Shown in pieces: positions 1 to 64,000 of a stretch of DNA of 64,000 nucleotides. Every line of letters starts with the position of its first letter. Position 1 is the first letter of the stretch. Where the stretch lies: positions 682,001 through 746,000 of the forward strand of contig CP120462.1 in the NCBI GenBank assembly GCA_034226945.1, written 5' to 3'. The translations under genes were made by a program, and so were the position numbers. Source of the DNA: Picochlorum sp. SENEW3. Taxonomy: Eukaryota. Under the pieces are notes generated by a model. The model was given only the letters and a program-made list of their open reading frames with translations. It was not told the DNA's origin and did not search any database.

Positions 1-1107
1 ATTGAAATCCGAAAGGAGAGGGCCGCCATGGTGGATGCTTCAAAGCCTGCATATGATGTTTTGGCAGACGACTACTCTGCTGGGCTCACGGCTGCCAGAA
101 TTACCGAAATTTTTGACGAGGTGAAGAAAGGCTTGATTCCTTTCTTGGCAGAAATTAGAGAAAAAGGTACAGAACCAGATAACTCATGGCTCCAAGGTGA
201 ATTTGATATTGATGCACAGGCTGAACTATGCAAAGAGATTGCTGTGGCTATTGGGTTTGATTTGGACAAGGGAAGACTTGATGTATCAGTACACCCTTTC
301 ACTGGTGGAGCGCATCCTACAGATGTTCGTATGACGACACGTTTTAAGAAGGATGATGTCACAGAAGGTTTGACAGGGGCGATCCACGAAACAGGTCATG
401 CATTGTATGAACAGGGAAGGAATCTCAAGTATGACGGTCTTCCGGTGAACTCAGCAGCCGGAATGGCCATCCATGAGAGCCAGAGTCTACTGTGGGAGAG
501 AATGGTGGCATTATCCCAACCTTTTGCTGCTTATTTGTTGCCCAAATTACATACATCATTCCCCGGTGCCTTTCCAGAGTCCAAAACACCAGAAGACTTG
601 TATAGAGCCTTGAACGTGGTGAAAAAGGAAAGCTTTATTCGAGTTGAATCAGACGAAGTCACCTACCCAATGCACATCATCCTCAGATTTGAAATTGAAA
701 AAGCTCTGGTGGAAGGCGAGTTGCAAGTGGAGGATATTCCAAGTGTATGGAATTCAAAAATGCAGCAGTACCTTGGCGTCACCCCCGCCTCGGACGCCCA
801 GGGATGCCTCCAAGACGTCCATTGGTCAGCTGGGCTCTTTGGGTACTTCCCAACGTACACGTTAGGTGCCATGTCTGCTGTCCAGATTTTTGAAACTGCC
901 AAGCAGCAGATACCTGATCTTGATTCGCAGATTAAGAATGGAAACTTCAAACCTTTGCGAGAATGGTTGAATGAGAATATCCATTCCTTGGGTAGTTTGT
1001 ATCCTACTGCAGACGATCTTCTGACAAAGGTGACAGGGAAGCCATTGGATCCACAAATCTTCCTCAATTACTTGAAGGAGAAATACACTGCCATTTATAA
1101 ACTGTAA
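1..1107 (+). CDS. Carboxypeptidase Taq-like metallopeptidase (M32 family), 5'-truncated by the window edge
   Basis: Frame is open from base 1. Motifs HPF, DVRMTTR, HETGHALYEQ (HEXXH), HESQSL, IRVESDE, GCLQDVHW and GYFPTYTLG are the M32 signature set. Confidence 0.93.
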   Translation: MEIRKERAAMVDASKPAYDVLADDYSAGLTAARITEIFDEVKKGLIPFLAEIREKGTEPDNSWLQGEFDIDAQAELCKEIAVAIGFDLDKGRLDVSVHPFTGGAHPTDVRMTTRFKKDDVTEGLTGAIHETGHALYEQGRNLKYDGLPVNSAAGMAIHESQSLLWERMVALSQPFAAYLLPKLHTSFPGAFPESKTPEDLYRALNVVKKESFIRVESDEVTYPMHIILRFEIEKALVEGELQVEDIPSVWNSKMQQYLGVTPASDAQGCLQDVHWSAGLFGYFPTYTLGAMSAVQIFETAKQQIPDLDSQIKNGNFKPLREWLNENIHSLGSLYPTADDLLTKVTGKPLDPQIFLNYLKEKYTAIYKL

Positions 1108-1216
1108 GGGCTTGTCAAGTCAATTGTGGGATTTGTATTTAATGCCGAATACATTGTAACAATCCAATGCAGGGATATTTCCTTCAATCCAAAACCAATC
1201 AAATCTTGCATATGTT

Positions 1217-2416
1217 CTACGTACGTTTTTGTAACATCGCTGCGACATCATACCCCGTTCCTGTGCCCTTATCCAGCTGCGTCACCCTCCCAGGCCCCAC
1301 TTTCTTCAACAGTACCAAGGCTGCGCGTGGAGCAAGTTGCATCAAGTATCCCATGAACAAAACAGGATGCCTTGTGATCCAACAATCATTCACCTTATGA
1401 TACACTGCCCGTAACACGAGTTCAGTAACTGTATCAATTGAGACTCTCTTACTACTTGCACTCGTATTCTTCTGTTCCATCAACCCATCTTTTCCAAACA
1501 CCATTCTAGGCTGAGCATTCTCCCCCACATCAATAGGCCCAGGATTCACAACAGTCACTTCAATCCCCCTTGATGACAGCTCCGTCGCCATGGATAAAAA
1601 GTAAGCTTTCACAGCACTTTTTGCAGCAGCATACACCGCCTGACCTGGTGATGGAACCGCAGATGCCATGCTTGCAATCACCACATGGTGCCCACCCCGC
1701 CTCTCCAGCATATACGGCAAACTCGCTCTCGCCACAGCCATCTGACCAATCACATTCATACGAAGTAGAATCTCAGCAACCTCATGGCTTGTTTCTTCAA
1801 CCGGCCCATGCTGACTCGCCCCTGCATTATATACGATATAGTCCACGTGTCCAAATGCTGCAAACGCTTCTTCGGCAACCTTTTTAATCCTAGCATATGA
1901 ATCCGTGATATCAAACGGCAGCACCGCGACATCATCCTCTCCTACATACCTACAGCACTCAAGCTTCACACTCATCAGACTCGTCTCGCGCCGAGATGAC
2001 AGAATCACACGTGCACCATCCTGTGCCCAGCGAACAGCCAAAGACTTGCCCAGACCCTGACTCGCCCCAACAATCCACACTACTTTGCCCGAAAAGTACC
2101 CCAAGGGAGGCTTCTTGCGTTTTGAAAATAAATTAAGATCACAATTGGCACGCACAAAGTCCATAAAGACTTTCAAAGCGTACAAGGCAGCGACACAAAC
2201 TCCAATCTGAGGCCATGTCAACTGCGACACCTCGATGGCTATTCTTTGCCCGATCGACATTGCATTACACTGTATTTGTACTTTTCTATACTCTTGTTGC
2301 AATCTTTTGCCCTCGCAAAACGGGTTACGCTGACGATGATGAAAATTCCTTCTCTGTTGAACTCTGCTACAACCTTGACTTGTTTTAAACCATCTCTGTG
2401 ATACTACAATTATCAT
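1217..2416 (-). CDS. Short-chain dehydrogenase/reductase (DHRS7-like)
   Basis: GASQGLG Rossmann motif, YNAG, catalytic S...YAAAK, and an N-terminal hydrophobic anchor. Start could instead be the ATG at 2260. Confidence 0.88.
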   Translation of the reverse strand: MIIVVSQRWFKTSQGCSRVQQRRNFHHRQRNPFCEGKRLQQEYRKVQIQCNAMSIGQRIAIEVSQLTWPQIGVCVAALYALKVFMDFVRANCDLNLFSKRKKPPLGYFSGKVVWIVGASQGLGKSLAVRWAQDGARVILSSRRETSLMSVKLECCRYVGEDDVAVLPFDITDSYARIKKVAEEAFAAFGHVDYIVYNAGASQHGPVEETSHEVAEILLRMNVIGQMAVARASLPYMLERRGGHHVVIASMASAVPSPGQAVYAAAKSAVKAYFLSMATELSSRGIEVTVVNPGPIDVGENAQPRMVFGKDGLMEQKNTSASSKRVSIDTVTELVLRAVYHKVNDCWITRHPVLFMGYLMQLAPRAALVLLKKVGPGRVTQLDKGTGTGYDVAAMLQKRT

Positions 2417-2604
2417 TACAAGAACAATACCATATAAAAAACACTATTGATAATATTATAGTAGCCCACCAGGCGATATTCATCATACTATACCCGCATT
2501 CTCCCTGGCTAATCGATTTTCGACAAGCTCCCTGCAGGCAAGGGTGCTGTAGTCAATAGGTCCTTGGATAGAGTGAGAGGGTATCTCGCAGAAGCTCTGG
2601 ATCT

Positions 2605-4089
2605 TCAGAAGATAAGCTGCTTGGTCATGTGCACCAGAGAGATCTGTTGCATCAAAACAAGTGCAAATCCAGATTGCCTCATGAGATCAGGATCCTCAAA
2701 TTTGAACGAAAATCCACCATCAACAGAAGTTTCTTGAACAGGCGTGTCCGACGCAGCGCGCAATGTATGTGTGATGAAATCACTCACCCCCAAGGCCTCA
2801 AGATTGCCTCCTCCTCCCTGCTGCCCATCAGCAGAACCCACCCATGCCCATCCTTGCAACTCGGACGCCTTGGGATGCATAACTCCAAGCTTCGCCATGG
2901 TCATATATACGATGCTTATCCATCGAGCAAACAAGGTTGCGGAAGCATTCGACCCTCCAGGAGGACGTGCCACCTTGACCAGTCCCCCACTTTGTTCAAA
3001 CTCTTCTGGTCGCAGCACCATGTACACCTCATCAGCTGTCCAGCCCGATACATAGCAGTATGCTGCTGTCGAAACAAAGCTCTGTGCAGGCGATAAATAC
3101 CCTAAAACAGCACCATTAAACGATAGAAGAAGTCTCACGGCTGTCTCTCTAAGGTCTTCCTCCCTCGAAGACACACTTCCATCCAGCGGATCAGCAGGCA
3201 TGTCCACCATGCCACGAATGAATCCAGTCATGGCATAATGCAAAGGAGACTCGATCACCGAATCATCATCATCTGAATGTTTGATATCGAGTGAAATCTT
3301 TTCACATGTTTCTCCCGAATCACGCACCACCTGAAGAGCCAAGAGCACCAATCTGGAATTCTGCTGCATCACCCTGACAAATTCCCCTGGTTCCTCATCA
3401 GCAGTCGACAGACCCTGCATACTCTGTTGCAACTGCAACTGCCGTAACGTCATTCCATTCTTAAACTGATCAATCCATGTTGTTGCAATATCTCTCAAAC
3501 CTCTAATCATGACGGACGACGTGTTACTCACCATCCCTTCTGACGATGATCCTTCATCATCATCATCATCTGTTTCCTGCACAGCAGCAGCTTTGCCATC
3601 CTTGACCAAACCAATCTCATCAAGCGTCAAATAGACGAGCGTCATCCACGTCAACATAATATCCTGCATCATTGGCTGCTCCATTCCACCAGCAGACAGA
3701 GTTCCAAACGTGACAATCCTCTTCATAGCATCCAATGAGTACCCTCTCTTGTACATGCTAATAACGCACTCGACAAAGCATTTCGATGCAAAAAATGACC
3801 TGTTCTGACACGCAAGAAAACATAACAACAGTGCTTGTGCAAACACATGCTCTGTTCGCCCATCATCCTCCGAAAAAGAAGCAGCAGCAACAACACAAGG
3901 CACGGTCATCACTGGACGAGAGGACGCTCGCCGTTGTCGTGTACGGACAAAGGTCCGAACAGGACACCGCTTCATGCCAGGTGGTGGCATAAAACTGGTA
4001 CATTTTGATCTTTCTACTACTCTATGACCACGATGGCACGATGGCAGGCGTACCATGCCCAAGTCCTTTGCCACCATGTGTCTCCCCAT
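2605..4089 (-). CDS. Uncharacterised protein with an internally duplicated helical domain, probably plastid-targeted
   Basis: Long ORF with an R/S-rich N-terminus. Two similar halves (FVECVISMYKRGYSLD...WMTLVYLTL versus FVSTAAYCYVSGWTAD...WISIVYMTM). Start uncertain. Confidence 0.7.
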   Translation of the reverse strand: MGRHMVAKDLGMVRLPSCHRGHRVVERSKCTSFMPPPGMKRCPVRTFVRTRQRRASSRPVMTVPCVVAAASFSEDDGRTEHVFAQALLLCFLACQNRSFFASKCFVECVISMYKRGYSLDAMKRIVTFGTLSAGGMEQPMMQDIMLTWMTLVYLTLDEIGLVKDGKAAAVQETDDDDDEGSSSEGMVSNTSSVMIRGLRDIATTWIDQFKNGMTLRQLQLQQSMQGLSTADEEPGEFVRVMQQNSRLVLLALQVVRDSGETCEKISLDIKHSDDDDSVIESPLHYAMTGFIRGMVDMPADPLDGSVSSREEDLRETAVRLLLSFNGAVLGYLSPAQSFVSTAAYCYVSGWTADEVYMVLRPEEFEQSGGLVKVARPPGGSNASATLFARWISIVYMTMAKLGVMHPKASELQGWAWVGSADGQQGGGGNLEALGVSDFITHTLRAASDTPVQETSVDGGFSFKFEDPDLMRQSGFALVLMQQISLVHMTKQLIF

Positions 4090-4452
4090 GCCTACGCAAA
4101 CCTCAGACACCCTACAACCAATCAATACCCACGCTCTCGCCCAATCTATCTTATTTTTATGATGCTTCAGTGAATGTGTTGGTATATATAAATTATTTAT
4201 CATCATCATCATGATGATGAGTCTTTCTTTCTTCTCACACCCATTTTGCTGACAGATCCATGGCGCCAATCAAAAAAACGCGCTCTCTCTCTCTCTCGAA
4301 ACCAGCATGCATCTTCTTCTACACCTGCGCATTCCTTCCCTCCTGGTAGCGTATCCAAAAAATAGTACTATTATTACTAGTAGTAGTCAACAAGGTAGTA
4401 GTAGTATTGCAATAGACAAGCGTCTATTGAATCAATAAGAAAGAAAAAGAGA

Positions 4453-4908
4453 ATGAAGAAGACGGCATTCTCTGGCACCACGACCCTGTTGTTGACACCT
4501 CGACAACAACAGGGTCCTTGTATTGTACACCCGATAGCCTGTTCAGCACGGCATCATCTTGTATGCGCATCATGGACACCGTTTGATCATCGTGGTGGTG
4601 ATCCTGACACACAGCCGACCACAGCACAGAGGCTTGTCACATGCCAGTCTGGCATACCAGCTTGCTCACGCCCTCTTCCAGACTGCCCAGAGGAAGAGTA
4701 CTGTAAAGAATGCCATGGGACTGGTACAGCAGTATGCCGTGTATGTCATGGAAAAGGTAGATTGAATAAGATGCGAGCACCAGCCATTACAGAATCAGGG
4801 GCGTGGCCAGTGTGGTGTAAGAGCTGCTACTGTAAAGGATTTTCAATCTGTGGGGCATGCCTTGGCACGGGTATTAAAAGGGAACCGATTGGATTCCGAG
4901 TCCCATGA
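4453..4908 (+). CDS. DnaJ-type zinc-finger protein (CxxCxGxG repeats, no J domain), probably plastid
   Basis: CKECHGTG, CRVCHGKG, CKSCYCKG and CGACLGTG repeats after a transit-peptide-like N-terminus. Confidence 0.8.
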   Translation: MKKTAFSGTTTLLLTPRQQQGPCIVHPIACSARHHLVCASWTPFDHRGGDPDTQPTTAQRLVTCQSGIPACSRPLPDCPEEEYCKECHGTGTAVCRVCHGKGRLNKMRAPAITESGAWPVWCKSCYCKGFSICGACLGTGIKREPIGFRVP

Positions 4909-4966
4909 ATGTATTATTATAGTACTAGTAAATAGTATTTGACAATTGTAATACTTATAATACATC

Positions 4967-5728
4967 ATGTTGAGCTGCATAGCAGCGAATGGCCGACGGG
5001 GCGGGACGATGTGGAAAAATGGTCTTCCACAGGCATTGCAGGGATGGATGACTCAGAGCATGGATGGAATACCAACATGGAACAATATAGATAGATCAGA
5101 TGATTTGGTGATGGTGATGTCATCACGGGGTATAACTTGTTCAGCAAGCGTATGGAGGCGACTGAAATCGCCATTACCTCCTCGTTCGGAGAGACCTCAG
5201 GTCGGATATCAGCGTCGACATACACAAGGCGAAGAATCTCCTCCTTCTTCTTCTTCTTCAAATGCTACGATGGATGCTACGATGGATTCTGAGGCGAGGG
5301 AAAGACGAGTTGCCAAAGAAGAGCCAACATCTTCAAAAGATTTTGAAGAAGAAGCAATGAGTCAGCAACAACGACCTGATCTGGTGGAGAGATACATGTC
5401 ACTGGAGATGGGGTCGAGAAAAGATAGGACACGGGCGACATTGCAAGAGGTGGCCAAGGAGTTTGCTCGGTTTCCTGGAGATACTGGGTCGAGCGATGTG
5501 CAGGTGGCCTTGCTCACATCAAAGATTGCATTATTAGCAGAGCATGTCAAGGCGCATCCAAAGGATCATTCTTCTCGTCGAGGATTGCGTGCCATGCTGC
5601 ATGGGCGTCGACAGTTGTTGCAGTATCTTCGTCGGACGCAGTTTGATCGGTATGCCAAGGTGATTAGCAGGCTCGGCCTGAAGGATTCTTTTGGCCCTCA
5701 GGATCGTTTTACTCAACGATATTCATAA
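4967..5728 (+). CDS. rps15: Organellar (probably mitochondrial) ribosomal protein uS15
   Basis: C-terminal DTGSSDVQVALLT...HPKDHSSRRGLRAMLHGRRQLLQYL is bacterial-type S15, preceded by a long N-terminal extension. Confidence 0.9.
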   Translation: MLSCIAANGRRGGTMWKNGLPQALQGWMTQSMDGIPTWNNIDRSDDLVMVMSSRGITCSASVWRRLKSPLPPRSERPQVGYQRRHTQGEESPPSSSSSNATMDATMDSEARERRVAKEEPTSSKDFEEEAMSQQQRPDLVERYMSLEMGSRKDRTRATLQEVAKEFARFPGDTGSSDVQVALLTSKIALLAEHVKAHPKDHSSRRGLRAMLHGRRQLLQYLRRTQFDRYAKVISRLGLKDSFGPQDRFTQRYS

Positions 5729-5770
5729 TTATGTACATCAACAAATATAGTGTAGTAATACTTTTTGTGT

Positions 5771-6333
5771 ATGAAAGCGACTATTCAGAGGGTATCGAAG
5801 GCGAGTGTCGCCGTGAACAATGCCATTGTGTCGAGCATTGACAATGGATTGGTCGCATTGATTGGTATCAGCTCGGATGATACCGATGCGGATCTCGATT
5901 ATATAGCCAGAAAGTTACTTAATATCAGGTGTGATGATTGATCGATTCTTCTTGTCTTGCATGTTGCAATTCTTCTATTCTTCTTCTGACAACAAACTCA
6001 CATCTCTCTATCTCTGTGTACAGAATTTGGCCATCAACTGCATCGTCTGGTGGTGATCAGAAAGCATGGGATACGTCTGTCAAGGATAATGGATATGAGA
6101 TTCTATGTGTGAGTCAGTTTACCTTGTGTGGAAGATTGAAAGGCAACAAGCCTGATTTCAGCAAGGCAATGCCGCCGTTGCAGGCCAAGGCCATGTATGA
6201 AAAGCTCTTGGATCGATTAAAGAAAGAGTATGACGCAGATAAAATAAAAGATGGGGTGTTTGGGGCATTGATGGAGGTGTCAATACAGAATTCAGGTCCT
6301 GTTACGATAACCTTGGATTCTTCAAAGGACTGA
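5771..6333 (+). CDS. DTD1: D-aminoacyl-tRNA deacylase
   Basis: Exons 5771-5928 and 6024-6333 (GT-AG intron 5929-6023) splice in frame to MKATIQRVSKASV...KLLNIRIW...SQFTL...GNKPDF...FGALMEVSIQNSGPVT. Confidence 0.93.
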
Positions 6334-6394
6334 AGGCAAGAATATTCTATTGCCATATGACATGTATACTATACATACATCATATATATGATGA

Positions 6395-6817
6395 TCACGC
6401 TGAAGAAGCTTCTGATCGCCCAGGCCAAAAGAGGGCCAGCAAGACGCCTACAAGGGCGATGCCAGTGCCTACCCAATCGCCAGTATCTGGCTTGACATCG
6501 TCCACAATCCATCCCCATATATATGATAGGAGGATGAAAAAGCCGCCGTATACAGCGTATATTCTACCGAAATTGTCCAGTGGCTGCAGTGTTGGTATAA
6601 ACCCGTAGCCAACAAGGACCAGACTACCTATGACAGCCATATACCATGCTTTGGATTCTCGCACAGTCTGCCACACAAGCCAACCACCGCCAACCTCTGC
6701 AAATCCAGCAAGAACGAACAAGAAGATGCATATGACGACGTTCCCAGCGCTCCATCCGTATTCACCCTTGTATGGTGTGTACTCTAGCTCTTGTTCTTCT
6801 TGTTGTTGTTGTTGCAT
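6395..6817 (-). CDS. YnfA/UPF0060-family small multidrug-resistance-like membrane protein
   Basis: Four hydrophobic helices with AGFAEVGGGWLVW, FGRIYAVYGGFFI and W..D..KPD.GDWVG, typical of YnfA. ATG at 6817. Confidence 0.85.
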   Translation of the reverse strand: MQQQQQEEQELEYTPYKGEYGWSAGNVVICIFLFVLAGFAEVGGGWLVWQTVRESKAWYMAVIGSLVLVGYGFIPTLQPLDNFGRIYAVYGGFFILLSYIWGWIVDDVKPDTGDWVGTGIALVGVLLALFWPGRSEASSA

Positions 6818-7601
6818 GGTGTTCAATTGTATCGTGTTTTTCTGCTACGCGATAAATGTATATTATATTATCACACAATGGACTCATCATGCGATACTGT
6901 ATGGCACATTCGTAAAGCCATTTTACAGCAAAAGTTCTGCTGTAAAAAAAGAGAGCGTTTAAACGAGAAACACTGACGATGAGCGTTCACCGAGCAGTCA
7001 TATGCTACTATCGTGATACAAAAATATGTTTTAAAATAATATACAATCGAATGAATCATAAACAAGGCAAAATCAGCTGGCCTTGTCTGTCGACCAAGAG
7101 GTCAGATCTCTACATATCAGATCTCTTGAGATCTCCGCAGAGATCCGAATGATTATGCTGACTCGGCAAAAGTCCAGGTTCTGACCAGTTTCCCATTATG
7201 GGTGATGACGCAGGACGTTATATTTAGTGGCACGTGGGTACTCTGGGATGACAGTTATTTTGAATGTATATTTGTATGTGATAGGTGTATCATTGTTTTA
7301 ATACATTGAATAGGTATTACGCCAAGGAACAAATACCAATACGAAGAGGACAGACGGAAAAAAGAAGAGTCCGTATTTCTTCTCCCCGACGTCGTATCAC
7401 CTATTCGTTATCGTTGATACATCCAATACCATCAAGCTTTTGCTTATATCTGTTTTATTTGATACTTTCTGTGTGAGTATTATTGTGTGAGGATATACTC
7501 ATTATACTACCGTACAAACGAGAGACGAGGGTCCCAGGTGCTGACGTGTGTTTTCTTCTACTACTACTACATTCGCGAAGAAGCGTTGTTGAGTCATTGC
7601 C

Positions 7602-8684
7602 ATGGTCAAGTGCGTGAATAATAAAAACACTGAGAACTGCTGTGATGGAGATCAGAAGCGGGGAAGAAAGGAAAATATGCCACCGGCAGCCAAGGTGGGC
7701 TGCTGTCCCACCAACACTGCTGATGCGGCAGCGAATGATGCCTCTGTGTTTGAGACGGATGAATTTAAAATGTGGTGCATGAAAATCATTCCATGCACGA
7801 AGAGGTTTGTTCATGATTGGACAGTGTGTCCTTTTGCGCATACTGGGGAGAAGGCTGTGAGGAGGGATCCACGCAAGTACACATACACTGGGATTGCGTG
7901 TCCTGATATGAAGGGATCTGGGGAATGCATCCGTGGGGATGCGTGCCCGTATGCGCATAATGTGTTTGAATATTGGCTGCATCCTACACGATATAGGACG
8001 CAGTTGTGCAAGGATGGGCCCAAATGCCGTCGTTCCATATGCTTCTTTGCACATGAATTGAATCAGCTTCGGATTCCAGAGAGCAAGCCATACGTGTCTC
8101 CAGAGCAGCTCGCAGCTGCGTCTCTGGCTGGTATTCAAAGGGAGAAGGAGAATGGTGATTCGAAGAAGATAAAGGAAAAGCTTGAAGAGGACAAGGTGGC
8201 AAACTGGCACGAGGGAAAGAAGGGGATGCTGCCAGATATCAGCGTGGTGGGTCATGAGATAGCAAACTCTGCTGATGATACACCCGTGTGGACACCGCAT
8301 GCCGTCCCTTCAACATACAGTCCAGTGTCTCAGGTACAGAGGAATATATTCGATGCTGGTCGGGTGTCACCACAGTCCCAACAGGGAGCAATGGAACAGT
8401 ACTCTCCTGAGAAACTGTTGGGGGCAATGGAAAAGTTTTCTCCTGGAAAATTTGATGAATTCCGCAGTGATTCAAATTATTCCCCTCTTTCTTCCTCGGA
8501 TACTCCCAGAGAAGAACAGATCAATTCTCTTGTGGAAACTCTTGCAAATCTCAAAATGTCAATGATGGATACACGGCAGATTGAGGATTCGCCTTCTGCA
8601 AAGTATGATGCTGTCGTGCAGACGGTGCAGCAGGTGCTTCAGCAGGCTTTGAGTCAGCAAGAAAGCAGTACTCGTCACCAGTAG
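7602..8684 (+). CDS. RR-TZF tandem CCCH zinc-finger RNA-binding protein (paralogue 1)
   Basis: DEFKM...CTKRFVHDWTVCPFAHTGEKAVRRDP, two CCCH fingers, FEYWLHPTRYRTQLCKDG. An extra 3' exon near 8725-8830 cannot be excluded. Confidence 0.92.
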   Translation: MVKCVNNKNTENCCDGDQKRGRKENMPPAAKVGCCPTNTADAAANDASVFETDEFKMWCMKIIPCTKRFVHDWTVCPFAHTGEKAVRRDPRKYTYTGIACPDMKGSGECIRGDACPYAHNVFEYWLHPTRYRTQLCKDGPKCRRSICFFAHELNQLRIPESKPYVSPEQLAAASLAGIQREKENGDSKKIKEKLEEDKVANWHEGKKGMLPDISVVGHEIANSADDTPVWTPHAVPSTYSPVSQVQRNIFDAGRVSPQSQQGAMEQYSPEKLLGAMEKFSPGKFDEFRSDSNYSPLSSSDTPREEQINSLVETLANLKMSMMDTRQIEDSPSAKYDAVVQTVQQVLQQALSQQESSTRHQ

Positions 8685-9314
8685 TAGAGAGACGGTTATG
8701 TGATGTTTGTTTCAAAAGCTATAGACCTTTTATTTCTGGTCAACGTGCTCGTCCAACGCGATGCAAACCCACTCATGAACCCAGAATTCCTTTTCATTTG
8801 GAAGGTAATGGATCATGTCCATTATCCTAGGCATGTGTCAATTTGTGTCTTCCAAGTTCATTCAATTTATTATCCTTCAATCCAATTTCTTTTTGTTTTA
8901 AACTATCATCATCAATTGAAAGAAGGCTGGAATTGTGGCAGAATTGATCTTTGTTGTGCCATAGACCCTGTCTGCCTGCCTTGAGTATTCTTGGTTGCAT
9001 TTTCATAACGATTCATCCATGCTATTCAATGTGCACCGTATCTTCGTCGTCATGACGCTGTCGATCTAGGATAGCACCTCATCGTATGTGACACATTCTC
9101 GAGCCCGAATGTAGTACCTGCGGTGCATTGCAAGGACTGCAATCTTGGCAAGATTGCAGAACGTTGACATATTTGCATTGAGGAGGGGCCAACAGTGTTG
9201 TTCTTGTTGGCAACAGTCCCGGATGAGATGAATGCAAAAGATATTATTCGATTCAGTGTATCATAAGAGATATATTTTTGCATTTAATGGGTCTGTATTC
9301 CGATAATCGACACG

Positions 9315-10034
9315 ATGTCGTCTCGGTCTCGCCCAGTTCGCCAACCGGGTTCCCCCAGAGGGGGGTATAGGGTCGACTGTAGGGTCGCACCCACTGTACG
9401 TTCATCTAGATTTCTTCAAAGAGATTTTGGCTGGCGTCGTAAGGAGAATCGAGGGCGGTCCCCCACTTCCAGATACTGGACGGATATGTTGACTGTACGT
9501 GCACAAGAGAGGAAGAAACCATCATTTCGTGACGCGTATACGCCACCGACGGCCCATATTTCTATTGAAAATGCGACGCAAAATGACACCTGGAGTGTAT
9601 GGAAAATGATTGCCAAGGAAAAGCTGAATCCTATTGCTCTGAATATGAATAATTTTGTTGTGGCAAAAGAACAAACACATGGTCATGTTGTTGGAGCTGG
9701 GCAGATTAAATCTATTGGAAGGGTAGGTGACAAGGATGCATTCGAGCTCTCCTCTATTGTTGTGGATGACGCATATAGGGGCCAAGGCATTGGGAAGTCA
9801 ATTGTGAGGCAGATTTTGGATGCTAAAGCACCAGCAGATGCTGAGATTTTCTTATTGACTGTTGAGGATCGGGAAGGGTTTTATGCTCCTTTTGGATTTC
9901 AAAAGACGAGCGACGCTCCAATACTCTTATGTCTTGAAAAAATGATTGGATCAGTTGTGGCGAGGCTCGTAGCAAACCAGGGACTCATCATCATGGTTCT
10001 CTCAATAGGCAAGGATGATGATGTACACAAATGA
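9315..10034 (+). CDS. GNAT-family N-acetyltransferase, probably organelle-targeted
   Basis: ELSSIVVDDAYRGQGIGKSIV (acetyl-CoA motif A) and FYAPFGF; R/S-rich N-terminus. Confidence 0.87.
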   Translation: MSSRSRPVRQPGSPRGGYRVDCRVAPTVRSSRFLQRDFGWRRKENRGRSPTSRYWTDMLTVRAQERKKPSFRDAYTPPTAHISIENATQNDTWSVWKMIAKEKLNPIALNMNNFVVAKEQTHGHVVGAGQIKSIGRVGDKDAFELSSIVVDDAYRGQGIGKSIVRQILDAKAPADAEIFLLTVEDREGFYAPFGFQKTSDAPILLCLEKMIGSVVARLVANQGLIIMVLSIGKDDDVHK

Positions 10035-10074
10035 AACAGAAAAAATGAATGAATGGATCAAATCTATACAAAAT

Positions 10075-11619
10075 TTACGTATGTAGCAGTTGAACTTGTT
10101 CTTCAATTTCGTGTGGATCAATGTTGCCCTCGTCTAATCGTTTTGATATAGTGCTATCCCCAAACAAGCTCCCTCTGTGTCCACCTGCATCAGCTGGCAG
10201 CGTGAACGACAGAACTGTTGTTGCAGCCATGACCAAGGTACCTAAAACAAATGGAGCCCCGGGAAAGAATGGAAGCGATGAGTCTGATTGTGTGAATATC
10301 TTGAACAGATATGCAAACGCAAGCGGTCCCATCCCACTTGCAATCGATCGAGCACCATACAAGGCTCCCTGCACAGAGCCCTGTTCATGCTCCTCTGAAT
10401 TGTTCGCTTTGATACTCGATATGGTCGGAAACGTAACTGATGAAAATGACCCAAGAAACACAGCGCTGAGTGCGTGCCACTTTTTTGTCGACCAAATCAA
10501 CATGAATTGTTGACATGTTGACAGCACCAAACCCATTCCCAAGAGCCGTGCTTCTCCAAGGAGACTGAGGAAGAATTGAAGCAACACTCCTTGTACAAGA
10601 AGAGCACCGATGCCCAGCACCATAAACATTTGGGACACATCTTTTGCTTTGAATCCCATTTTGAGCTGGAGATATTGAATCAGAATATCCTGCAGACCCT
10701 CTGAAACAACACTCGTAAACATCAAAATGAGTGTGAGGCGAATAAATAATGCATTCCTCTTCAATATCGCAATCGCACGGAGCGTAGCATTCAAAAACCC
10801 CGAAGAACCACCCCCTGCAACCATTGGGGGTGACTCTCGAGCCGCCTCTTGCGCCCGAACCGAATCTTCTCGCTGCACTGACTCTGGGAGAAACAGGATT
10901 GTTCCCACAACTGTACACACAATAATGCCAATGGTCGCCCATGGAACCACGCCAGGGCTCAATGCAGCCCCTATTGGAGGACCAACTAATATGGCGACAG
11001 AAAAACTTGCAAGTATCAGCCCAAAAGCCGCAGCCCGTTCCGCCGGAGGAATTAAATCAGCCATATAGGCCAGTGACGGTGCTATCAGGGTCACAGCTCC
11101 TGTACATGCTTGCACCACATACATCCAATACAGCGGCAAGATCCCATTCATATTCAATATAACTATACATACGGGTAAAATACTTATACTTTGAGCGAGA
11201 ATAAGGACGGGCTTTCGCCCATGAACATCACTCCAGGCCCCCAATGCTGGGCTCAGCACAATTGCAAAGACTGTATTCTGAAAAAAGCCAGACACAGTAC
11301 TAAACTGCACCACATCCGCATGAGCATCCCGACACGATACGGGAGAATCCTTGGGCTCATAATCATCACAATGGATGGGCTCTCCTTCTCTCCGAGATGC
11401 AAAATCGTCTGTCACCAAAGAAGGCAAAATGGGCAGCAAGAGTAGTTGACCCACGAGCTGCAGGAAGATGAGTGCCAGTAGGACCCATGTCCTCGTATTC
11501 CATAATACTTTTAATAAACGTATATATGATTCAACATGTGACATATTTGCACTGTTTGTGCGGTGTACGTGTAAAGTCCCTTTTGGATGTCCACGAGCGT
11601 CGTCTGTTCTCGTACTCAT
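10075..11619 (-). CDS. Major facilitator superfamily transporter (HIAT1/MFSD14, tetracycline-resistance-like)
   Basis: About 12 hydrophobic segments, motif A GAWSDVHGRKPVL, AYMAD, QGSVQG and PGAPF. Confidence 0.9.
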   Translation of the reverse strand: MSTRTDDARGHPKGTLHVHRTNSANMSHVESYIRLLKVLWNTRTWVLLALIFLQLVGQLLLLPILPSLVTDDFASRREGEPIHCDDYEPKDSPVSCRDAHADVVQFSTVSGFFQNTVFAIVLSPALGAWSDVHGRKPVLILAQSISILPVCIVILNMNGILPLYWMYVVQACTGAVTLIAPSLAYMADLIPPAERAAAFGLILASFSVAILVGPPIGAALSPGVVPWATIGIIVCTVVGTILFLPESVQREDSVRAQEAARESPPMVAGGGSSGFLNATLRAIAILKRNALFIRLTLILMFTSVVSEGLQDILIQYLQLKMGFKAKDVSQMFMVLGIGALLVQGVLLQFFLSLLGEARLLGMGLVLSTCQQFMLIWSTKKWHALSAVFLGSFSSVTFPTISSIKANNSEEHEQGSVQGALYGARSIASGMGPLAFAYLFKIFTQSDSSLPFFPGAPFVLGTLVMAATTVLSFTLPADAGGHRGSLFGDSTISKRLDEGNIDPHEIEEQVQLLHT

Positions 11620-11726
11620 CGACTCCAATTCACACAAACTCACGCATCATGTTCTTGATTACAATATTGCACAATAATATAGTCATAGTAATAATAATAA
11701 TCGGTTGTTGTAGCACACTGTTTGTT

Positions 11727-13048
11727 TTATATCTTAAAGGCCATCCGGCCATTAAAGGTGGAGAGCGCCACGGAAAAGGCCTGAATGGGTGACATGACTG
11801 CAATACTACCAAACACGATGAGACACAGCACGCATCGGCGTAGCAAACATCAAGTAACATACCTGTGGGGTTGAAGTCTAATATAAACATGTCCTCATCT
11901 GCTTTTCCGAATTGCATGACCACGCGGTGGCTCAGTTCATCTTCATTGTCATCTCCAGTTTGGACCAGTTGGAAATTCTTGACGGACGCGAGCCTGACGC
12001 GTCCTCTAAAGTTGAGACACCAGCATTTTAAACCTTCATTCCAATGAGGAGGTTTGTTCGATAACATCGTGGCGTGGTCACCATTCTGTTCAGAACAATG
12101 CCAACTTGCCTGAGAGAGCGCAACCTCCATTCGACGAGGCTGCATGATACCGCTCATTCGTGCTCTATATCGCATGGATAAAACGCGTTCCTTCACCGCA
12201 ATGTCATCTTCAGATGTAACGTCACACTCGAGATACGGATGAACGGACACTCCCCTTCTCAACGAATCCTGTATGTGCTTCCCAAGGCGAAGGGAGTAGG
12301 CAGTACACAAGAGATTGCAGTCCAGCAAAGCACACGGCTCCACGCCCTGTTCCAGTGCATTCTGAGCATTTTCTAGATACATATTATACTTACTTCTTCC
12401 GATACCAATCGCGCTCAGCATGAATGAGCTCCTCGAATCCCTACTCTTCCCCAGGAACATGGAAATCACCAAGCGGCCTTGCACATGTCGTCTCTCCACA
12501 AAGCACTTTACCAATCCACTTCTCGACCCACCTGGCTCTACTGGACTTGTACAAAACAATTGATTCGGGTGCTGATAAAACGAGTGACTCCCCATCCCCA
12601 TGAAATCCCAAGGAGATGAGAAGAAGACTCTCTGCGCAGTGCATCTCCATGTGCGTGATACGCCACACACTGAAAATATCGTCTGCACATCTTCTTTCGA
12701 CAACCGAGTCTTCCTACCATTTTTCTTCCCCTGATACGTCTTCATAGACTGCTTCAACTGAAGTAATATACACTCTAAAACTTCCCCGGGCAAATCATCC
12801 AATCGAATCTCCCTCAGACTCTCCACCTCTTCATCATCAGACACATCCGTGGCATGCTCTCCCCCCGTCGAAGACCGATGCACACTCTCCACCATATCCA
12901 TCTTTGATCTATATGCAAGCTCCCCTGCGACGCGACGAGAGGACACAAGGACATCCTCTGGAACGTCGGCAACAGCCTGTGGGTGCCTTCCAAACCCAGT
13001 TCCGCTCCCAAAGCACGACTTCACCGCATGATTCAGTCGCTCCATCAT
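11727..13048 (-). CDS. F-box Tubby-like protein
   Basis: F-box (LDDLPGEVLECIL...CGVSRTWR) and Tubby domain (PRRM, LSNKPPHWNEGLKCWCLNFRGRVRLASVKNFQL, QFGK). Splicing intron 11798-11862 gives the canonical end VMSPIQAFSVALSTF and a stop at 11727. Confidence 0.92.
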
Positions 13049-13822
13049 TATTCTTATTATTCTTATGTAGATATGTATGAAACTATTTCGACGAGTCAAG
13101 AGTACTCTCTCATCAGTAGATACAACAACACGGAGCCCAACACGGAGTAGTAAATTTCCAGACTCCAATATCAGTTATTGGGCGATATGATGCACCTATA
13201 AACTATCCGAAAAGCATATATGTTGTACTATATGCCCATATGCAACGCATTCAGGCATCAAACATCCTTGGATAGGAAACAAAAACACACGCGTTTCTTC
13301 CACGTGTTCAAATTCGTTCTCACGTCACCACCAGTCTCAAGGCACATCATCTCGTCCATATATGCGACACATAGGTGTCTGATACCTACAATGGAAACAG
13401 TATGCGACACCCTATCGTCAGGGCTTATGGGCACTGTACGTCTGTATCCGTCCGAGAGAAGGTTGACTTGTTTGGTAAGCATCCCATCCAACCCATCCCT
13501 CGACCGGTATCGGTATCGATTCACTGATGCGCATTCTCGGATGCATCCCTTCCCTGTCCACGTGGGGCTGTGACCGATCATTATTGGAGTTTGCCATGCC
13601 CATGGGAACATGCATGACGAGGGAGTCCTTCTTCGAAGCGACGGACGCGGTTGGTGGGATGGACGACCCAATTGATGGTCCATCGGATCGACCGACTTGA
13701 TTCATTCATATTATCTTCAATATTGGATAGAATAGAGAGAAAGCCGAATAACAACAACGACAGCCATCCTTTGTGGTTGTTGTTGTTGTTTGCAGTACGA
13801 CGAGCAAATCACCGTTGGATCA

Positions 13823-16327
13823 ATGAGCACAACACGAACGAATACCATGGGTGATGAGGACATCTGTGGTACTCCGACGATAGAAGATGTCATCGAGTTA
13901 ACTGCGAATACGAGAAGGCGTATTCGTTCGCTTGCACGGACCAATCGTTTTGGGAAAGAATTGTTGTGTTTGGGTCGGTTTCTGGGCAAGGTGGAGAGTC
14001 TGGTTGGGTCTTTGGAAGAAAGTATTGCCATTGGAGGTGGAGGTGAGCGATTAAAGTGTCAGTCGCCCGGAGGAGGAGAGTTGGGTTGCTGTGGGGTGGA
14101 GCAGACGCAGGGTGTGTGCGTGTCATCATCATCTCTGCTTCATAGTACGAGTAAGCTGAATCAGCAGCACGCACTGTTTGCATCAATGTACTCTGGAGAT
14201 ACGGAGTATCCATGTGCTGATTTGGAGGATATTGTTGATGCGGTTGAAGGAGTGAAGGAAGCAGCTTCTGCAACTGAACGCCAGGCCAGTGTGGAGAGGT
14301 TTTTGTTGCTGGAACAGAACCAAGAGATGCTCAAGGTTGTGGCATCAGATCTTGGATATTCTATTACGACGTTTGAGCCATTGCTTCCCCTGCTTCCTGA
14401 GGATGTGAATGAGGATTATTGGATACTGCAAAAGCAGTTGACAGAATTGTCCTTCTTTGCGGATCCAGATGCTGTGACGATTGCAAATGATGCTGTGAAT
14501 GGTGTGTTACTGCATTACTATGGTTGTATGTCGGATGCGACGGTGTCTGATGTGCTCGCCCGGATGTTATTGAGGTTGATAGATGAGGATGTGCATGCTG
14601 CTTTGGGTGATGCTCCTCTACATGGGCGGTGCATGGAATGGACCATGGAAAATGTGTCGTCGCTGTATAAAACAGCAATGGTGCAAAAGATTGCTGGAGA
14701 TTATTCTGTGTACTTTCAGTACTTGTTATTAGCTCAGGGTATTGCTGTGATGCTCTGTAATGCAGTTCCCCCAGGGGATGTAGTCTTGGGAAGATTGGAT
14801 GTGTGTTTCCCAGGATGGACGAGAGATCGCCAAAAGTCTGATCATGTGGTTGCATGGGAACGCGTGTTTCGTGAGGAAGACTCGTTGGATGCAATTGATG
14901 AGAGAGTATTGCATGAGTTTGTCTTCACTGTGAAACAGATTCACAGCGAATTGGAGAGTGTAGAGTCGCATGTCCACTGTTTGGGTGATATAGTGATGAG
15001 ACATGTGTCGGATGAATCATGTCCAGAATGGGACGCTGAGAGTTTGGCCGGGCTTGTAGGTCACAGGCTTATCGGGGAGGATATGCAAGATGCATTTCAC
15101 CCAGTCATATCACTGTCTGTAGCACTCTTGATTGAGCAACAGGCGATGAGAAAAGCTTCTCTGTTCGCGGAGGCGGGGATTCCGGAAAAGATGCTGTCGA
15201 TGCTAGAATATTCTACGACTCCTGCGGCCAGAGCAGCGATTCTGATGGCATGCAGATCACTGTTCAGGGACTCTTCATGCAGAGAATCTGTGCATGATCG
15301 CCATGGAGGTTTGTTGATCTTGTTGCGATTTTTGACCAGTCCAGTGGCCCTAGTTAGGAGGAATGCTGCAAAAGCATTGGGGAATTATTGTATTAACAAT
15401 GAAGAACTCAAACTGCTGGCACATAATATGGGAGGAACAGCCAGCCTCTTCTCCATGATGAAACGTGGTGATGTTCTTGGGCAAGAAGCGGCGACGGCCA
15501 CGGTAGCGAATTTGGCAGCAAATTCGGTCAAGTTACAGCAGGAGATTGGCAACCTTGGAAATCCCTTCACCATTTTGGTGAACATGGTGGAATCTCATGT
15601 TGAAAAACCTCGGAAAGGGTCAAAAATGGTCCTAAAGAATGCTGCACGGGCTCTGCAGAATTTGACTGGCCGCGTAAACGTTAATAGGTTGAAAGCAGTA
15701 GATGTGGGTGCGATACCGCTCATGGAAAAGCTTTTGAGATTGGAGGGGACAGAGCCTCGATCCTCTGCAGCGGTTGCCTTGTGCAATATGACCAGATGTA
15801 CCCTTTCTGACGGATTTGAGATATCCTCACAGGGCATCATCTCCTTACTAGATGTTATTTCGGAACCCCGTACGACCGATATTGCCAAAACAGGAAGTTT
15901 GTTGGCTGTGAAGCATGCTGTTAGCAGAATGGTGAAAGCTGGAAATGTGGCACAATTGAGTTCGGTTGAAATTCGTGAAGACCATGTAGATACGCTTATC
16001 AAGTTTCTTCAGGATAATAGAGTAGATATTAGGTGCACTGCATCCAAAGTGATTGGTATCCTCTGCGAATCAAGAACTGAGAGGATCACGAAGTCATTTG
16101 TGAGGCGAGGTGTGTTGGACCCACTTGTGCAAATGTTGCAACGCCATGAGACTGCCAGCTCCGCTGAGTTGACGCTAGATATAATTTCTTCAAATGATAA
16201 TGAAGCCCAGAGTGTACTCAGATCGTTGTCTGCGAGGGCACATGCTGTGGAGAAGGACGTTGCCAGAGGAGCAGGCTCATTCAATCTGACGCGATCTGAT
16301 TCCTCCCCAATTGAAGCAGTTTCATGA
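13823..16327 (+). CDS. Armadillo-repeat protein
   Basis: C-terminal ARM-like repeats (AAKALGNYC, ATATVANLA, AARALQNLT, GAIPLMEKLL, AAVALCNMT). Start ATG at 13823 or 13847. Confidence 0.82.
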   Translation: MSTTRTNTMGDEDICGTPTIEDVIELTANTRRRIRSLARTNRFGKELLCLGRFLGKVESLVGSLEESIAIGGGGERLKCQSPGGGELGCCGVEQTQGVCVSSSSLLHSTSKLNQQHALFASMYSGDTEYPCADLEDIVDAVEGVKEAASATERQASVERFLLLEQNQEMLKVVASDLGYSITTFEPLLPLLPEDVNEDYWILQKQLTELSFFADPDAVTIANDAVNGVLLHYYGCMSDATVSDVLARMLLRLIDEDVHAALGDAPLHGRCMEWTMENVSSLYKTAMVQKIAGDYSVYFQYLLLAQGIAVMLCNAVPPGDVVLGRLDVCFPGWTRDRQKSDHVVAWERVFREEDSLDAIDERVLHEFVFTVKQIHSELESVESHVHCLGDIVMRHVSDESCPEWDAESLAGLVGHRLIGEDMQDAFHPVISLSVALLIEQQAMRKASLFAEAGIPEKMLSMLEYSTTPAARAAILMACRSLFRDSSCRESVHDRHGGLLILLRFLTSPVALVRRNAAKALGNYCINNEELKLLAHNMGGTASLFSMMKRGDVLGQEAATATVANLAANSVKLQQEIGNLGNPFTILVNMVESHVEKPRKGSKMVLKNAARALQNLTGRVNVNRLKAVDVGAIPLMEKLLRLEGTEPRSSAAVALCNMTRCTLSDGFEISSQGIISLLDVISEPRTTDIAKTGSLLAVKHAVSRMVKAGNVAQLSSVEIREDHVDTLIKFLQDNRVDIRCTASKVIGILCESRTERITKSFVRRGVLDPLVQMLQRHETASSAELTLDIISSNDNEAQSVLRSLSARAHAVEKDVARGAGSFNLTRSDSSPIEAVS

Positions 16328-16753
16328 TAAGGCTCAATATTGAGAAGTTTTGCTTCAGTTTGCTTTTATAGAGAGAGATAATTTCAAGAATCAATGCTTT
16401 ATTTCAGTGTCAATGGACAAGTACAAATATTTTGTTTGTTTGGTTTCTCATTTTTAACAACAATTAATGCATGTTTTCGAAGAACCCTTTTCTCTCGTGT
16501 CGTCTTTTCTGTTGGCGAATATGTGGATTTCGTTACGAAATTTTTGAGGGAATTCGGGTGAGATTCCTGGGGTTGGAAGGCCAACTACAACTGACTTGTC
16601 TTCTTTAGAACATTTGAACAGATTCTCTCGATGCAATCCGTTTGACGTCACACGTAAATTCGCACTCGACATAATGCTAGGGACATCAAAAACAAAATAT
16701 TCTCCTGTACATACTCTCTACATTGAAAAGATTCAATCTTTGTTCAAATCAGC

Positions 16754-17500
16754 ATGAAAAGAGCTATCATACTTGCGCTTGTCGCCTTGTGCGGTGTCTG
16801 TTCCGTTACTGTCCAGGCTCAGGATCCAAGTACGTTAGTAAAGCCCGCTCACTTTCGTTCTAATAAATATCTGTAGAATCGTATGAAAATAGCTTTCGAG
16901 GCTCTCAAGGTTCTGCAGTTGTCAGTGTGAAACCCTACGTGTCGTCGGTTGTTTGCTGACGTGTCACCGACTGCCGTGGAGAGGAAATTGCACGTTGTCT
17001 CAACATCATTCACCCATGCTATTACCATTGCTGCAGGCGATATCTTGGACAACTTGGGAATTGGAGGGATCCTTGACGATGTGAATCTGGATGATATCAT
17101 CGCTGCTGGTGAAAAATGTGACACAGAGAAGATAGCAGAGTTGTCCCAAGCTTGCTCTGAATCGGTCACTGATGAGACTCGTGTCTGCACACCAGAGTGC
17201 CAAGCTTTCTTTGATGGAGTGGGGGAATCTTGTGCTGATCTGATTCAAGCCTTCGGATTGGAAGATATCGTAGATGTTTGTGATGGTGGAGATTTCAATT
17301 TCGATCCTGTCAGTGACATCGCTGATACTCCTCCTGCTGACGACAGGACTCCAACTACTCCTGCTGACGACAGCGCTCCATCAACTACCCCAGACAGCAT
17401 TGGCGCTGGTGAACAAATCGCGGAGAATATCGAAGCTGGAAGCGATGCAATCACTCGCAGTGTATCTGTTGGTGTGGCTCTGGCCCTTGCATTGCTCTGA
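16754..17500 (+). CDS. Secreted, probably GPI-anchored, Cys-rich acidic surface protein
   Basis: Exon 1 (16754-16829) encodes signal peptide MKRAIILALVALCGVCSVTVQAQD. After intron 16830-17036, exon 2 is in frame with 6 Cys, a P/T/D-rich stalk and hydrophobic tail VSVGVALALALL. Confidence 0.78.
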
Positions 17501-17600
17501 GGTCATCTGCACGGCGGTGTGAGCATCACATTTTGACAAGCAATTACAATGAAATATGACGCATGTTATCATTTGTAAAATTTCAAGGGAACACGTTCGT

Positions 17601-20237
17601 TCAACAAAAAGAGTCTGCTGGATTAGATTCTGGTTGAAGGATGCTCATAAAATCCATCATATTCAAGCATAGTGAGAACAGTATGTTAACACAAGCAATC
17701 GCCATGGTGTATGAGACGACACCATTATCTCGCACGCTATCTAATATCTTATCCTTCAAATTTTCAACTTGATCATGGAGAATGAGAATGCCGGTATTGC
17801 ATATCTCAACCTGATAGAATGTATTCATTGGCACTATTAACCTTGAAAAGTTGCTGAGGCATCGTGGCACGGTTATTTGTAGGATAGTATTAAAGTCTTT
17901 TCGAAACTCTAGCATACCTGGCTCAATGTTCAGCATAGAGATGCTGTCATGTATGTAGCAAAGACTCAAAATTCTATTAAGCATCTTCCGCAGACAAATG
18001 CGTAAACGCTTCATTTTTGGCACATCGATGACATCTCGCTCAAATAACACCCCATCCAATCGTGCTAGAGCTGCTAATTGATCCTCAAAAGCCATAAGAT
18101 TCTCAAATCTGTCCAAATCAACTGTCAATTCTGCAACTTCAATGCCATACTGGTGAGCAGGCACATAGGAAAAATCATACTTGGTCGCAACTTCCTTCTG
18201 ATGCAACAAAAAGGATGACTCGAATGACAGGTAGGATAGACCTTTGCAGATGCGCTGAATCTCATGCCTGGCAGTTTTCACACTCTCCCTATAGAAGACG
18301 AGAGTTGTAGCAACAAACTCCAATCCAATGCCAACAAGAATGCAGAGAATCCTCCATGCAGCAGTATCCGGGGAAGGAACTTCATCAATATATCCAGACA
18401 ATACCGCTATCGGTAGGGTCAGTTTCATCACATACCAGGCATACTGAAACTGACGAGGCGATTTAAGCATGCCCCTGTGAAAGCATGCTGTGAAAAACGG
18501 GTATATAAGCGTCATGAAGATGTATTTGAGAGCCCTATTTTGATACGATAGCCCGTTCAGTAGATAAACGAGGTAAATTATTATATACGATGCACATCCT
18601 GCAGCAACAGTACCAACAATCCGATTGCATGCTTTCAATACAGTTGCTCCAACTGTGCCCTGTCCACCCATAACCCATACTGTCACTAAAATCCACATTG
18701 TGTGACCCTGAAACGCATTATATGTTCGATCACAGACATGGAGAGTCATTGCAGCACTAATAGCTATTGCCTGCTGGGCAACAGGCTTCAAGTACCGCGG
18801 CCGAAGACCCAGTGCATGAATAAGCCTCCTCAAACCAAGAGCACATGCATTTCCTCTGTGATTCTTGAATGTCTCTCGTAGAACAGCTGTATTCAATGTA
18901 CCGGACCTTTTCATCGAGGCCACGTACCCAGGGACTTTACTCTTCCCACCAGAAACACGCATGTAGCTGCTGAACGATTTTAACACAGGATTGTGGTGCT
19001 TCTCAAAATGCTCCATACCCATGGCAATATAATGTGACTTTGATGAATCTTGCCAGGCTAGAATATGCGGTATGATAGAAAACATTTGGCATACACGCAA
19101 CCCAAGTACACAGTACGCAAGTAGCACAGATCTACTATCCATCACTGTCATTTCAACCACTGGTCTATGCACACACTCGACAAGTGGCAACATACGCTCT
19201 TCCAACTCCTTCACACACGCGATACCCTCTTCATACGTACAAGTACCTTCAAGAATCTGTATCATAGTACCAAATGACACTTTCATCTGTTCAACCAGAT
19301 GTTTGAGAGGAGGCTTGGAATGCACCAAAACGATAGGGATGCCCAAAACATTCTGATTCTCAACCAAATTAATCAATGTACCAAATAATGAGATATACTG
19401 CCGAAGACATGCCACAAGCGCAGAATAATACTTGACTGGAAACGATGTAGGGGGCCATGTGCAGCTCACATCTGCCATAGCACTTGATCTCAACAGCATT
19501 CTGGACTTGATCACATTCGTCCCCACCGGCAGGATACAATCCTCCGTGATTCTCCCAACAATATGCGCATCATCAAGCATCATATCTGCTCCTATCAAAT
19601 GCTCTGTGAGTGCATCCGTCCCTTGTGACAACATCCTCAAGGATGCTATTGTCATTCCAACAACCTCTTCACTCTTATGAATTGGAAACACAGCATGACT
19701 CGCGATAGTCGACACAAACAGCCCAATTAACATGTTCAGAACAATATACGCCAGCGTTTTGGGATATATCTGGTCCAAATGCGTTCCTGACGTCGAAACA
19801 AGTACAAACATGATACCAGAGATGAGTACAGCCTTGTACTTTGGAGACCACACAGGTCCTCTGTAAAAATATGTCGTCACCGACAAGACCAATGTCACAA
19901 AGAGAACCAACGTTGCCCCCTTTGTCACAGATTGTTCAAAGCTGTGACCATTGCACAGATATGCCAAATACATCACTCCTAGTCCCAGAGAGCCCCCACA
20001 GATGGTCCCCAAAAGTCGAACGGATACATACAACAGCGATGCCCCCGAATCCGTTTGCAACGCTAAAGCAAACCCAATAAATCCAGTCACTGGACCAACA
20101 TTGGTCGTATCGTACGACAAGGCATTCCAAACCGTTGGGTTTGAAACAATGCACAAATACACAAAAGCCCCCACATACGCCTGTATGAATCCTCGATTCC
20201 CCGGGTCTTTAATAAAGAATTCTTTCCAACTTTTCAT
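17601..20237 (-). CDS. ALMT/FUSC-like (aromatic acid exporter superfamily) membrane protein with two transporter modules
   Basis: Two 6-TM blocks with G.S/T....R..GT..GG/AG (GASLLYVSVRLLGTICGG; GATVLKACNRIVGTVAAG) and AAWRILCILVG, each followed by a helical cytosolic domain. Confidence 0.78.
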   Translation of the reverse strand: MKSWKEFFIKDPGNRGFIQAYVGAFVYLCIVSNPTVWNALSYDTTNVGPVTGFIGFALALQTDSGASLLYVSVRLLGTICGGSLGLGVMYLAYLCNGHSFEQSVTKGATLVLFVTLVLSVTTYFYRGPVWSPKYKAVLISGIMFVLVSTSGTHLDQIYPKTLAYIVLNMLIGLFVSTIASHAVFPIHKSEEVVGMTIASLRMLSQGTDALTEHLIGADMMLDDAHIVGRITEDCILPVGTNVIKSRMLLRSSAMADVSCTWPPTSFPVKYYSALVACLRQYISLFGTLINLVENQNVLGIPIVLVHSKPPLKHLVEQMKVSFGTMIQILEGTCTYEEGIACVKELEERMLPLVECVHRPVVEMTVMDSRSVLLAYCVLGLRVCQMFSIIPHILAWQDSSKSHYIAMGMEHFEKHHNPVLKSFSSYMRVSGGKSKVPGYVASMKRSGTLNTAVLRETFKNHRGNACALGLRRLIHALGLRPRYLKPVAQQAIAISAAMTLHVCDRTYNAFQGHTMWILVTVWVMGGQGTVGATVLKACNRIVGTVAAGCASYIIIYLVYLLNGLSYQNRALKYIFMTLIYPFFTACFHRGMLKSPRQFQYAWYVMKLTLPIAVLSGYIDEVPSPDTAAWRILCILVGIGLEFVATTLVFYRESVKTARHEIQRICKGLSYLSFESSFLLHQKEVATKYDFSYVPAHQYGIEVAELTVDLDRFENLMAFEDQLAALARLDGVLFERDVIDVPKMKRLRICLRKMLNRILSLCYIHDSISMLNIEPGMLEFRKDFNTILQITVPRCLSNFSRLIVPMNTFYQVEICNTGILILHDQVENLKDKILDSVRDNGVVSYTMAIACVNILFSLCLNMMDFMSILQPESNPADSFC

Positions 20238-20794
20238 ATCTCCTTCTCATGACCACGAATGAATGTCCACGCAGTATGGGTTCAAATTCCATGTCCACGG
20301 ATTTTATTTTTGGATTCGCTCACAGAAACAGCGGGTCTAGGCCTTCATCTTGTATTCCATGCGTGGATTCCTGACTAAAATCTCAGAATAAAAAAATAGT
20401 GAGGACGATTTAGTTACACGCGTGAACAGCAAGGCACAAAGTACCCCTTGAGTGCAATCGGATCCCTGCAAGCTCTACTCAAAGATACATCTCGAGACAG
20501 AGCAAAGCTCTGTGTTGAGATCTTCAGAAGAGGGACTTCCCTGGGCACGGTGAGATGGAAGCTTGTGTTGAATGCATCACTTAGATGTACATAAGCCCTC
20601 GTTACAGGATGCTGTTTCGTTGGCAATATGTATTGGCATGCATTGCCATGATCATCCCTCATGAGGGATGTATGGCTCATGCACACCCACGTTGGGCAAT
20701 CTGGAGCATGTTTCGTTGTATCAAGATGGTAGAATCGCAGTTCGATGATCATTCGATGCAAATATATTTGTAAATATACTGCCGGAAACCGTCG

Positions 20795-22891
20795 ATGGTC
20801 GTATCCACCCACGGTATGGGTATTGACCGTGCGTGTCGGTGGCGTGGTGCCAATACAACACACCGTATTCTAATCTTATTTTTATACACACAGTTAGTAT
20901 TGAATTCTTGTAGGCTTGTCTATGGCCTTGGCACGTACATGGACCCGGCAGTGCTCGGTGTAAATAATGGACCAATCCCCTACCGTCGAGACCTCGGTGA
21001 GCTAAATATGCTCGTGGGAGGGATAAGCCCGGCTGGAGGCACGCATTCAATGGCTAATACTGGGGATATTGCGTCGATATATAAGGCGATGAATGTGCCA
21101 GGGGTCCGACCGAATGATCTGGGTGGTCCATTTGACTTGCGCTGCCTGTTCCAAATAGAGACCACAGATGATATTCCATCGCCGGATTCGACGTTTGAGG
21201 AGATACGAGATGATCCGCGTTGGAATTGGACGTCTTCAGATGAGGTTTTCGTGTCGATGCTTGAGAATGGGTTTGCGCCGTATCTGAATCTTGCATCTCG
21301 GGAATGGGTGTCAGGTCTGCAGCAAGGATGGGCACATGTTGACAAGGATGGGATACCGCAGTATGTTGTGAATCCTGAATCTCTGAAATACTTTTGTGTG
21401 AACTGGCCATATATTAGCCCAATTATGGAATCAATCGGTGATAAATTGGTGCTGACTATTGTGGAGAGGTATAATAATGTGACCATGTGGGGCAGGTACT
21501 TGAAAGGGACAGCAGTGTATGGGCCGCCCTTGGAGTGGGAGACCTGGGCAGGTGTGACAAATGCGACTGTAGGGATTGAGCTTCAGAATGAATACAATGG
21601 TCTGACGTGTCTCAAAACCGGCAATGGTGACACAACTTCGCTGGAAGGATGGAAGGAAAATTGTGGGGGATCACCATATACATGGAATTGGAAATATTGG
21701 GATGGTACGCCTGAGGCTGCTCATAGGTCGTATGTATCTCAGGCTCTTGCGATAAAGAGTCGTTTCCCTGGTATTCGAGTGGGGGGCCCTGCAATTGGAA
21801 CGGGCCCTTCTTTTGGTCTGACACCTTCTAGCAATGGAGTGCTTCCAGCTGATGGTGCTGCATTGGACTGGATTCGGTCTTTTTTGAGGACTGTTAAGGA
21901 CTCTACACGTCAGCATGGGGTTCAAATGCTTGACTGGTTTTCATGGCATGCGTATACGAGCTGTCAGACGCTAACAGAGAGTGTTGATTGTTCAAGAGAG
22001 AATCCCACATCGATTCTTGGTATTGCAGCACGGATGAGGTCATTGCTAGATGCCGAGGGATTTGGTGGCTTGCCGATGGTCATTTCAGAGCACAATGCGA
22101 AATTTAAAGTGAATGGAGGGAATACATACCCTGGCAACACCATGGGAGCTGCAGTCACAGCAGTTCACATTGCTGGCATTGTTCTTTCAAAAGATGAATT
22201 CAAGATCGATTCAGCGTACATTGTGAATGGAATAGACGGGCCGTTTCTTCCGTACAACAAAAATAGCTTCCCACTCTCATGCACCCCTGAATATGTCGTG
22301 CAAGCCTCAGAAAATGCCCCCATGGGTCCAGAGAGGATTGCGTTTTCTGGAAAGTATATCGATGATTGCTCCCATGGGAGTGGATCGAACGGTGCAATGT
22401 CGATCAATTCTGCAAATGGGATGGGTTTATTGTATAGCAATGGCGATAAGAAGCCATCTGCTGTGGTATTTGAGGACGTTATGTCTCAGTTTGTCTTCAA
22501 AGATGTCAACCCTGTGCCTACACCACTCCCAGCCAGCGTGGTTGGTATGTATGCGGATGATTCAGATGTGAAGAAGTGCATTAGTCTTCTTTTAGTGAAT
22601 GCTGATTTACTCAATTACTCACCAATCTTACCACATCTTTCACAAATGTCGCCCATGCCCAATATTGATGAGTCCAAGGTCCAAGTGCTCCAGGTTGGAC
22701 AGACCATACGAGGATCTGGAATTATCTTACCTAACAACATAAGCAGTTTGGGAACAGTCCAAGTTGAAGGACAAATAGTAAAGAAGGATCTGCAAAGTAC
22801 CACCGGCATGATCATGTTGCAAGATGGCCGCATTAGGTTACCACCAGCAGGTATTGTTGTCTTCTCATCCATGTGTTCTGGTCAGAAATGA
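20795..22891 (+). CDS. Clan GH-A glycoside hydrolase (GH39-like); 5' end uncertain
   Basis: ELQNEYN (acid/base NE), RVGGPA, DWFSWHAY and ISEHN (nucleophile). A probable splice acceptor at 20913 means the true N-terminus lies upstream. One in-frame option starts at ATG 20609 with intron 20770-20913. Confidence 0.72.
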   Translation: MVVSTHGMGIDRACRWRGANTTHRILILFLYTQLVLNSCRLVYGLGTYMDPAVLGVNNGPIPYRRDLGELNMLVGGISPAGGTHSMANTGDIASIYKAMNVPGVRPNDLGGPFDLRCLFQIETTDDIPSPDSTFEEIRDDPRWNWTSSDEVFVSMLENGFAPYLNLASREWVSGLQQGWAHVDKDGIPQYVVNPESLKYFCVNWPYISPIMESIGDKLVLTIVERYNNVTMWGRYLKGTAVYGPPLEWETWAGVTNATVGIELQNEYNGLTCLKTGNGDTTSLEGWKENCGGSPYTWNWKYWDGTPEAAHRSYVSQALAIKSRFPGIRVGGPAIGTGPSFGLTPSSNGVLPADGAALDWIRSFLRTVKDSTRQHGVQMLDWFSWHAYTSCQTLTESVDCSRENPTSILGIAARMRSLLDAEGFGGLPMVISEHNAKFKVNGGNTYPGNTMGAAVTAVHIAGIVLSKDEFKIDSAYIVNGIDGPFLPYNKNSFPLSCTPEYVVQASENAPMGPERIAFSGKYIDDCSHGSGSNGAMSINSANGMGLLYSNGDKKPSAVVFEDVMSQFVFKDVNPVPTPLPASVVGMYADDSDVKKCISLLLVNADLLNYSPILPHLSQMSPMPNIDESKVQVLQVGQTIRGSGIILPNNISSLGTVQVEGQIVKKDLQSTTGMIMLQDGRIRLPPAGIVVFSSMCSGQK

Positions 22892-23128
22892 CTGGAGCCC
22901 ATCAATCAGACCCATTAAAGCCATATTTATCTAGTTGATGTATGAAGTTCATCATCAGGGTGCGCTTGAGACGTTAGATGCACCATAGCAGATGTTAGAA
23001 GCGATCCATAATTTAATGTTACAGGCGTTGATGCGCTTGTTGCCCAAGTGTTTTTGAACGAAAGCAGCGTGCCATACAGGTCCAGGAACATCCACGTTTT
23101 GGCATCTATCTACATATCAGGATATATA

Positions 23129-24622
23129 CTAGGATATATTATATTCACCATGATTGCTTTTTTTGGAAAAAGATTTCGTCAGGAATCCCTCTGGGTCAGC
23201 CACATGAAGCATTTTCTCCAGCATGCCGAGCTCTGCATTAATATCACATAATCTCTTTCGCCGTTCATGTATCATTGTGGCATGGGCATCCCCTTTGACG
23301 GATTCAATATATGCATCCAATGAGTCCTCTGCTGTTGCAGTCGAGGTCTTGCCCCTAGTCTCTCTCGCATCCTCACGATCCAGCTCCTGTGTGAGTGTGT
23401 CTCGTTCAGTCTCCAGAGTCTGAATCTCTTTCAGTATGTCCCGTGCGTCCATGGCTTTCCTGGATGCATCCAAAGATTTTGAAGTCTTTGTATATTTCTT
23501 TTTCCGTGTTTTTGTCCGATCAAAGACCATGTCGTCGTCATCACTCTCCAAGTCCTCATCAGATCCATCATTCCTGGCATGCTTGGCAGATATCTTTGTT
23601 TTCGACCCCAACGCAGAGTCTATCGAATCCTGTATAGAATCTATAATCTGATCTTCCAGATCCTCAATTCCCTCCTCCAGCTGCCCAATCTCACGCTCAT
23701 TCTTTGCGAGCGTGTTTGCCTGTCCTACAGTCAGCCCCTCATCAAGCAATGATCCATGCTCTTGCTTCTGCTTTGCCATAATCCTGTCATTCTCTCTCTG
23801 TACATGCTCAATTTTATTCTGTTTCTTTCGAATCTTATCTGCTACTTTCTGCTGTTTATCTGTCAATCCCTTCTCTCTCGCATATCTTCTCCAATCAAAA
23901 TTCCCAGAATAGAGCGCTGCTTGAACCTTGTCTGATGACATGCCCTCTCCTCTCGACATGGCAATCGCCATCTGCTCCTTTGCTTTTTCTTCTTCTGCTC
24001 TTTTATGTCTTCGATATGCCTCTAAAACCTCTGCCTGCTGCTTTTCTGCTCTGCTCATCCCTTCTGCTGGCATCAAATCCTGAGGACCATCCAAAACATA
24101 CACTCTATCACTATTCCCAATCCGCATCTGATCCCCCACTCGAAATGGAACATATTGCTTTTTGGGAATCTGAGTCTTGTTGAGAAATGTCCCGTGTGTG
24201 GAGCCCATATCATAGAGAAATACCCCGTCATCTCCACTGCATTGAACAACAACGTGATACCGAGATGTGGAGGGGTGCTGGACCTCCCAATCATTGTCTG
24301 GAACGCGACCAAAACTGACCCACCCTTTATCACTTCGCCTACAGTATTTAGTGAGGTCGAGTGTTCTAATCATCTGACCAGATTTGAGGATTTCCAGCTG
24401 ATACTCGACTCTGCATGGAAACATGTCAAACACCACAAAGAAATAGTCAGTGGAGACATACAGCGGATCTACGACTGATTTTTACCGGTCATACCTGGGA
24501 ATAGAACCCCATTCCGGTGGACTGTATGCCACTGGTTCATTCCGAACGTCGCTGTGCTGTTTTGACACATCCACGACTGGAGGAGGAGGAGGCATGTCAC
24601 TGCCTTCCTCTGGCCCTGCCAT
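23129..24622 (-). CDS. Kanadaptin/SLC4A1AP-like FHA-domain nuclear protein
   Basis: Exon 24622-24495 (YSPPEWG), intron 24411-24494, then an FHA domain (FGR...HPSTSRYH...DMGSTHGTFLNK), GQANTLAKNE, DDMVFDRT, DSLDAYI and LHVADP. Confidence 0.88.
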
Positions 24623-24633
24623 GGTGATATATA

Positions 24634-24638
24634 TTACA
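24634..24638 (-). terminator. Chlorophyte-type TGTAA polyadenylation signal for SWC4
   Basis: TTACA on the + strand, 8 nt after the SWC4 stop. The same signal follows other genes (+ strand 4947-4951, 17574-17578, 48532-48536). Confidence 0.6.
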
Positions 24639-24646
24639 TTTAATGC

Positions 24647-25909
24647 CTAATTTTGATCTAATGAGAATTTATGACGCTTATTTTCAGCATCCATATCGGG
24701 ATCATCAGTGGCTGGTCTCAATCGCTTTTTAAGCAACTGCTTGGCCTCGACATTCTTCCTCAGTTCAATATACTCCAATCCTTCTTTGATCAATGTCAGA
24801 TATGCTGCACAGATGGCCCTGTTTGAAGTTCTGGGGAACTCTGTAAGCTTCAGACCAGAAAGCAAACGCAGTAACAGGTCCCTTTGCCGTTCAGCAAGGG
24901 TTGCAAGTTTTGAGTCAATGAGGTCCCGAGTGTGCAGGCCCCTCAGCAATACACGGGGAGCAGCACCTTGCGGATCGCCTTCCAGTGGGGTAGGAAGAGC
25001 AGGGTTTCCATCAATATCAAACAATGGAGGGGTTCCTACTGGCGGCGTTGTGTCAAACTCGGAGATTTCAATCATCTGCTCCTGTAACCTGGCAGCTGCT
25101 GTAGGAGCACCTGCCGTGCCCTTCATGGTGTCACCCTCTTCCGCTTTTCTCTTGCTTTCAATCTTGGCTGCTTGCTGGAGAATTGCATCTTCTTCAGCTT
25201 CTTTTTCTGGACTTCTCTTCAAGTATTGCTCGAACCCAGCCTTACGTAACTGCTCGTGTCGTGGGTCGAATGGATGCTTGACAAGCGCGTGATTTGCAAT
25301 GACGGTTGTTCCCCCTTCCCTGCCAATCAAAAGCTGCCTCGCAACAGAGTAATACCGCCCTTTAATGTCATCCACCGACCTTTCCTTTCCATTGAATTCA
25401 TATCTATCAGCAATGGCAAACCATCTCATGTCCATCAATTCCACCAAATCCAACAAGTAATCAGTTTCCTCTCGAGACCAGTCCTCATCAGCCTTGATCA
25501 GATTCTTCCATTCTTCGTCATTGTACCTGTACACGTTGGCCTTTTTATTATATTTTGCAAAAGGGTATTCCTTTTCGGCTGGGATGATTTTGTTATTCGT
25601 CGCGGTATTCGTATAGCACTTGACCCAATGCCACAGTTCCAAGTCATCCTGCCGGCATGGGTTCTTAAACGACCTCCATTCATAACTAATTTTACCACGC
25701 CGCTCAACCTTTTCCTGCTTCTTTTCACTCTCAATCTCCCCCATGAGTTGCGATGGCATCAAGGGATGAGACGCACTCAGAAGAGCAAACGCTTCCCTGC
25801 TCATCCCTTTTGGTTTCTGCAGTTTGGGCCCCTTTGGTTTCTCGGCTTTCTGTTCTACTGGCCCATTCCCATGCTTGGGAATCCCCATAATATCCTTTAT
25901 ATCACTCAT
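24647..25909 (-). CDS. SWC4: DMAP1/SWC4 subunit of the NuA4/SWR1 complexes (SANT domain)
   Basis: MSDIKDIMG, KPKGMSREAFALL, FKNPCRQDDLELWHW, YPFAKYNK, WSREETDYLLDL and RSVDDIKGRYY. Confidence 0.92.
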   Translation of the reverse strand: MSDIKDIMGIPKHGNGPVEQKAEKPKGPKLQKPKGMSREAFALLSASHPLMPSQLMGEIESEKKQEKVERRGKISYEWRSFKNPCRQDDLELWHWVKCYTNTATNNKIIPAEKEYPFAKYNKKANVYRYNDEEWKNLIKADEDWSREETDYLLDLVELMDMRWFAIADRYEFNGKERSVDDIKGRYYSVARQLLIGREGGTTVIANHALVKHPFDPRHEQLRKAGFEQYLKRSPEKEAEEDAILQQAAKIESKRKAEEGDTMKGTAGAPTAAARLQEQMIEISEFDTTPPVGTPPLFDIDGNPALPTPLEGDPQGAAPRVLLRGLHTRDLIDSKLATLAERQRDLLLRLLSGLKLTEFPRTSNRAICAAYLTLIKEGLEYIELRKNVEAKQLLKKRLRPATDDPDMDAENKRHKFSLDQN

Positions 25910-26235
25910 TGTGCCTAATCAAATCGAATCGTCTGAATTCTGGGCAGATACCACGCCACACGCGAGGCAATTGTTGTGCTCCGAATGTGTCCCACCGCGA
26001 ACGGCTACTGTACACTGTAGGGATTGCCGGAAACAACAGTATATATGCACTATTGTACTTTAATAATTATTATAAAAGGAAGACCGCGTTTATTAGTCTC
26101 CAAGCCGGATGGGCTGCCCCGATACAAGAGGTGGGAGGAGATGCATAATGTGCATTTTAAGGAATTTAAGGACCGTTTCAAACTGGCGGCATCCAACCGC
26201 CTTGTTGGTTGTATATGCTTACTATAGACTGATTA

Positions 26236-27471
26236 ATGGTTCTTTGTGCTTCTCAGAGACCACACGTGCCTTGTCTGCCACACGCAAAGGCTAGACCATC
26301 CAGGTACAGTCCCCAGGAGCCAGAACGACGGGTTCGCGTACGATCATCTGTAAATTCGAATACAATGAGCACATCTAAAGTTATTGAAAAGGGTCTGGCG
26401 ACCCAAGAGGAGTTGAGAGGTATGCTGATACCGAGTGAAGCACAGCTTGAAAGGACCAGGGAGCACTTGCAGTCAGAGATGCCGACTCGAAAGCTTGGTA
26501 GGTCTGGTCTTGATGTCTCGATTATTGGATTTGGGAGTTGGGTGAGTTTTGATTACCAGTTGGATGTGGAGAATGCCAAGACATTGATAGACAAGGCCTA
26601 CAGAGGAGGCATTAATATGTTTGACAATGCTGAGGTCTATGCACATGGTAAATCGGAGCTCATTATGGGCCAGGCACTGCAAGAGCTTGATATTCCAAGG
26701 TCAGATATAGTGATATCCACCAAAGTGTTTCATGGTTGCGTGAAAGAGCCGACAAAGACAGCACGGGGGCTCTCAAGGAAGCATGTCATTGAGGGGCTTA
26801 AAGCTTCTTTGAAGCGTCTGAGGCTTGATCACGTGGATGTAGTGTTTGCTCATCGACCAGATACAAGTGTTCCAATGGAAGAGATTGTGCGGGCTTTTAA
26901 TTTTGTGATCGACCAAGGATGGGCATTTTATTGGGGGACTTCAGAGTGGCAGTCTTCACAGATTATTGAGGCTCATCGGTGTGCAGAAAGGTTGGGTATG
27001 GTTGGACCAATCTGTGAACAGCCACATTACAATCTGCTGCATCGAAAGCGCGTGGAGGAAGACTTGGCGCCCCTGTATGACCAGTATGGGCTTGGTCTGA
27101 CCACTTGGTCACCTCTGGCAAGTGGCCTGCTCTCTGGCAAATATGCGGGGGGTGTCGTCCCTGAAAATTCTCGATTCTCTGTTCCTAGATATCAGAACCT
27201 TCGTGAAGGGTTGCTGACGGAAGAGAATTTGAAGGCAGCAGAGGCGTTGGCCCCACTTGCTGCAGAATTTGGGTGCACCTGTGCTCAGCTTGCTCTATGT
27301 TGGTGCATGGCAAATGAGAACGTTTCAACTGTGTTGACAGGAGCAACAAAAGTTTCACAGCTGCAAGAGAACTTGGAAGCCGTTAAACTTCTCTCAAAGC
27401 TCTCAGAACAAGACTGGAAACGAGTAGGGCAAGCTCTAGGCAATAGCTGCAGCGTTCTGAGCAGGTTTTAA
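26236..27471 (+). CDS. Aldo-keto reductase of the voltage-gated K+ channel beta-subunit (KAB1) type
   Basis: LGRSGLDVS, GSWVSF, FDNAEVY, GLSRKHVIEG, GWAFYWGTSEW and WSPLASGLLSGKY. Confidence 0.92.
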   Translation: MVLCASQRPHVPCLPHAKARPSRYSPQEPERRVRVRSSVNSNTMSTSKVIEKGLATQEELRGMLIPSEAQLERTREHLQSEMPTRKLGRSGLDVSIIGFGSWVSFDYQLDVENAKTLIDKAYRGGINMFDNAEVYAHGKSELIMGQALQELDIPRSDIVISTKVFHGCVKEPTKTARGLSRKHVIEGLKASLKRLRLDHVDVVFAHRPDTSVPMEEIVRAFNFVIDQGWAFYWGTSEWQSSQIIEAHRCAERLGMVGPICEQPHYNLLHRKRVEEDLAPLYDQYGLGLTTWSPLASGLLSGKYAGGVVPENSRFSVPRYQNLREGLLTEENLKAAEALAPLAAEFGCTCAQLALCWCMANENVSTVLTGATKVSQLQENLEAVKLLSKLSEQDWKRVGQALGNSCSVLSRF

Positions 27472-27499
27472 ATAAAGCAAAGAAAGGCATTCATTTTAT

Positions 27500-28327
27500 T
27501 CATTCCCAAATAAATACATTATCCTTCATCTTCCCTACTGTTGCAATATCGCGAGGGGTCGATCTTTTGATTGGAGGAAGGTGCTTGGCCTTGAGCAGCG
27601 TCCTCCCGTTGCCATATAATGCAAAGTATTCTACTTTCTGGTACCCCAGAGTATCATACAAGGCCAATGCTGCATCATTATCAGCATCCACATGTAACCA
27701 TATAGACTTTTCACCCCATAATCGAGCTACTCGTTCACATTGCTGGACCAGTCTCTTTCCTAGACCTTGCCTTCGAAACCCAGGTTTCACAACAATATTG
27801 CTTGCATAGCATCGAAAAGGTTTTGTAGTTGGAAAAGGAGGAGGCAATGCTGATTCACAGCGTGCCATTGAAATAGAAGCGCAACCAACAATCTCATTTG
27901 TATTTGATTCCTGGACAACAAAAATATACAGTTTCCTCAAGATGGTTGGCTTTGGCTTTCTCGATTGTCCAGACCCATCCATGTACGTTTTCTTTCCTTT
28001 ATACACTCCCCATAGAGTTTCTCTCGCCATAACTCGCTCCTCTGGCTTCAGGAACCAGAATTCTCTTCTCGCAGAGCGTTTTGTTTGAACAGCCACAGAA
28101 AACTGCCGTTCCCACTGCGCCACAGTCTGACTTGCGGGAGAAAGAAACCCTCCTGCCGAGTCTTTAAATGCCTCATGACACATGAATGAGACATCAGAGA
28201 TATCCCCGTCTCTCATTTGGCGAATTTTGTATTCGGCACGAGCAAGAGTCCGGTGGTTTTGGTGACTCTTTCCTAAACCCATGGAATTCCCACTCAATGG
28301 GCGATGAGATGGCGATAATGAGAGCAT
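27500..28327 (-). CDS. GNAT-family acetyltransferase, probably plastid
   Basis: YASNIVVKPGFRRQGLGKRL...WLHVDADNDAALALYDTLGY, and a LPPPFPT motif. Confidence 0.87.
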   Translation of the reverse strand: MLSLSPSHRPLSGNSMGLGKSHQNHRTLARAEYKIRQMRDGDISDVSFMCHEAFKDSAGGFLSPASQTVAQWERQFSVAVQTKRSARREFWFLKPEERVMARETLWGVYKGKKTYMDGSGQSRKPKPTILRKLYIFVVQESNTNEIVGCASISMARCESALPPPFPTTKPFRCYASNIVVKPGFRRQGLGKRLVQQCERVARLWGEKSIWLHVDADNDAALALYDTLGYQKVEYFALYGNGRTLLKAKHLPPIKRSTPRDIATVGKMKDNVFIWE

Positions 28328-28636
28328 AATCCCACAATTAATGACTATATTCCACCACAATCGAGTCAATCAGTCCTATAGGAACAATTGTGGAATACAA
28401 CACTCTTGCTCACCGCTTACAAGGTTCTCTCACAATACGGATTCATTCTGTAGAGCATGAATAATCTACATATGTGCAATGAGTTACAAAATAATATTGT
28501 ATAACGCTTTGGTGTGCATTGTGTTGAGTCTTCTACTGAGAGAGAGAGAGAGAACATGAAACCAAGAAAAAATCTCTGCTGCTGCCTAGTGTCAATAAAA
28601 TCCAATCAAATCTGTCGATACCCTGATTCATCTTTA

Positions 28637-29350
28637 TTATTGCTCTTTACTTTGAGCTGCAGTTACTGTATTTCCATTTTGCAGGATGCTATTGACTTTG
28701 TCTGCAGCATCTGCTGACATCTTGGAAGCTAGCTCTGCGTCTTTCTTTGCCTTGGCATCGTCAAATTTCCCCTGCATGACACTCAATATCATGGTCCAGC
28801 CAAAAGAAACTCCAGCGACGTATGGCACTCTCATATGTCTGGGCACGAACGCGAAATTGATCAGTTGGAGTGGTACCCATACGCTCCACAGTGTCTTCAC
28901 ACTCTCCCATATCTCACTCTTATATTTTTGCACAGCATACGACAATGGCTGTCCAGAAACCTTTGCTTTAATAGCATAAAATGTAGGGAAGTACAGGAAA
29001 GGATGGTGAATGGCTTGATCCAGGAAAACTTTGATAGGTGCAGTTCCTTTGTGACCAAATTTCGCTGTTATTGGTCCACACCATTGTGTAAACTTGACGT
29101 TATACAACCAATACTGAAAGCCTCCCAAGTATACAAACCCAAAAGTACAAAAGACAGCATGTCTGTTCCAATCGATTTCCTTTTTACCCTCAATCACCTT
29201 TTGAGCAAACAAGTCTGCAGCACTGGTCTTCAAACCTGATGTCCAGATGCCTGTCGCCAACGGGTGTGCCTTCGCCGTGTTATTGTACCATATCCCAACG
29301 CTTGTAAAAGGGCTCAGCAGCGCTCTCCCAACCTGTGCAATGTTTGACAT
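28637..29350 (-). CDS. Mpv17/PMP22-family membrane protein
   Basis: HPLAT...ADLFAQ, DWNR, KVFLDQ, WVPLQLINFAFVP.HMRVPYV and W..ILS. Confidence 0.92.
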   Translation of the reverse strand: MSNIAQVGRALLSPFTSVGIWYNNTAKAHPLATGIWTSGLKTSAADLFAQKVIEGKKEIDWNRHAVFCTFGFVYLGGFQYWLYNVKFTQWCGPITAKFGHKGTAPIKVFLDQAIHHPFLYFPTFYAIKAKVSGQPLSYAVQKYKSEIWESVKTLWSVWVPLQLINFAFVPRHMRVPYVAGVSFGWTMILSVMQGKFDDAKAKKDAELASKMSADAADKVNSILQNGNTVTAAQSKEQ

Positions 29351-30154
29351 GCCGACGATGGGACAGTAGTGTATTACTTCTACTACAGAGCACGTCTACT
29401 ACCAAGAAGCCTAGGGTACTTCTTTTGGGTTACACGCCCCACTCGAGCACAGATTGGGCCCAAAAATCTGCATATATATCGATCAATTGTCGTGTGAGGT
29501 AATGCCAGGCAGAGTTGAGACAGTTTGTACCAAAGGACGAGCAAACGCATGACCAGAATCAGAAATCCACCAATGCAACCAATCACTCCCTTGTGCAAAC
29601 ACATTCAATACCATAAGTGATATATGCATGCGATGGATGCACAAATTGAGGTATGATAGTCTGGTCAGAGGGTCGAATGAGGAGGTGCCACTCGTATGGT
29701 ATTACTTTGCCTTCTTCGTGCACGTACCGATGAAATCAGCGAATACGCTGACGCGGGTGTGTTGTAAATTAACTTTTTAGTCTACTGACTGAGTGAGAAG
29801 AACTTTCCTTGCATGAATGTGCAAGAATCGTTGAAAAATTCCGTATTCAAAACAATTGGGTGTTTGAAATTTCTAAATACGAAATTTATCTGGGTTTTTT
29901 GCCCGTTGCACAGGAGATTCGTCCAATTCATTTCGAATACATGGAAAAAATTGTAAAAGATAGGAGCTTGGTAATACCCAGCATGCATTGCATCGTTTTC
30001 ATCACCTTTGCTTCTCGGTGTCGCAGGTTCCTTTAAACTTGCTCGCTGTTACCAGGAAAGCAAAGGTATATTCCTACCTTCGGCATGCGTGCTGTTTTGG
30101 ATGGACATTTATATTTTTTGAATATTTTGGTGACCAGAAATCTAGGGACAAGTC

Positions 30155-33100
30155 ATGGTTTCGAGCCCAAAGCGCAAGAAGGAGGTTGGCTTAGAAGGTC
30201 ACCTAGCGAAACAAGACAAAAGGGTCTCATCTGACCCTGAGAAGAAGGAAAAGGGGTGCACCAAAGATGCTCAGGCATCTGAAGATCATATGTCGAGTAG
30301 ACCACCTGTGCTCGAGTTGGATGATGCGTCACACAGTGTCAAGTTTGTATCTGACCACGAGTGCCAGCGTGCTACAGTTGGTGAGAGCAATGGGACCCAA
30401 CACGCTGATCAGGAAATTGAATCGAGCCACGTAGGACAGCAGAGAGAGTCCGGAGGAGCGTTGAAGCATTACTTTTGGTATGGATTGCCAAAATCTGCTA
30501 AAGCAGCTCTGGTGCTTTGTCTCATTGGAACTGTACTGCTTATTGCCTACTCCATCACTGCTGTGAGTCTAAGTTCTGACGATGAGGAAGCACATATAGC
30601 GACAGTCATTATAATTTTATCCGTTTTTACTTTATTTGCGACAGCTGATGCTATTATTTATGAAAACACGCTGCAACTGGTCTCCAGTATCATTCTGAGT
30701 ATGTTGTTTGCAGTTGTAGTTGGTCTTGTCCTTCAATCTATGACTCCTACTGTTTATCTACAGGTTTGCTGATGATGGCAAGAGTTGTATGGTTTATTGT
30801 CACTCGACCAGCACTGACAAACTTTCTTCCATTAAAGGTTATATGGGGGGTACTGGTCATTGTTGTCCAGGTCATGTATGTTATTTGTGCATTGATATCA
30901 TGCAGACAATTTGGCTGGCGATTATATTCTCGCCTTGGAGTAGATTTTAGACGACCTGGGGCAATAAATATTCAACGACTGGCTTTTATAGCCAACTTAT
31001 TCAACGCATTGGTCAAGTTGGACTTTGCCTTCCTTGTGGTTGTCTGTGCTTTGGGTATTAATGTATCTGTTGAGGAGAGAGAAACCATCGATGTACCAAT
31101 TTTCACGATATCTATTTGTACATTCTTTGTCGATTTAGCCATCAGTATCTTTGGCTTGGTGATCACGAGCTCGACGAAATGGGGCAAACGAATACTCATG
31201 TTCCACCTGCTGATGCCTCTCTCTTATGCTGGGCCAATTGCAATCATGGTCCTGTACAAGACGGGGTCTGCAGATATTGCAAATGCTGGTACCTCTGTCA
31301 TCATAGCTGGATGCGTATTTATGGTTTTCAGATCAGCTTTATGGTGGACACTTCATCTGGTGGCCAAGAGCTCTCACATGATTCTTGTACACGGGCGGGT
31401 GACTGTTAGGCGTGACTCCTTCAGATCTTGGAATATGGATGAACATATGCCCGTAAAAGACCCTGTTCTCTATCCTTTATTTGAAGGAGCTTGGATTGGA
31501 AAGCCTACACCAAGCAATAAGAAGAAGACACGGTATTTTCAGTTGTCACATGATGGCAGTACACTTCGTTGGGGTTGGAAGAAATATGTTCGCATGTATT
31601 ACGTACAGGGCATTACCTACTCACCAGAGAATATGTCGATAACGTTGACGTTTTTGTTGGATTCTGATTTGACGCTGCTGTTTCCGAATCAGAAGACCTT
31701 CATGGCATGGAATAAGGGGCTTGAAAAGCTCCTCATCATGCTCCTCTCTCCTGAAGGAACATTGAAAGGTTTGGCAGCGGAGAGGTCCATAATGGATCAA
31801 TTAGATTCTTCAGATGATAGGGATAGAGGTATTTTATCCAGACTTGGCTTGAGAGCAATGTCTTTCGGCCGAACCGGTCATTCTTCCGGCAGATTTGAAG
31901 CTCCAACCACACCAGAGAATTCTGGGACACATTCCAAAGTACTCAAGACACCATCAACTGAGCAGCTCCAAAGGAGACAAAAAATGGCTTCGTATCTGTT
32001 TCACACAAGCAGTGGCGAGATTAAATCGCCGATTTCATGGTTTTTAGGGAAGAAGCCTGTGGAGAATGATTTGAAAATGTCAGCTGGTCAGACTATGATA
32101 TCAGTCGGCACGCAAACAGATCCCAATGAATTGCGGCGTCTATCAATTTCCCCTCGATATAAAACAGATGAAGAGAAGACGGCAGACGTCGCCGCTGAAT
32201 ATGCTGCAATGCTCAACATGCCAGGGTTTGGGACACCAGAACTCAAAGACTCTGATAGTGGCGTGCCCAAGACACACTCCATGATTCGGGATAGTGGCAC
32301 TGCTCCTCTATCTCCTATGGCATTATCCAGCGATAGAAATAAACATAGTATTGATTTCCTCGAAACATCTCCCAGTCTCCGGTCAGGGGCAGCAGCAAAC
32401 CTGGCAGTGTCAGTAGATGTGATTGATTTTGATGCTCTTTCAGTTGGAAAATTACTAGGCTCGGGGTCAGAGGGGGACGTTCATGCCGCATGGTACCTAG
32501 AAACACCTGTAGCCGTCAAAAGATTCAACAACTTTGACGACGCTTCCTATGAAGCAGGCATGTACCTTGCAGTAGGACTACATGACAATGTCGTCTCCCT
32601 GAGGGCCCTCTGTCAACATGATGATGACATCTACCTCATCATGGAATATTGCCCTCGAGGTAACCTTGATAGTATGTTGCATTATTCTGCCCCGTCGCAG
32701 TGGGATCCAGCGAAATTATTGCCTCTCATTAGGGCCATTGCAAGAGCCATGCATCACCTGCATTCCAGAAACATTCTTCATCGGGATTTGAAGCCAGCGT
32801 ACGTTGCCAAGACATATACATAAATATATAACTAGAATACCTCATCTGAATCATGTGCAATGCAGAAATATATTCATCGGCCATGGCCAAACCATGAAAG
32901 TGGGTGACTTTGGAATGTCATGTATTGTTTCCAATGACCCACCTGATGAGTACGATGATCAGAACAAATTCGTCAAAAATGGCAAAGATGTGTTAGAGCT
33001 TGTGGGTAGTATGCAATACACCGCTCCAGAACTCGTCAATCCTGAACTACAATCCTCCAAAGGTACGTCTCCTATCAGTACTACTACAAAACCCACGTCT

Positions 33101-33435
33101 TACCTCACTCTGTATCCCTCATACATTCAGATGTCTTAGATTGGGCTAAAAAGCTGGATGTCTGGTCTTTTGGAATCACTGTCTGGGAAATATTGGAAAG
33201 AAAAAGGCCATTTGAAGGTTTAGATGATATGGCCATTCAATCCCTCTGGCTGAACTCTCCATACCAAGCTCGACTCCCACCCATTAAAATCCCAGAGCAT
33301 GGTATTCCCCAGAAACTCAAACTCATGAGAGGGCTATCAGATGTGATAGAAGACTGTACCCGCCTCGACCCAGACTCCAGACCCACATTCCACGCCATTC
33401 TGAAGCGCCTTAAAAATCTAAGCCAAGGAGCCTAG
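30155..33435 (+). CDS. Multi-pass membrane protein with a PH-like domain and a C-terminal TKL-type protein kinase
   Basis: Four exons; GT-AG introns 30699-30763, 32799-32865 and 33063-33130 all restore frame. About 8 TM segments, RYFQLSHDGSTLRWG (PH-like), and kinase motifs GSGSEG, VAVK, HRDLKPAN, DFG, APE, DVWSFG and RPTF. Confidence 0.88.
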
Positions 33436-33723
33436 CAATAGTGTGTCGAGGCAGAGCATTGGATCAAAGAACTGCTGCCATTGGGACTCCACCCTTGTTT
33501 GATAAACAAATAAAATAAAACTATTTAACAAATACCTGTGAGGTATTCTATTTGTAAAAGGAAAAGAGATATCCGAAAGAATGTGCGAGCGTGCGTAGAA
33601 AGCGCGTTTGTATTGACTGATTCATTTGGACCACGTGTATTCATTCGGGACAGCAATACCCGCATTTGAATTTTAGTTTTCTTGACTGATATACCAAAGG
33701 GGTACGACCATTGTAGATACGGG

Positions 33724-34392
33724 ATGAAAGTAGAGCACGACACAGGCGTTCCGTATGGCAGACCGCGTCACCAAAAGACTGGAAGCACGTCTGATTTAGA
33801 ACCAATTCAGAAGAAACAGCGACAGAGCGATGTACCTAGGGCGAACGATGAGCAGCAGCAACAGCCAGCAGGCGCGGGGAGGCAGCATAAAACCACGTTT
33901 AAAGCTCTTGGGAACTTGGTGCTTGCTATGAAACGTTTTCAAGGTGTGTATTATTGTCATGCTTGGACAACATCATCCAGTGTATCATGCTAATGTCGAG
34001 ACTGTGTATACTGCAGCTTCTTTGAATCCGACGTATACATATGGTCGACAGGGGTCGCCTGCTCCGGTGAGTTGTGCATCATTTTTTGTTCATGACACTC
34101 ATCTCTGTTTATGGCGTCCTGTGGACGCGTGACATCGATGATGATCATACCAATCATCACTCGAGAGACAATGAGTACATTTTCATTACTATCCTGTACG
34201 GGTTGTTGTATGCAGTGCACTGTGTCGGCAACGCAATCTTCGTGTGCCAGTCAAGAGGACTCTGGAGTGCAATATTCATATCCTGACAGAGGCCACAAGG
34301 CGGCTCTGCTAATGCAACCTTTGCCTGATATTCCTCAGACAGAGGATCATGAAGAAATAAAGAGCTGTCAGAGAAAAACAAAGAGCGAATAG
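33724..34392 (+). CDS. Small uncharacterised protein (three exons)
   Basis: GT-AG introns at about 33944-34016 and 34067-34216 join in frame: ...FKALGNLVLAMKRFQ/ASLNPTYTYGRQGSPAP/CTVSAT...YPDRGHKAALLMQPL. Confidence 0.65.
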
Positions 34393-34771
34393 AATAGATG
34401 GGCGGTGCCTCGAGAGAGTATCGAAAAGGTATCCAAAAGGAATCTAAACATCGAATCTGAAATATAGTTTTGGCGCGTCCGCATCTTCCATGATAGAGAT
34501 GCTATAGAGAACGGTAGATGCCTCCTGTTGGAGTGATTGGTTAATGTAATACATTGTAAGGTTTGCTTTCGCTATTCCTGTGCCTGACCGTACTACCAGA
34601 GGTCGAGTATCGCACTTTGTGCACCGATTTCCGATCTGTGCGAATTGCGAGGGACGATAACGTGTGTTGGGATACGGTATAGGATTTTTGGAAGGGGTCA
34701 TTGGCGTGAGGAGCAAGGACGGAGTCGTTGCATCTGTCGGTGGGCAGAAAGCGTCATAATACCGACACGCC

Positions 34772-37700
34772 ATGGACGACGACGGTCTCGGGATGCGTGG
34801 TCGTGGGATGGATTATTTCGATACAGGTGGATTTATATCTAATTCAGAGATGTGTGAGCAGTCTCGTGCTACGTATTGGCATCGCGTTGACGATCCCGAT
34901 TCGTACAACTTTTGTCCTGTCGAGGAAGGGAGCACAGATGCCTTTCTGTTTGCATCCATGGCAATCATTATTGCTAGTTTGCTCCATTTTAGTCGAATGT
35001 CTGCAGTGCTTGTTCTTTTCATGGGCTCTGTTATAGAAGTTTTTGTGTACAAGTATAATTTAGGAAGGATTGGGAACGCATTTACGGTGTGGTTGGGTGT
35101 GTCTCCTCCAGAGATTCTTCTCTATGGGTTCCTGCCTCCTCTCTTGCTTGATGCGGCCATGGGTTTGGATTGGTTTGTATTTACAAAGGTCGCCAGACAT
35201 GCTATTGTCTATGCGTTCCTTGTAGTAGTTTCAACGGCTGGTATTATGACACCGTTTATGCTTCATGTGTTGAATCTAGGGAGTTGGGGCTGGACCTGGC
35301 CATGGGCAGCCCTCTTCATTTCCACTGTTGCCTCGACTGATGCTCTGGCTGTTTCTGCTATTATTAAAGGTGCTTGTGGTCCAGAGGACTTGACTGTGTT
35401 GATGGAAGGAGAGTCTTTGCTGAATGATGCCACATCCTTGGTTCTCTTCTCTGTTCTCTTCTCATTGTGCAAATCAAATCAGATTGTTGACCTTTCCAGT
35501 GTGCTGCCCAAAATGGCGATCGAGTTTTCGTGGTTGGCTATAGGAGGCTGCTTTGTTGGATTGTTTTTTGGATGGTTGACCCTCAAAGTCTTGAGGCTGA
35601 TGCGGACAACAGGAGCAAGCAGGCCAAGAGAGTTGGGACTCGTGCAAGGAATGGCCTTGCTGACGTTTTATGTTGGGTCATCGCCGTTGGGGGTCTCCGG
35701 AGTCATTGCTGTTGTGGTTTTTGGTCTCTATGGTGCAGCGACATCCAAGTTTGAGCTTGCAAATACCGATGCGGCAGCACAGCTTGATGGAGTACAGAGC
35801 ACGCTTGGGTCTGTATTGAATGGCATTGTGTTCTTTTTGGGTGGTGCTTCTGCCACGAATTTCCTAATTCGCGCAGCTCCCCTGCTGCAAAACGAGGTGT
35901 TGTGGACATTCATTTGTATCCCCATCATTTATGTCATGGTGTTCATTGTGAGAGGTGCATCCATCTCAGTGTTCAACTATCTCTTTGGATTGACAGGACA
36001 AGGGTCGCTTGCATGGAGGTCAATCCCATTTATTACGCTTGGAGGTCTTAGAGGTGCTTTGTCTCTCATCATGGCGATGCAAATCGCTTCGGAGGCCTAT
36101 GGAAAGGACGTGGATCCTACAACTGGGAAAATCATTGCGCAGATTGTGACATGGGCATCTTCTTTTGTGCTTTTAACACTGCTGGTGAATGCACCTTCCT
36201 TGCCATGGCTTTTGAAAACATTTGGACTTTTAGAACAGTCAGAAGCGAAAAAAAAAGTGGTTAATCGAGTGACAAAAGCACTGGAACAGAAGACGAGGCA
36301 GATTATTCAAGACCTCAAGGCTGATGAGGATGAAATGTTTCGGGGTGTCGACTGGATGGCTGTCCAGGACTTTTCTCAAGGTAATATTAAGCCATCCTTG
36401 TCTAGAAAGAAGCGCGGATTTTGGAGTAAAGTAGTATCTTCAGTTGGGAAATTCTCATTCAGAGAGAGGGTGTCAGAAAGAGGGACCACAACACCAGTGG
36501 CTGCAGATATTGAGGAGCCCCTGCTTCAGGAAGATCGCTCTCTTTATGATCTCCAGATGGACGAGAATTTCAAGCAGGTTGATAATGCAGCTGAAAAGGC
36601 GAATAAAGAAACTCCGTTTATGTACAAGAATGTAGAAGGTATCGATCCAATGGCTGGCATGTCCAAAGTATCGTCCTCATCACAATTAGCAGATTCAAAT
36701 GCATCCTTGGGATGGTCTTCTCCTCCTGCAGAAGCAATGCGACCGAGTGAGAGTGAGCTCCATACCTGGTGGGGCACTGCTGAGGAGGGGGTTGGAGCTG
36801 GGCAAACCTCAAGGGAGCAAATTGTTAGTGCATCCCCAGATGCGTTGCTAGAAGCGCGAACAAGGTTGATTTGGGGCATCAAGCGTTACATCTTCTCAAA
36901 AAGACAGGAGGGATTATTGTCTCCAAACGGATCCAAGACATTGGCGTATGCCTGTGATGCAGCCATTGAAAAAGCAGAAACTCCCCTGGTATGTTGATGT
37001 GTTCACTGCATTCATTGTACATGTCCATCTCTCAACCTACTATACGTTGTATGCAGGATATTTGGTCTTCAGTGAACAAAGAATTGGTCGAGAGAATTGA
37101 ATTACAGGCCGCGGCTTGGGTGTTCCATTCGGCCCGCATGCTAGTCTACTCATCCCCAGGGTTTGCACAGCCTGTCTTGAGTCCACTCATCAAGTTTGCC
37201 ACATCATGGCTCGGTGTATACCTCGGGAAAGCCATGCTTAAATCCTGTGAAGTAGCCATTGCATATTACATGGCATTGTGCTTTTCCAAACAATCTCAAT
37301 GGCTACAGACTGCCCATAAAGACTCTCTACTACACTTGGAACTCATTCTCGAACGAGACAGAGTCTATCAATTCATCATTGACAGGGAGATTGAAGCACC
37401 GGCTCATTTCGAAGCCATGCAAACATATCGAGCTGAAATGGCCGTAATATTGAGACAAATGCAGTACATTGATTTAATATTCAACGCCGGAGTCATCAAT
37501 GAGGTGGAGCGGGAGAGACTCATCTCCCCAATAGTCCAACGGAAGCAGGTCCTGGAGGTCACAGGCCCATCAGGCAATAAATGGCAGAGTTCCGGAAATG
37601 TACTCCTCTCATTACCAATATATAGAGATTTGGATGACGACTCGAAGGAAATAATCCTCCAGTATGGCGCTATGAAAGAATTCGGAGGGGGTGAAATCAT

Positions 37701-38628
37701 ATGGGAAAGCTCACACCAGGATGCAGCCTATTCCTTTTGTATCATTGTGCGTGGATTGATAAAATCGGTATCGATTCGTACAGATGAATCTGTGAGCGAA
37801 GAGTACCTTGGTAGCGGTGCCATGCTGGGAATATTGCCAGCCATGACAGACAATAAGGTTCAACTGCCAGGATGGAAGCGCGCCATTGCCCAATCAAGCC
37901 GTCTTCAAAAGGGAGTTTTGGTGTTCTTCTTCCCAACAAATGTTTTGAAAGCAATCAAAATGAGAGCAAAACAAGGAGAAGCTCAATTTCAGAAAATGCT
38001 CTTGAATATTGAGCGAGAGTGTGCCATGTATATTCTCAGTGCCACCAAGGAGGCAATGATGGACAGCATTGCAGCACGATATGAACAGGTTGAAAAAGAA
38101 CGCCACGCCAGCCTCAGAGAGTTGTCCCACGCAGAGGATAAGGATACATCTGATCATTCTACTGAAGGTGAGAGGGTCCATGATAAGCATATCAAAGCAG
38201 ACGCACACAAGTATGCATCAAGGATGGAAAATCAGATTCGCAGGCAGATTCCACAGGCAACCACAACAGTCTTGGAACCCTACCAGAACTTTGTACAGCG
38301 ATCTCACATCATTCTTCTATCAGGATCAATTCAAAGACACAGCGGTGCGACGTCAAAGAAACTAAAGGCCACAATCTCCATGGGTACCAAACTCACAGCC
38401 CCATGTGTGGTACCTCTCTTGCATTCTCAGTACAATGCTGACCATGCAGAGGTCAAACCATACCTATCAGGACATGAAGGGGCAGTCATCATAGTTTGCC
38501 CAACACTCAAAAGCCATCTCGGATCATCAGAAGGAGGCAGCAACGACCATGTCGGATCGCTCTCATTCATGTTTGGAGACTCGGTATCCTTTGACGGAGC
38601 CTCCAGCAGCAGGCATTCCGCATACTAA
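34772..38628 (+). CDS. SOS1: SOS1/NhaP-like plasma-membrane Na+/H+ antiporter (paralogue 1) with a cyclic-nucleotide-binding-like C-terminal domain
   Basis: FLPPLL, ASTDALAV, MEGESLLNDA, SGVIAVV, GGLRGALSL, LTLLVNA and GVDW. Intron 36989-37056 joins the two long ORFs in frame. Confidence 0.9.
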
Positions 38629-38737
38629 TCATTTCATTGGAGACTTTTTATCCGCACATTTTCCTTCACCTTTCTCTGATGTTTATACACCTATTAATAA
38701 TTTGAAATAAATAAGACAGTGCCGTTTCAATCGTAAG

Positions 38738-39769
38738 ATGCTGCGTCGGTGGTATTCTTCCAAGACGACAACGGCACTGGAAAAGGCAGTCTCCGCCATT
38801 GTAGCCTCATCTCAGAGTAATTCTATCCAGACCCTTTTCAAAACGAATGATTACATTGTAATTGACGATTTTTTTGACAGAGATGATGCTATAGAGCTGC
38901 AGAGAGACATTATTGATACAATCCCTGACATGTCTTTGAATCAAACGTTTGTGTACAGCAAAGCCTCACCTCGACCACGGATGTTTCCAAAAGAACATAT
39001 TTTAGAGTATGATTATAAAGGCAGAACGATCGAGACGAAAAAGAACCCAACCGTCTTGGATTCGTTGGTGGAAGACTCGTCTCTTGTGACCATGTTCAAC
39101 ATACTGTGCCCACAGCTCTTTGGCGGGCCCAACCTTCTTGTCGGCCATGACTTGAAAATACAGTACAATAGAGGGCATGGAGGATGCTTTCCTATCCACT
39201 TTGACTCGGATCCATCGGTTGATTCACGCGTGGTGACATGCATTCTGTACCTCTCATTGCCAGAGAGGACACAGGAGCATGGTGGGCAGCTGGTCTTCTA
39301 CCCCCACACAGTGACCGGGGAGGACAGGTCCCCGATAGTGATAGAGCCCACGTTCAACCGATTGGTAGTCTTTGGATCGCAGACGATGGCCCATCGAGTA
39401 TTGCCCAATTTTGCTGATCGGTATTGTTGTACCTTTTGGCTTCAGACACAGAGACCTGTGCAGCCCATGAGACAGGATGGGAAGGACGATGCTAAAGCAT
39501 TGATGAAGAGATTCATGGAGTCAGATGATCCATCAGAACGGATGAGAGTCTATGAGCGACTGTGTTGTATACCAGAGATTCGGCGGCATATGATCAAGTA
39601 TCTATGGAGGGATGCCTGGAAGGCATCTCTTGAAGAATCACATGCTCCTTCACCATTGCGAGATGAGTTGATTGCATCCTTTGAGACTGAGATGGCAACG
39701 GTATCTCGAATATTATCTCCCATACTAGATAGCGTTGCTCGGTATGGGGATATCCAATCCATTGGATGA
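38738..39769 (+). CDS. 2-oxoglutarate/Fe(II) dioxygenase (prolyl-hydroxylase-like)
   Basis: HFD (HxD), RVVTCILYL, HGGQL, IEPTFNRLVVF, HRVLP and RYCCTFW. Confidence 0.88.
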   Translation: MLRRWYSSKTTTALEKAVSAIVASSQSNSIQTLFKTNDYIVIDDFFDRDDAIELQRDIIDTIPDMSLNQTFVYSKASPRPRMFPKEHILEYDYKGRTIETKKNPTVLDSLVEDSSLVTMFNILCPQLFGGPNLLVGHDLKIQYNRGHGGCFPIHFDSDPSVDSRVVTCILYLSLPERTQEHGGQLVFYPHTVTGEDRSPIVIEPTFNRLVVFGSQTMAHRVLPNFADRYCCTFWLQTQRPVQPMRQDGKDDAKALMKRFMESDDPSERMRVYERLCCIPEIRRHMIKYLWRDAWKASLEESHAPSPLRDELIASFETEMATVSRILSPILDSVARYGDIQSIG

Positions 39770-40168
39770 AGAAGGCGCGATTACACCCAGATACGGTATG
39801 TGCGGCTCTCGAGAGCCGAGCTGCTCCATTGATGGTATACAAAGGAAAGGAAGGCACATTGTCTTCTCAAATACATTTCATTATTATCATTGAGATAAAG
39901 ATATATCGTTACGAGGACATATATAATTCCTTCAGATACAGGTATACGGCATATCTGTGTGAATCCAGAACCAAACTGAACGTGTGCGTCTCCAATCACG
40001 GACGCGCGACTTTTGGCATTGGAGAAGATCAGCACGTGACACCGACACTCTCGGCTGTTCGTGAATTGAATAATTCTAGTGATAGTATTCATTTATATTT
40101 GACATAAAAGCCTTAAAAGATATTGGATTCTTTTGTATTGCACAAAGTCCGTGGTCGGTTGAATCAGC

Positions 40169-41529
40169 ATGTCAGGAACACCTTCGCGAAGGTCGAGTTC
40201 CGAGTCCACTATGGACGTGTATAAGAGTGATGAGTTTAGAATGAATTCAATGAAGGTATGTTGCGAGTCTCAAACTGTCTGTTTATTGGAGTTCTGTTGT
40301 TTTCTGTTGACGGGCGTGTATGCTGACGTCAGCAAGGTCGTGAGAGGACGCGCGTCTAGTCCTTTTCTCCATGAAGACTGGTGGAACTGATGATGAACCC
40401 GTGTTGCATCCTGCAGATTGTACAATGTTCTAAAAAGTACACACATGATTGGACTGAATGTCCATTCGCTCATCCGAATGAAAAAGCGACGAGAAGAGAT
40501 CCAAAAAAGTATTCCTATACAGGTATTGCGTGCCCTTCTATGAAGGATAATGGGGACTGTGCGTTTGGAGATGAATGCCCATATGCGCATAATGTATTTG
40601 AATACTGGCTTCATCCGACGAGGTACAGGACTCAGATGTGCAAAGATGGAAAAGCTTGCAACAGGAAGATTTGTTTCTTTGCCCATGATGTGGCAGAGCT
40701 TCGATCTCCAGAAACAAAGCCGTTTGTATCACCAGAGGCGCTGCAGAAAGCGTATCAAACCATGGGAGCACATAACATGCCAGGGTTGGTCCATCCGGAT
40801 GTATTTACACCTGTCAGGGCCTCAACAGAGTCTGTCAGACAGAGTCGTGATTGGGGCAATGCGCCTCTTTCGCCACAGTCGCCTGCTGCTGCAGCAGCCA
40901 TACCTGAGCACTATTACAGTATGTCGGCTCCGTCAGTACCTCAGGCTGGACCGGATACGAGATTGAATGAAAAGGATGTGGAGACTTGCAATAAGATTAC
41001 TGCCATGCTCCAGGAAGGGAAGATATCTGCAGATCAAGCAGTTTTATTGTTGGAGCAGTTTTTGAGTGATAATGGAAGAACGTGGCTGGATGAGACGCGA
41101 GGATCGATATTGCTGAAGCAGGCACCATTGCCTCGTCATGTTGCACCACAGAAAGCATACATGTCTCCAGAGACTGCATCTCTGGCGCAGTTGGCAGCCT
41201 TGCAGGCTATTGAGATGCAAATGCCATTCCATGATGTTCATAGATCACATTTGGACAACATGCGTGGCAGTGCGAGGTCAAGTTTGGATATGTATGGTCA
41301 GCATAATGCTGATGTCTACTCGAGTGCCAGGAGACTTTCCAGTCCTGTTGAAGGACGAGTGTTCTCTGGGGCACCTTTCGCTGGAGAGGGTAGATTTTCT
41401 GGCCCACCTGTAGGCCAGAGAAAAGACTATTGGAATGTGAGGGCAGACAGTCAGGGTTCTGACGAATCCTTGGAAGAGGGTCCAGTGGACATTTTTTCAT
41501 CTGCTCTGTTTTTTCCCTCGCAAACTTGA
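40169..41529 (+). CDS. RR-TZF tandem CCCH zinc-finger protein (paralogue 2)
   Basis: Exon 1 (40169-40255) ends SDEFRMNSMK. After intron 40256-40416: IVQCSKKYTHDWTECPFAHPNEKATRRDP...FEYWLHPTRYRTQMCKDG. Confidence 0.92.
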
Positions 41530-41811
41530 GAAAAGAATCTTGAAGAAGCGGGATTAGATGTTTCTATATTGTGCGAGTATACCAATCTTTTTCTATCAAA
41601 TCATGTTGTATTCTTCGTATTCCGTGTACATTTGATGAGGGGGAACATGGTCTCCTCTTCTCAGTAGCGTCATTTACTGTATTTAAATTTTATTTTTCCA
41701 CTAGTGATGTTGTTGTAATATGCATTCGTATCCGAATTACAATTTAATAATAAATCAATGCTGTATGCTATCAATGCATCACCGAATGCCGTCTATGCTG
41801 ATGCGTGCCCA

Positions 41812-43062
41812 TCACTGAAGGACAATAATGCCTCTGCTAGAATAATCATTAATATACTCCTCATCGTCAAACACAGACGTCTTGGCATTTCCTCCTGGAA
41901 CGACCAATCTTGAACTGCTACTAGGGGCCGGTAATTTCAGCTTTGGATAAATATTAATGTTGACCAATTCTTTTGTGTACCCATTCTTGAGCCCGGATGG
42001 AGTGCGTTCATTATAGCATTTGTCATTGTATGCATTGCAGACTTCTGGGAATCCGACAAAAATTCTATACTCACCATTCTTCCATCCGAGATACTTCTTC
42101 TCGACGGAGCAGCTCGTTCCCTCGCATAATGTGTTCTTGATGGCGAGTTCAGTAGGCGCATAACATTGGATGCACTTGGCACTCCACTCTTGATAGGCAT
42201 CTTCCCTCATCAAAAAGGTGACAAGCTTGGTCGGCTGCCCTTTCCCAATCGTTCTTGACACATCAAAATCCCATTTCACGCTCTTGGTTCTATTCAACTT
42301 GTACGTTCTGTAGGATAGATCAAAGAATCCCTTGTCATAATTTTCATACAGCTGATAGGATGTGATTCCAAACCACACACTGTCTGATATTTCGGGCGCA
42401 CTTGGATCATCGTTACCCTTCACACCGCATTTCAAGAACTCGTACGTTGTTTTCACATCAAGCGTTTGGTCCTTGCCCAGCACTTGCTTGTCCTTCCATG
42501 CCCTGATCCTAGACCTGTCAGACGTGAAAAAGTCAATCGTGGCGCTATTCTTTTTAAACTCGGGCTCCAAGGCATACTTCTTTTTAGGAGCAACAATCTC
42601 TGCTGTGCATTCCGTCGGAGCTCCTTTGCTCGCCGTGCAACCAGAAGATGACATCAAGATGTCAGGACTGGTGGTACTGTACCACTCGCTTGAATCAGAT
42701 GGCCCACCCCTCAATCGAATATTGGCTCCCCATCGACTCGACGCACTCTTCGGTAACTCCACCTTCATTCTCAATCCACACAGAGAGCCCCTATAGTCCA
42801 ACCCAAGGATGCCCATTGGTGCTCCCTGAGAAGACAATTTTTGCACATCCTTGACAATAGTCTTTTGATTCTCATGCCAAATGCACGAGGCAGTGAAATT
42901 CCCCGTATCAACCACATTCTTTCCGATACAGTCCTTTTCATTGTCAATTTTCCTGCACGTTGTCTCCGTCTCTGTCGATCCCAGACCCAGGCAGATGGGC
43001 TTTGCACAAGCACACCCCACCAGCAGCAAAAGCAACACGACTGCCCCTCGAACTGTCCGCAT
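41812..43062 (-). CDS. Secreted Cys-containing protein of unknown function
   Basis: Intronless 416-aa ORF with a signal peptide (MRTVRGAVVLLLLLVGCACA), many Cys and beta-strand-like alternating patterns. Confidence 0.72.
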   Translation of the reverse strand: MRTVRGAVVLLLLLVGCACAKPICLGLGSTETETTCRKIDNEKDCIGKNVVDTGNFTASCIWHENQKTIVKDVQKLSSQGAPMGILGLDYRGSLCGLRMKVELPKSASSRWGANIRLRGGPSDSSEWYSTTSPDILMSSSGCTASKGAPTECTAEIVAPKKKYALEPEFKKNSATIDFFTSDRSRIRAWKDKQVLGKDQTLDVKTTYEFLKCGVKGNDDPSAPEISDSVWFGITSYQLYENYDKGFFDLSYRTYKLNRTKSVKWDFDVSRTIGKGQPTKLVTFLMREDAYQEWSAKCIQCYAPTELAIKNTLCEGTSCSVEKKYLGWKNGEYRIFVGFPEVCNAYNDKCYNERTPSGLKNGYTKELVNINIYPKLKLPAPSSSSRLVVPGGNAKTSVFDDEEYINDYSSRGIIVLQ

Positions 43063-44057
43063 TGCAATACCGATGTCTTCTTCTCCTCAATAAACACTAT
43101 TTGATGTATGTATCTTCTCCAATGTATATCTCAGTACTATACACTCCCCGGCCGCTGAAAAGATCTCAGACTTTTGAGTGAAAGATCTAGGAATCCGTCA
43201 CGCACACAGGAATCCAGTATTCTATCAACAGTATTCCATAAATATATAGGAATATTCACAAGCAGATTTCTTTTATCGCTACAACGCTCATCGGCGCCAA
43301 TTTGGCTTCTGTGAAGCTAGCATGCTGGTCAACTCTTTCCCCTTTGTCAATCGCATCCATGCGCCCGGTTGCGACACCCCTTTGATGGTCGACCATCTCA
43401 CCTGGTCGGTCAAGCAAGAAGGCGCCTCATCCATCTGCACAGGGGCACGAACGATCTCCGCCATTCTCCGCCTGCTGGCGACTCGATCATTGCTTTTCTT
43501 GCGATTCCATCAAAGCATATAAAACATTAGCCCATCACAAGGTCGCCCTCCATGAATCATGGGTGAACCGAACAGAGGACTCGCAGTTGTTTGGAACAGG
43601 AATCTTTTTCTTCTTCTTCTTTTTTCAACCAACAAAAAACCATCCTGCAGAAACTAGAAGCACCGCTGCCATGTAGAGAGTATGTTCTCTGCAGCCATAG
43701 TCTTGATCAATCAATGATCACTATGCAATCGCTGCGGCATGTCGATGATGTCATACATATACATAGCCAGCCGTCGAGCATCTCTCCCATCTCTCTGGGA
43801 GATGCATCTCGCTGGTGCCGCGGACCAGAGCATCCAGTCCATCCGATATACCGCATACCATGCGCATCGACTGAACAATAAATACAAAAGAAGAGTAATT
43901 ACATTGTTAAAGAGAAATCGAGGGATTTCCTTGGTTGATCGGTCGGAGAAGGGTCGCAACACATTGTGTCGGTGTTTTCTCTCGGCATCCTGAGACTTTG
44001 ACAATCAAACACACTGGTCGGGGTCGTTTCGTATCCACAGGAATCGATTTATTCAAG

Positions 44058-45487
44058 ATGATGAAAAGGTTTGGACACCGATTGATGCAGCAGGGGACGG
44101 TTCTGTTGCGGGGTGAGGCAGCGACAGCGTCTGAGAATGCTGGTTGGATGTCCGTAGGGTTTGGTGGTTTGAATGCGCGAATGGCTTCATCTCATGCTGA
44201 AAATACTAATCAATTTATTAGTGAGGTATGTTTGTGTATATTCTTGCGGCAATTTTAGAGTTGCGTAGCCAAAAGTCTTGTGTGTTGCAGGCGTTGGAGC
44301 ACCTTGAATATCCAGAAAGGCTGCAAAAGATGTTGTTAGCTCCCGAGCGAGAGGTTTCTGTTGAACTCGAGGTGCTGCGGGATAGCGGAGAGGTGGATAT
44401 TTACAAGGCGTACAGAGTCCAGCACTGCAATAGCAGAGGTCCGTACAAGGGTGGGCTTCGGTATCATCCACAAGTAGATTTGGATGATGTTCGGTCGCTT
44501 GCGTCGCTGATGACATGGAAGACGGCGGTTATGGATATTCCATTTGGGGGAGCCAAGGGGGGCATCACGGTTGATCCGACTACTCTGAGTGATAGGGAGG
44601 CTGAAATTTTGACACGGAAATTGGTGCAAGCGTTGAGGCCGGTTTTAGGGACGTATGAAGATATACCTGCGCCGGATATGAATACTGGAGGACGAGAAAT
44701 GGCGTGGTTATTTGATGAGTACTCCAAGTTCAATGGATTCTCGCCAGGTATAGTGACAGGAAAGCCAGTGTGGTTGCATGGGTCCTTGGGGAGGGAAGCT
44801 GCTACCGGGAGGGGGACTGTGTTTGCTATTCGAGAGGCGTTGAGGGCGTTGAAACTGGGAGAAATTAAGGATAAGACGTTTGTGATTCAAGGGTTTGGTA
44901 ATGTAGGCTCTTGGGCGGCGCAAATTTTGCATGAGCAGGGTGGCAAGGTTATTGCAGTGGCTGATGCATTTGGTGCGATTGCGAATGAGAGAGGATTGGA
45001 TATCCCAAGTCTCAGAAGACATATTGGTGATCAACATTCTTTAGCATCGTATCCAGATGGTATCGCTGTGCCAAAGGAGACAATTTTGACGGTGCCCTGT
45101 GACGTCTTAATTCCAGCTGCTCTTGGCGGTGTCATTACTGAGGAGAATGTGAATGACATTCAGTGCAAAATGATTGCTGAAGCTGCAAATGGGCCAACAA
45201 CGTTTGAAGCCGATCTTATGCTTCGAGAGAAGGGTGTGACTGTGGTGCCGGATATTTATACAAATGGAGGAGGAGTGACTGTCTCATTCTTTGAGTGGGT
45301 ACAGAATTTACAAAACTTCAAGTGGACTGAGGATGAGGTTAATGAAAAGCTGGATGTCTGTATGACAAATTCTTTCAGAGATATCTGGGAAATATGCGAG
45401 TCGGATAAGTTGCCCTTGAGAACAGCTGCATTTGCAAAAGCTTTGCAACGAGTGACACGAGCAAAGGTCCATCGTGGTTTTGAATAA
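44058..45487 (+). CDS. GDH: NAD(H)-glutamate dehydrogenase, mitochondrial
   Basis: Presequence exon 44058-44225 and intron 44226-44290. Motifs RGPYKGGLRYHP, MTWKTA, PFGGAKGG, DIPAPD, GREAATGRG, QGFGNVG, EAANGPT and GGVTVSFFEWVQN. Confidence 0.96.
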
Positions 45488-45592
45488 CGCTTGTCAGCAA
45501 AAAGGAAAGTGTATACGGCACTTTTTACAATTCGGCTATCATTATACAAGGCCTGGTAAATGATAATGTATCGAGAAATGTTGATTGTTCGT

Positions 45593-46740
45593 TCATTCAG
45601 AGGTATCACTTCCATATTCACCGAGAAGACCAGCAAGCAATCCATTGTCTTGCTCATCTTTCTCCGTTTTCTCTGGTACTGCTTTTATTATTCTCTTCTT
45701 TTTCAAAGCCGCTAATCCACCAAAACTCGGGACGCTCTTGTAGTCCTCATCATCCTTGGTCTGAAGTGCCCGTTTGCGAGATGATGTAGTATCACCAGCA
45801 GAGACTACATCACCATTCCCTATGTCCTTGCCTGTCCCTCGCGGGCTGATGTCCATCTCTAAATTCTTCCCTGTAGTCCCCTGTGCTGTGCGACCACGAT
45901 CCTCAGCATTGCTGACCAAGGTTCCCACCATTCTCTTGCCTTGAGCAGAATGAATCACATTGGAAGCCATCAACGATCCTTCCTGCCCACGAGCATCATC
46001 TTTCTCCCCTTCTTCAGAACTCTCTGACAATCTATCAATCAATTCCCTCTGACGCAGCAGCATCATTTGTACCTGACGTTCATCCTCCTCATCAAGCTCC
46101 TGCTCTAATGTCTTGCCTTCATCTCTGGCAGCTTTCTTCAGCGCAGCAAGCGCTGTATCGTGATCTATATTTGCATGCCTTGACTTGAGAGATTTCATCT
46201 CATCCAATGCTGTCATGATATCCATTTCCCGCTTAGAATCCAATGTTCTATTTTCCAACGCTTTCATAGCATCGCCCTTCTCCTCTTCCTCGCGCTTTGC
46301 TTTCACTCTTTCAGCGGCTTCTTCCTTATCTCTCCAAGCCTCATAATTTCTCGTAGCCCCTGCCTCAACAATGTAATCCGTGCTCTTGGGATCCGTTTTC
46401 ATACAAAACTCTGCTGAGCAGTTTGTACATTTATAATAGAATCGATACAATCGTATCCCCAAGTAATCCTCTCCCTTGACATTTTCCATTCGCGTATTAA
46501 ACTTTGTACCCTTGTACATAAAGTTCCCGCACGTATTGCAACGAACACTCATGGGAAGCATCATTCTCACTTTCATTTGCTTATCCCCTGAGCGAATAGT
46601 CTTCGCCTTCGGAACCTTTGACGGATCAAAGTCCGGTGGGAAGTATTTATTGAGCACTGCAGATACGAAGAAACACACGCGTCAGCACATTTGTATCTCA
46701 GAATTTCTTTGAACAGAAACGTACCCTTTCTCTCCGCCAT
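45593..46740 (-). CDS. YJU2: Splicing factor YJU2/CWC16 (CCDC94)
   Basis: Exon 46740-46725 and intron 46657-46724 give MAERKVLNKYFPPDFDP. Also VRMMLPMSVRCNTC, KGTKFN, KTDPK and LENRTLDSKREM. Confidence 0.95.
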
Positions 46741-46991
46741 TGTGCTGCAATAACGCAAGAGACACTAATAAATAAACACTAAATATTGTGATAAATGATA
46801 TGTAATTGCAATTATTTTGGGTCGGGCAATGAGGTATCCGTATCGGAAAGGGCGTCATAGTTCGTATTTAAATCATTGAAAAAATCAGGAAATATTCTCT
46901 CATGCCAATTGACGCCTGTATATGAGCGATTCACCACACACATCGTCATTTTGTTTCATCATAATTTGCTATATAACGTACATTATTCGTT

Positions 46992-48518
46992 ATGGCTACT
47001 TTTGTGTCGGCAACAAAAGGCTGCACGCCTCAGCGCATTTTGGCAGCGCATTGTGGGGTAAGGCACGCTGCAATATCCAGACAACAATTGTATAGGAGTC
47101 AAAGTGCTCTTTACAGTGGGAAAAGCGTTGTATTACACCGACAGAGGTCCCATCGCCTTGGCGGCAAATCGACTCGAGTGACTGCAGCAGCAGCTGGTTT
47201 GGAAGAGCTGACGGTGCAGCCTATCAAGACCATCGAGGGTCATGTCAAACTGCCTGGATCAAAGAGTTTGAGTAACCGCGTCCTTCTTTTGGCGGCATTG
47301 GCTGAGGGGACAACAGTAGTGGAGAATATATTAGATTCTGAAGATATTCGGTACATGGTCTCTGCATTGAAGACGCTGCAAGTGCCATTGGAGGAACACT
47401 GGGAAGAAGATAAGATTATCGTTCATGGATGTGGAGGTAAATTCCCATTAGAAGGAGAGGGAATTGAACTGTTCCTTGGAAATGCAGGAACAGCAATGAG
47501 ACCTTTGACTGCTGCTGTTGCTGCAGCTGGTAGGGGCTCATTCGTGCTGGATGGGATCGCGCGAATGAGAGAGAGACCTATTCAAGATTTGGTAGATGGT
47601 CTTCGTCAGCTCGGGGTGGATGCAACGTGCACACTGGGCACAGGCTGTCCTCCAGTTGCTGTGAAGGGAGAGGGAATTTCGAGTGGTGGTCGGGTTGAGC
47701 TCAGTGGGTCGGTGAGCAGCCAATACTTGACTGCACTTTTGATGACTGCGCCATTGGCACAAGGGGAAGGCGGTACAGACATTGTTATCATTGATGAGCT
47801 TGTGAGTAAACCATATGTGGACATGACAATCCAACTGATGGAGAGGTTTGGGGTTAATGTTGAGCTCAAGGATGGTCTTCAGCATATTTATGTTCCTGCA
47901 AATCAGCAATATAAATCTCCTGGCACAGCGTATGTGGAAGGTGATGCCTCCTCTGCATCATACTTCCTTGCTGGTGCTACAATTACAGGTGGGACTGTGA
48001 CTGTAGAAGGATGTGGTAGTGAAAGTCTTCAAGGCGACGTGAGATTTGCAAAAGTGATGGAGCTTATGGGAGCAAAGGTGGAGTGGTCTCCATATTCAAT
48101 CAAAATTACCGGCCCACCAAGAGGGCAGCTGAAGTCGGTTGACCACAATTGCAATGATATTCCTGATGCAGCAATGACGCTGGCTGTTGCAGCATTGTTT
48201 GCCGATGGACAAACTGCCATCAGAGATGTGTACAATTGGAGGGTGAAGGAAACAGAGAGAATGAAGGCAATTGTTGCTGAATTGACAAAGCTTGGGGCAA
48301 CTGTAGAAGAAGGACGAGATTACTGCGTGATTACACCTCCAAAAGATGGGCACGTCGACGAAAATGTGAAAATTGAGACATATGATGACCATCGTATGGC
48401 AATGGCATTTTCTCTTGCTGCTTGCGCTGGAGTTCCAGTCACTATTTTAGATCCTGGGTGCACACGGAAAACGTTCCCTACCTATTTTGATGTTTTGAAG
48501 ACTGTGACAAAGAATTAG
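46992..48518 (+). CDS. aroA: EPSP synthase (3-phosphoshikimate 1-carboxyvinyltransferase), plastid
   Basis: Transit peptide, then [49 protein letters not shown] and [10 protein letters not shown]. Confidence 0.97.
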
Positions 48519-48593
48519 ATCTACATTAATCTGTAAGATGGTCAATTACACGATATTGACAATGTTGGAAATAAATACATCTATGATGCGGTA

Positions 48594-50469
48594 TCACTGT
48601 ATAGCAAGGAGAGCGTCCCAAAGGATGTATTGCTTGTATGCCCTGTACATGATTGGTAGAACAGAGTCATGTGTCTGATTACCATCCTCAAGTGTGGTCT
48701 CTTCGCCTGTCAATAACTGTTCTGGTACATGAAAGTCACCGAATTCTGTCCTTAGAGAATCGGCGTCCGTGATATCGAATGAGGGAATCGAATCACCACT
48801 GATCTGTGACAGGCGCTCAAACCACTCAGAATCTTGAATTTTAGGCACAAGCAATGACGCCATTCTCGCGAATTGGTGGCAGAGAACATCGTCTGGGTCA
48901 ACATACTCATCTAGATGTGTCTCCCAAGACGCCAACGTCTCCAAGTCTTGTGTTAACATTGCATTGCAACTTTTCTTCATATCTGCCAAAATTTCGAATG
49001 ACCTCTCTGCAATCATCTGTTGCACAAACCTGGACTTTGATTGTTCACCAATCAAATGCTTGATCAAGCCATGCAACTCTTCTAATACGATAACAATTCT
49101 TTCGTCGACTCTACCATTGGACTGCAGCACAATTCGAGCTTTATCATCAGATAAACGCTTGCTATCAAGTGGCTCAAAATTCTGTACTTCCTTGTCAATA
49201 TTTTGTGAGAGATTAGGGGTATTTCGAACAAACGTGTCTACTCTGGCCTGTATATCCTCTGCATCTCCTTCAGGAATCAAAGCAGACAGATTGCCTAGGG
49301 CCCATGATATTCCTTCGTCCAGATTGGCAAAGAGCTGTACAGAATCATGTGGATTCCTCACTGGGACAAACCCATAATACAGAAAGAAGTCATCATTGCT
49401 TCTTTCACCATAACTCAGCGTAATCTCTTCCCCTTGAATAATATCTCTGGTAGCTGAGACAATCATTTCAAATTCTCCACCTATTTTTGCAACGCAGTCC
49501 CATCTCACTGCATCTGTTGCAATGATGTCTGACGCTGCCATTGGCCTGTCAGCACTCATACTGACATCGACATCACCAGAATGGTTGAGCATATCCACAA
49601 GAGGCATCAATAACCTCACAACACCTCCTCTTCGATCCTTTGCCGGAACAGAGAATGTGCGGCTATGTACAACAGCGAGTGCGTGGCTGAATTCTTCATA
49701 TGTTGTCCCTGTGGGAACAGCACCTGACGGCAAACTTTCAAAGTTCGAAATGGAAACCCACGATAGAAAATCAATCTGTTCACGCGCGTATGCATACCCA
49801 ATACATTGTATATTTTCATATGAAAATGTTAACGCTGTGGCTGATGGCACGTAATCGGGTAGGGAGTCTTGATAAGGCTTCCAGACAGATGCCTCTCCCT
49901 GCGATTTCAGCCTGAGCAATTTGCATGCCAAACGCACACTCCAGGGGACATCGTTGTCAAAATCAATATCACATTCTGGTGATCCAGGTTCGTCATCAAG
50001 CAACGCTATTCGCATAGGAATCTGCCAATAGTACTTGATGAGTCAGTATTCGTCATAAATTGAGCACATGGTCAGTTGAGTATGCACACACCTGAAAAAG
50101 GATAGACCCTCGAGACACATCCGTCGTTGCGATCAGTCCACGTTCTCCATCATCCGATATAAATAAGGATACTTTTGAATCTCTTGGATCCAAGCCTTTG
50201 GCACCATTCGCCACCATCCAACTCAAAAGGTTTTCCAGGACTTTCTCTCCTGCAGAGGTTGACAAGGCCTGCAGACGCCCTCGATTGCCCACCGAAATGG
50301 GGCTATTGCTCAATCCATGGGACTTATATTGTAAAGAATTAACATGGTTCTTATTAGGCAATGCAAATCCAGTCTTATCCTGGGTGGATTGCTTGCACAG
50401 TCGTTGCCTGCAGAAAGGCAACGATAGCGTGGAGACTGCACCTCCAGGAGACCTAAGCGCAGCCTTCAT
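48594..50469 (-). CDS. SET-domain protein-lysine methyltransferase (Rubisco-LSMT-like), probably plastid
   Basis: Exons joined by intron 50022-50091. Motifs GERGLIAT, SVWKPY...LP, VHSRTF, LMPLVDMLNH and GEEITLSYG..SNDDFFLYYGF. Confidence 0.9.
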
Positions 50470-50549
50470 GGGTCTATATCTCCTAAAGTACTGGTAAAGT
50501 AAATTCAAAAACAAAAATTTTGGGCCTAAATTATAGAGTCGTCGGTAAT

Positions 50550-52634
50550 TTACATGACTTGGTTCATATCAATGTCAGCGGTCAATGGCTGGTGAACAGC
50601 AGGTATCTGGGATGTCGTATCCATGGCAAACCCCTGATGAGCATTGCCCTTATTCTGCTCATTATGCAGCACGAATCTATTCATGCGGCGGCACAGAATA
50701 TCTTTGCGAAGTCCAGAGCGGATGAAATCAGTCTCACCAGTCAATCTGTGGATTCTTTCTAGTGCCTCAAGTTTCTCCCGGCGTAATCTTTCAACCAAGC
50801 CACCTGCGACGTTCATCTCGGCATGATCATTCTCCTTCTCAAGGGTTTTGCCTTCCATGCTAGAAACATGACTGCCAATGTCGGACTGAGCATGACCCTG
50901 GTTTCTCACATGTATGCCATGGGGTGCTTCGTACTTGCTCTTCATCCTCGCATATGCATTCTCGGCGTCATCCGCCCTTCTCTCCACGGCTTCTGTCTTC
51001 TGTATGATGAGATTGACTGCAGACATGGCCTTTTCTAGTTGTCGTTCCCTCTCCTGTAACCGCTTCTCCATAATCTCAGACATGTGAATATTCTGCTGCA
51101 AATGTGATAATTTCTCAATCTCATGGAGGGCTTCCTGTAGAGACCTTTTCAAGCTACTATTCTCTTCTATAAGATGCTGATCTTCCACCTTTTCATCATC
51201 ATTCGGTGATGGTACAGAACTCTCTGAGGAATTCCGAACCCTCTCGTCAGTGGATGCACTCTTTCCCAGTAATACCTGCCCCCTCTGCTGTTTCAGCGAT
51301 TCGATGTGCTTGCCCAGCGCAATCGCCTCTTCAAATTTCAGTGTATTTGCTCGCTCAAGTTCGTTCAAAAGAACTCGTTGCTTCTCGATGTCTTGCACAA
51401 TATGGCTGCAATCAGCAACCCCTCCTCCTTCCACAGCTTGAACATATGGAGCCAATGATCTATCCATCTCACGAAGCATCGATCGCTTTGCCTCGAGTCT
51501 CGCCGAAGATTCAACAATCTCACTTTGAATCTCACCTAATCGCTGCTCCGCTCGCTCCCACTCTTCCTGAGCTATCGCTGCCTTGTGGGATTGATCCTCA
51601 ACAAGAAAACAGCCTTCAGACGTAAGGCCCTCCAACTTTCTCACAGTCTCCTCCGCATCTCGAATCTTATCTTCAGCTTTCTGAGCAGCTTGATTTAGTT
51701 CATCTTTGCGAGACGTCGCCTCCATAACAGACTCCTGCAAGCCATTGTATTTCAACGTCAAGTCCTCAACCATGGCTTTCTTCTTCTCAATGTCATCTTC
51801 CATATCATCAAGGTGTGCTCGCGCCTCCTCCATTTGCTTCTCCAAGACTTCTATAGAATATTCAATACTACATTTCTCACGCTGAGCATGTTCAATGTGC
51901 GACTCGGTCTCACCAAGCCGATCACGAGCCTCTTGAATCTCCCTCTCCACATCATACAAACGTGCTTCTCTCTCCTTCACCACATCACCAAGCGCATCCA
52001 AGTCCTTCTTTTTAACTTCCTCCCATGATTCAAGATCCTTAATATCACTCTCAAGGCGTTGCTTCTCCTGTTTTATATTCTTCACGTCCGAATCAAGCTC
52101 AACCAACTGACCGTGCAGAGTTTCTCTCCTCTTCTCAGCCTTCAGCACCTGCGTCTCCAACTCTGCGCATTCATTCAACAGAGAAGAATGTTTCTGTTGA
52201 AGATCCATCAATTTCTTTGCAGAATCAGGCGGTGCTACGTCTGCACAGGGCGACTTGAGTGACACAGACCGGGCTTCTGCCCGTGGAGTGGAATAGACAG
52301 GTCCCGTCTCACTCGTGTCATCCTCCAGACTCTGCATGACCGGAATAGGAGATATAGGACTTTTTAAGCATACTTTCGACGGCGTGCTACCCAAAGCGCG
52401 CAGAGCCGAATTCAAATTTTCCAACAACTCGTCCCCAACCGAATGAGTCGAACCAGCAGAGATAGATGTCCCTCCGCGGGAATACTTGTATGAACTATTT
52501 CTTAGATAATATGAAGGGGATATATTCTGCCCTGGGGTTCGCCGGAGGCCTAAAAGGCTCTTCTTTCGTCTCTGGAATACACGACTGCCAGGAGATGAAT
52601 GGTCGAGGCCTCGCCTCGAATCCTCATATTCCAT
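50550..52634 (-). CDS. Long coiled-coil protein
   Basis: 694-aa ORF with an S/P-rich N-terminus containing several SP/TP sites, followed by extended E/K/L heptad-rich segments. Confidence 0.78.
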   Translation of the reverse strand: MEYEDSRRGLDHSSPGSRVFQRRKKSLLGLRRTPGQNISPSYYLRNSSYKYSRGGTSISAGSTHSVGDELLENLNSALRALGSTPSKVCLKSPISPIPVMQSLEDDTSETGPVYSTPRAEARSVSLKSPCADVAPPDSAKKLMDLQQKHSSLLNECAELETQVLKAEKRRETLHGQLVELDSDVKNIKQEKQRLESDIKDLESWEEVKKKDLDALGDVVKEREARLYDVEREIQEARDRLGETESHIEHAQREKCSIEYSIEVLEKQMEEARAHLDDMEDDIEKKKAMVEDLTLKYNGLQESVMEATSRKDELNQAAQKAEDKIRDAEETVRKLEGLTSEGCFLVEDQSHKAAIAQEEWERAEQRLGEIQSEIVESSARLEAKRSMLREMDRSLAPYVQAVEGGGVADCSHIVQDIEKQRVLLNELERANTLKFEEAIALGKHIESLKQQRGQVLLGKSASTDERVRNSSESSVPSPNDDEKVEDQHLIEENSSLKRSLQEALHEIEKLSHLQQNIHMSEIMEKRLQERERQLEKAMSAVNLIIQKTEAVERRADDAENAYARMKSKYEAPHGIHVRNQGHAQSDIGSHVSSMEGKTLEKENDHAEMNVAGGLVERLRREKLEALERIHRLTGETDFIRSGLRKDILCRRMNRFVLHNEQNKGNAHQGFAMDTTSQIPAVHQPLTADIDMNQVM

Positions 52635-53050
52635 CCGAATTGAATTTTGTCACTACTATTATTTTCTTCTTTGATAATTATTTAGTATGCGCCGCAGAGG
52701 CCGAGGGTTTGCCAAATGATTGATGTCGTTGGCATCAATCAGGTAACAACAACCAATCATGAAATTCATGATTCATGATTGCTGATCAGCTGGCCAGATC
52801 CATGCATGGATCTTGGGTGGTTGAGCCAGCCTGGCTCTGGTAGATTTCTGAAGCAGTGGTTGATGGCTTATTCCCATGAAGACGTGAGATTCATAATCTT
52901 TCTCTGCGTGTATAATTTTTACATCGCTGTATAGTATAATAAGGTGGTCACGAATAAAACTATAGGAAACGAACTGTACTCTCTGGAACAATCGGCAACA
53001 TTTTATTAAGTTTGAGTGCTAGCATGCTGGTAAAAAAGATTTTCGATAGA

Positions 53051-54496
53051 TTAGCATTGGACGTTTGCTGGCCAATCACAGGTTGATATGGCTTCGTTCC
53101 ATAACAGGCTGCTTGGGCAGTTGAAGTACCATGATCCAGTGGCTTCACATCTGTAATAGTTGGAGCATCCAGTGGCCTTGTCGGCGTAGAATCCATATGG
53201 TTTACCACTGGCCTTGATGTTTTGGCAGAAGCTTTCTGCATCTGTAACTGGGGATGGCTGTGGCGATGGTGATGGGGTTGGCTTTGGAGATGGGGTTGGC
53301 TTTGGAGATGGGGTTGGCTTTGGAGATGGGGATGGCTTTGGAGATGGGGATGGCTTTGGAGATGGGGATGGCACTGGTTCTGGAGATGGCACTGGCTCTG
53401 GAGATGGCACTGGCTCTGGAGATGGCACTGGCTCTGGAGATGGCACTGGCTCTGGCGATGGCACTGGCTCTGGAGATGGCTTTGGAGATGGAGATGGCAC
53501 TGGTTCTGGAGATGGCACTGGCTCTGGTGATGGCACTGGCTCTGGTGATGGCTCTGGCTCTGGTGATGGCTCTGGCTCTGGTTGTGGAGAAGATCCTTCT
53601 CTTGGCAAAATTGTAATATCAGCGCAGTTCCAAAATTCCTGCAAGACATAATAACAGTAGGTAAAAAAATGGCATCATCATACTCATCATCGCCACACAA
53701 GAAATAATGCAGAAATAAAAAACATACCTCTGGATATGGACTTGTTGGACCGCACTCTGCGAGGCCACTTGAACCATACTGAGATGGGGTATTTGGAGGA
53801 TTGCACGAGTTTCCAGTAAGATAATGCCATTGCATCACGCATCTGGAGGTCTTACCATCACAGGTCAGTCCCTCTGGAAGTTGATACTGCATCCTGTACT
53901 CCCAATCTTTGCTTGATGGACCAATAAAGTACCTTGAAGATCCTGGGCTCTGTACACCCGGGACATCAGCTTGTTTCAGAACGTTCAAGTTCAGGCAGCC
54001 TTCTGTGAGCTGGGCAGCCTCATCTTGGGCAGAGGTGCCGTCAATCTTGCAAATTCTAAAGTCAAAGTCACCCTTATGGTAGGCAGTGAGGACAACGTCG
54101 AGTTCAATTATTTGCCCTTCTGTATATGTGGCCTGCGACACCCCTGTCCAGTATTTGCCATTTGCCTCATGGTTGCGGGGTGTTGGTGCAGTGTATGGGT
54201 CACCGCAAATTCCATTCTTACCGGTTGGGAAGGACGCCCCAGACCCGACTACTCCAGGACCTCCAGCTGAAAGACATTGTGGGCAGTAATCTGAATTGGC
54301 AACCACATTCCTCGCTGCAAGACAAACGGATGAAAATGAGTGAGTGTATTCATATACACATCTTTGTAGCTCCTACCACGACATGGGACGCCGGCGTACC
54401 TTTTGGAGTTCTGAGATATCCATGGCCATGGACTCCAGATGAAAGCATGTAAAAGCACAATGCTGTCAGAAAAGTACGCACGTAGTAGACATACAT
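53051..54496 (-). CDS. Secreted AA15-type lytic polysaccharide monooxygenase with Pro-rich linker and C-terminal CBM14 (peritrophin-A) chitin-binding domain
   Basis: Exons 54496-54400, 54314-53728 and 53638-53051. Signal peptide ...SSGVHG/ gives a mature N-terminal His ([11 protein letters not shown]). Motifs [37 protein letters not shown] and EEFWNCADI, then a 6-Cys CBM14 (CSNYYRC...[10 protein letters not shown]....CDWPANVQC). Confidence 0.9.
53262..53582 (-). repeat. Tandem 18-bp coding repeat encoding (SPEPVP)n/(SPKPxP)n linker
   Basis: About 17 degenerate copies of TCTGGAGATGGCACTGGC / TTTGGAGATGGGGTTGGC on the + strand, inside the LPMO last exon. Confidence 0.95.
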
Positions 54497-54527
54497 TGTT
54501 GAAGACAAGTGGTACTTTCGGCTGCTG

Positions 54528-54537
54528 CTGACGTCAG
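54528..54537. promoter_or_regulatory. CTGACGTCAG palindrome (bZIP C-box/CRE-like) in the LPMO / CBM-protein divergent promoter
   Basis: Perfect palindrome about 31 nt upstream of the LPMO ATG. TGACGTCA also occurs at 16643-16650 and 40324-40331. Confidence 0.35.
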
Positions 54538-54872
54538 ACGCGTGAAATCAATAGGTTGTGTTCGTGTTGATTGATTATCAACAAGAAAGGTATTGAATGA
54601 ATTTATATTATCAATATATAATATAAAGATTATTTCTTTAAAATAATTGTGGCATTTGCAGCTCGTGAGTGAGCATTTATGCCAAAGAGATGACGAGGAC
54701 GCTGGCCGGCGTCCTCATCGCCTCATGAATGGGGCCACACGCGGGCGAGCGTGATATATGATGCAAACCTCTACTACTTGAGAATGCATAATAAATTACT
54801 GCTATAAATTCATTGTCATCATTTCTTGTACAGCTAGTACATACGAATAACGAAAGTGTGGTTCTTGGAACA

Positions 54873-55460
54873 ATGATGAAGAAGGTGTTGCTTTTGGTCG
54901 GTGCCACCGCGGCCGTGTCTGCCCAAGGGGTGACCGCGGGAGATATTTACTCTCCTGGTTCTGCATCTCTTGCCGAGGGATGGATGACAAAGGGCGTAGA
55001 TTATGAAGTAGACTTTGAATCCAATTCCCAGGGATCCTTCATGTGGATGGATGTGTATGATGATGGAGAGGTTCGCTTTGTGACCACCAAGGGCCCAGGC
55101 AAGCATGGCAGCAGTCTCGAAATCACATCTCAGGACTGTGGTTTTGATGGAGCATCCTTCTCTCTTGTGGATTCAAGTACCAAGATAGCAAGTCCAGAGA
55201 TTCGCATGTCCAGCGTAAAGGAGGAGGCCTCCTATTTTGGATCCACCACATACTCAAATGGTGCCTGTCAGATATCAATTGACCTCCAAAAGCTGGTTGA
55301 GCACGGATCAAATATGGATTGGGATACACTTGTATTCAGGGATCTCTCTGGAGATGGATTTACTACGGATGTCGAGTCCATGTATGTTTCATCCGCCACT
55401 GCCGATGAATCGACGGTGTCCAAGGATCTTCGACAATCAAACAGGAAACTCAAGCTCTGA
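54873..55460 (+). CDS. Secreted protein with a putative carbohydrate-binding (beta-sandwich) domain
   Basis: Signal peptide MMKKVLLLVGATAAVSAQ. IY......LAEGW at the start and WDTLVFRDLSGDGF near the end resemble galactose-binding-like CBM patterns (recognised from memory). Confidence 0.65.
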   Translation: MMKKVLLLVGATAAVSAQGVTAGDIYSPGSASLAEGWMTKGVDYEVDFESNSQGSFMWMDVYDDGEVRFVTTKGPGKHGSSLEITSQDCGFDGASFSLVDSSTKIASPEIRMSSVKEEASYFGSTTYSNGACQISIDLQKLVEHGSNMDWDTLVFRDLSGDGFTTDVESMYVSSATADESTVSKDLRQSNRKLKL

Positions 55461-55575
55461 GTTACTGCTCGTACACTGTAATCCTTATTGTTTCTTTTCG
55501 TATTATTACGTTTGCATCCAAAAATGCATGTAAATTATAATTTCTAATAGTTTGATTCGTGTGGAGAACGTCACA

Positions 55576-56715
55576 ATGAGCGGTGGTAAGAAGCGACTTT
55601 GCAATTCGTGCAAGGATGCAAGAGCAGTTTTGCGCCGCCCAAAAACCATGGATAGCCTCTGTCGAGAATGCTTCTATGAAGCATTTGAGACAGAAGTACA
55701 TGAGACAATTATGAAATACAATTTGTTTCGGCCAGGGGAAAAGGTAGCTCTGGCTGCAAGTGGAGGGAAAGACTCTACTGTTCTGGCTCACGTTGTGACG
55801 ACATTGAACGCACGCTATGGATATGGATTAGACTTGTTACTTCTTAGCATTGACGAAGGAATATCTGGATATCGAGATGACTCTCTGGATACAGTGAAAC
55901 GTAATGAGGAGACGTATGGGATACCCTTGCATGTGTTTTCATACAAGGATTTGTATGGTTGGACCATGGATGAGATTGTAGAGGCTGTGGGTAAGAAGAA
56001 TAATTGCACCTTTTGTGGAGTCTTTCGTCGACAAGCGTTAGATAGAGGTGCTCATCTGGTGGGAGCGACAAAGATGGCCACGGGTCACAATGCAGATGAT
56101 ATTGCAGAGACTGTCTTGTTGAACTTGTTGAGATCTGACGTGCCACGATTAGGGCGGTGTTCCTCTGCGATAACGGGGGATGAATGCTCGCTTCCTCGAG
56201 TCAAACCGTTCAAGTATACGTATGAGAAGGAGATTGTGATGTATGCATATTTCAAAAGGCTGGATTATTTTAGCACAGAGTGCAAGTATTCCCCATTTGC
56301 GGCAAGGGGGCTTGCAAGAGAGTTTGTCAAGGATTTGGAGGCTGCGCGACCGAGAGCGATTATTGACCTGGTCAAGAGTGCTGAGAGATTGCGAATAAAG
56401 GATTCAGAAAAAATTGTGATGAGTAAGCCAGGTACTTGTAGGAACTGTGGATACCTAAGCAGTCAGGATGTCTGTAAAGCGTGCATTCTCCTTGAAGGGC
56501 TGAATAAAGGTATTCCTCAACTGGGTATTGGAAAGTCTAGAGGTGGCAGTAGAAATAGAGCATTGCAGCGCAGTAACAATGAGAAAGCCAAATCTTCAAA
56601 TGGATCCTGCGCAAATGGGGCGCCATGCGATTGCAAGCAATCATCACATCTCACCCATAACTATCTGAAGAATGTCGAGAAAATTGAAGCACATCCTGCT
56701 GCTCGTTTCACCTAA
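55576..56715 (+). CDS. CTU1: Cytoplasmic tRNA 2-thiolation protein 1
   Basis: Cxx[14 protein letters not shown] (PP-loop), [44 protein letters not shown] and [11 protein letters not shown]. Confidence 0.96.
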
Positions 56716-56769
56716 TGCTACATACTTTCTTGCTTCTATACATGTATATCGAAATATTCAATGTTATTA

Positions 56770-59700
56770 TCATACAGGAGGATTAGGATAGACAACCATC
56801 AAGGCTGTCTTTGACATCACTTTCCAAGTGATGGGGGATTGTTTGGAAACACGTGTTGCTTTGCCAAAGAGAGCCTGCTCGTCGACTTCTGTCATCCAAG
56901 GGATTGCGGCTGGAGCTCGCATGACATTGTCCTTCGAAATAATCTGTTCATCATCTTGTACATTTTGATCTGTTTTGAGGTGGCCTACCATCAGAATCAT
57001 AGTACAATCCTGTTGTATTGATTCCCCGTGATCAAAGTACAGCACGTGGGCCATGTTGAGACTTTTCTTCAGTCGTTGAGCCATCTTCTGCACACAATTT
57101 GTGGCTTTTTTGAATCTGATAGATTCTTGATGATGTTCATATGGTCCAGGAAGCACGCCATCTACGCCGATAAAGTCTTGAGAAAATATCTGATGCAAAC
57201 CTATGCTCTTGTTCCTCCCATCTTGTTGCCACTCTGGTGCATTTGCATGTATAGACCTCTCAGCAAATGGAGATTTGAAACGATCGACATTGGTTTCTCT
57301 CTCTCTTTCCATCTCTCTCTTTTTAATGTGCTTCAGTATCTCTAGAGTGATTGGAGCCTCGAGGTCATAAAAAACATGCAGGGAGGCAGCTTTGATCCAA
57401 CCTTGCACTACATGAAGGAACGCTCTTGAGCCTTTCTCTGCTCTCAGCATAATTTCGTCAACTTTATCCTGAGGAATGTGAAAAATAGCAGGTCCTCTGC
57501 CTAACGCGTTGCCAGATGCTACCAGGCTCTCTGTCCCCCTTAATGATGTAAGATGAAGTGCTTGCAGCACACCAATGCATGATTCAGGACCGCAAAACTT
57601 CTCTCTCTCTACAGAATTCAATCTCCTGTGCTGCTTGGCCACACCGTGCATAATATAAATGATACCAGGTCCCTGGCTTGCCGACATGTCATCTGTATGA
57701 AAGATGATTTCCCCTGGTTTGCACTCTTTGATGGTTCCCGTCTCCCACAGTTCGTTGAATATGTCCTTCTCCAGTGTGGCAAATGGCTTTAGCGCCCGTA
57801 TGCCGTCCTTATATCGCGGGGGTCTCCATATAGGGCCGACCACTTCCAGTCGTTGTAGCTTTCTACCCACCTTTTCACACACAAATTCGCATTCACCATG
57901 GTTGATAATGCCTTGAGCATGGATCTCATGGAGGAAGTCTAGCATCTTTTTCATCACAACGATGCCTGCACGATAGGATTGAATTGCCCTAAATGTATCT
58001 GGAGCTTCTATTTCTCTCTCAATAATAAAGTTATATGATCGCTGCGATTCAAGTTCTACTTCCTCCAAGAGAGGCAAGGTATAGTCACCATGCAACCTCA
58101 GCCACTGCACATGTGAACTTGAATTCAATGCCAGATTATATTCTATGGCAACCTCACATCCCAAAAGCACTCTTCTGCCAAGATATCTACGGCACAAAAT
58201 ACCAGCGAGTGCATAAGGATAATGCAAGACCTTTTTCACAATTGGATTTGCAGATTTGAATTTTATCGAGCCATGAAGAGCCAGGGAGGCAATCACTTGT
58301 GTTATCAAAGATCTGCTGATCTTTTTTACCAATATATCCCATACCCCAATCTTGCTATAACTCGTTATCTCCATTTTCTCATCGCAAGCGCCTACTAAGA
58401 TTCGGAAGGCTTCATCAGAAATCTTGCCAAGGTGTCGACTTTCATGAAACCTTGTCTTGAGGCCTTCAGTGATTCTGGACCTGATCTCTTGCAATGTATT
58501 TAATCGCAGACTGTATGTAAGTATGTACAAGAATTAGAAAATATACTAAAGTTTGTTTGTCTCGAGTGAACATGACTAACCACAGCAAATACCTAAAACA
58601 GAAAACGCACCCATGTACAATTCCATCTTGCCTCATGCCTGTTGCAGCATCAGGCGCTCTACTAGATTCTTTGCCATTTACAGTTCCGCTCTCCTCATCC
58701 GAATCATCCGAGTCTGTTATTTCGCTCATGTCTGAAATTGTCCTCAACCTATTGGAGACATCGTCTGGACCCTTGAGAGTGGAAAAGTCCCTGGGAGTAC
58801 CATTTCTGCCATGTGCATGGCCTCTCAAACTGTGAGACATCACGGTGGGTCTTTCAGCGCTATCTTCTTGTGCTCTGAAATATATCGATTGAGATGAATA
58901 ATACCTACCGTGTGAAACAATTCAAGTGCATATCACGTACCTCCCAGTGGTGGTGGAATTTGAATCCTTTGCTGTGTCAGTCATTGCTCTGCCGAAAAGA
59001 TCAACCTTTCTCGAATAAGATGTCATACGTTCCGTTGGATCATTTGGAGATCTTTCCCTATACTTCTCACCCGTTATAGAATTTAGGGTACGCTGCTCCA
59101 TGGAACCATGGCTACTGTCACCTCTTAATTCTGCCGACCTACTGTCCTGAGAAGAGTTGTTGACGTCTGCTAGGTACTGTACCAGCTCATTATATTCTGG
59201 ATGATTATCTCGTCGAAAATCATCAGCCCTTTCATCAATTTGACCCTGAATCAAGCGAGATGAGAGAGTCCTTGCTTGTTGTATTTGACTTCCTTGAAAG
59301 TTTCCTGAAGAGGGTAGCGTAGGGTCCAAAAAGTCCTTACCCTGGGCATCTGCTTCCGATCCGGGGTGTTCCTTCTTCCTGGCCTGCTTCAAGTTTTTGA
59401 ATAAATTATCCCTTCTCGAGCCTGCTAAGCATACTTGATCAAAATCGCTCTCTTTGACATCTATACCTCCACCATCAGTATATTGAATACTTGACATGGT
59501 TGTCTGCTCCAGACCATATTTCGCCGACCCAGTCTCAAGATCACTGCATCCTTGTGTGATAATAAAACTTGAATTCTTTTCATCAATGATTTGCTCGCTT
59601 TGGAACGGGCATTCGGTGAGCAAGGTTTCGAATGCAGGCGTTGACTCATCTGATGATCCCCATTGCTGGGATGAAGAATCCTGAGAGCCTTGGGACTCGC

Positions 59701-61666
59701 AGCCTTTTGATCTGGGAGAACAAAGAAGCATTCTGAAAACATCTATAAGGAATCTTTTCAAAGAATTCCATAGTGCTTTGCCAAGGACAAGCACCACAGA
59801 CCACAGGGAGTTCTGGTCCAGTTCAACTGTTTCCGAGGTCCCCTTTCCTAGCGAGTCATCATCGACCTCGGAGATATCCTCCACATTCCCAAAATCACGC
59901 AAATCCTTCGATAAATCAACATACTTGGCGATGACATCCCAGTCAGCCCCGGAAAGAAGCTCATCATCATCATCCCCATCTCGAAGTTTTTGAATAATCT
60001 CCGTTGTATTGTCCAATATTATTGTTTTCGCCGTCGCTTGAATGTGTCGAGATGCTTCCGGTATTGTATTTAGCTTCAAAATTGAAAGCAATGGAGCGAT
60101 GCATGGCCCATTCACAACCAATGTCAGCACAACAAACCAGGCAGTCCAAAGAGACATGTCTGCTTTTATAGTCCTCATCTCAGTCGCATAGGATTCTGAT
60201 ATCGTCAATTCACTATCCACCAAGTTAATATAATTCCTTCCACCTGACAGAGACGACACGAGAATCAAGGAGACAGCCCCCCTCAGTCCTGACCATCCAG
60301 TAAACATAATTTCTGCAACCGACAGAGACTTGCCAACCAAATGAAAAATTGGATTGAAAATTGCAATGCAGAATGTTCTGATGACCAACATGAAAATGTA
60401 GATCAAAGGAATAGATACAAATGTCATTGCGTCCGTGGGCGTCTGAGATATTGTCCGGATGACATATGTTAAAGATGCAACTCCAGCCCAGAAAAAAACC
60501 AAGCCATTGGCTGCAAATGAAATCGCCTCCCATATTGCTTTGAACTCCCCAGTCTTGACAGCAGATCCTGTCATACCCCACATAGACATCCAATTACCGA
60601 ACAAACCAAATGTAACAACTGCAATCACTCCAGAACCACCTGCAGGAGCGTTTGTGACATAATAGGTCAAGTATGCCATGGCCAAAACATACACAGCTTC
60701 AATATGAAGCCCCGCTCCTCTCCATCTCAACCAACGAAGGATGTAAAGTGATATGATAGAGAATCCGAGCCCAATGCCTACCCCAATTGCTGACAGCTTG
60801 ATGATATCCACAATAATGGTAGGAATCACACTCCAAACTGTAGGAATTGCATTGCTATACTGGTCCCTGTTTGTGTCAAGAATGCCCTCAAACACCTGAA
60901 AAAGCGTGATTCCAGTTGCATCATTCAGCAGTGACTCCCCTTCCAGAATGGTGGTCAAGATTGCAGGACCATGTGCTTTTTTCAAAATAGAGGAGACTGC
61001 CAACGCATCAGTCGGTGCTATTATCGCTGCAAACAACGCCCCATGTACCCATGTCCAGCCATTATATTGAAATCCAAGAACAAACAGGATCAGCGGCGTC
61101 AGAATAATTGCCGTCAGAATAACCATGACAACAGCAAGCATGATGGAATGCATGAACATCTTCCGAAACATGTAAAATTCTATATGAATCGCTTGCTCCA
61201 CTATCAATGGCGGCAGAAAAGCGTATAGAAATAAATCACTGGGAGCAACTGACAGCCATTGTGTGATACTGTTGCCCAATTGCAGCATATCTACATAGTA
61301 ATGAAGAATACCCAAGAGGGCACCAACCACCAGGACATACACTGTCGACAGCTTTCCGAACAAAAGACATGCTGCTATCAGAGCGATACCAACGAATAAG
61401 AATGCATCGTATCCTCGCGATGGAACAATACAGTAGTTCATCGCCCCTGGTATATGCACCCTGTTAGCCAGGGTAACGTTGAGCAAGTAGCACAGCGTGG
61501 GAGACCACAACTGTGGATGATCAACGAAGCCATATATACTAGGAGGATTCGTAACATTTAAATTTTGAGCTTCACATACAGTCTGCTCAAAGGCGTCAAC
61601 GTATTCGAAACAGGTACCGTTGTTTCCCAACGTACTCAGTTCGTCTGCTGCTCCGAGGCCACTCAT
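56770..61666 (-). CDS. SOS1: SOS1/NhaP-like Na+/H+ antiporter (paralogue 2)
   Basis: FLPPLI, APTDALAV, LEGESLLNDA, SGVIAVV, WSGLRGAVSL, LTLVVNG and GADW. Introns 58875-58940 and 58511-58610 join three ORFs in frame. The C-terminus is cNMP-binding-like. Confidence 0.9.
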
Positions 61667-62034
61667 GATCAAGATACGAGTTCACGCATCATGAGAATCG
61701 CATAACAATAGATAAAGAATAAGAATTGTACTTTTTTGAATTTTCGCGGACCCAGTCGTACTACCATTCTCCAGAATGGAATGGGCCGGATCTAAAGTTC
61801 TGATTACGGCATGCCTTTCACATCGACGCAGCAGGCATGCATGCCGCATATGCGGAGCAACTGATGGTGGATACCCATCATGCTGGGCACATTGGGAACA
61901 ATAATGGGTATATGTATGTACACTCTACATCTGTGACTTTTATTTACAATACCGAAAAGAGATGACAAGTCATACCAGGGAAAAAAGCCCTTGTGAAAAG
62001 TGCTACAACAAACAATGAGGAAACAAGACAGCAT

Positions 62035-62388
62035 TCATTCTGCTGCTTCCTTTCCTCCCCCTTTGCTCGTACTCTGGTCATGTGCTATCTTCCTACTCAG
62101 CTGATACAGTCCTGTTGCGGCCATGAAGGCATTTACAGCGAGCAAATTGTAGTTTACAGGATTAATCTGTGTGCTGAACCTGGTCCAAATAAGCCCTGTG
62201 GCAGTCACAGCAATTTGCTGGGGATATGATATAAAGTCTGCAGGTCTTTGAAAATCAGCAATATTTGCAATGGTGATACACCATTTGAACGTCGGTGCCC
62301 AAAAATGGATGGTTTTTGGTCCGGCAGGATGATTCCAAAACGCCTGCAGTCTACCAGCGAGACTGCGAGATGTATTGCTCGCAGCCAT
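62035..62388 (-). CDS. MPC2: Mitochondrial pyruvate carrier (MPC2-type)
   Basis: FWNHPAGPKTIHFWAPTFKW, ATGLIWTRFS and PVNYNLLAVN. ATG at 62388. Confidence 0.93.
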   Translation of the reverse strand: MAASNTSRSLAGRLQAFWNHPAGPKTIHFWAPTFKWCITIANIADFQRPADFISYPQQIAVTATGLIWTRFSTQINPVNYNLLAVNAFMAATGLYQLSRKIAHDQSTSKGGGKEAAE

Positions 62389-62581
62389 GGTAGTAGATAT
62401 CTGTTGTAATTTGTGTCTATTTAATGAGTCGCAACAGGGCAAGGGTCGCATGCGTATGTGGGTTCTTGGGAGGAGAACATGGAGAAAATTCCGTAAATAA
62501 ATACTATTCAAATTTCATAACAAACACAATGAATGCGAGCGACACCCGTACAGGTGTCAACTCGAAACGTACCATGAATGA

Positions 62582-63871
62582 ATGGAAAGCATACGTGAGA
62601 CCAAGACAACTGCTCCGGTGAACGGAGTTGGAGGTGCGAAGACGAAAACAACGAAAACGACAACAGTCAGCTTTTCTGAACCCACGGGTAGTTTTCCGTT
62701 GGTCATCTCTGCTGATATTGACTGGAATGATTTAAAAGCAACGCGGCTAGACCCGTTCCTCTCGCGGCTCAAAGAACATGCCGTACTTGGGGCAGCAAAG
62801 GGTTTGTCAGCCATAGTCTCTGAGAACTCGAAACGACGCGAGGGATGTCGCCTGTGCGATTTTGGCGCAGACGTGGCTGTCACGTCGGCGAAAGTGTTCC
62901 TAGGATTGGATTTGGAGGCATTTTGTAGGGATGTCGTGGTTGCCATGGTCGAAAATAACCATTTTGTAGCAGTAGCCAAAGTTCAGCATAGAGCATTGAA
63001 CAGCGGTGCAGAACAACTCGTCCAGCAATTAAGTGTATCATTGTTATGTTCCGGGCATGCGCGGCATGCATCGTTAGTTACAAATGCGTTTATTGAAGAA
63101 TGCGAAAGGGTCGGCATGAGTCACAGAGAAATAGCAGCAGCCTTGTCAAATGCTGTGATTGCTGCTGTAGACTGCCATCATGGATGCGCTGTTGCGCGTG
63201 TTCAGAAAAAGATGGTCGAGAATGGTCATTTTGATATTGTCAAGGAACTCACAATCTATATTGGCGAGTTCGCAGGCAGACCTGATGTGGTTGCCATTGG
63301 CACTTTGGATGCCATGAAAATTGATGGTGGGCAAGAAATGGCAGCCAGCGTTGCAGCAGCTGCCATGGCCCAGGGAAGTATTGAGAGCGTCGCCCATGCG
63401 GCATCCATCATGTATGCTCAAACTCATTTAGACATGACCGATGTTGAAAACAATACAACGATCGAATGGGATGAGCAGGGAAAAGTATGCGAAACTATTG
63501 CTCTGGCAGCCATTGAAGGCATTGAGGTACACAAACAGCCTCTTGCTGTGGTTCAGGTCAGTCATCACATGTGGACCCAAGGCCATGGCCACGCCGTAAC
63601 TCGGGCAGTCAAGTACATGGTAGACACCGGTCACTCGTGCCCAGCAGGCCTTATATCGTTGGCAGCAATGACCCATGGATACGTTAGAGTATCTGTATGG
63701 TTGCTCTTTGACATGCTCCAGTCTGGATATGTCATTGCTGTAGTAGTTGTTGCTCTGCAGGCACTCTACCATGCTGTGTGGACTTGGATAAACCCATGGA
63801 ATCGCATACAGACCAGAATAGTGCGTGCAAATAGCATCGCATCCCATCCAATTGACTCAAAAGACGACTGA
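62582..63871 (+). CDS. Uncharacterised helical-repeat protein with a C-terminal hydrophobic segment
   Basis: 429-aa A/V/H-rich ORF with recurring units ending in GH/NH/GY. Confidence 0.72.
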   Translation: MESIRETKTTAPVNGVGGAKTKTTKTTTVSFSEPTGSFPLVISADIDWNDLKATRLDPFLSRLKEHAVLGAAKGLSAIVSENSKRREGCRLCDFGADVAVTSAKVFLGLDLEAFCRDVVVAMVENNHFVAVAKVQHRALNSGAEQLVQQLSVSLLCSGHARHASLVTNAFIEECERVGMSHREIAAALSNAVIAAVDCHHGCAVARVQKKMVENGHFDIVKELTIYIGEFAGRPDVVAIGTLDAMKIDGGQEMAASVAAAAMAQGSIESVAHAASIMYAQTHLDMTDVENNTTIEWDEQGKVCETIALAAIEGIEVHKQPLAVVQVSHHMWTQGHGHAVTRAVKYMVDTGHSCPAGLISLAAMTHGYVRVSVWLLFDMLQSGYVIAVVVVALQALYHAVWTWINPWNRIQTRIVRANSIASHPIDSKDD

Positions 63872-64000
63872 TGACAATGCATTGGCCATCACGTACTTTC
63901 ATGTGTATTTAATACAAACAGAAAAGTATCACCATCCTTTTTTGATATCGAAGATTTTCTCGGAAAGAATACAATAGTATGACAGGACATTGGATATCTC

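Follow-up and report, generated by a model that had tools for sequence, protein, structure and literature searches.

A transcribed three-exon Picochlorum gene for a predicted secreted AA15-type LPMO with a Pro/Ser-rich linker and a CBM14 module

The 64,000-nucleotide stretch of Picochlorum sp. SENEW3 DNA analysed here (the window) carries, on its minus strand between positions 53051 and 54496, several pieces of open reading frame that raise two questions, namely whether they belong to a single gene and, if so, what its product might do. A preliminary description, made from the letters alone, had proposed a hidden, secreted copper LPMO of the AA15 type, with an extensin-like stalk and a chitin-binding CBM14 module, in a green microalga. 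The analysis reported below leads to a nuclear three-exon gene for an AA15-CBM14 protein. We consider it likely that this protein is a secreted AA15 LPMO tethered by a linker to its CBM14 module, which would act on chitin by the mechanism set out below and would have the alga's own wall as its target.

The assignment to a green microalga was right, since an EPSP synthase ORF in the window is identical at 503 of 508 residues to that of Picochlorum sp. BPE23, and the host is therefore Picochlorum, a trebouxiophyte. The window is gene-dense, with approximately 45% GC and plant-type genes, and the LPMO gene has the GC content of its neighbours.

Gene structure and transcription

The stop-to-stop ORF listing breaks the gene into three minus-strand ORFs. 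These are 54350..54547 (65 aa), which contains MYVYY...HGYLRTPK, 52960..54372 (470 aa), which covers the LPMO core and, beyond intron 2, continues into the repeat out of frame, and 53051..53674 (207 aa), which contains EFWNCADI, the repeat and the Cys-rich CBM14 end. Removal of two introns yields a minus-strand coding sequence of 1272 nt and 423 aa, whose sole stop codon is the terminal one. Exon 1 (54496-54400) provides the start codon, a predicted 24-aa signal peptide, the codon of His1 and HGYLRTPK. Exon 2 (54314-53728) encodes the LPMO catalytic core, which shows 69% identity to full-length relatives, and exon 3 (53638-53051) encodes the end of the LPMO domain, the linker and the CBM14 module up to the stop codon at 53051-53053. 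Intron 1 (54315..54399, minus strand, 85 nt, GTACGC...TTGCAG) and intron 2 (53639..53727, minus strand, 89 nt, GTATGT...TTGCAG, 33% GC) are both of the GT..AG type and both terminate in TGTCTTGCAG, and neither 85 nor 89 nt is divisible by three. Within the 423-aa product, the motifs of interest are His25, LTAYHKG from residue 108 (His112) and EEFWNCADI from residue 228 (Phe230). All of the elements previously described, i.e., the split ORFs, the introns, the motifs, the repeat and the CBM14 module, were found at the positions first assigned to them, and a tblastn search of the window with the spliced product, which returned the gene itself only, gave no paralogue.

Transcription of the gene and splicing of intron 1 are confirmed by RNA contigs from two marine metatranscriptome runs of one study, X3 and X4 (one contig each, X4 being an oligo-dT library), in which 54314 is joined to 54400 and the 85 nt in between are skipped. 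The skipped segment reads CT..AC on the plus strand, which corresponds to GT..AG on the gene strand, and the contigs of the DNA-type runs X15 and X1 are continuous through intron 1. The RNA contigs share 95-99% identity with the window and thus stem from a close relative at least, but not surely from the same strain. Picochlorum renovo is represented in EukProt by a model (P0121, 139 aa) with the same junction, and the sequence across this junction is likewise continuous in full-length relatives and in all spanning rows of the homologue alignment A1.

Around the second junction, RNA coverage from X3 and X4 is interrupted (53632-53753), and the contigs break within the repeat. The sequence across this junction is uninterrupted in every full-length relative read and in all spanning rows of alignment A1. 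In a related strain represented in X1, intron 2 differs from that of the window by six substitutions as well as an insertion of 2 nt (all within 53647-53709), and the same contig shows five substitutions over the approximately 540 nt of exon 2 that it covers. Furthermore, P0026, an ORF call with 95% identity, has a stop 8 codons past PYPE. Thus, of the two GT-AG introns first proposed, one is demonstrated by RNA contigs, and the other is supported by homology, by the insertion in the relative and by the stop in P0026.

The RNA contigs also give a minimum extent for the untranslated regions. The contig of run X3 extends to 54628, which sets the 5′ leader on the minus strand at 54497..54628 or longer, and no ATG occurs between 54628 and the start codon (54496), the nearest upstream ATGs being at 54655 and 54676. 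At the other end, the contigs of X3 and X4, two runs of the same study, both stop at 52907, so that the 3′ UTR spans at least 52907..53050 on the minus strand. It includes TGTAA at 52919-52923, presumably the chlorophyte poly(A) signal UGUAA, which we regard as a weak hint only.

Secretion and catalytic domain

The predicted signal peptide of 24 aa (54425-54496, minus strand, within exon 1) contains Arg7 and a hydrophobic core with a mean Kyte-Doolittle value of 1.86, and it ends in V-H-G (Val at -3, Gly at -1) directly ahead of His25, whose codon lies at 54422-54424 on the minus strand. Homologues begin their mature protein at the same His. Among the 76 that start with M...|HG, for which the median presequence measures 23 aa, position -1 is G, A, S or C in 73 and position -3 is A, V, T, S or C in every one. 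The hydrophobic core, the residues at -3 and -1 and the pattern in 73 of 76 homologues argue for secretion with cleavage after Gly24, by which His25 would be exposed as residue 1, as the preliminary description had suggested.

Searches with exon 2 returned the Pfam model LPMO_10 (PF03067) with an E-value of 7.7e-10 and 40.2 bits, above the curated cut-off of 23. Within a PDB set of 177,635 distinct sequences, the sole structure with an E-value below 0.1 was the Thermobia AA15 enzyme 5MSZ (TdAA15A, 1.3e-17). This was also the only LPMO chain matched with the full-length homologue P0004 (1.2e-22) and with the 16-row profile A1 (1.2e-26). In the library searched, 1713 representatives were related to the LPMO at E≤0.001, 41 of them at E≤1e-30, and with this number of relatives and Pfam scores above the cut-offs, the match is not due to chance.

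The sequence alignment places His26, Ala112, His114 and Phe231 of P0004 on His1, Ala89, His91 and Tyr184 of TdAA15A, with A112-Y-H114 over A89-P-H91 and EEF231 over EEY184 of 5MSZ; in Sabbadin et al. 2018 (PMC5823890), these positions are named as the histidines of the brace, an Ala as in AA10 and the axial residue. The window protein has LTAYHKG (Ala110 and His112, the codon of the latter at 54076-54078 on the minus strand in exon 2) and EEF motifs identical to those of P0004, by way of which Phe230 (codon 53633-53635, minus strand, EEFWNCADI) can be aligned to Tyr184 of TdAA15A. In an alignment of 45 sequences, the columns conserved to at least 90% include those of H26, H114 and F231 (P0004 numbering). 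Of the 78 homologues in which the motif was recognisable (168 scanned), 77 have Phe at the axial position and one has Tyr. Copper is predicted to be bound by a brace of His25 and His112. The earlier proposal had counted the axial Phe among the marks of AA15, and it holds insofar as the position is aromatic; Phe is not, however, the founder state of the family, as TdAA15A has Tyr184. According to Sabbadin et al. 2018 (PMC5823890), an axial Phe characterises the chitin-specific AA15s, TdAA15B among them, as well as most chitin-active AA10s.

A structure model was built for P0004 (69% identical in the core) with the 45-sequence alignment as input, and it serves here as a proxy for the protein of the window. 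The model reached a mean pLDDT of 87.2, with an N-terminal helix at residues 2-18 and a linker below 60. Foldseek ranked 5MSZ first (E 5.3e-14), and VIA-align superposed the two with a Z of 23.2 and an rmsd of 2.3 Å over 183 of 195 residues. This superposition spans residues 26..242 of the model on residues 1..195 of the 5MSZ chain, with His26 on residue 1, and the identity over the 183 superposed residues is 36%. Other LPMO families scored considerably lower, with a Z of 15.2 for AA13 and of at most 14.1 for AA10. Judged on P0004, the predicted LPMO beta-sandwich fold is thus nearest to AA15. In comparison with the Thermobia enzymes, the algal protein would share this fold and has equivalents of His1, His91 and Ala89. 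Its axial Phe is that of TdAA15B and not the Tyr184 of TdAA15A, which has no CBM. Further differences are the CBM14 module, the Pro/Ser linker of 126 aa and extra loops, with a mature domain of approximately 212 aa versus 195 to 201.

It could be argued that the protein belongs instead to AA10, the bacterial and viral type, and that it was acquired, for example, from a virus. The matching Pfam model is in fact named LPMO_10, and chitin-active AA10s share the axial Phe; CBP21 (2BEM), an enzyme of this kind, also shares the histidine brace, the Ala before the second His and the targeting of chitin. However, no AA10 chain was matched up to E ceilings of 10, 1 and 10 (phmmer with exon 2, phmmer with P0004, and profile A1, respectively), whereas AA15 was matched at 1e-17 to 1e-26, and the structural Z on the P0004 model is far higher for AA15, with CBP21 at 13.7. 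CBP21-type AA10s are, moreover, bacterial, carry other CBM families and have no detectable sequence match to the algal protein. Two spliceosomal introns and a GC content like that of the neighbours also speak against a viral gene. A single-protein scan of viral contigs, which detects close relatives only, gave nine pattern matches, none of which was confirmed by tblastn. AA10 membership was rejected on the sequence matches and the structural Z, and we regard it as extremely improbable. Assignment of the LPMO domain to AA15, as initially put forward, is supported by 5MSZ as the only sequence match among solved structures and as the structure that is by far the closest in fold to the P0004 model.

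Linker, CBM14 module and possible role

The catalytic domain is followed by a Pro/Ser-rich linker of 126 aa (residues 237-362; 53237..53614, minus strand) that contains 58 Pro and 25 Ser, with 24 Ser-Pro dipeptides, and includes nine repeats of SPEPVP, six of SPKP[ST]P and one of SPEPEP. At the DNA level, TRF reported a tandem array at 53279-53581 with an 18-nt unit in 16.5 copies and 88% matches, in good agreement with the count of about 17 given before; this copy number rests on the window assembly, as the contigs of all four runs compared break inside the repeat. Chlorophyte hydroxyproline-rich wall glycoproteins and plant extensins share with the algal protein the presence of Ser-Pro-rich repeats in a secreted protein. 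The algal stretch, in contrast, is an interdomain linker, variable in homologues, in which neither a Ser-Pro(3-5) motif nor a single Pro-Pro dipeptide occurs. It is therefore not extensin-like in the strict sense, and extensin identity was rejected; of the stalk first described, the Ser-Pro-rich repeats stand and the extensin type does not. Neither the length nor the sequence of the linker is conserved among homologues, and the linker of the window is the longest in alignment A1. We describe it as a flexible Pro/Ser-rich X-Pro interdomain spacer, which is probably O-glycosylated.

A 2OG-Fe(II) oxygenase ORF lies at 38711-39769 of the window; any connection with the LPMO-CBM14 protein would be speculative.

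The C-terminal module (53054..53206, minus strand) is a CBM14, or peritrophin-A, module and is predicted to bind chitin. Exon 3 matched Pfam CBM_14 (PF01607) over profile positions 3-53 of 53, with an E-value of 8.2e-13 and 48.7 bits at a cut-off of 22.1. All six Cys previously noted are present, at residues 366, 386, 392, 402, 415 and 423, and their spacing, with 19, 5, 9, 12 and 7 residues in between, is one that we take to fit the peritrophin-A consensus. The module also matches the CBM14 modules of solved chitinase structures.

With these parts, the enzyme could work as follows. Cleavage after Gly24 would turn His25 into residue 1, and one copper ion would be held by His112 and by His25, the latter through both its amino group and its imidazole, with Phe230 under the axial position. 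Docking on a chitin-type (GlcNAc/GlcN) polymer would fall to the CBM14 module, and the reduced copper centre, with O2 or H2O2, would then cleave beta-1,4 bonds of this polymer oxidatively, most likely at C1. Chitin is the favoured substrate because a CBM14 module is present, the axial residue is Phe in nearly all homologues with a recognisable motif, and the Phe-type TdAA15B is chitin-specific. The presumed C1 regiochemistry is drawn by analogy from TdAA15B, for which chitin specificity, the axial Phe and C1 aldonic acid products are described together in Sabbadin et al. 2018 (PMC5823890). The likeliest target would be presumed chitin-like material in the alga's own wall, for example when the mother wall is loosened to release autospores. 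According to PMC5122149, which cites Foflonker 2015, both Chlorella and Picochlorum have division-1 chitin synthases, and such genes make an endogenous substrate plausible.

The own-wall role is one of several that are equally compatible with the sequence. The same enzyme could be aimed outward, at the chitin of chytrids, aphelids, other fungi or zooplankton surfaces, or at marine particulate chitin as a source of nitrogen and carbon. Indeed, a CBM14 module and an AA15 of the axial-Phe type would indicate chitin of whatever origin, the transcript stems from marine metatranscriptomes, where chitin is plentiful, and no wall-synthesis genes stand alongside in the window, as none of its 37 long ORFs matched a chitin-metabolism or wall family at E≤1e-5. 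Oomycete AA15s, in addition, are described as chitin-specific virulence factors in PMC8393829. Against this, the chitin synthases reported for Picochlorum and Chlorella make an endogenous substrate likely, and a CBM-tethered enzyme with a long linker that resembles wall proteins would suit retention in the alga's own wall. We hold the outward role to be possible, yet rather doubtful.

A further alternative is that the LPMO acts on a beta-glycan other than chitin (cellulose, mannan or some different polymer of the wall), with the CBM14 module serving only as an anchor. One relative, P0017, has PF00553, which we take to be the cellulose-binding CBM_2, where CBM14 would stand. The axial Phe, however, is the chitin-type state, and most close relatives retain CBM14 (PF01607 in 15 of 22 longer hits), which renders this alternative unlikely. 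Even less probable, in our view, is a non-catalytic, LPMO-like protein that binds copper or chitin in a structural or metal-handling capacity. Not every protein with a histidine brace oxidises polysaccharides (compare PMC7924993), but both brace histidines, the Ala two positions before the second of them and the axial aromatic residue are retained here and conserved family-wide, and enzymatic activity is established for the closest relatives that have been characterised. Remodelling of the own wall would rank above an outward role in defence or chitin scavenging, and both far above a non-chitin substrate or a non-catalytic protein.

A more specific version of own-wall remodelling is that a small set of paralogous AA15-CBM14 enzymes cuts the alga's chitin-like wall oxidatively when the cell divides, so that autospore hatching would be driven by LPMOs in Picochlorum and in trebouxiophytes generally. 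We put this forward tentatively, as an idea that may well prove wrong. If true, it would be the first endogenous developmental function of an LPMO in the green (plant) lineage, and autospore hatching would have a parallel in insect moulting, in which AA15 has a role.

Relatives and annotation in Picochlorum

The closest relatives of the LPMO are contigs at 69% identity, two BPE23 paralogues at 62% (P0006 and P0300, i.e., M9434_004654 and M9435_002740), a model from Chlorella sorokiniana (55%) and fragments from Helicosporidium. The trebouxiophyte AA15-CBM14 proteins, among them P0004, P0005 and the two from BPE23, show the same order of signal peptide, LPMO, P/S/T-rich linker and CBM14, with 62-69% identity to the catalytic core of the window. 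The BPE23 proteins differ in having two CBM14 modules, whereas the protein of the window has one. As for the immediate neighbourhood, the best Atlas score for the ORF at 54873-55457 was 0.82, which is below the useful range.

Chlorophyta already appear in Sabbadin et al. 2018 (PMC5823890) as one of the taxa that possess AA15. The authors also describe fusions of AA15 with CBM14 and, in Chlorophyta, with GH18, and tell members with an axial Tyr apart from those with an axial Phe. CBM14 modules on AA15s are also recorded in a 2023 review, and PMC8657485 mentions AA15 for the aphelid parasite and not for the alga. With Chlorophyta AA15s and AA15-CBM14 fusions in print since 2018, the gene is less novel than the preliminary description held, an unexceptional addition to a family known from green algae before. 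In the literature searched, no functional study of an LPMO from a green alga was found, and Chlorophyta AA15s came up only in the phylogeny of 2018, which is not proof of absence elsewhere. No green-algal LPMO thus seems to have been characterised, and this, together with a gap in the annotation of Picochlorum, lends the gene a modest interest.

The term "hidden" is fair as far as public annotation is concerned. No named protein with at least 90% identity to the LPMO core was found in the range from 107 to 2000 aa, and no orthologue was found among the proteins of the 99%-related strain BPE23. The P. renovo model P0121 is 91% identical, but does not contradict the first of these results because its match is limited to residues 1-47 of the 195-residue core. 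Compared by eye, its first 75 residues contain one difference from the product of the window, after which the model departs from the LPMO frame and ends in a tail that corresponds to the out-of-frame ORF 53991..54107 of the window. P0121 is thus the P. renovo orthologue in the form of a truncated, frame-shifted gene model. With this model truncated and no counterpart among the BPE23 proteins, CAZyme counts for the genus probably miss the AA15-CBM14 gene. Picochlorum is a fast-growing production alga, and an oxidative, wall-active enzyme would bear on its cell-wall biology, on the harvesting and lysis of its biomass and on its resistance to chitinous parasites; from the motifs and domains described above, a role of the AA15-CBM14 protein in wall remodelling or defence may be envisaged.

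Gene calls at the LPMO locus and its orthologues

In public gene calls, the orthologues of the window's LPMO gene (53051-54496, minus strand) are broken. The Picochlorum renovo gene model P0121 runs out of frame after approximately 75 aa, while P0026 and eight further members of its cluster, all of them prokaryote-style ORF calls on contigs of relatives, read intron 1 and exon 2 as a single protein of 205-274 aa. In the window itself, a 470-aa ORF (52960-54372, minus strand) joins the LPMO core via intron 2 to the repeat in the wrong frame, and this part is read as QSQSHH-type sequence. The Chlorella sorokiniana protein P0016 (1569 aa) shares 55% identity with the LPMO core over 91% of the query; it carries the name 'DNA damage checkpoint isoform A' together with the Pfam domains PF04005, PF01612, and PF00570, and is probably a gene model in which adjacent genes were merged.

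The last ten bases of both LPMO introns are identical, TGTCTTGCAG (54315-54324 and 53639-53648, minus strand), and this common end may reflect a 3' splice-site preference of this genome.

Length of the 18-nt repeat array

Between 53266 and 53630, contigs from all four runs compared ended within the 18-nt repeat array, and the word depth of the DNA run X15 increased 2- to 3-fold over the same interval, from 59 to a maximum of 182. The figure of 16.5 repeats in the window is possibly an estimate made during assembly, and the length of the array may be polymorphic from strain to strain.

Neighbouring and other ORFs

Divergently transcribed with respect to the LPMO gene, an ORF at 54873-55460 (plus strand) has a product of 195 aa whose N-terminus, beginning MMKKVLLLVGATAAVSAQG, is signal-like. 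A Pfam search with this protein gave no match at E<=1e-5, and an Atlas search gave no useful match (top score 0.82). The gap between this ORF and the observed 5' end of the LPMO transcript is approximately 245 bp, and both genes may have a bidirectional promoter in common.

Further away, the ORF at 38711-39769 (plus strand) contains a 2OG-Fe(II) oxygenase domain (PF13640, E 5.7e-16). Since prolyl 4-hydroxylases belong to this superfamily, its product could have a bearing on how secreted Pro-rich proteins are hydroxylated. Two long Na+/H+ exchanger ORFs (PF00999; 34760-36997, plus strand, and 58922-61681, minus strand) lie less than 25 kb apart, which would fit a halotolerant alga.
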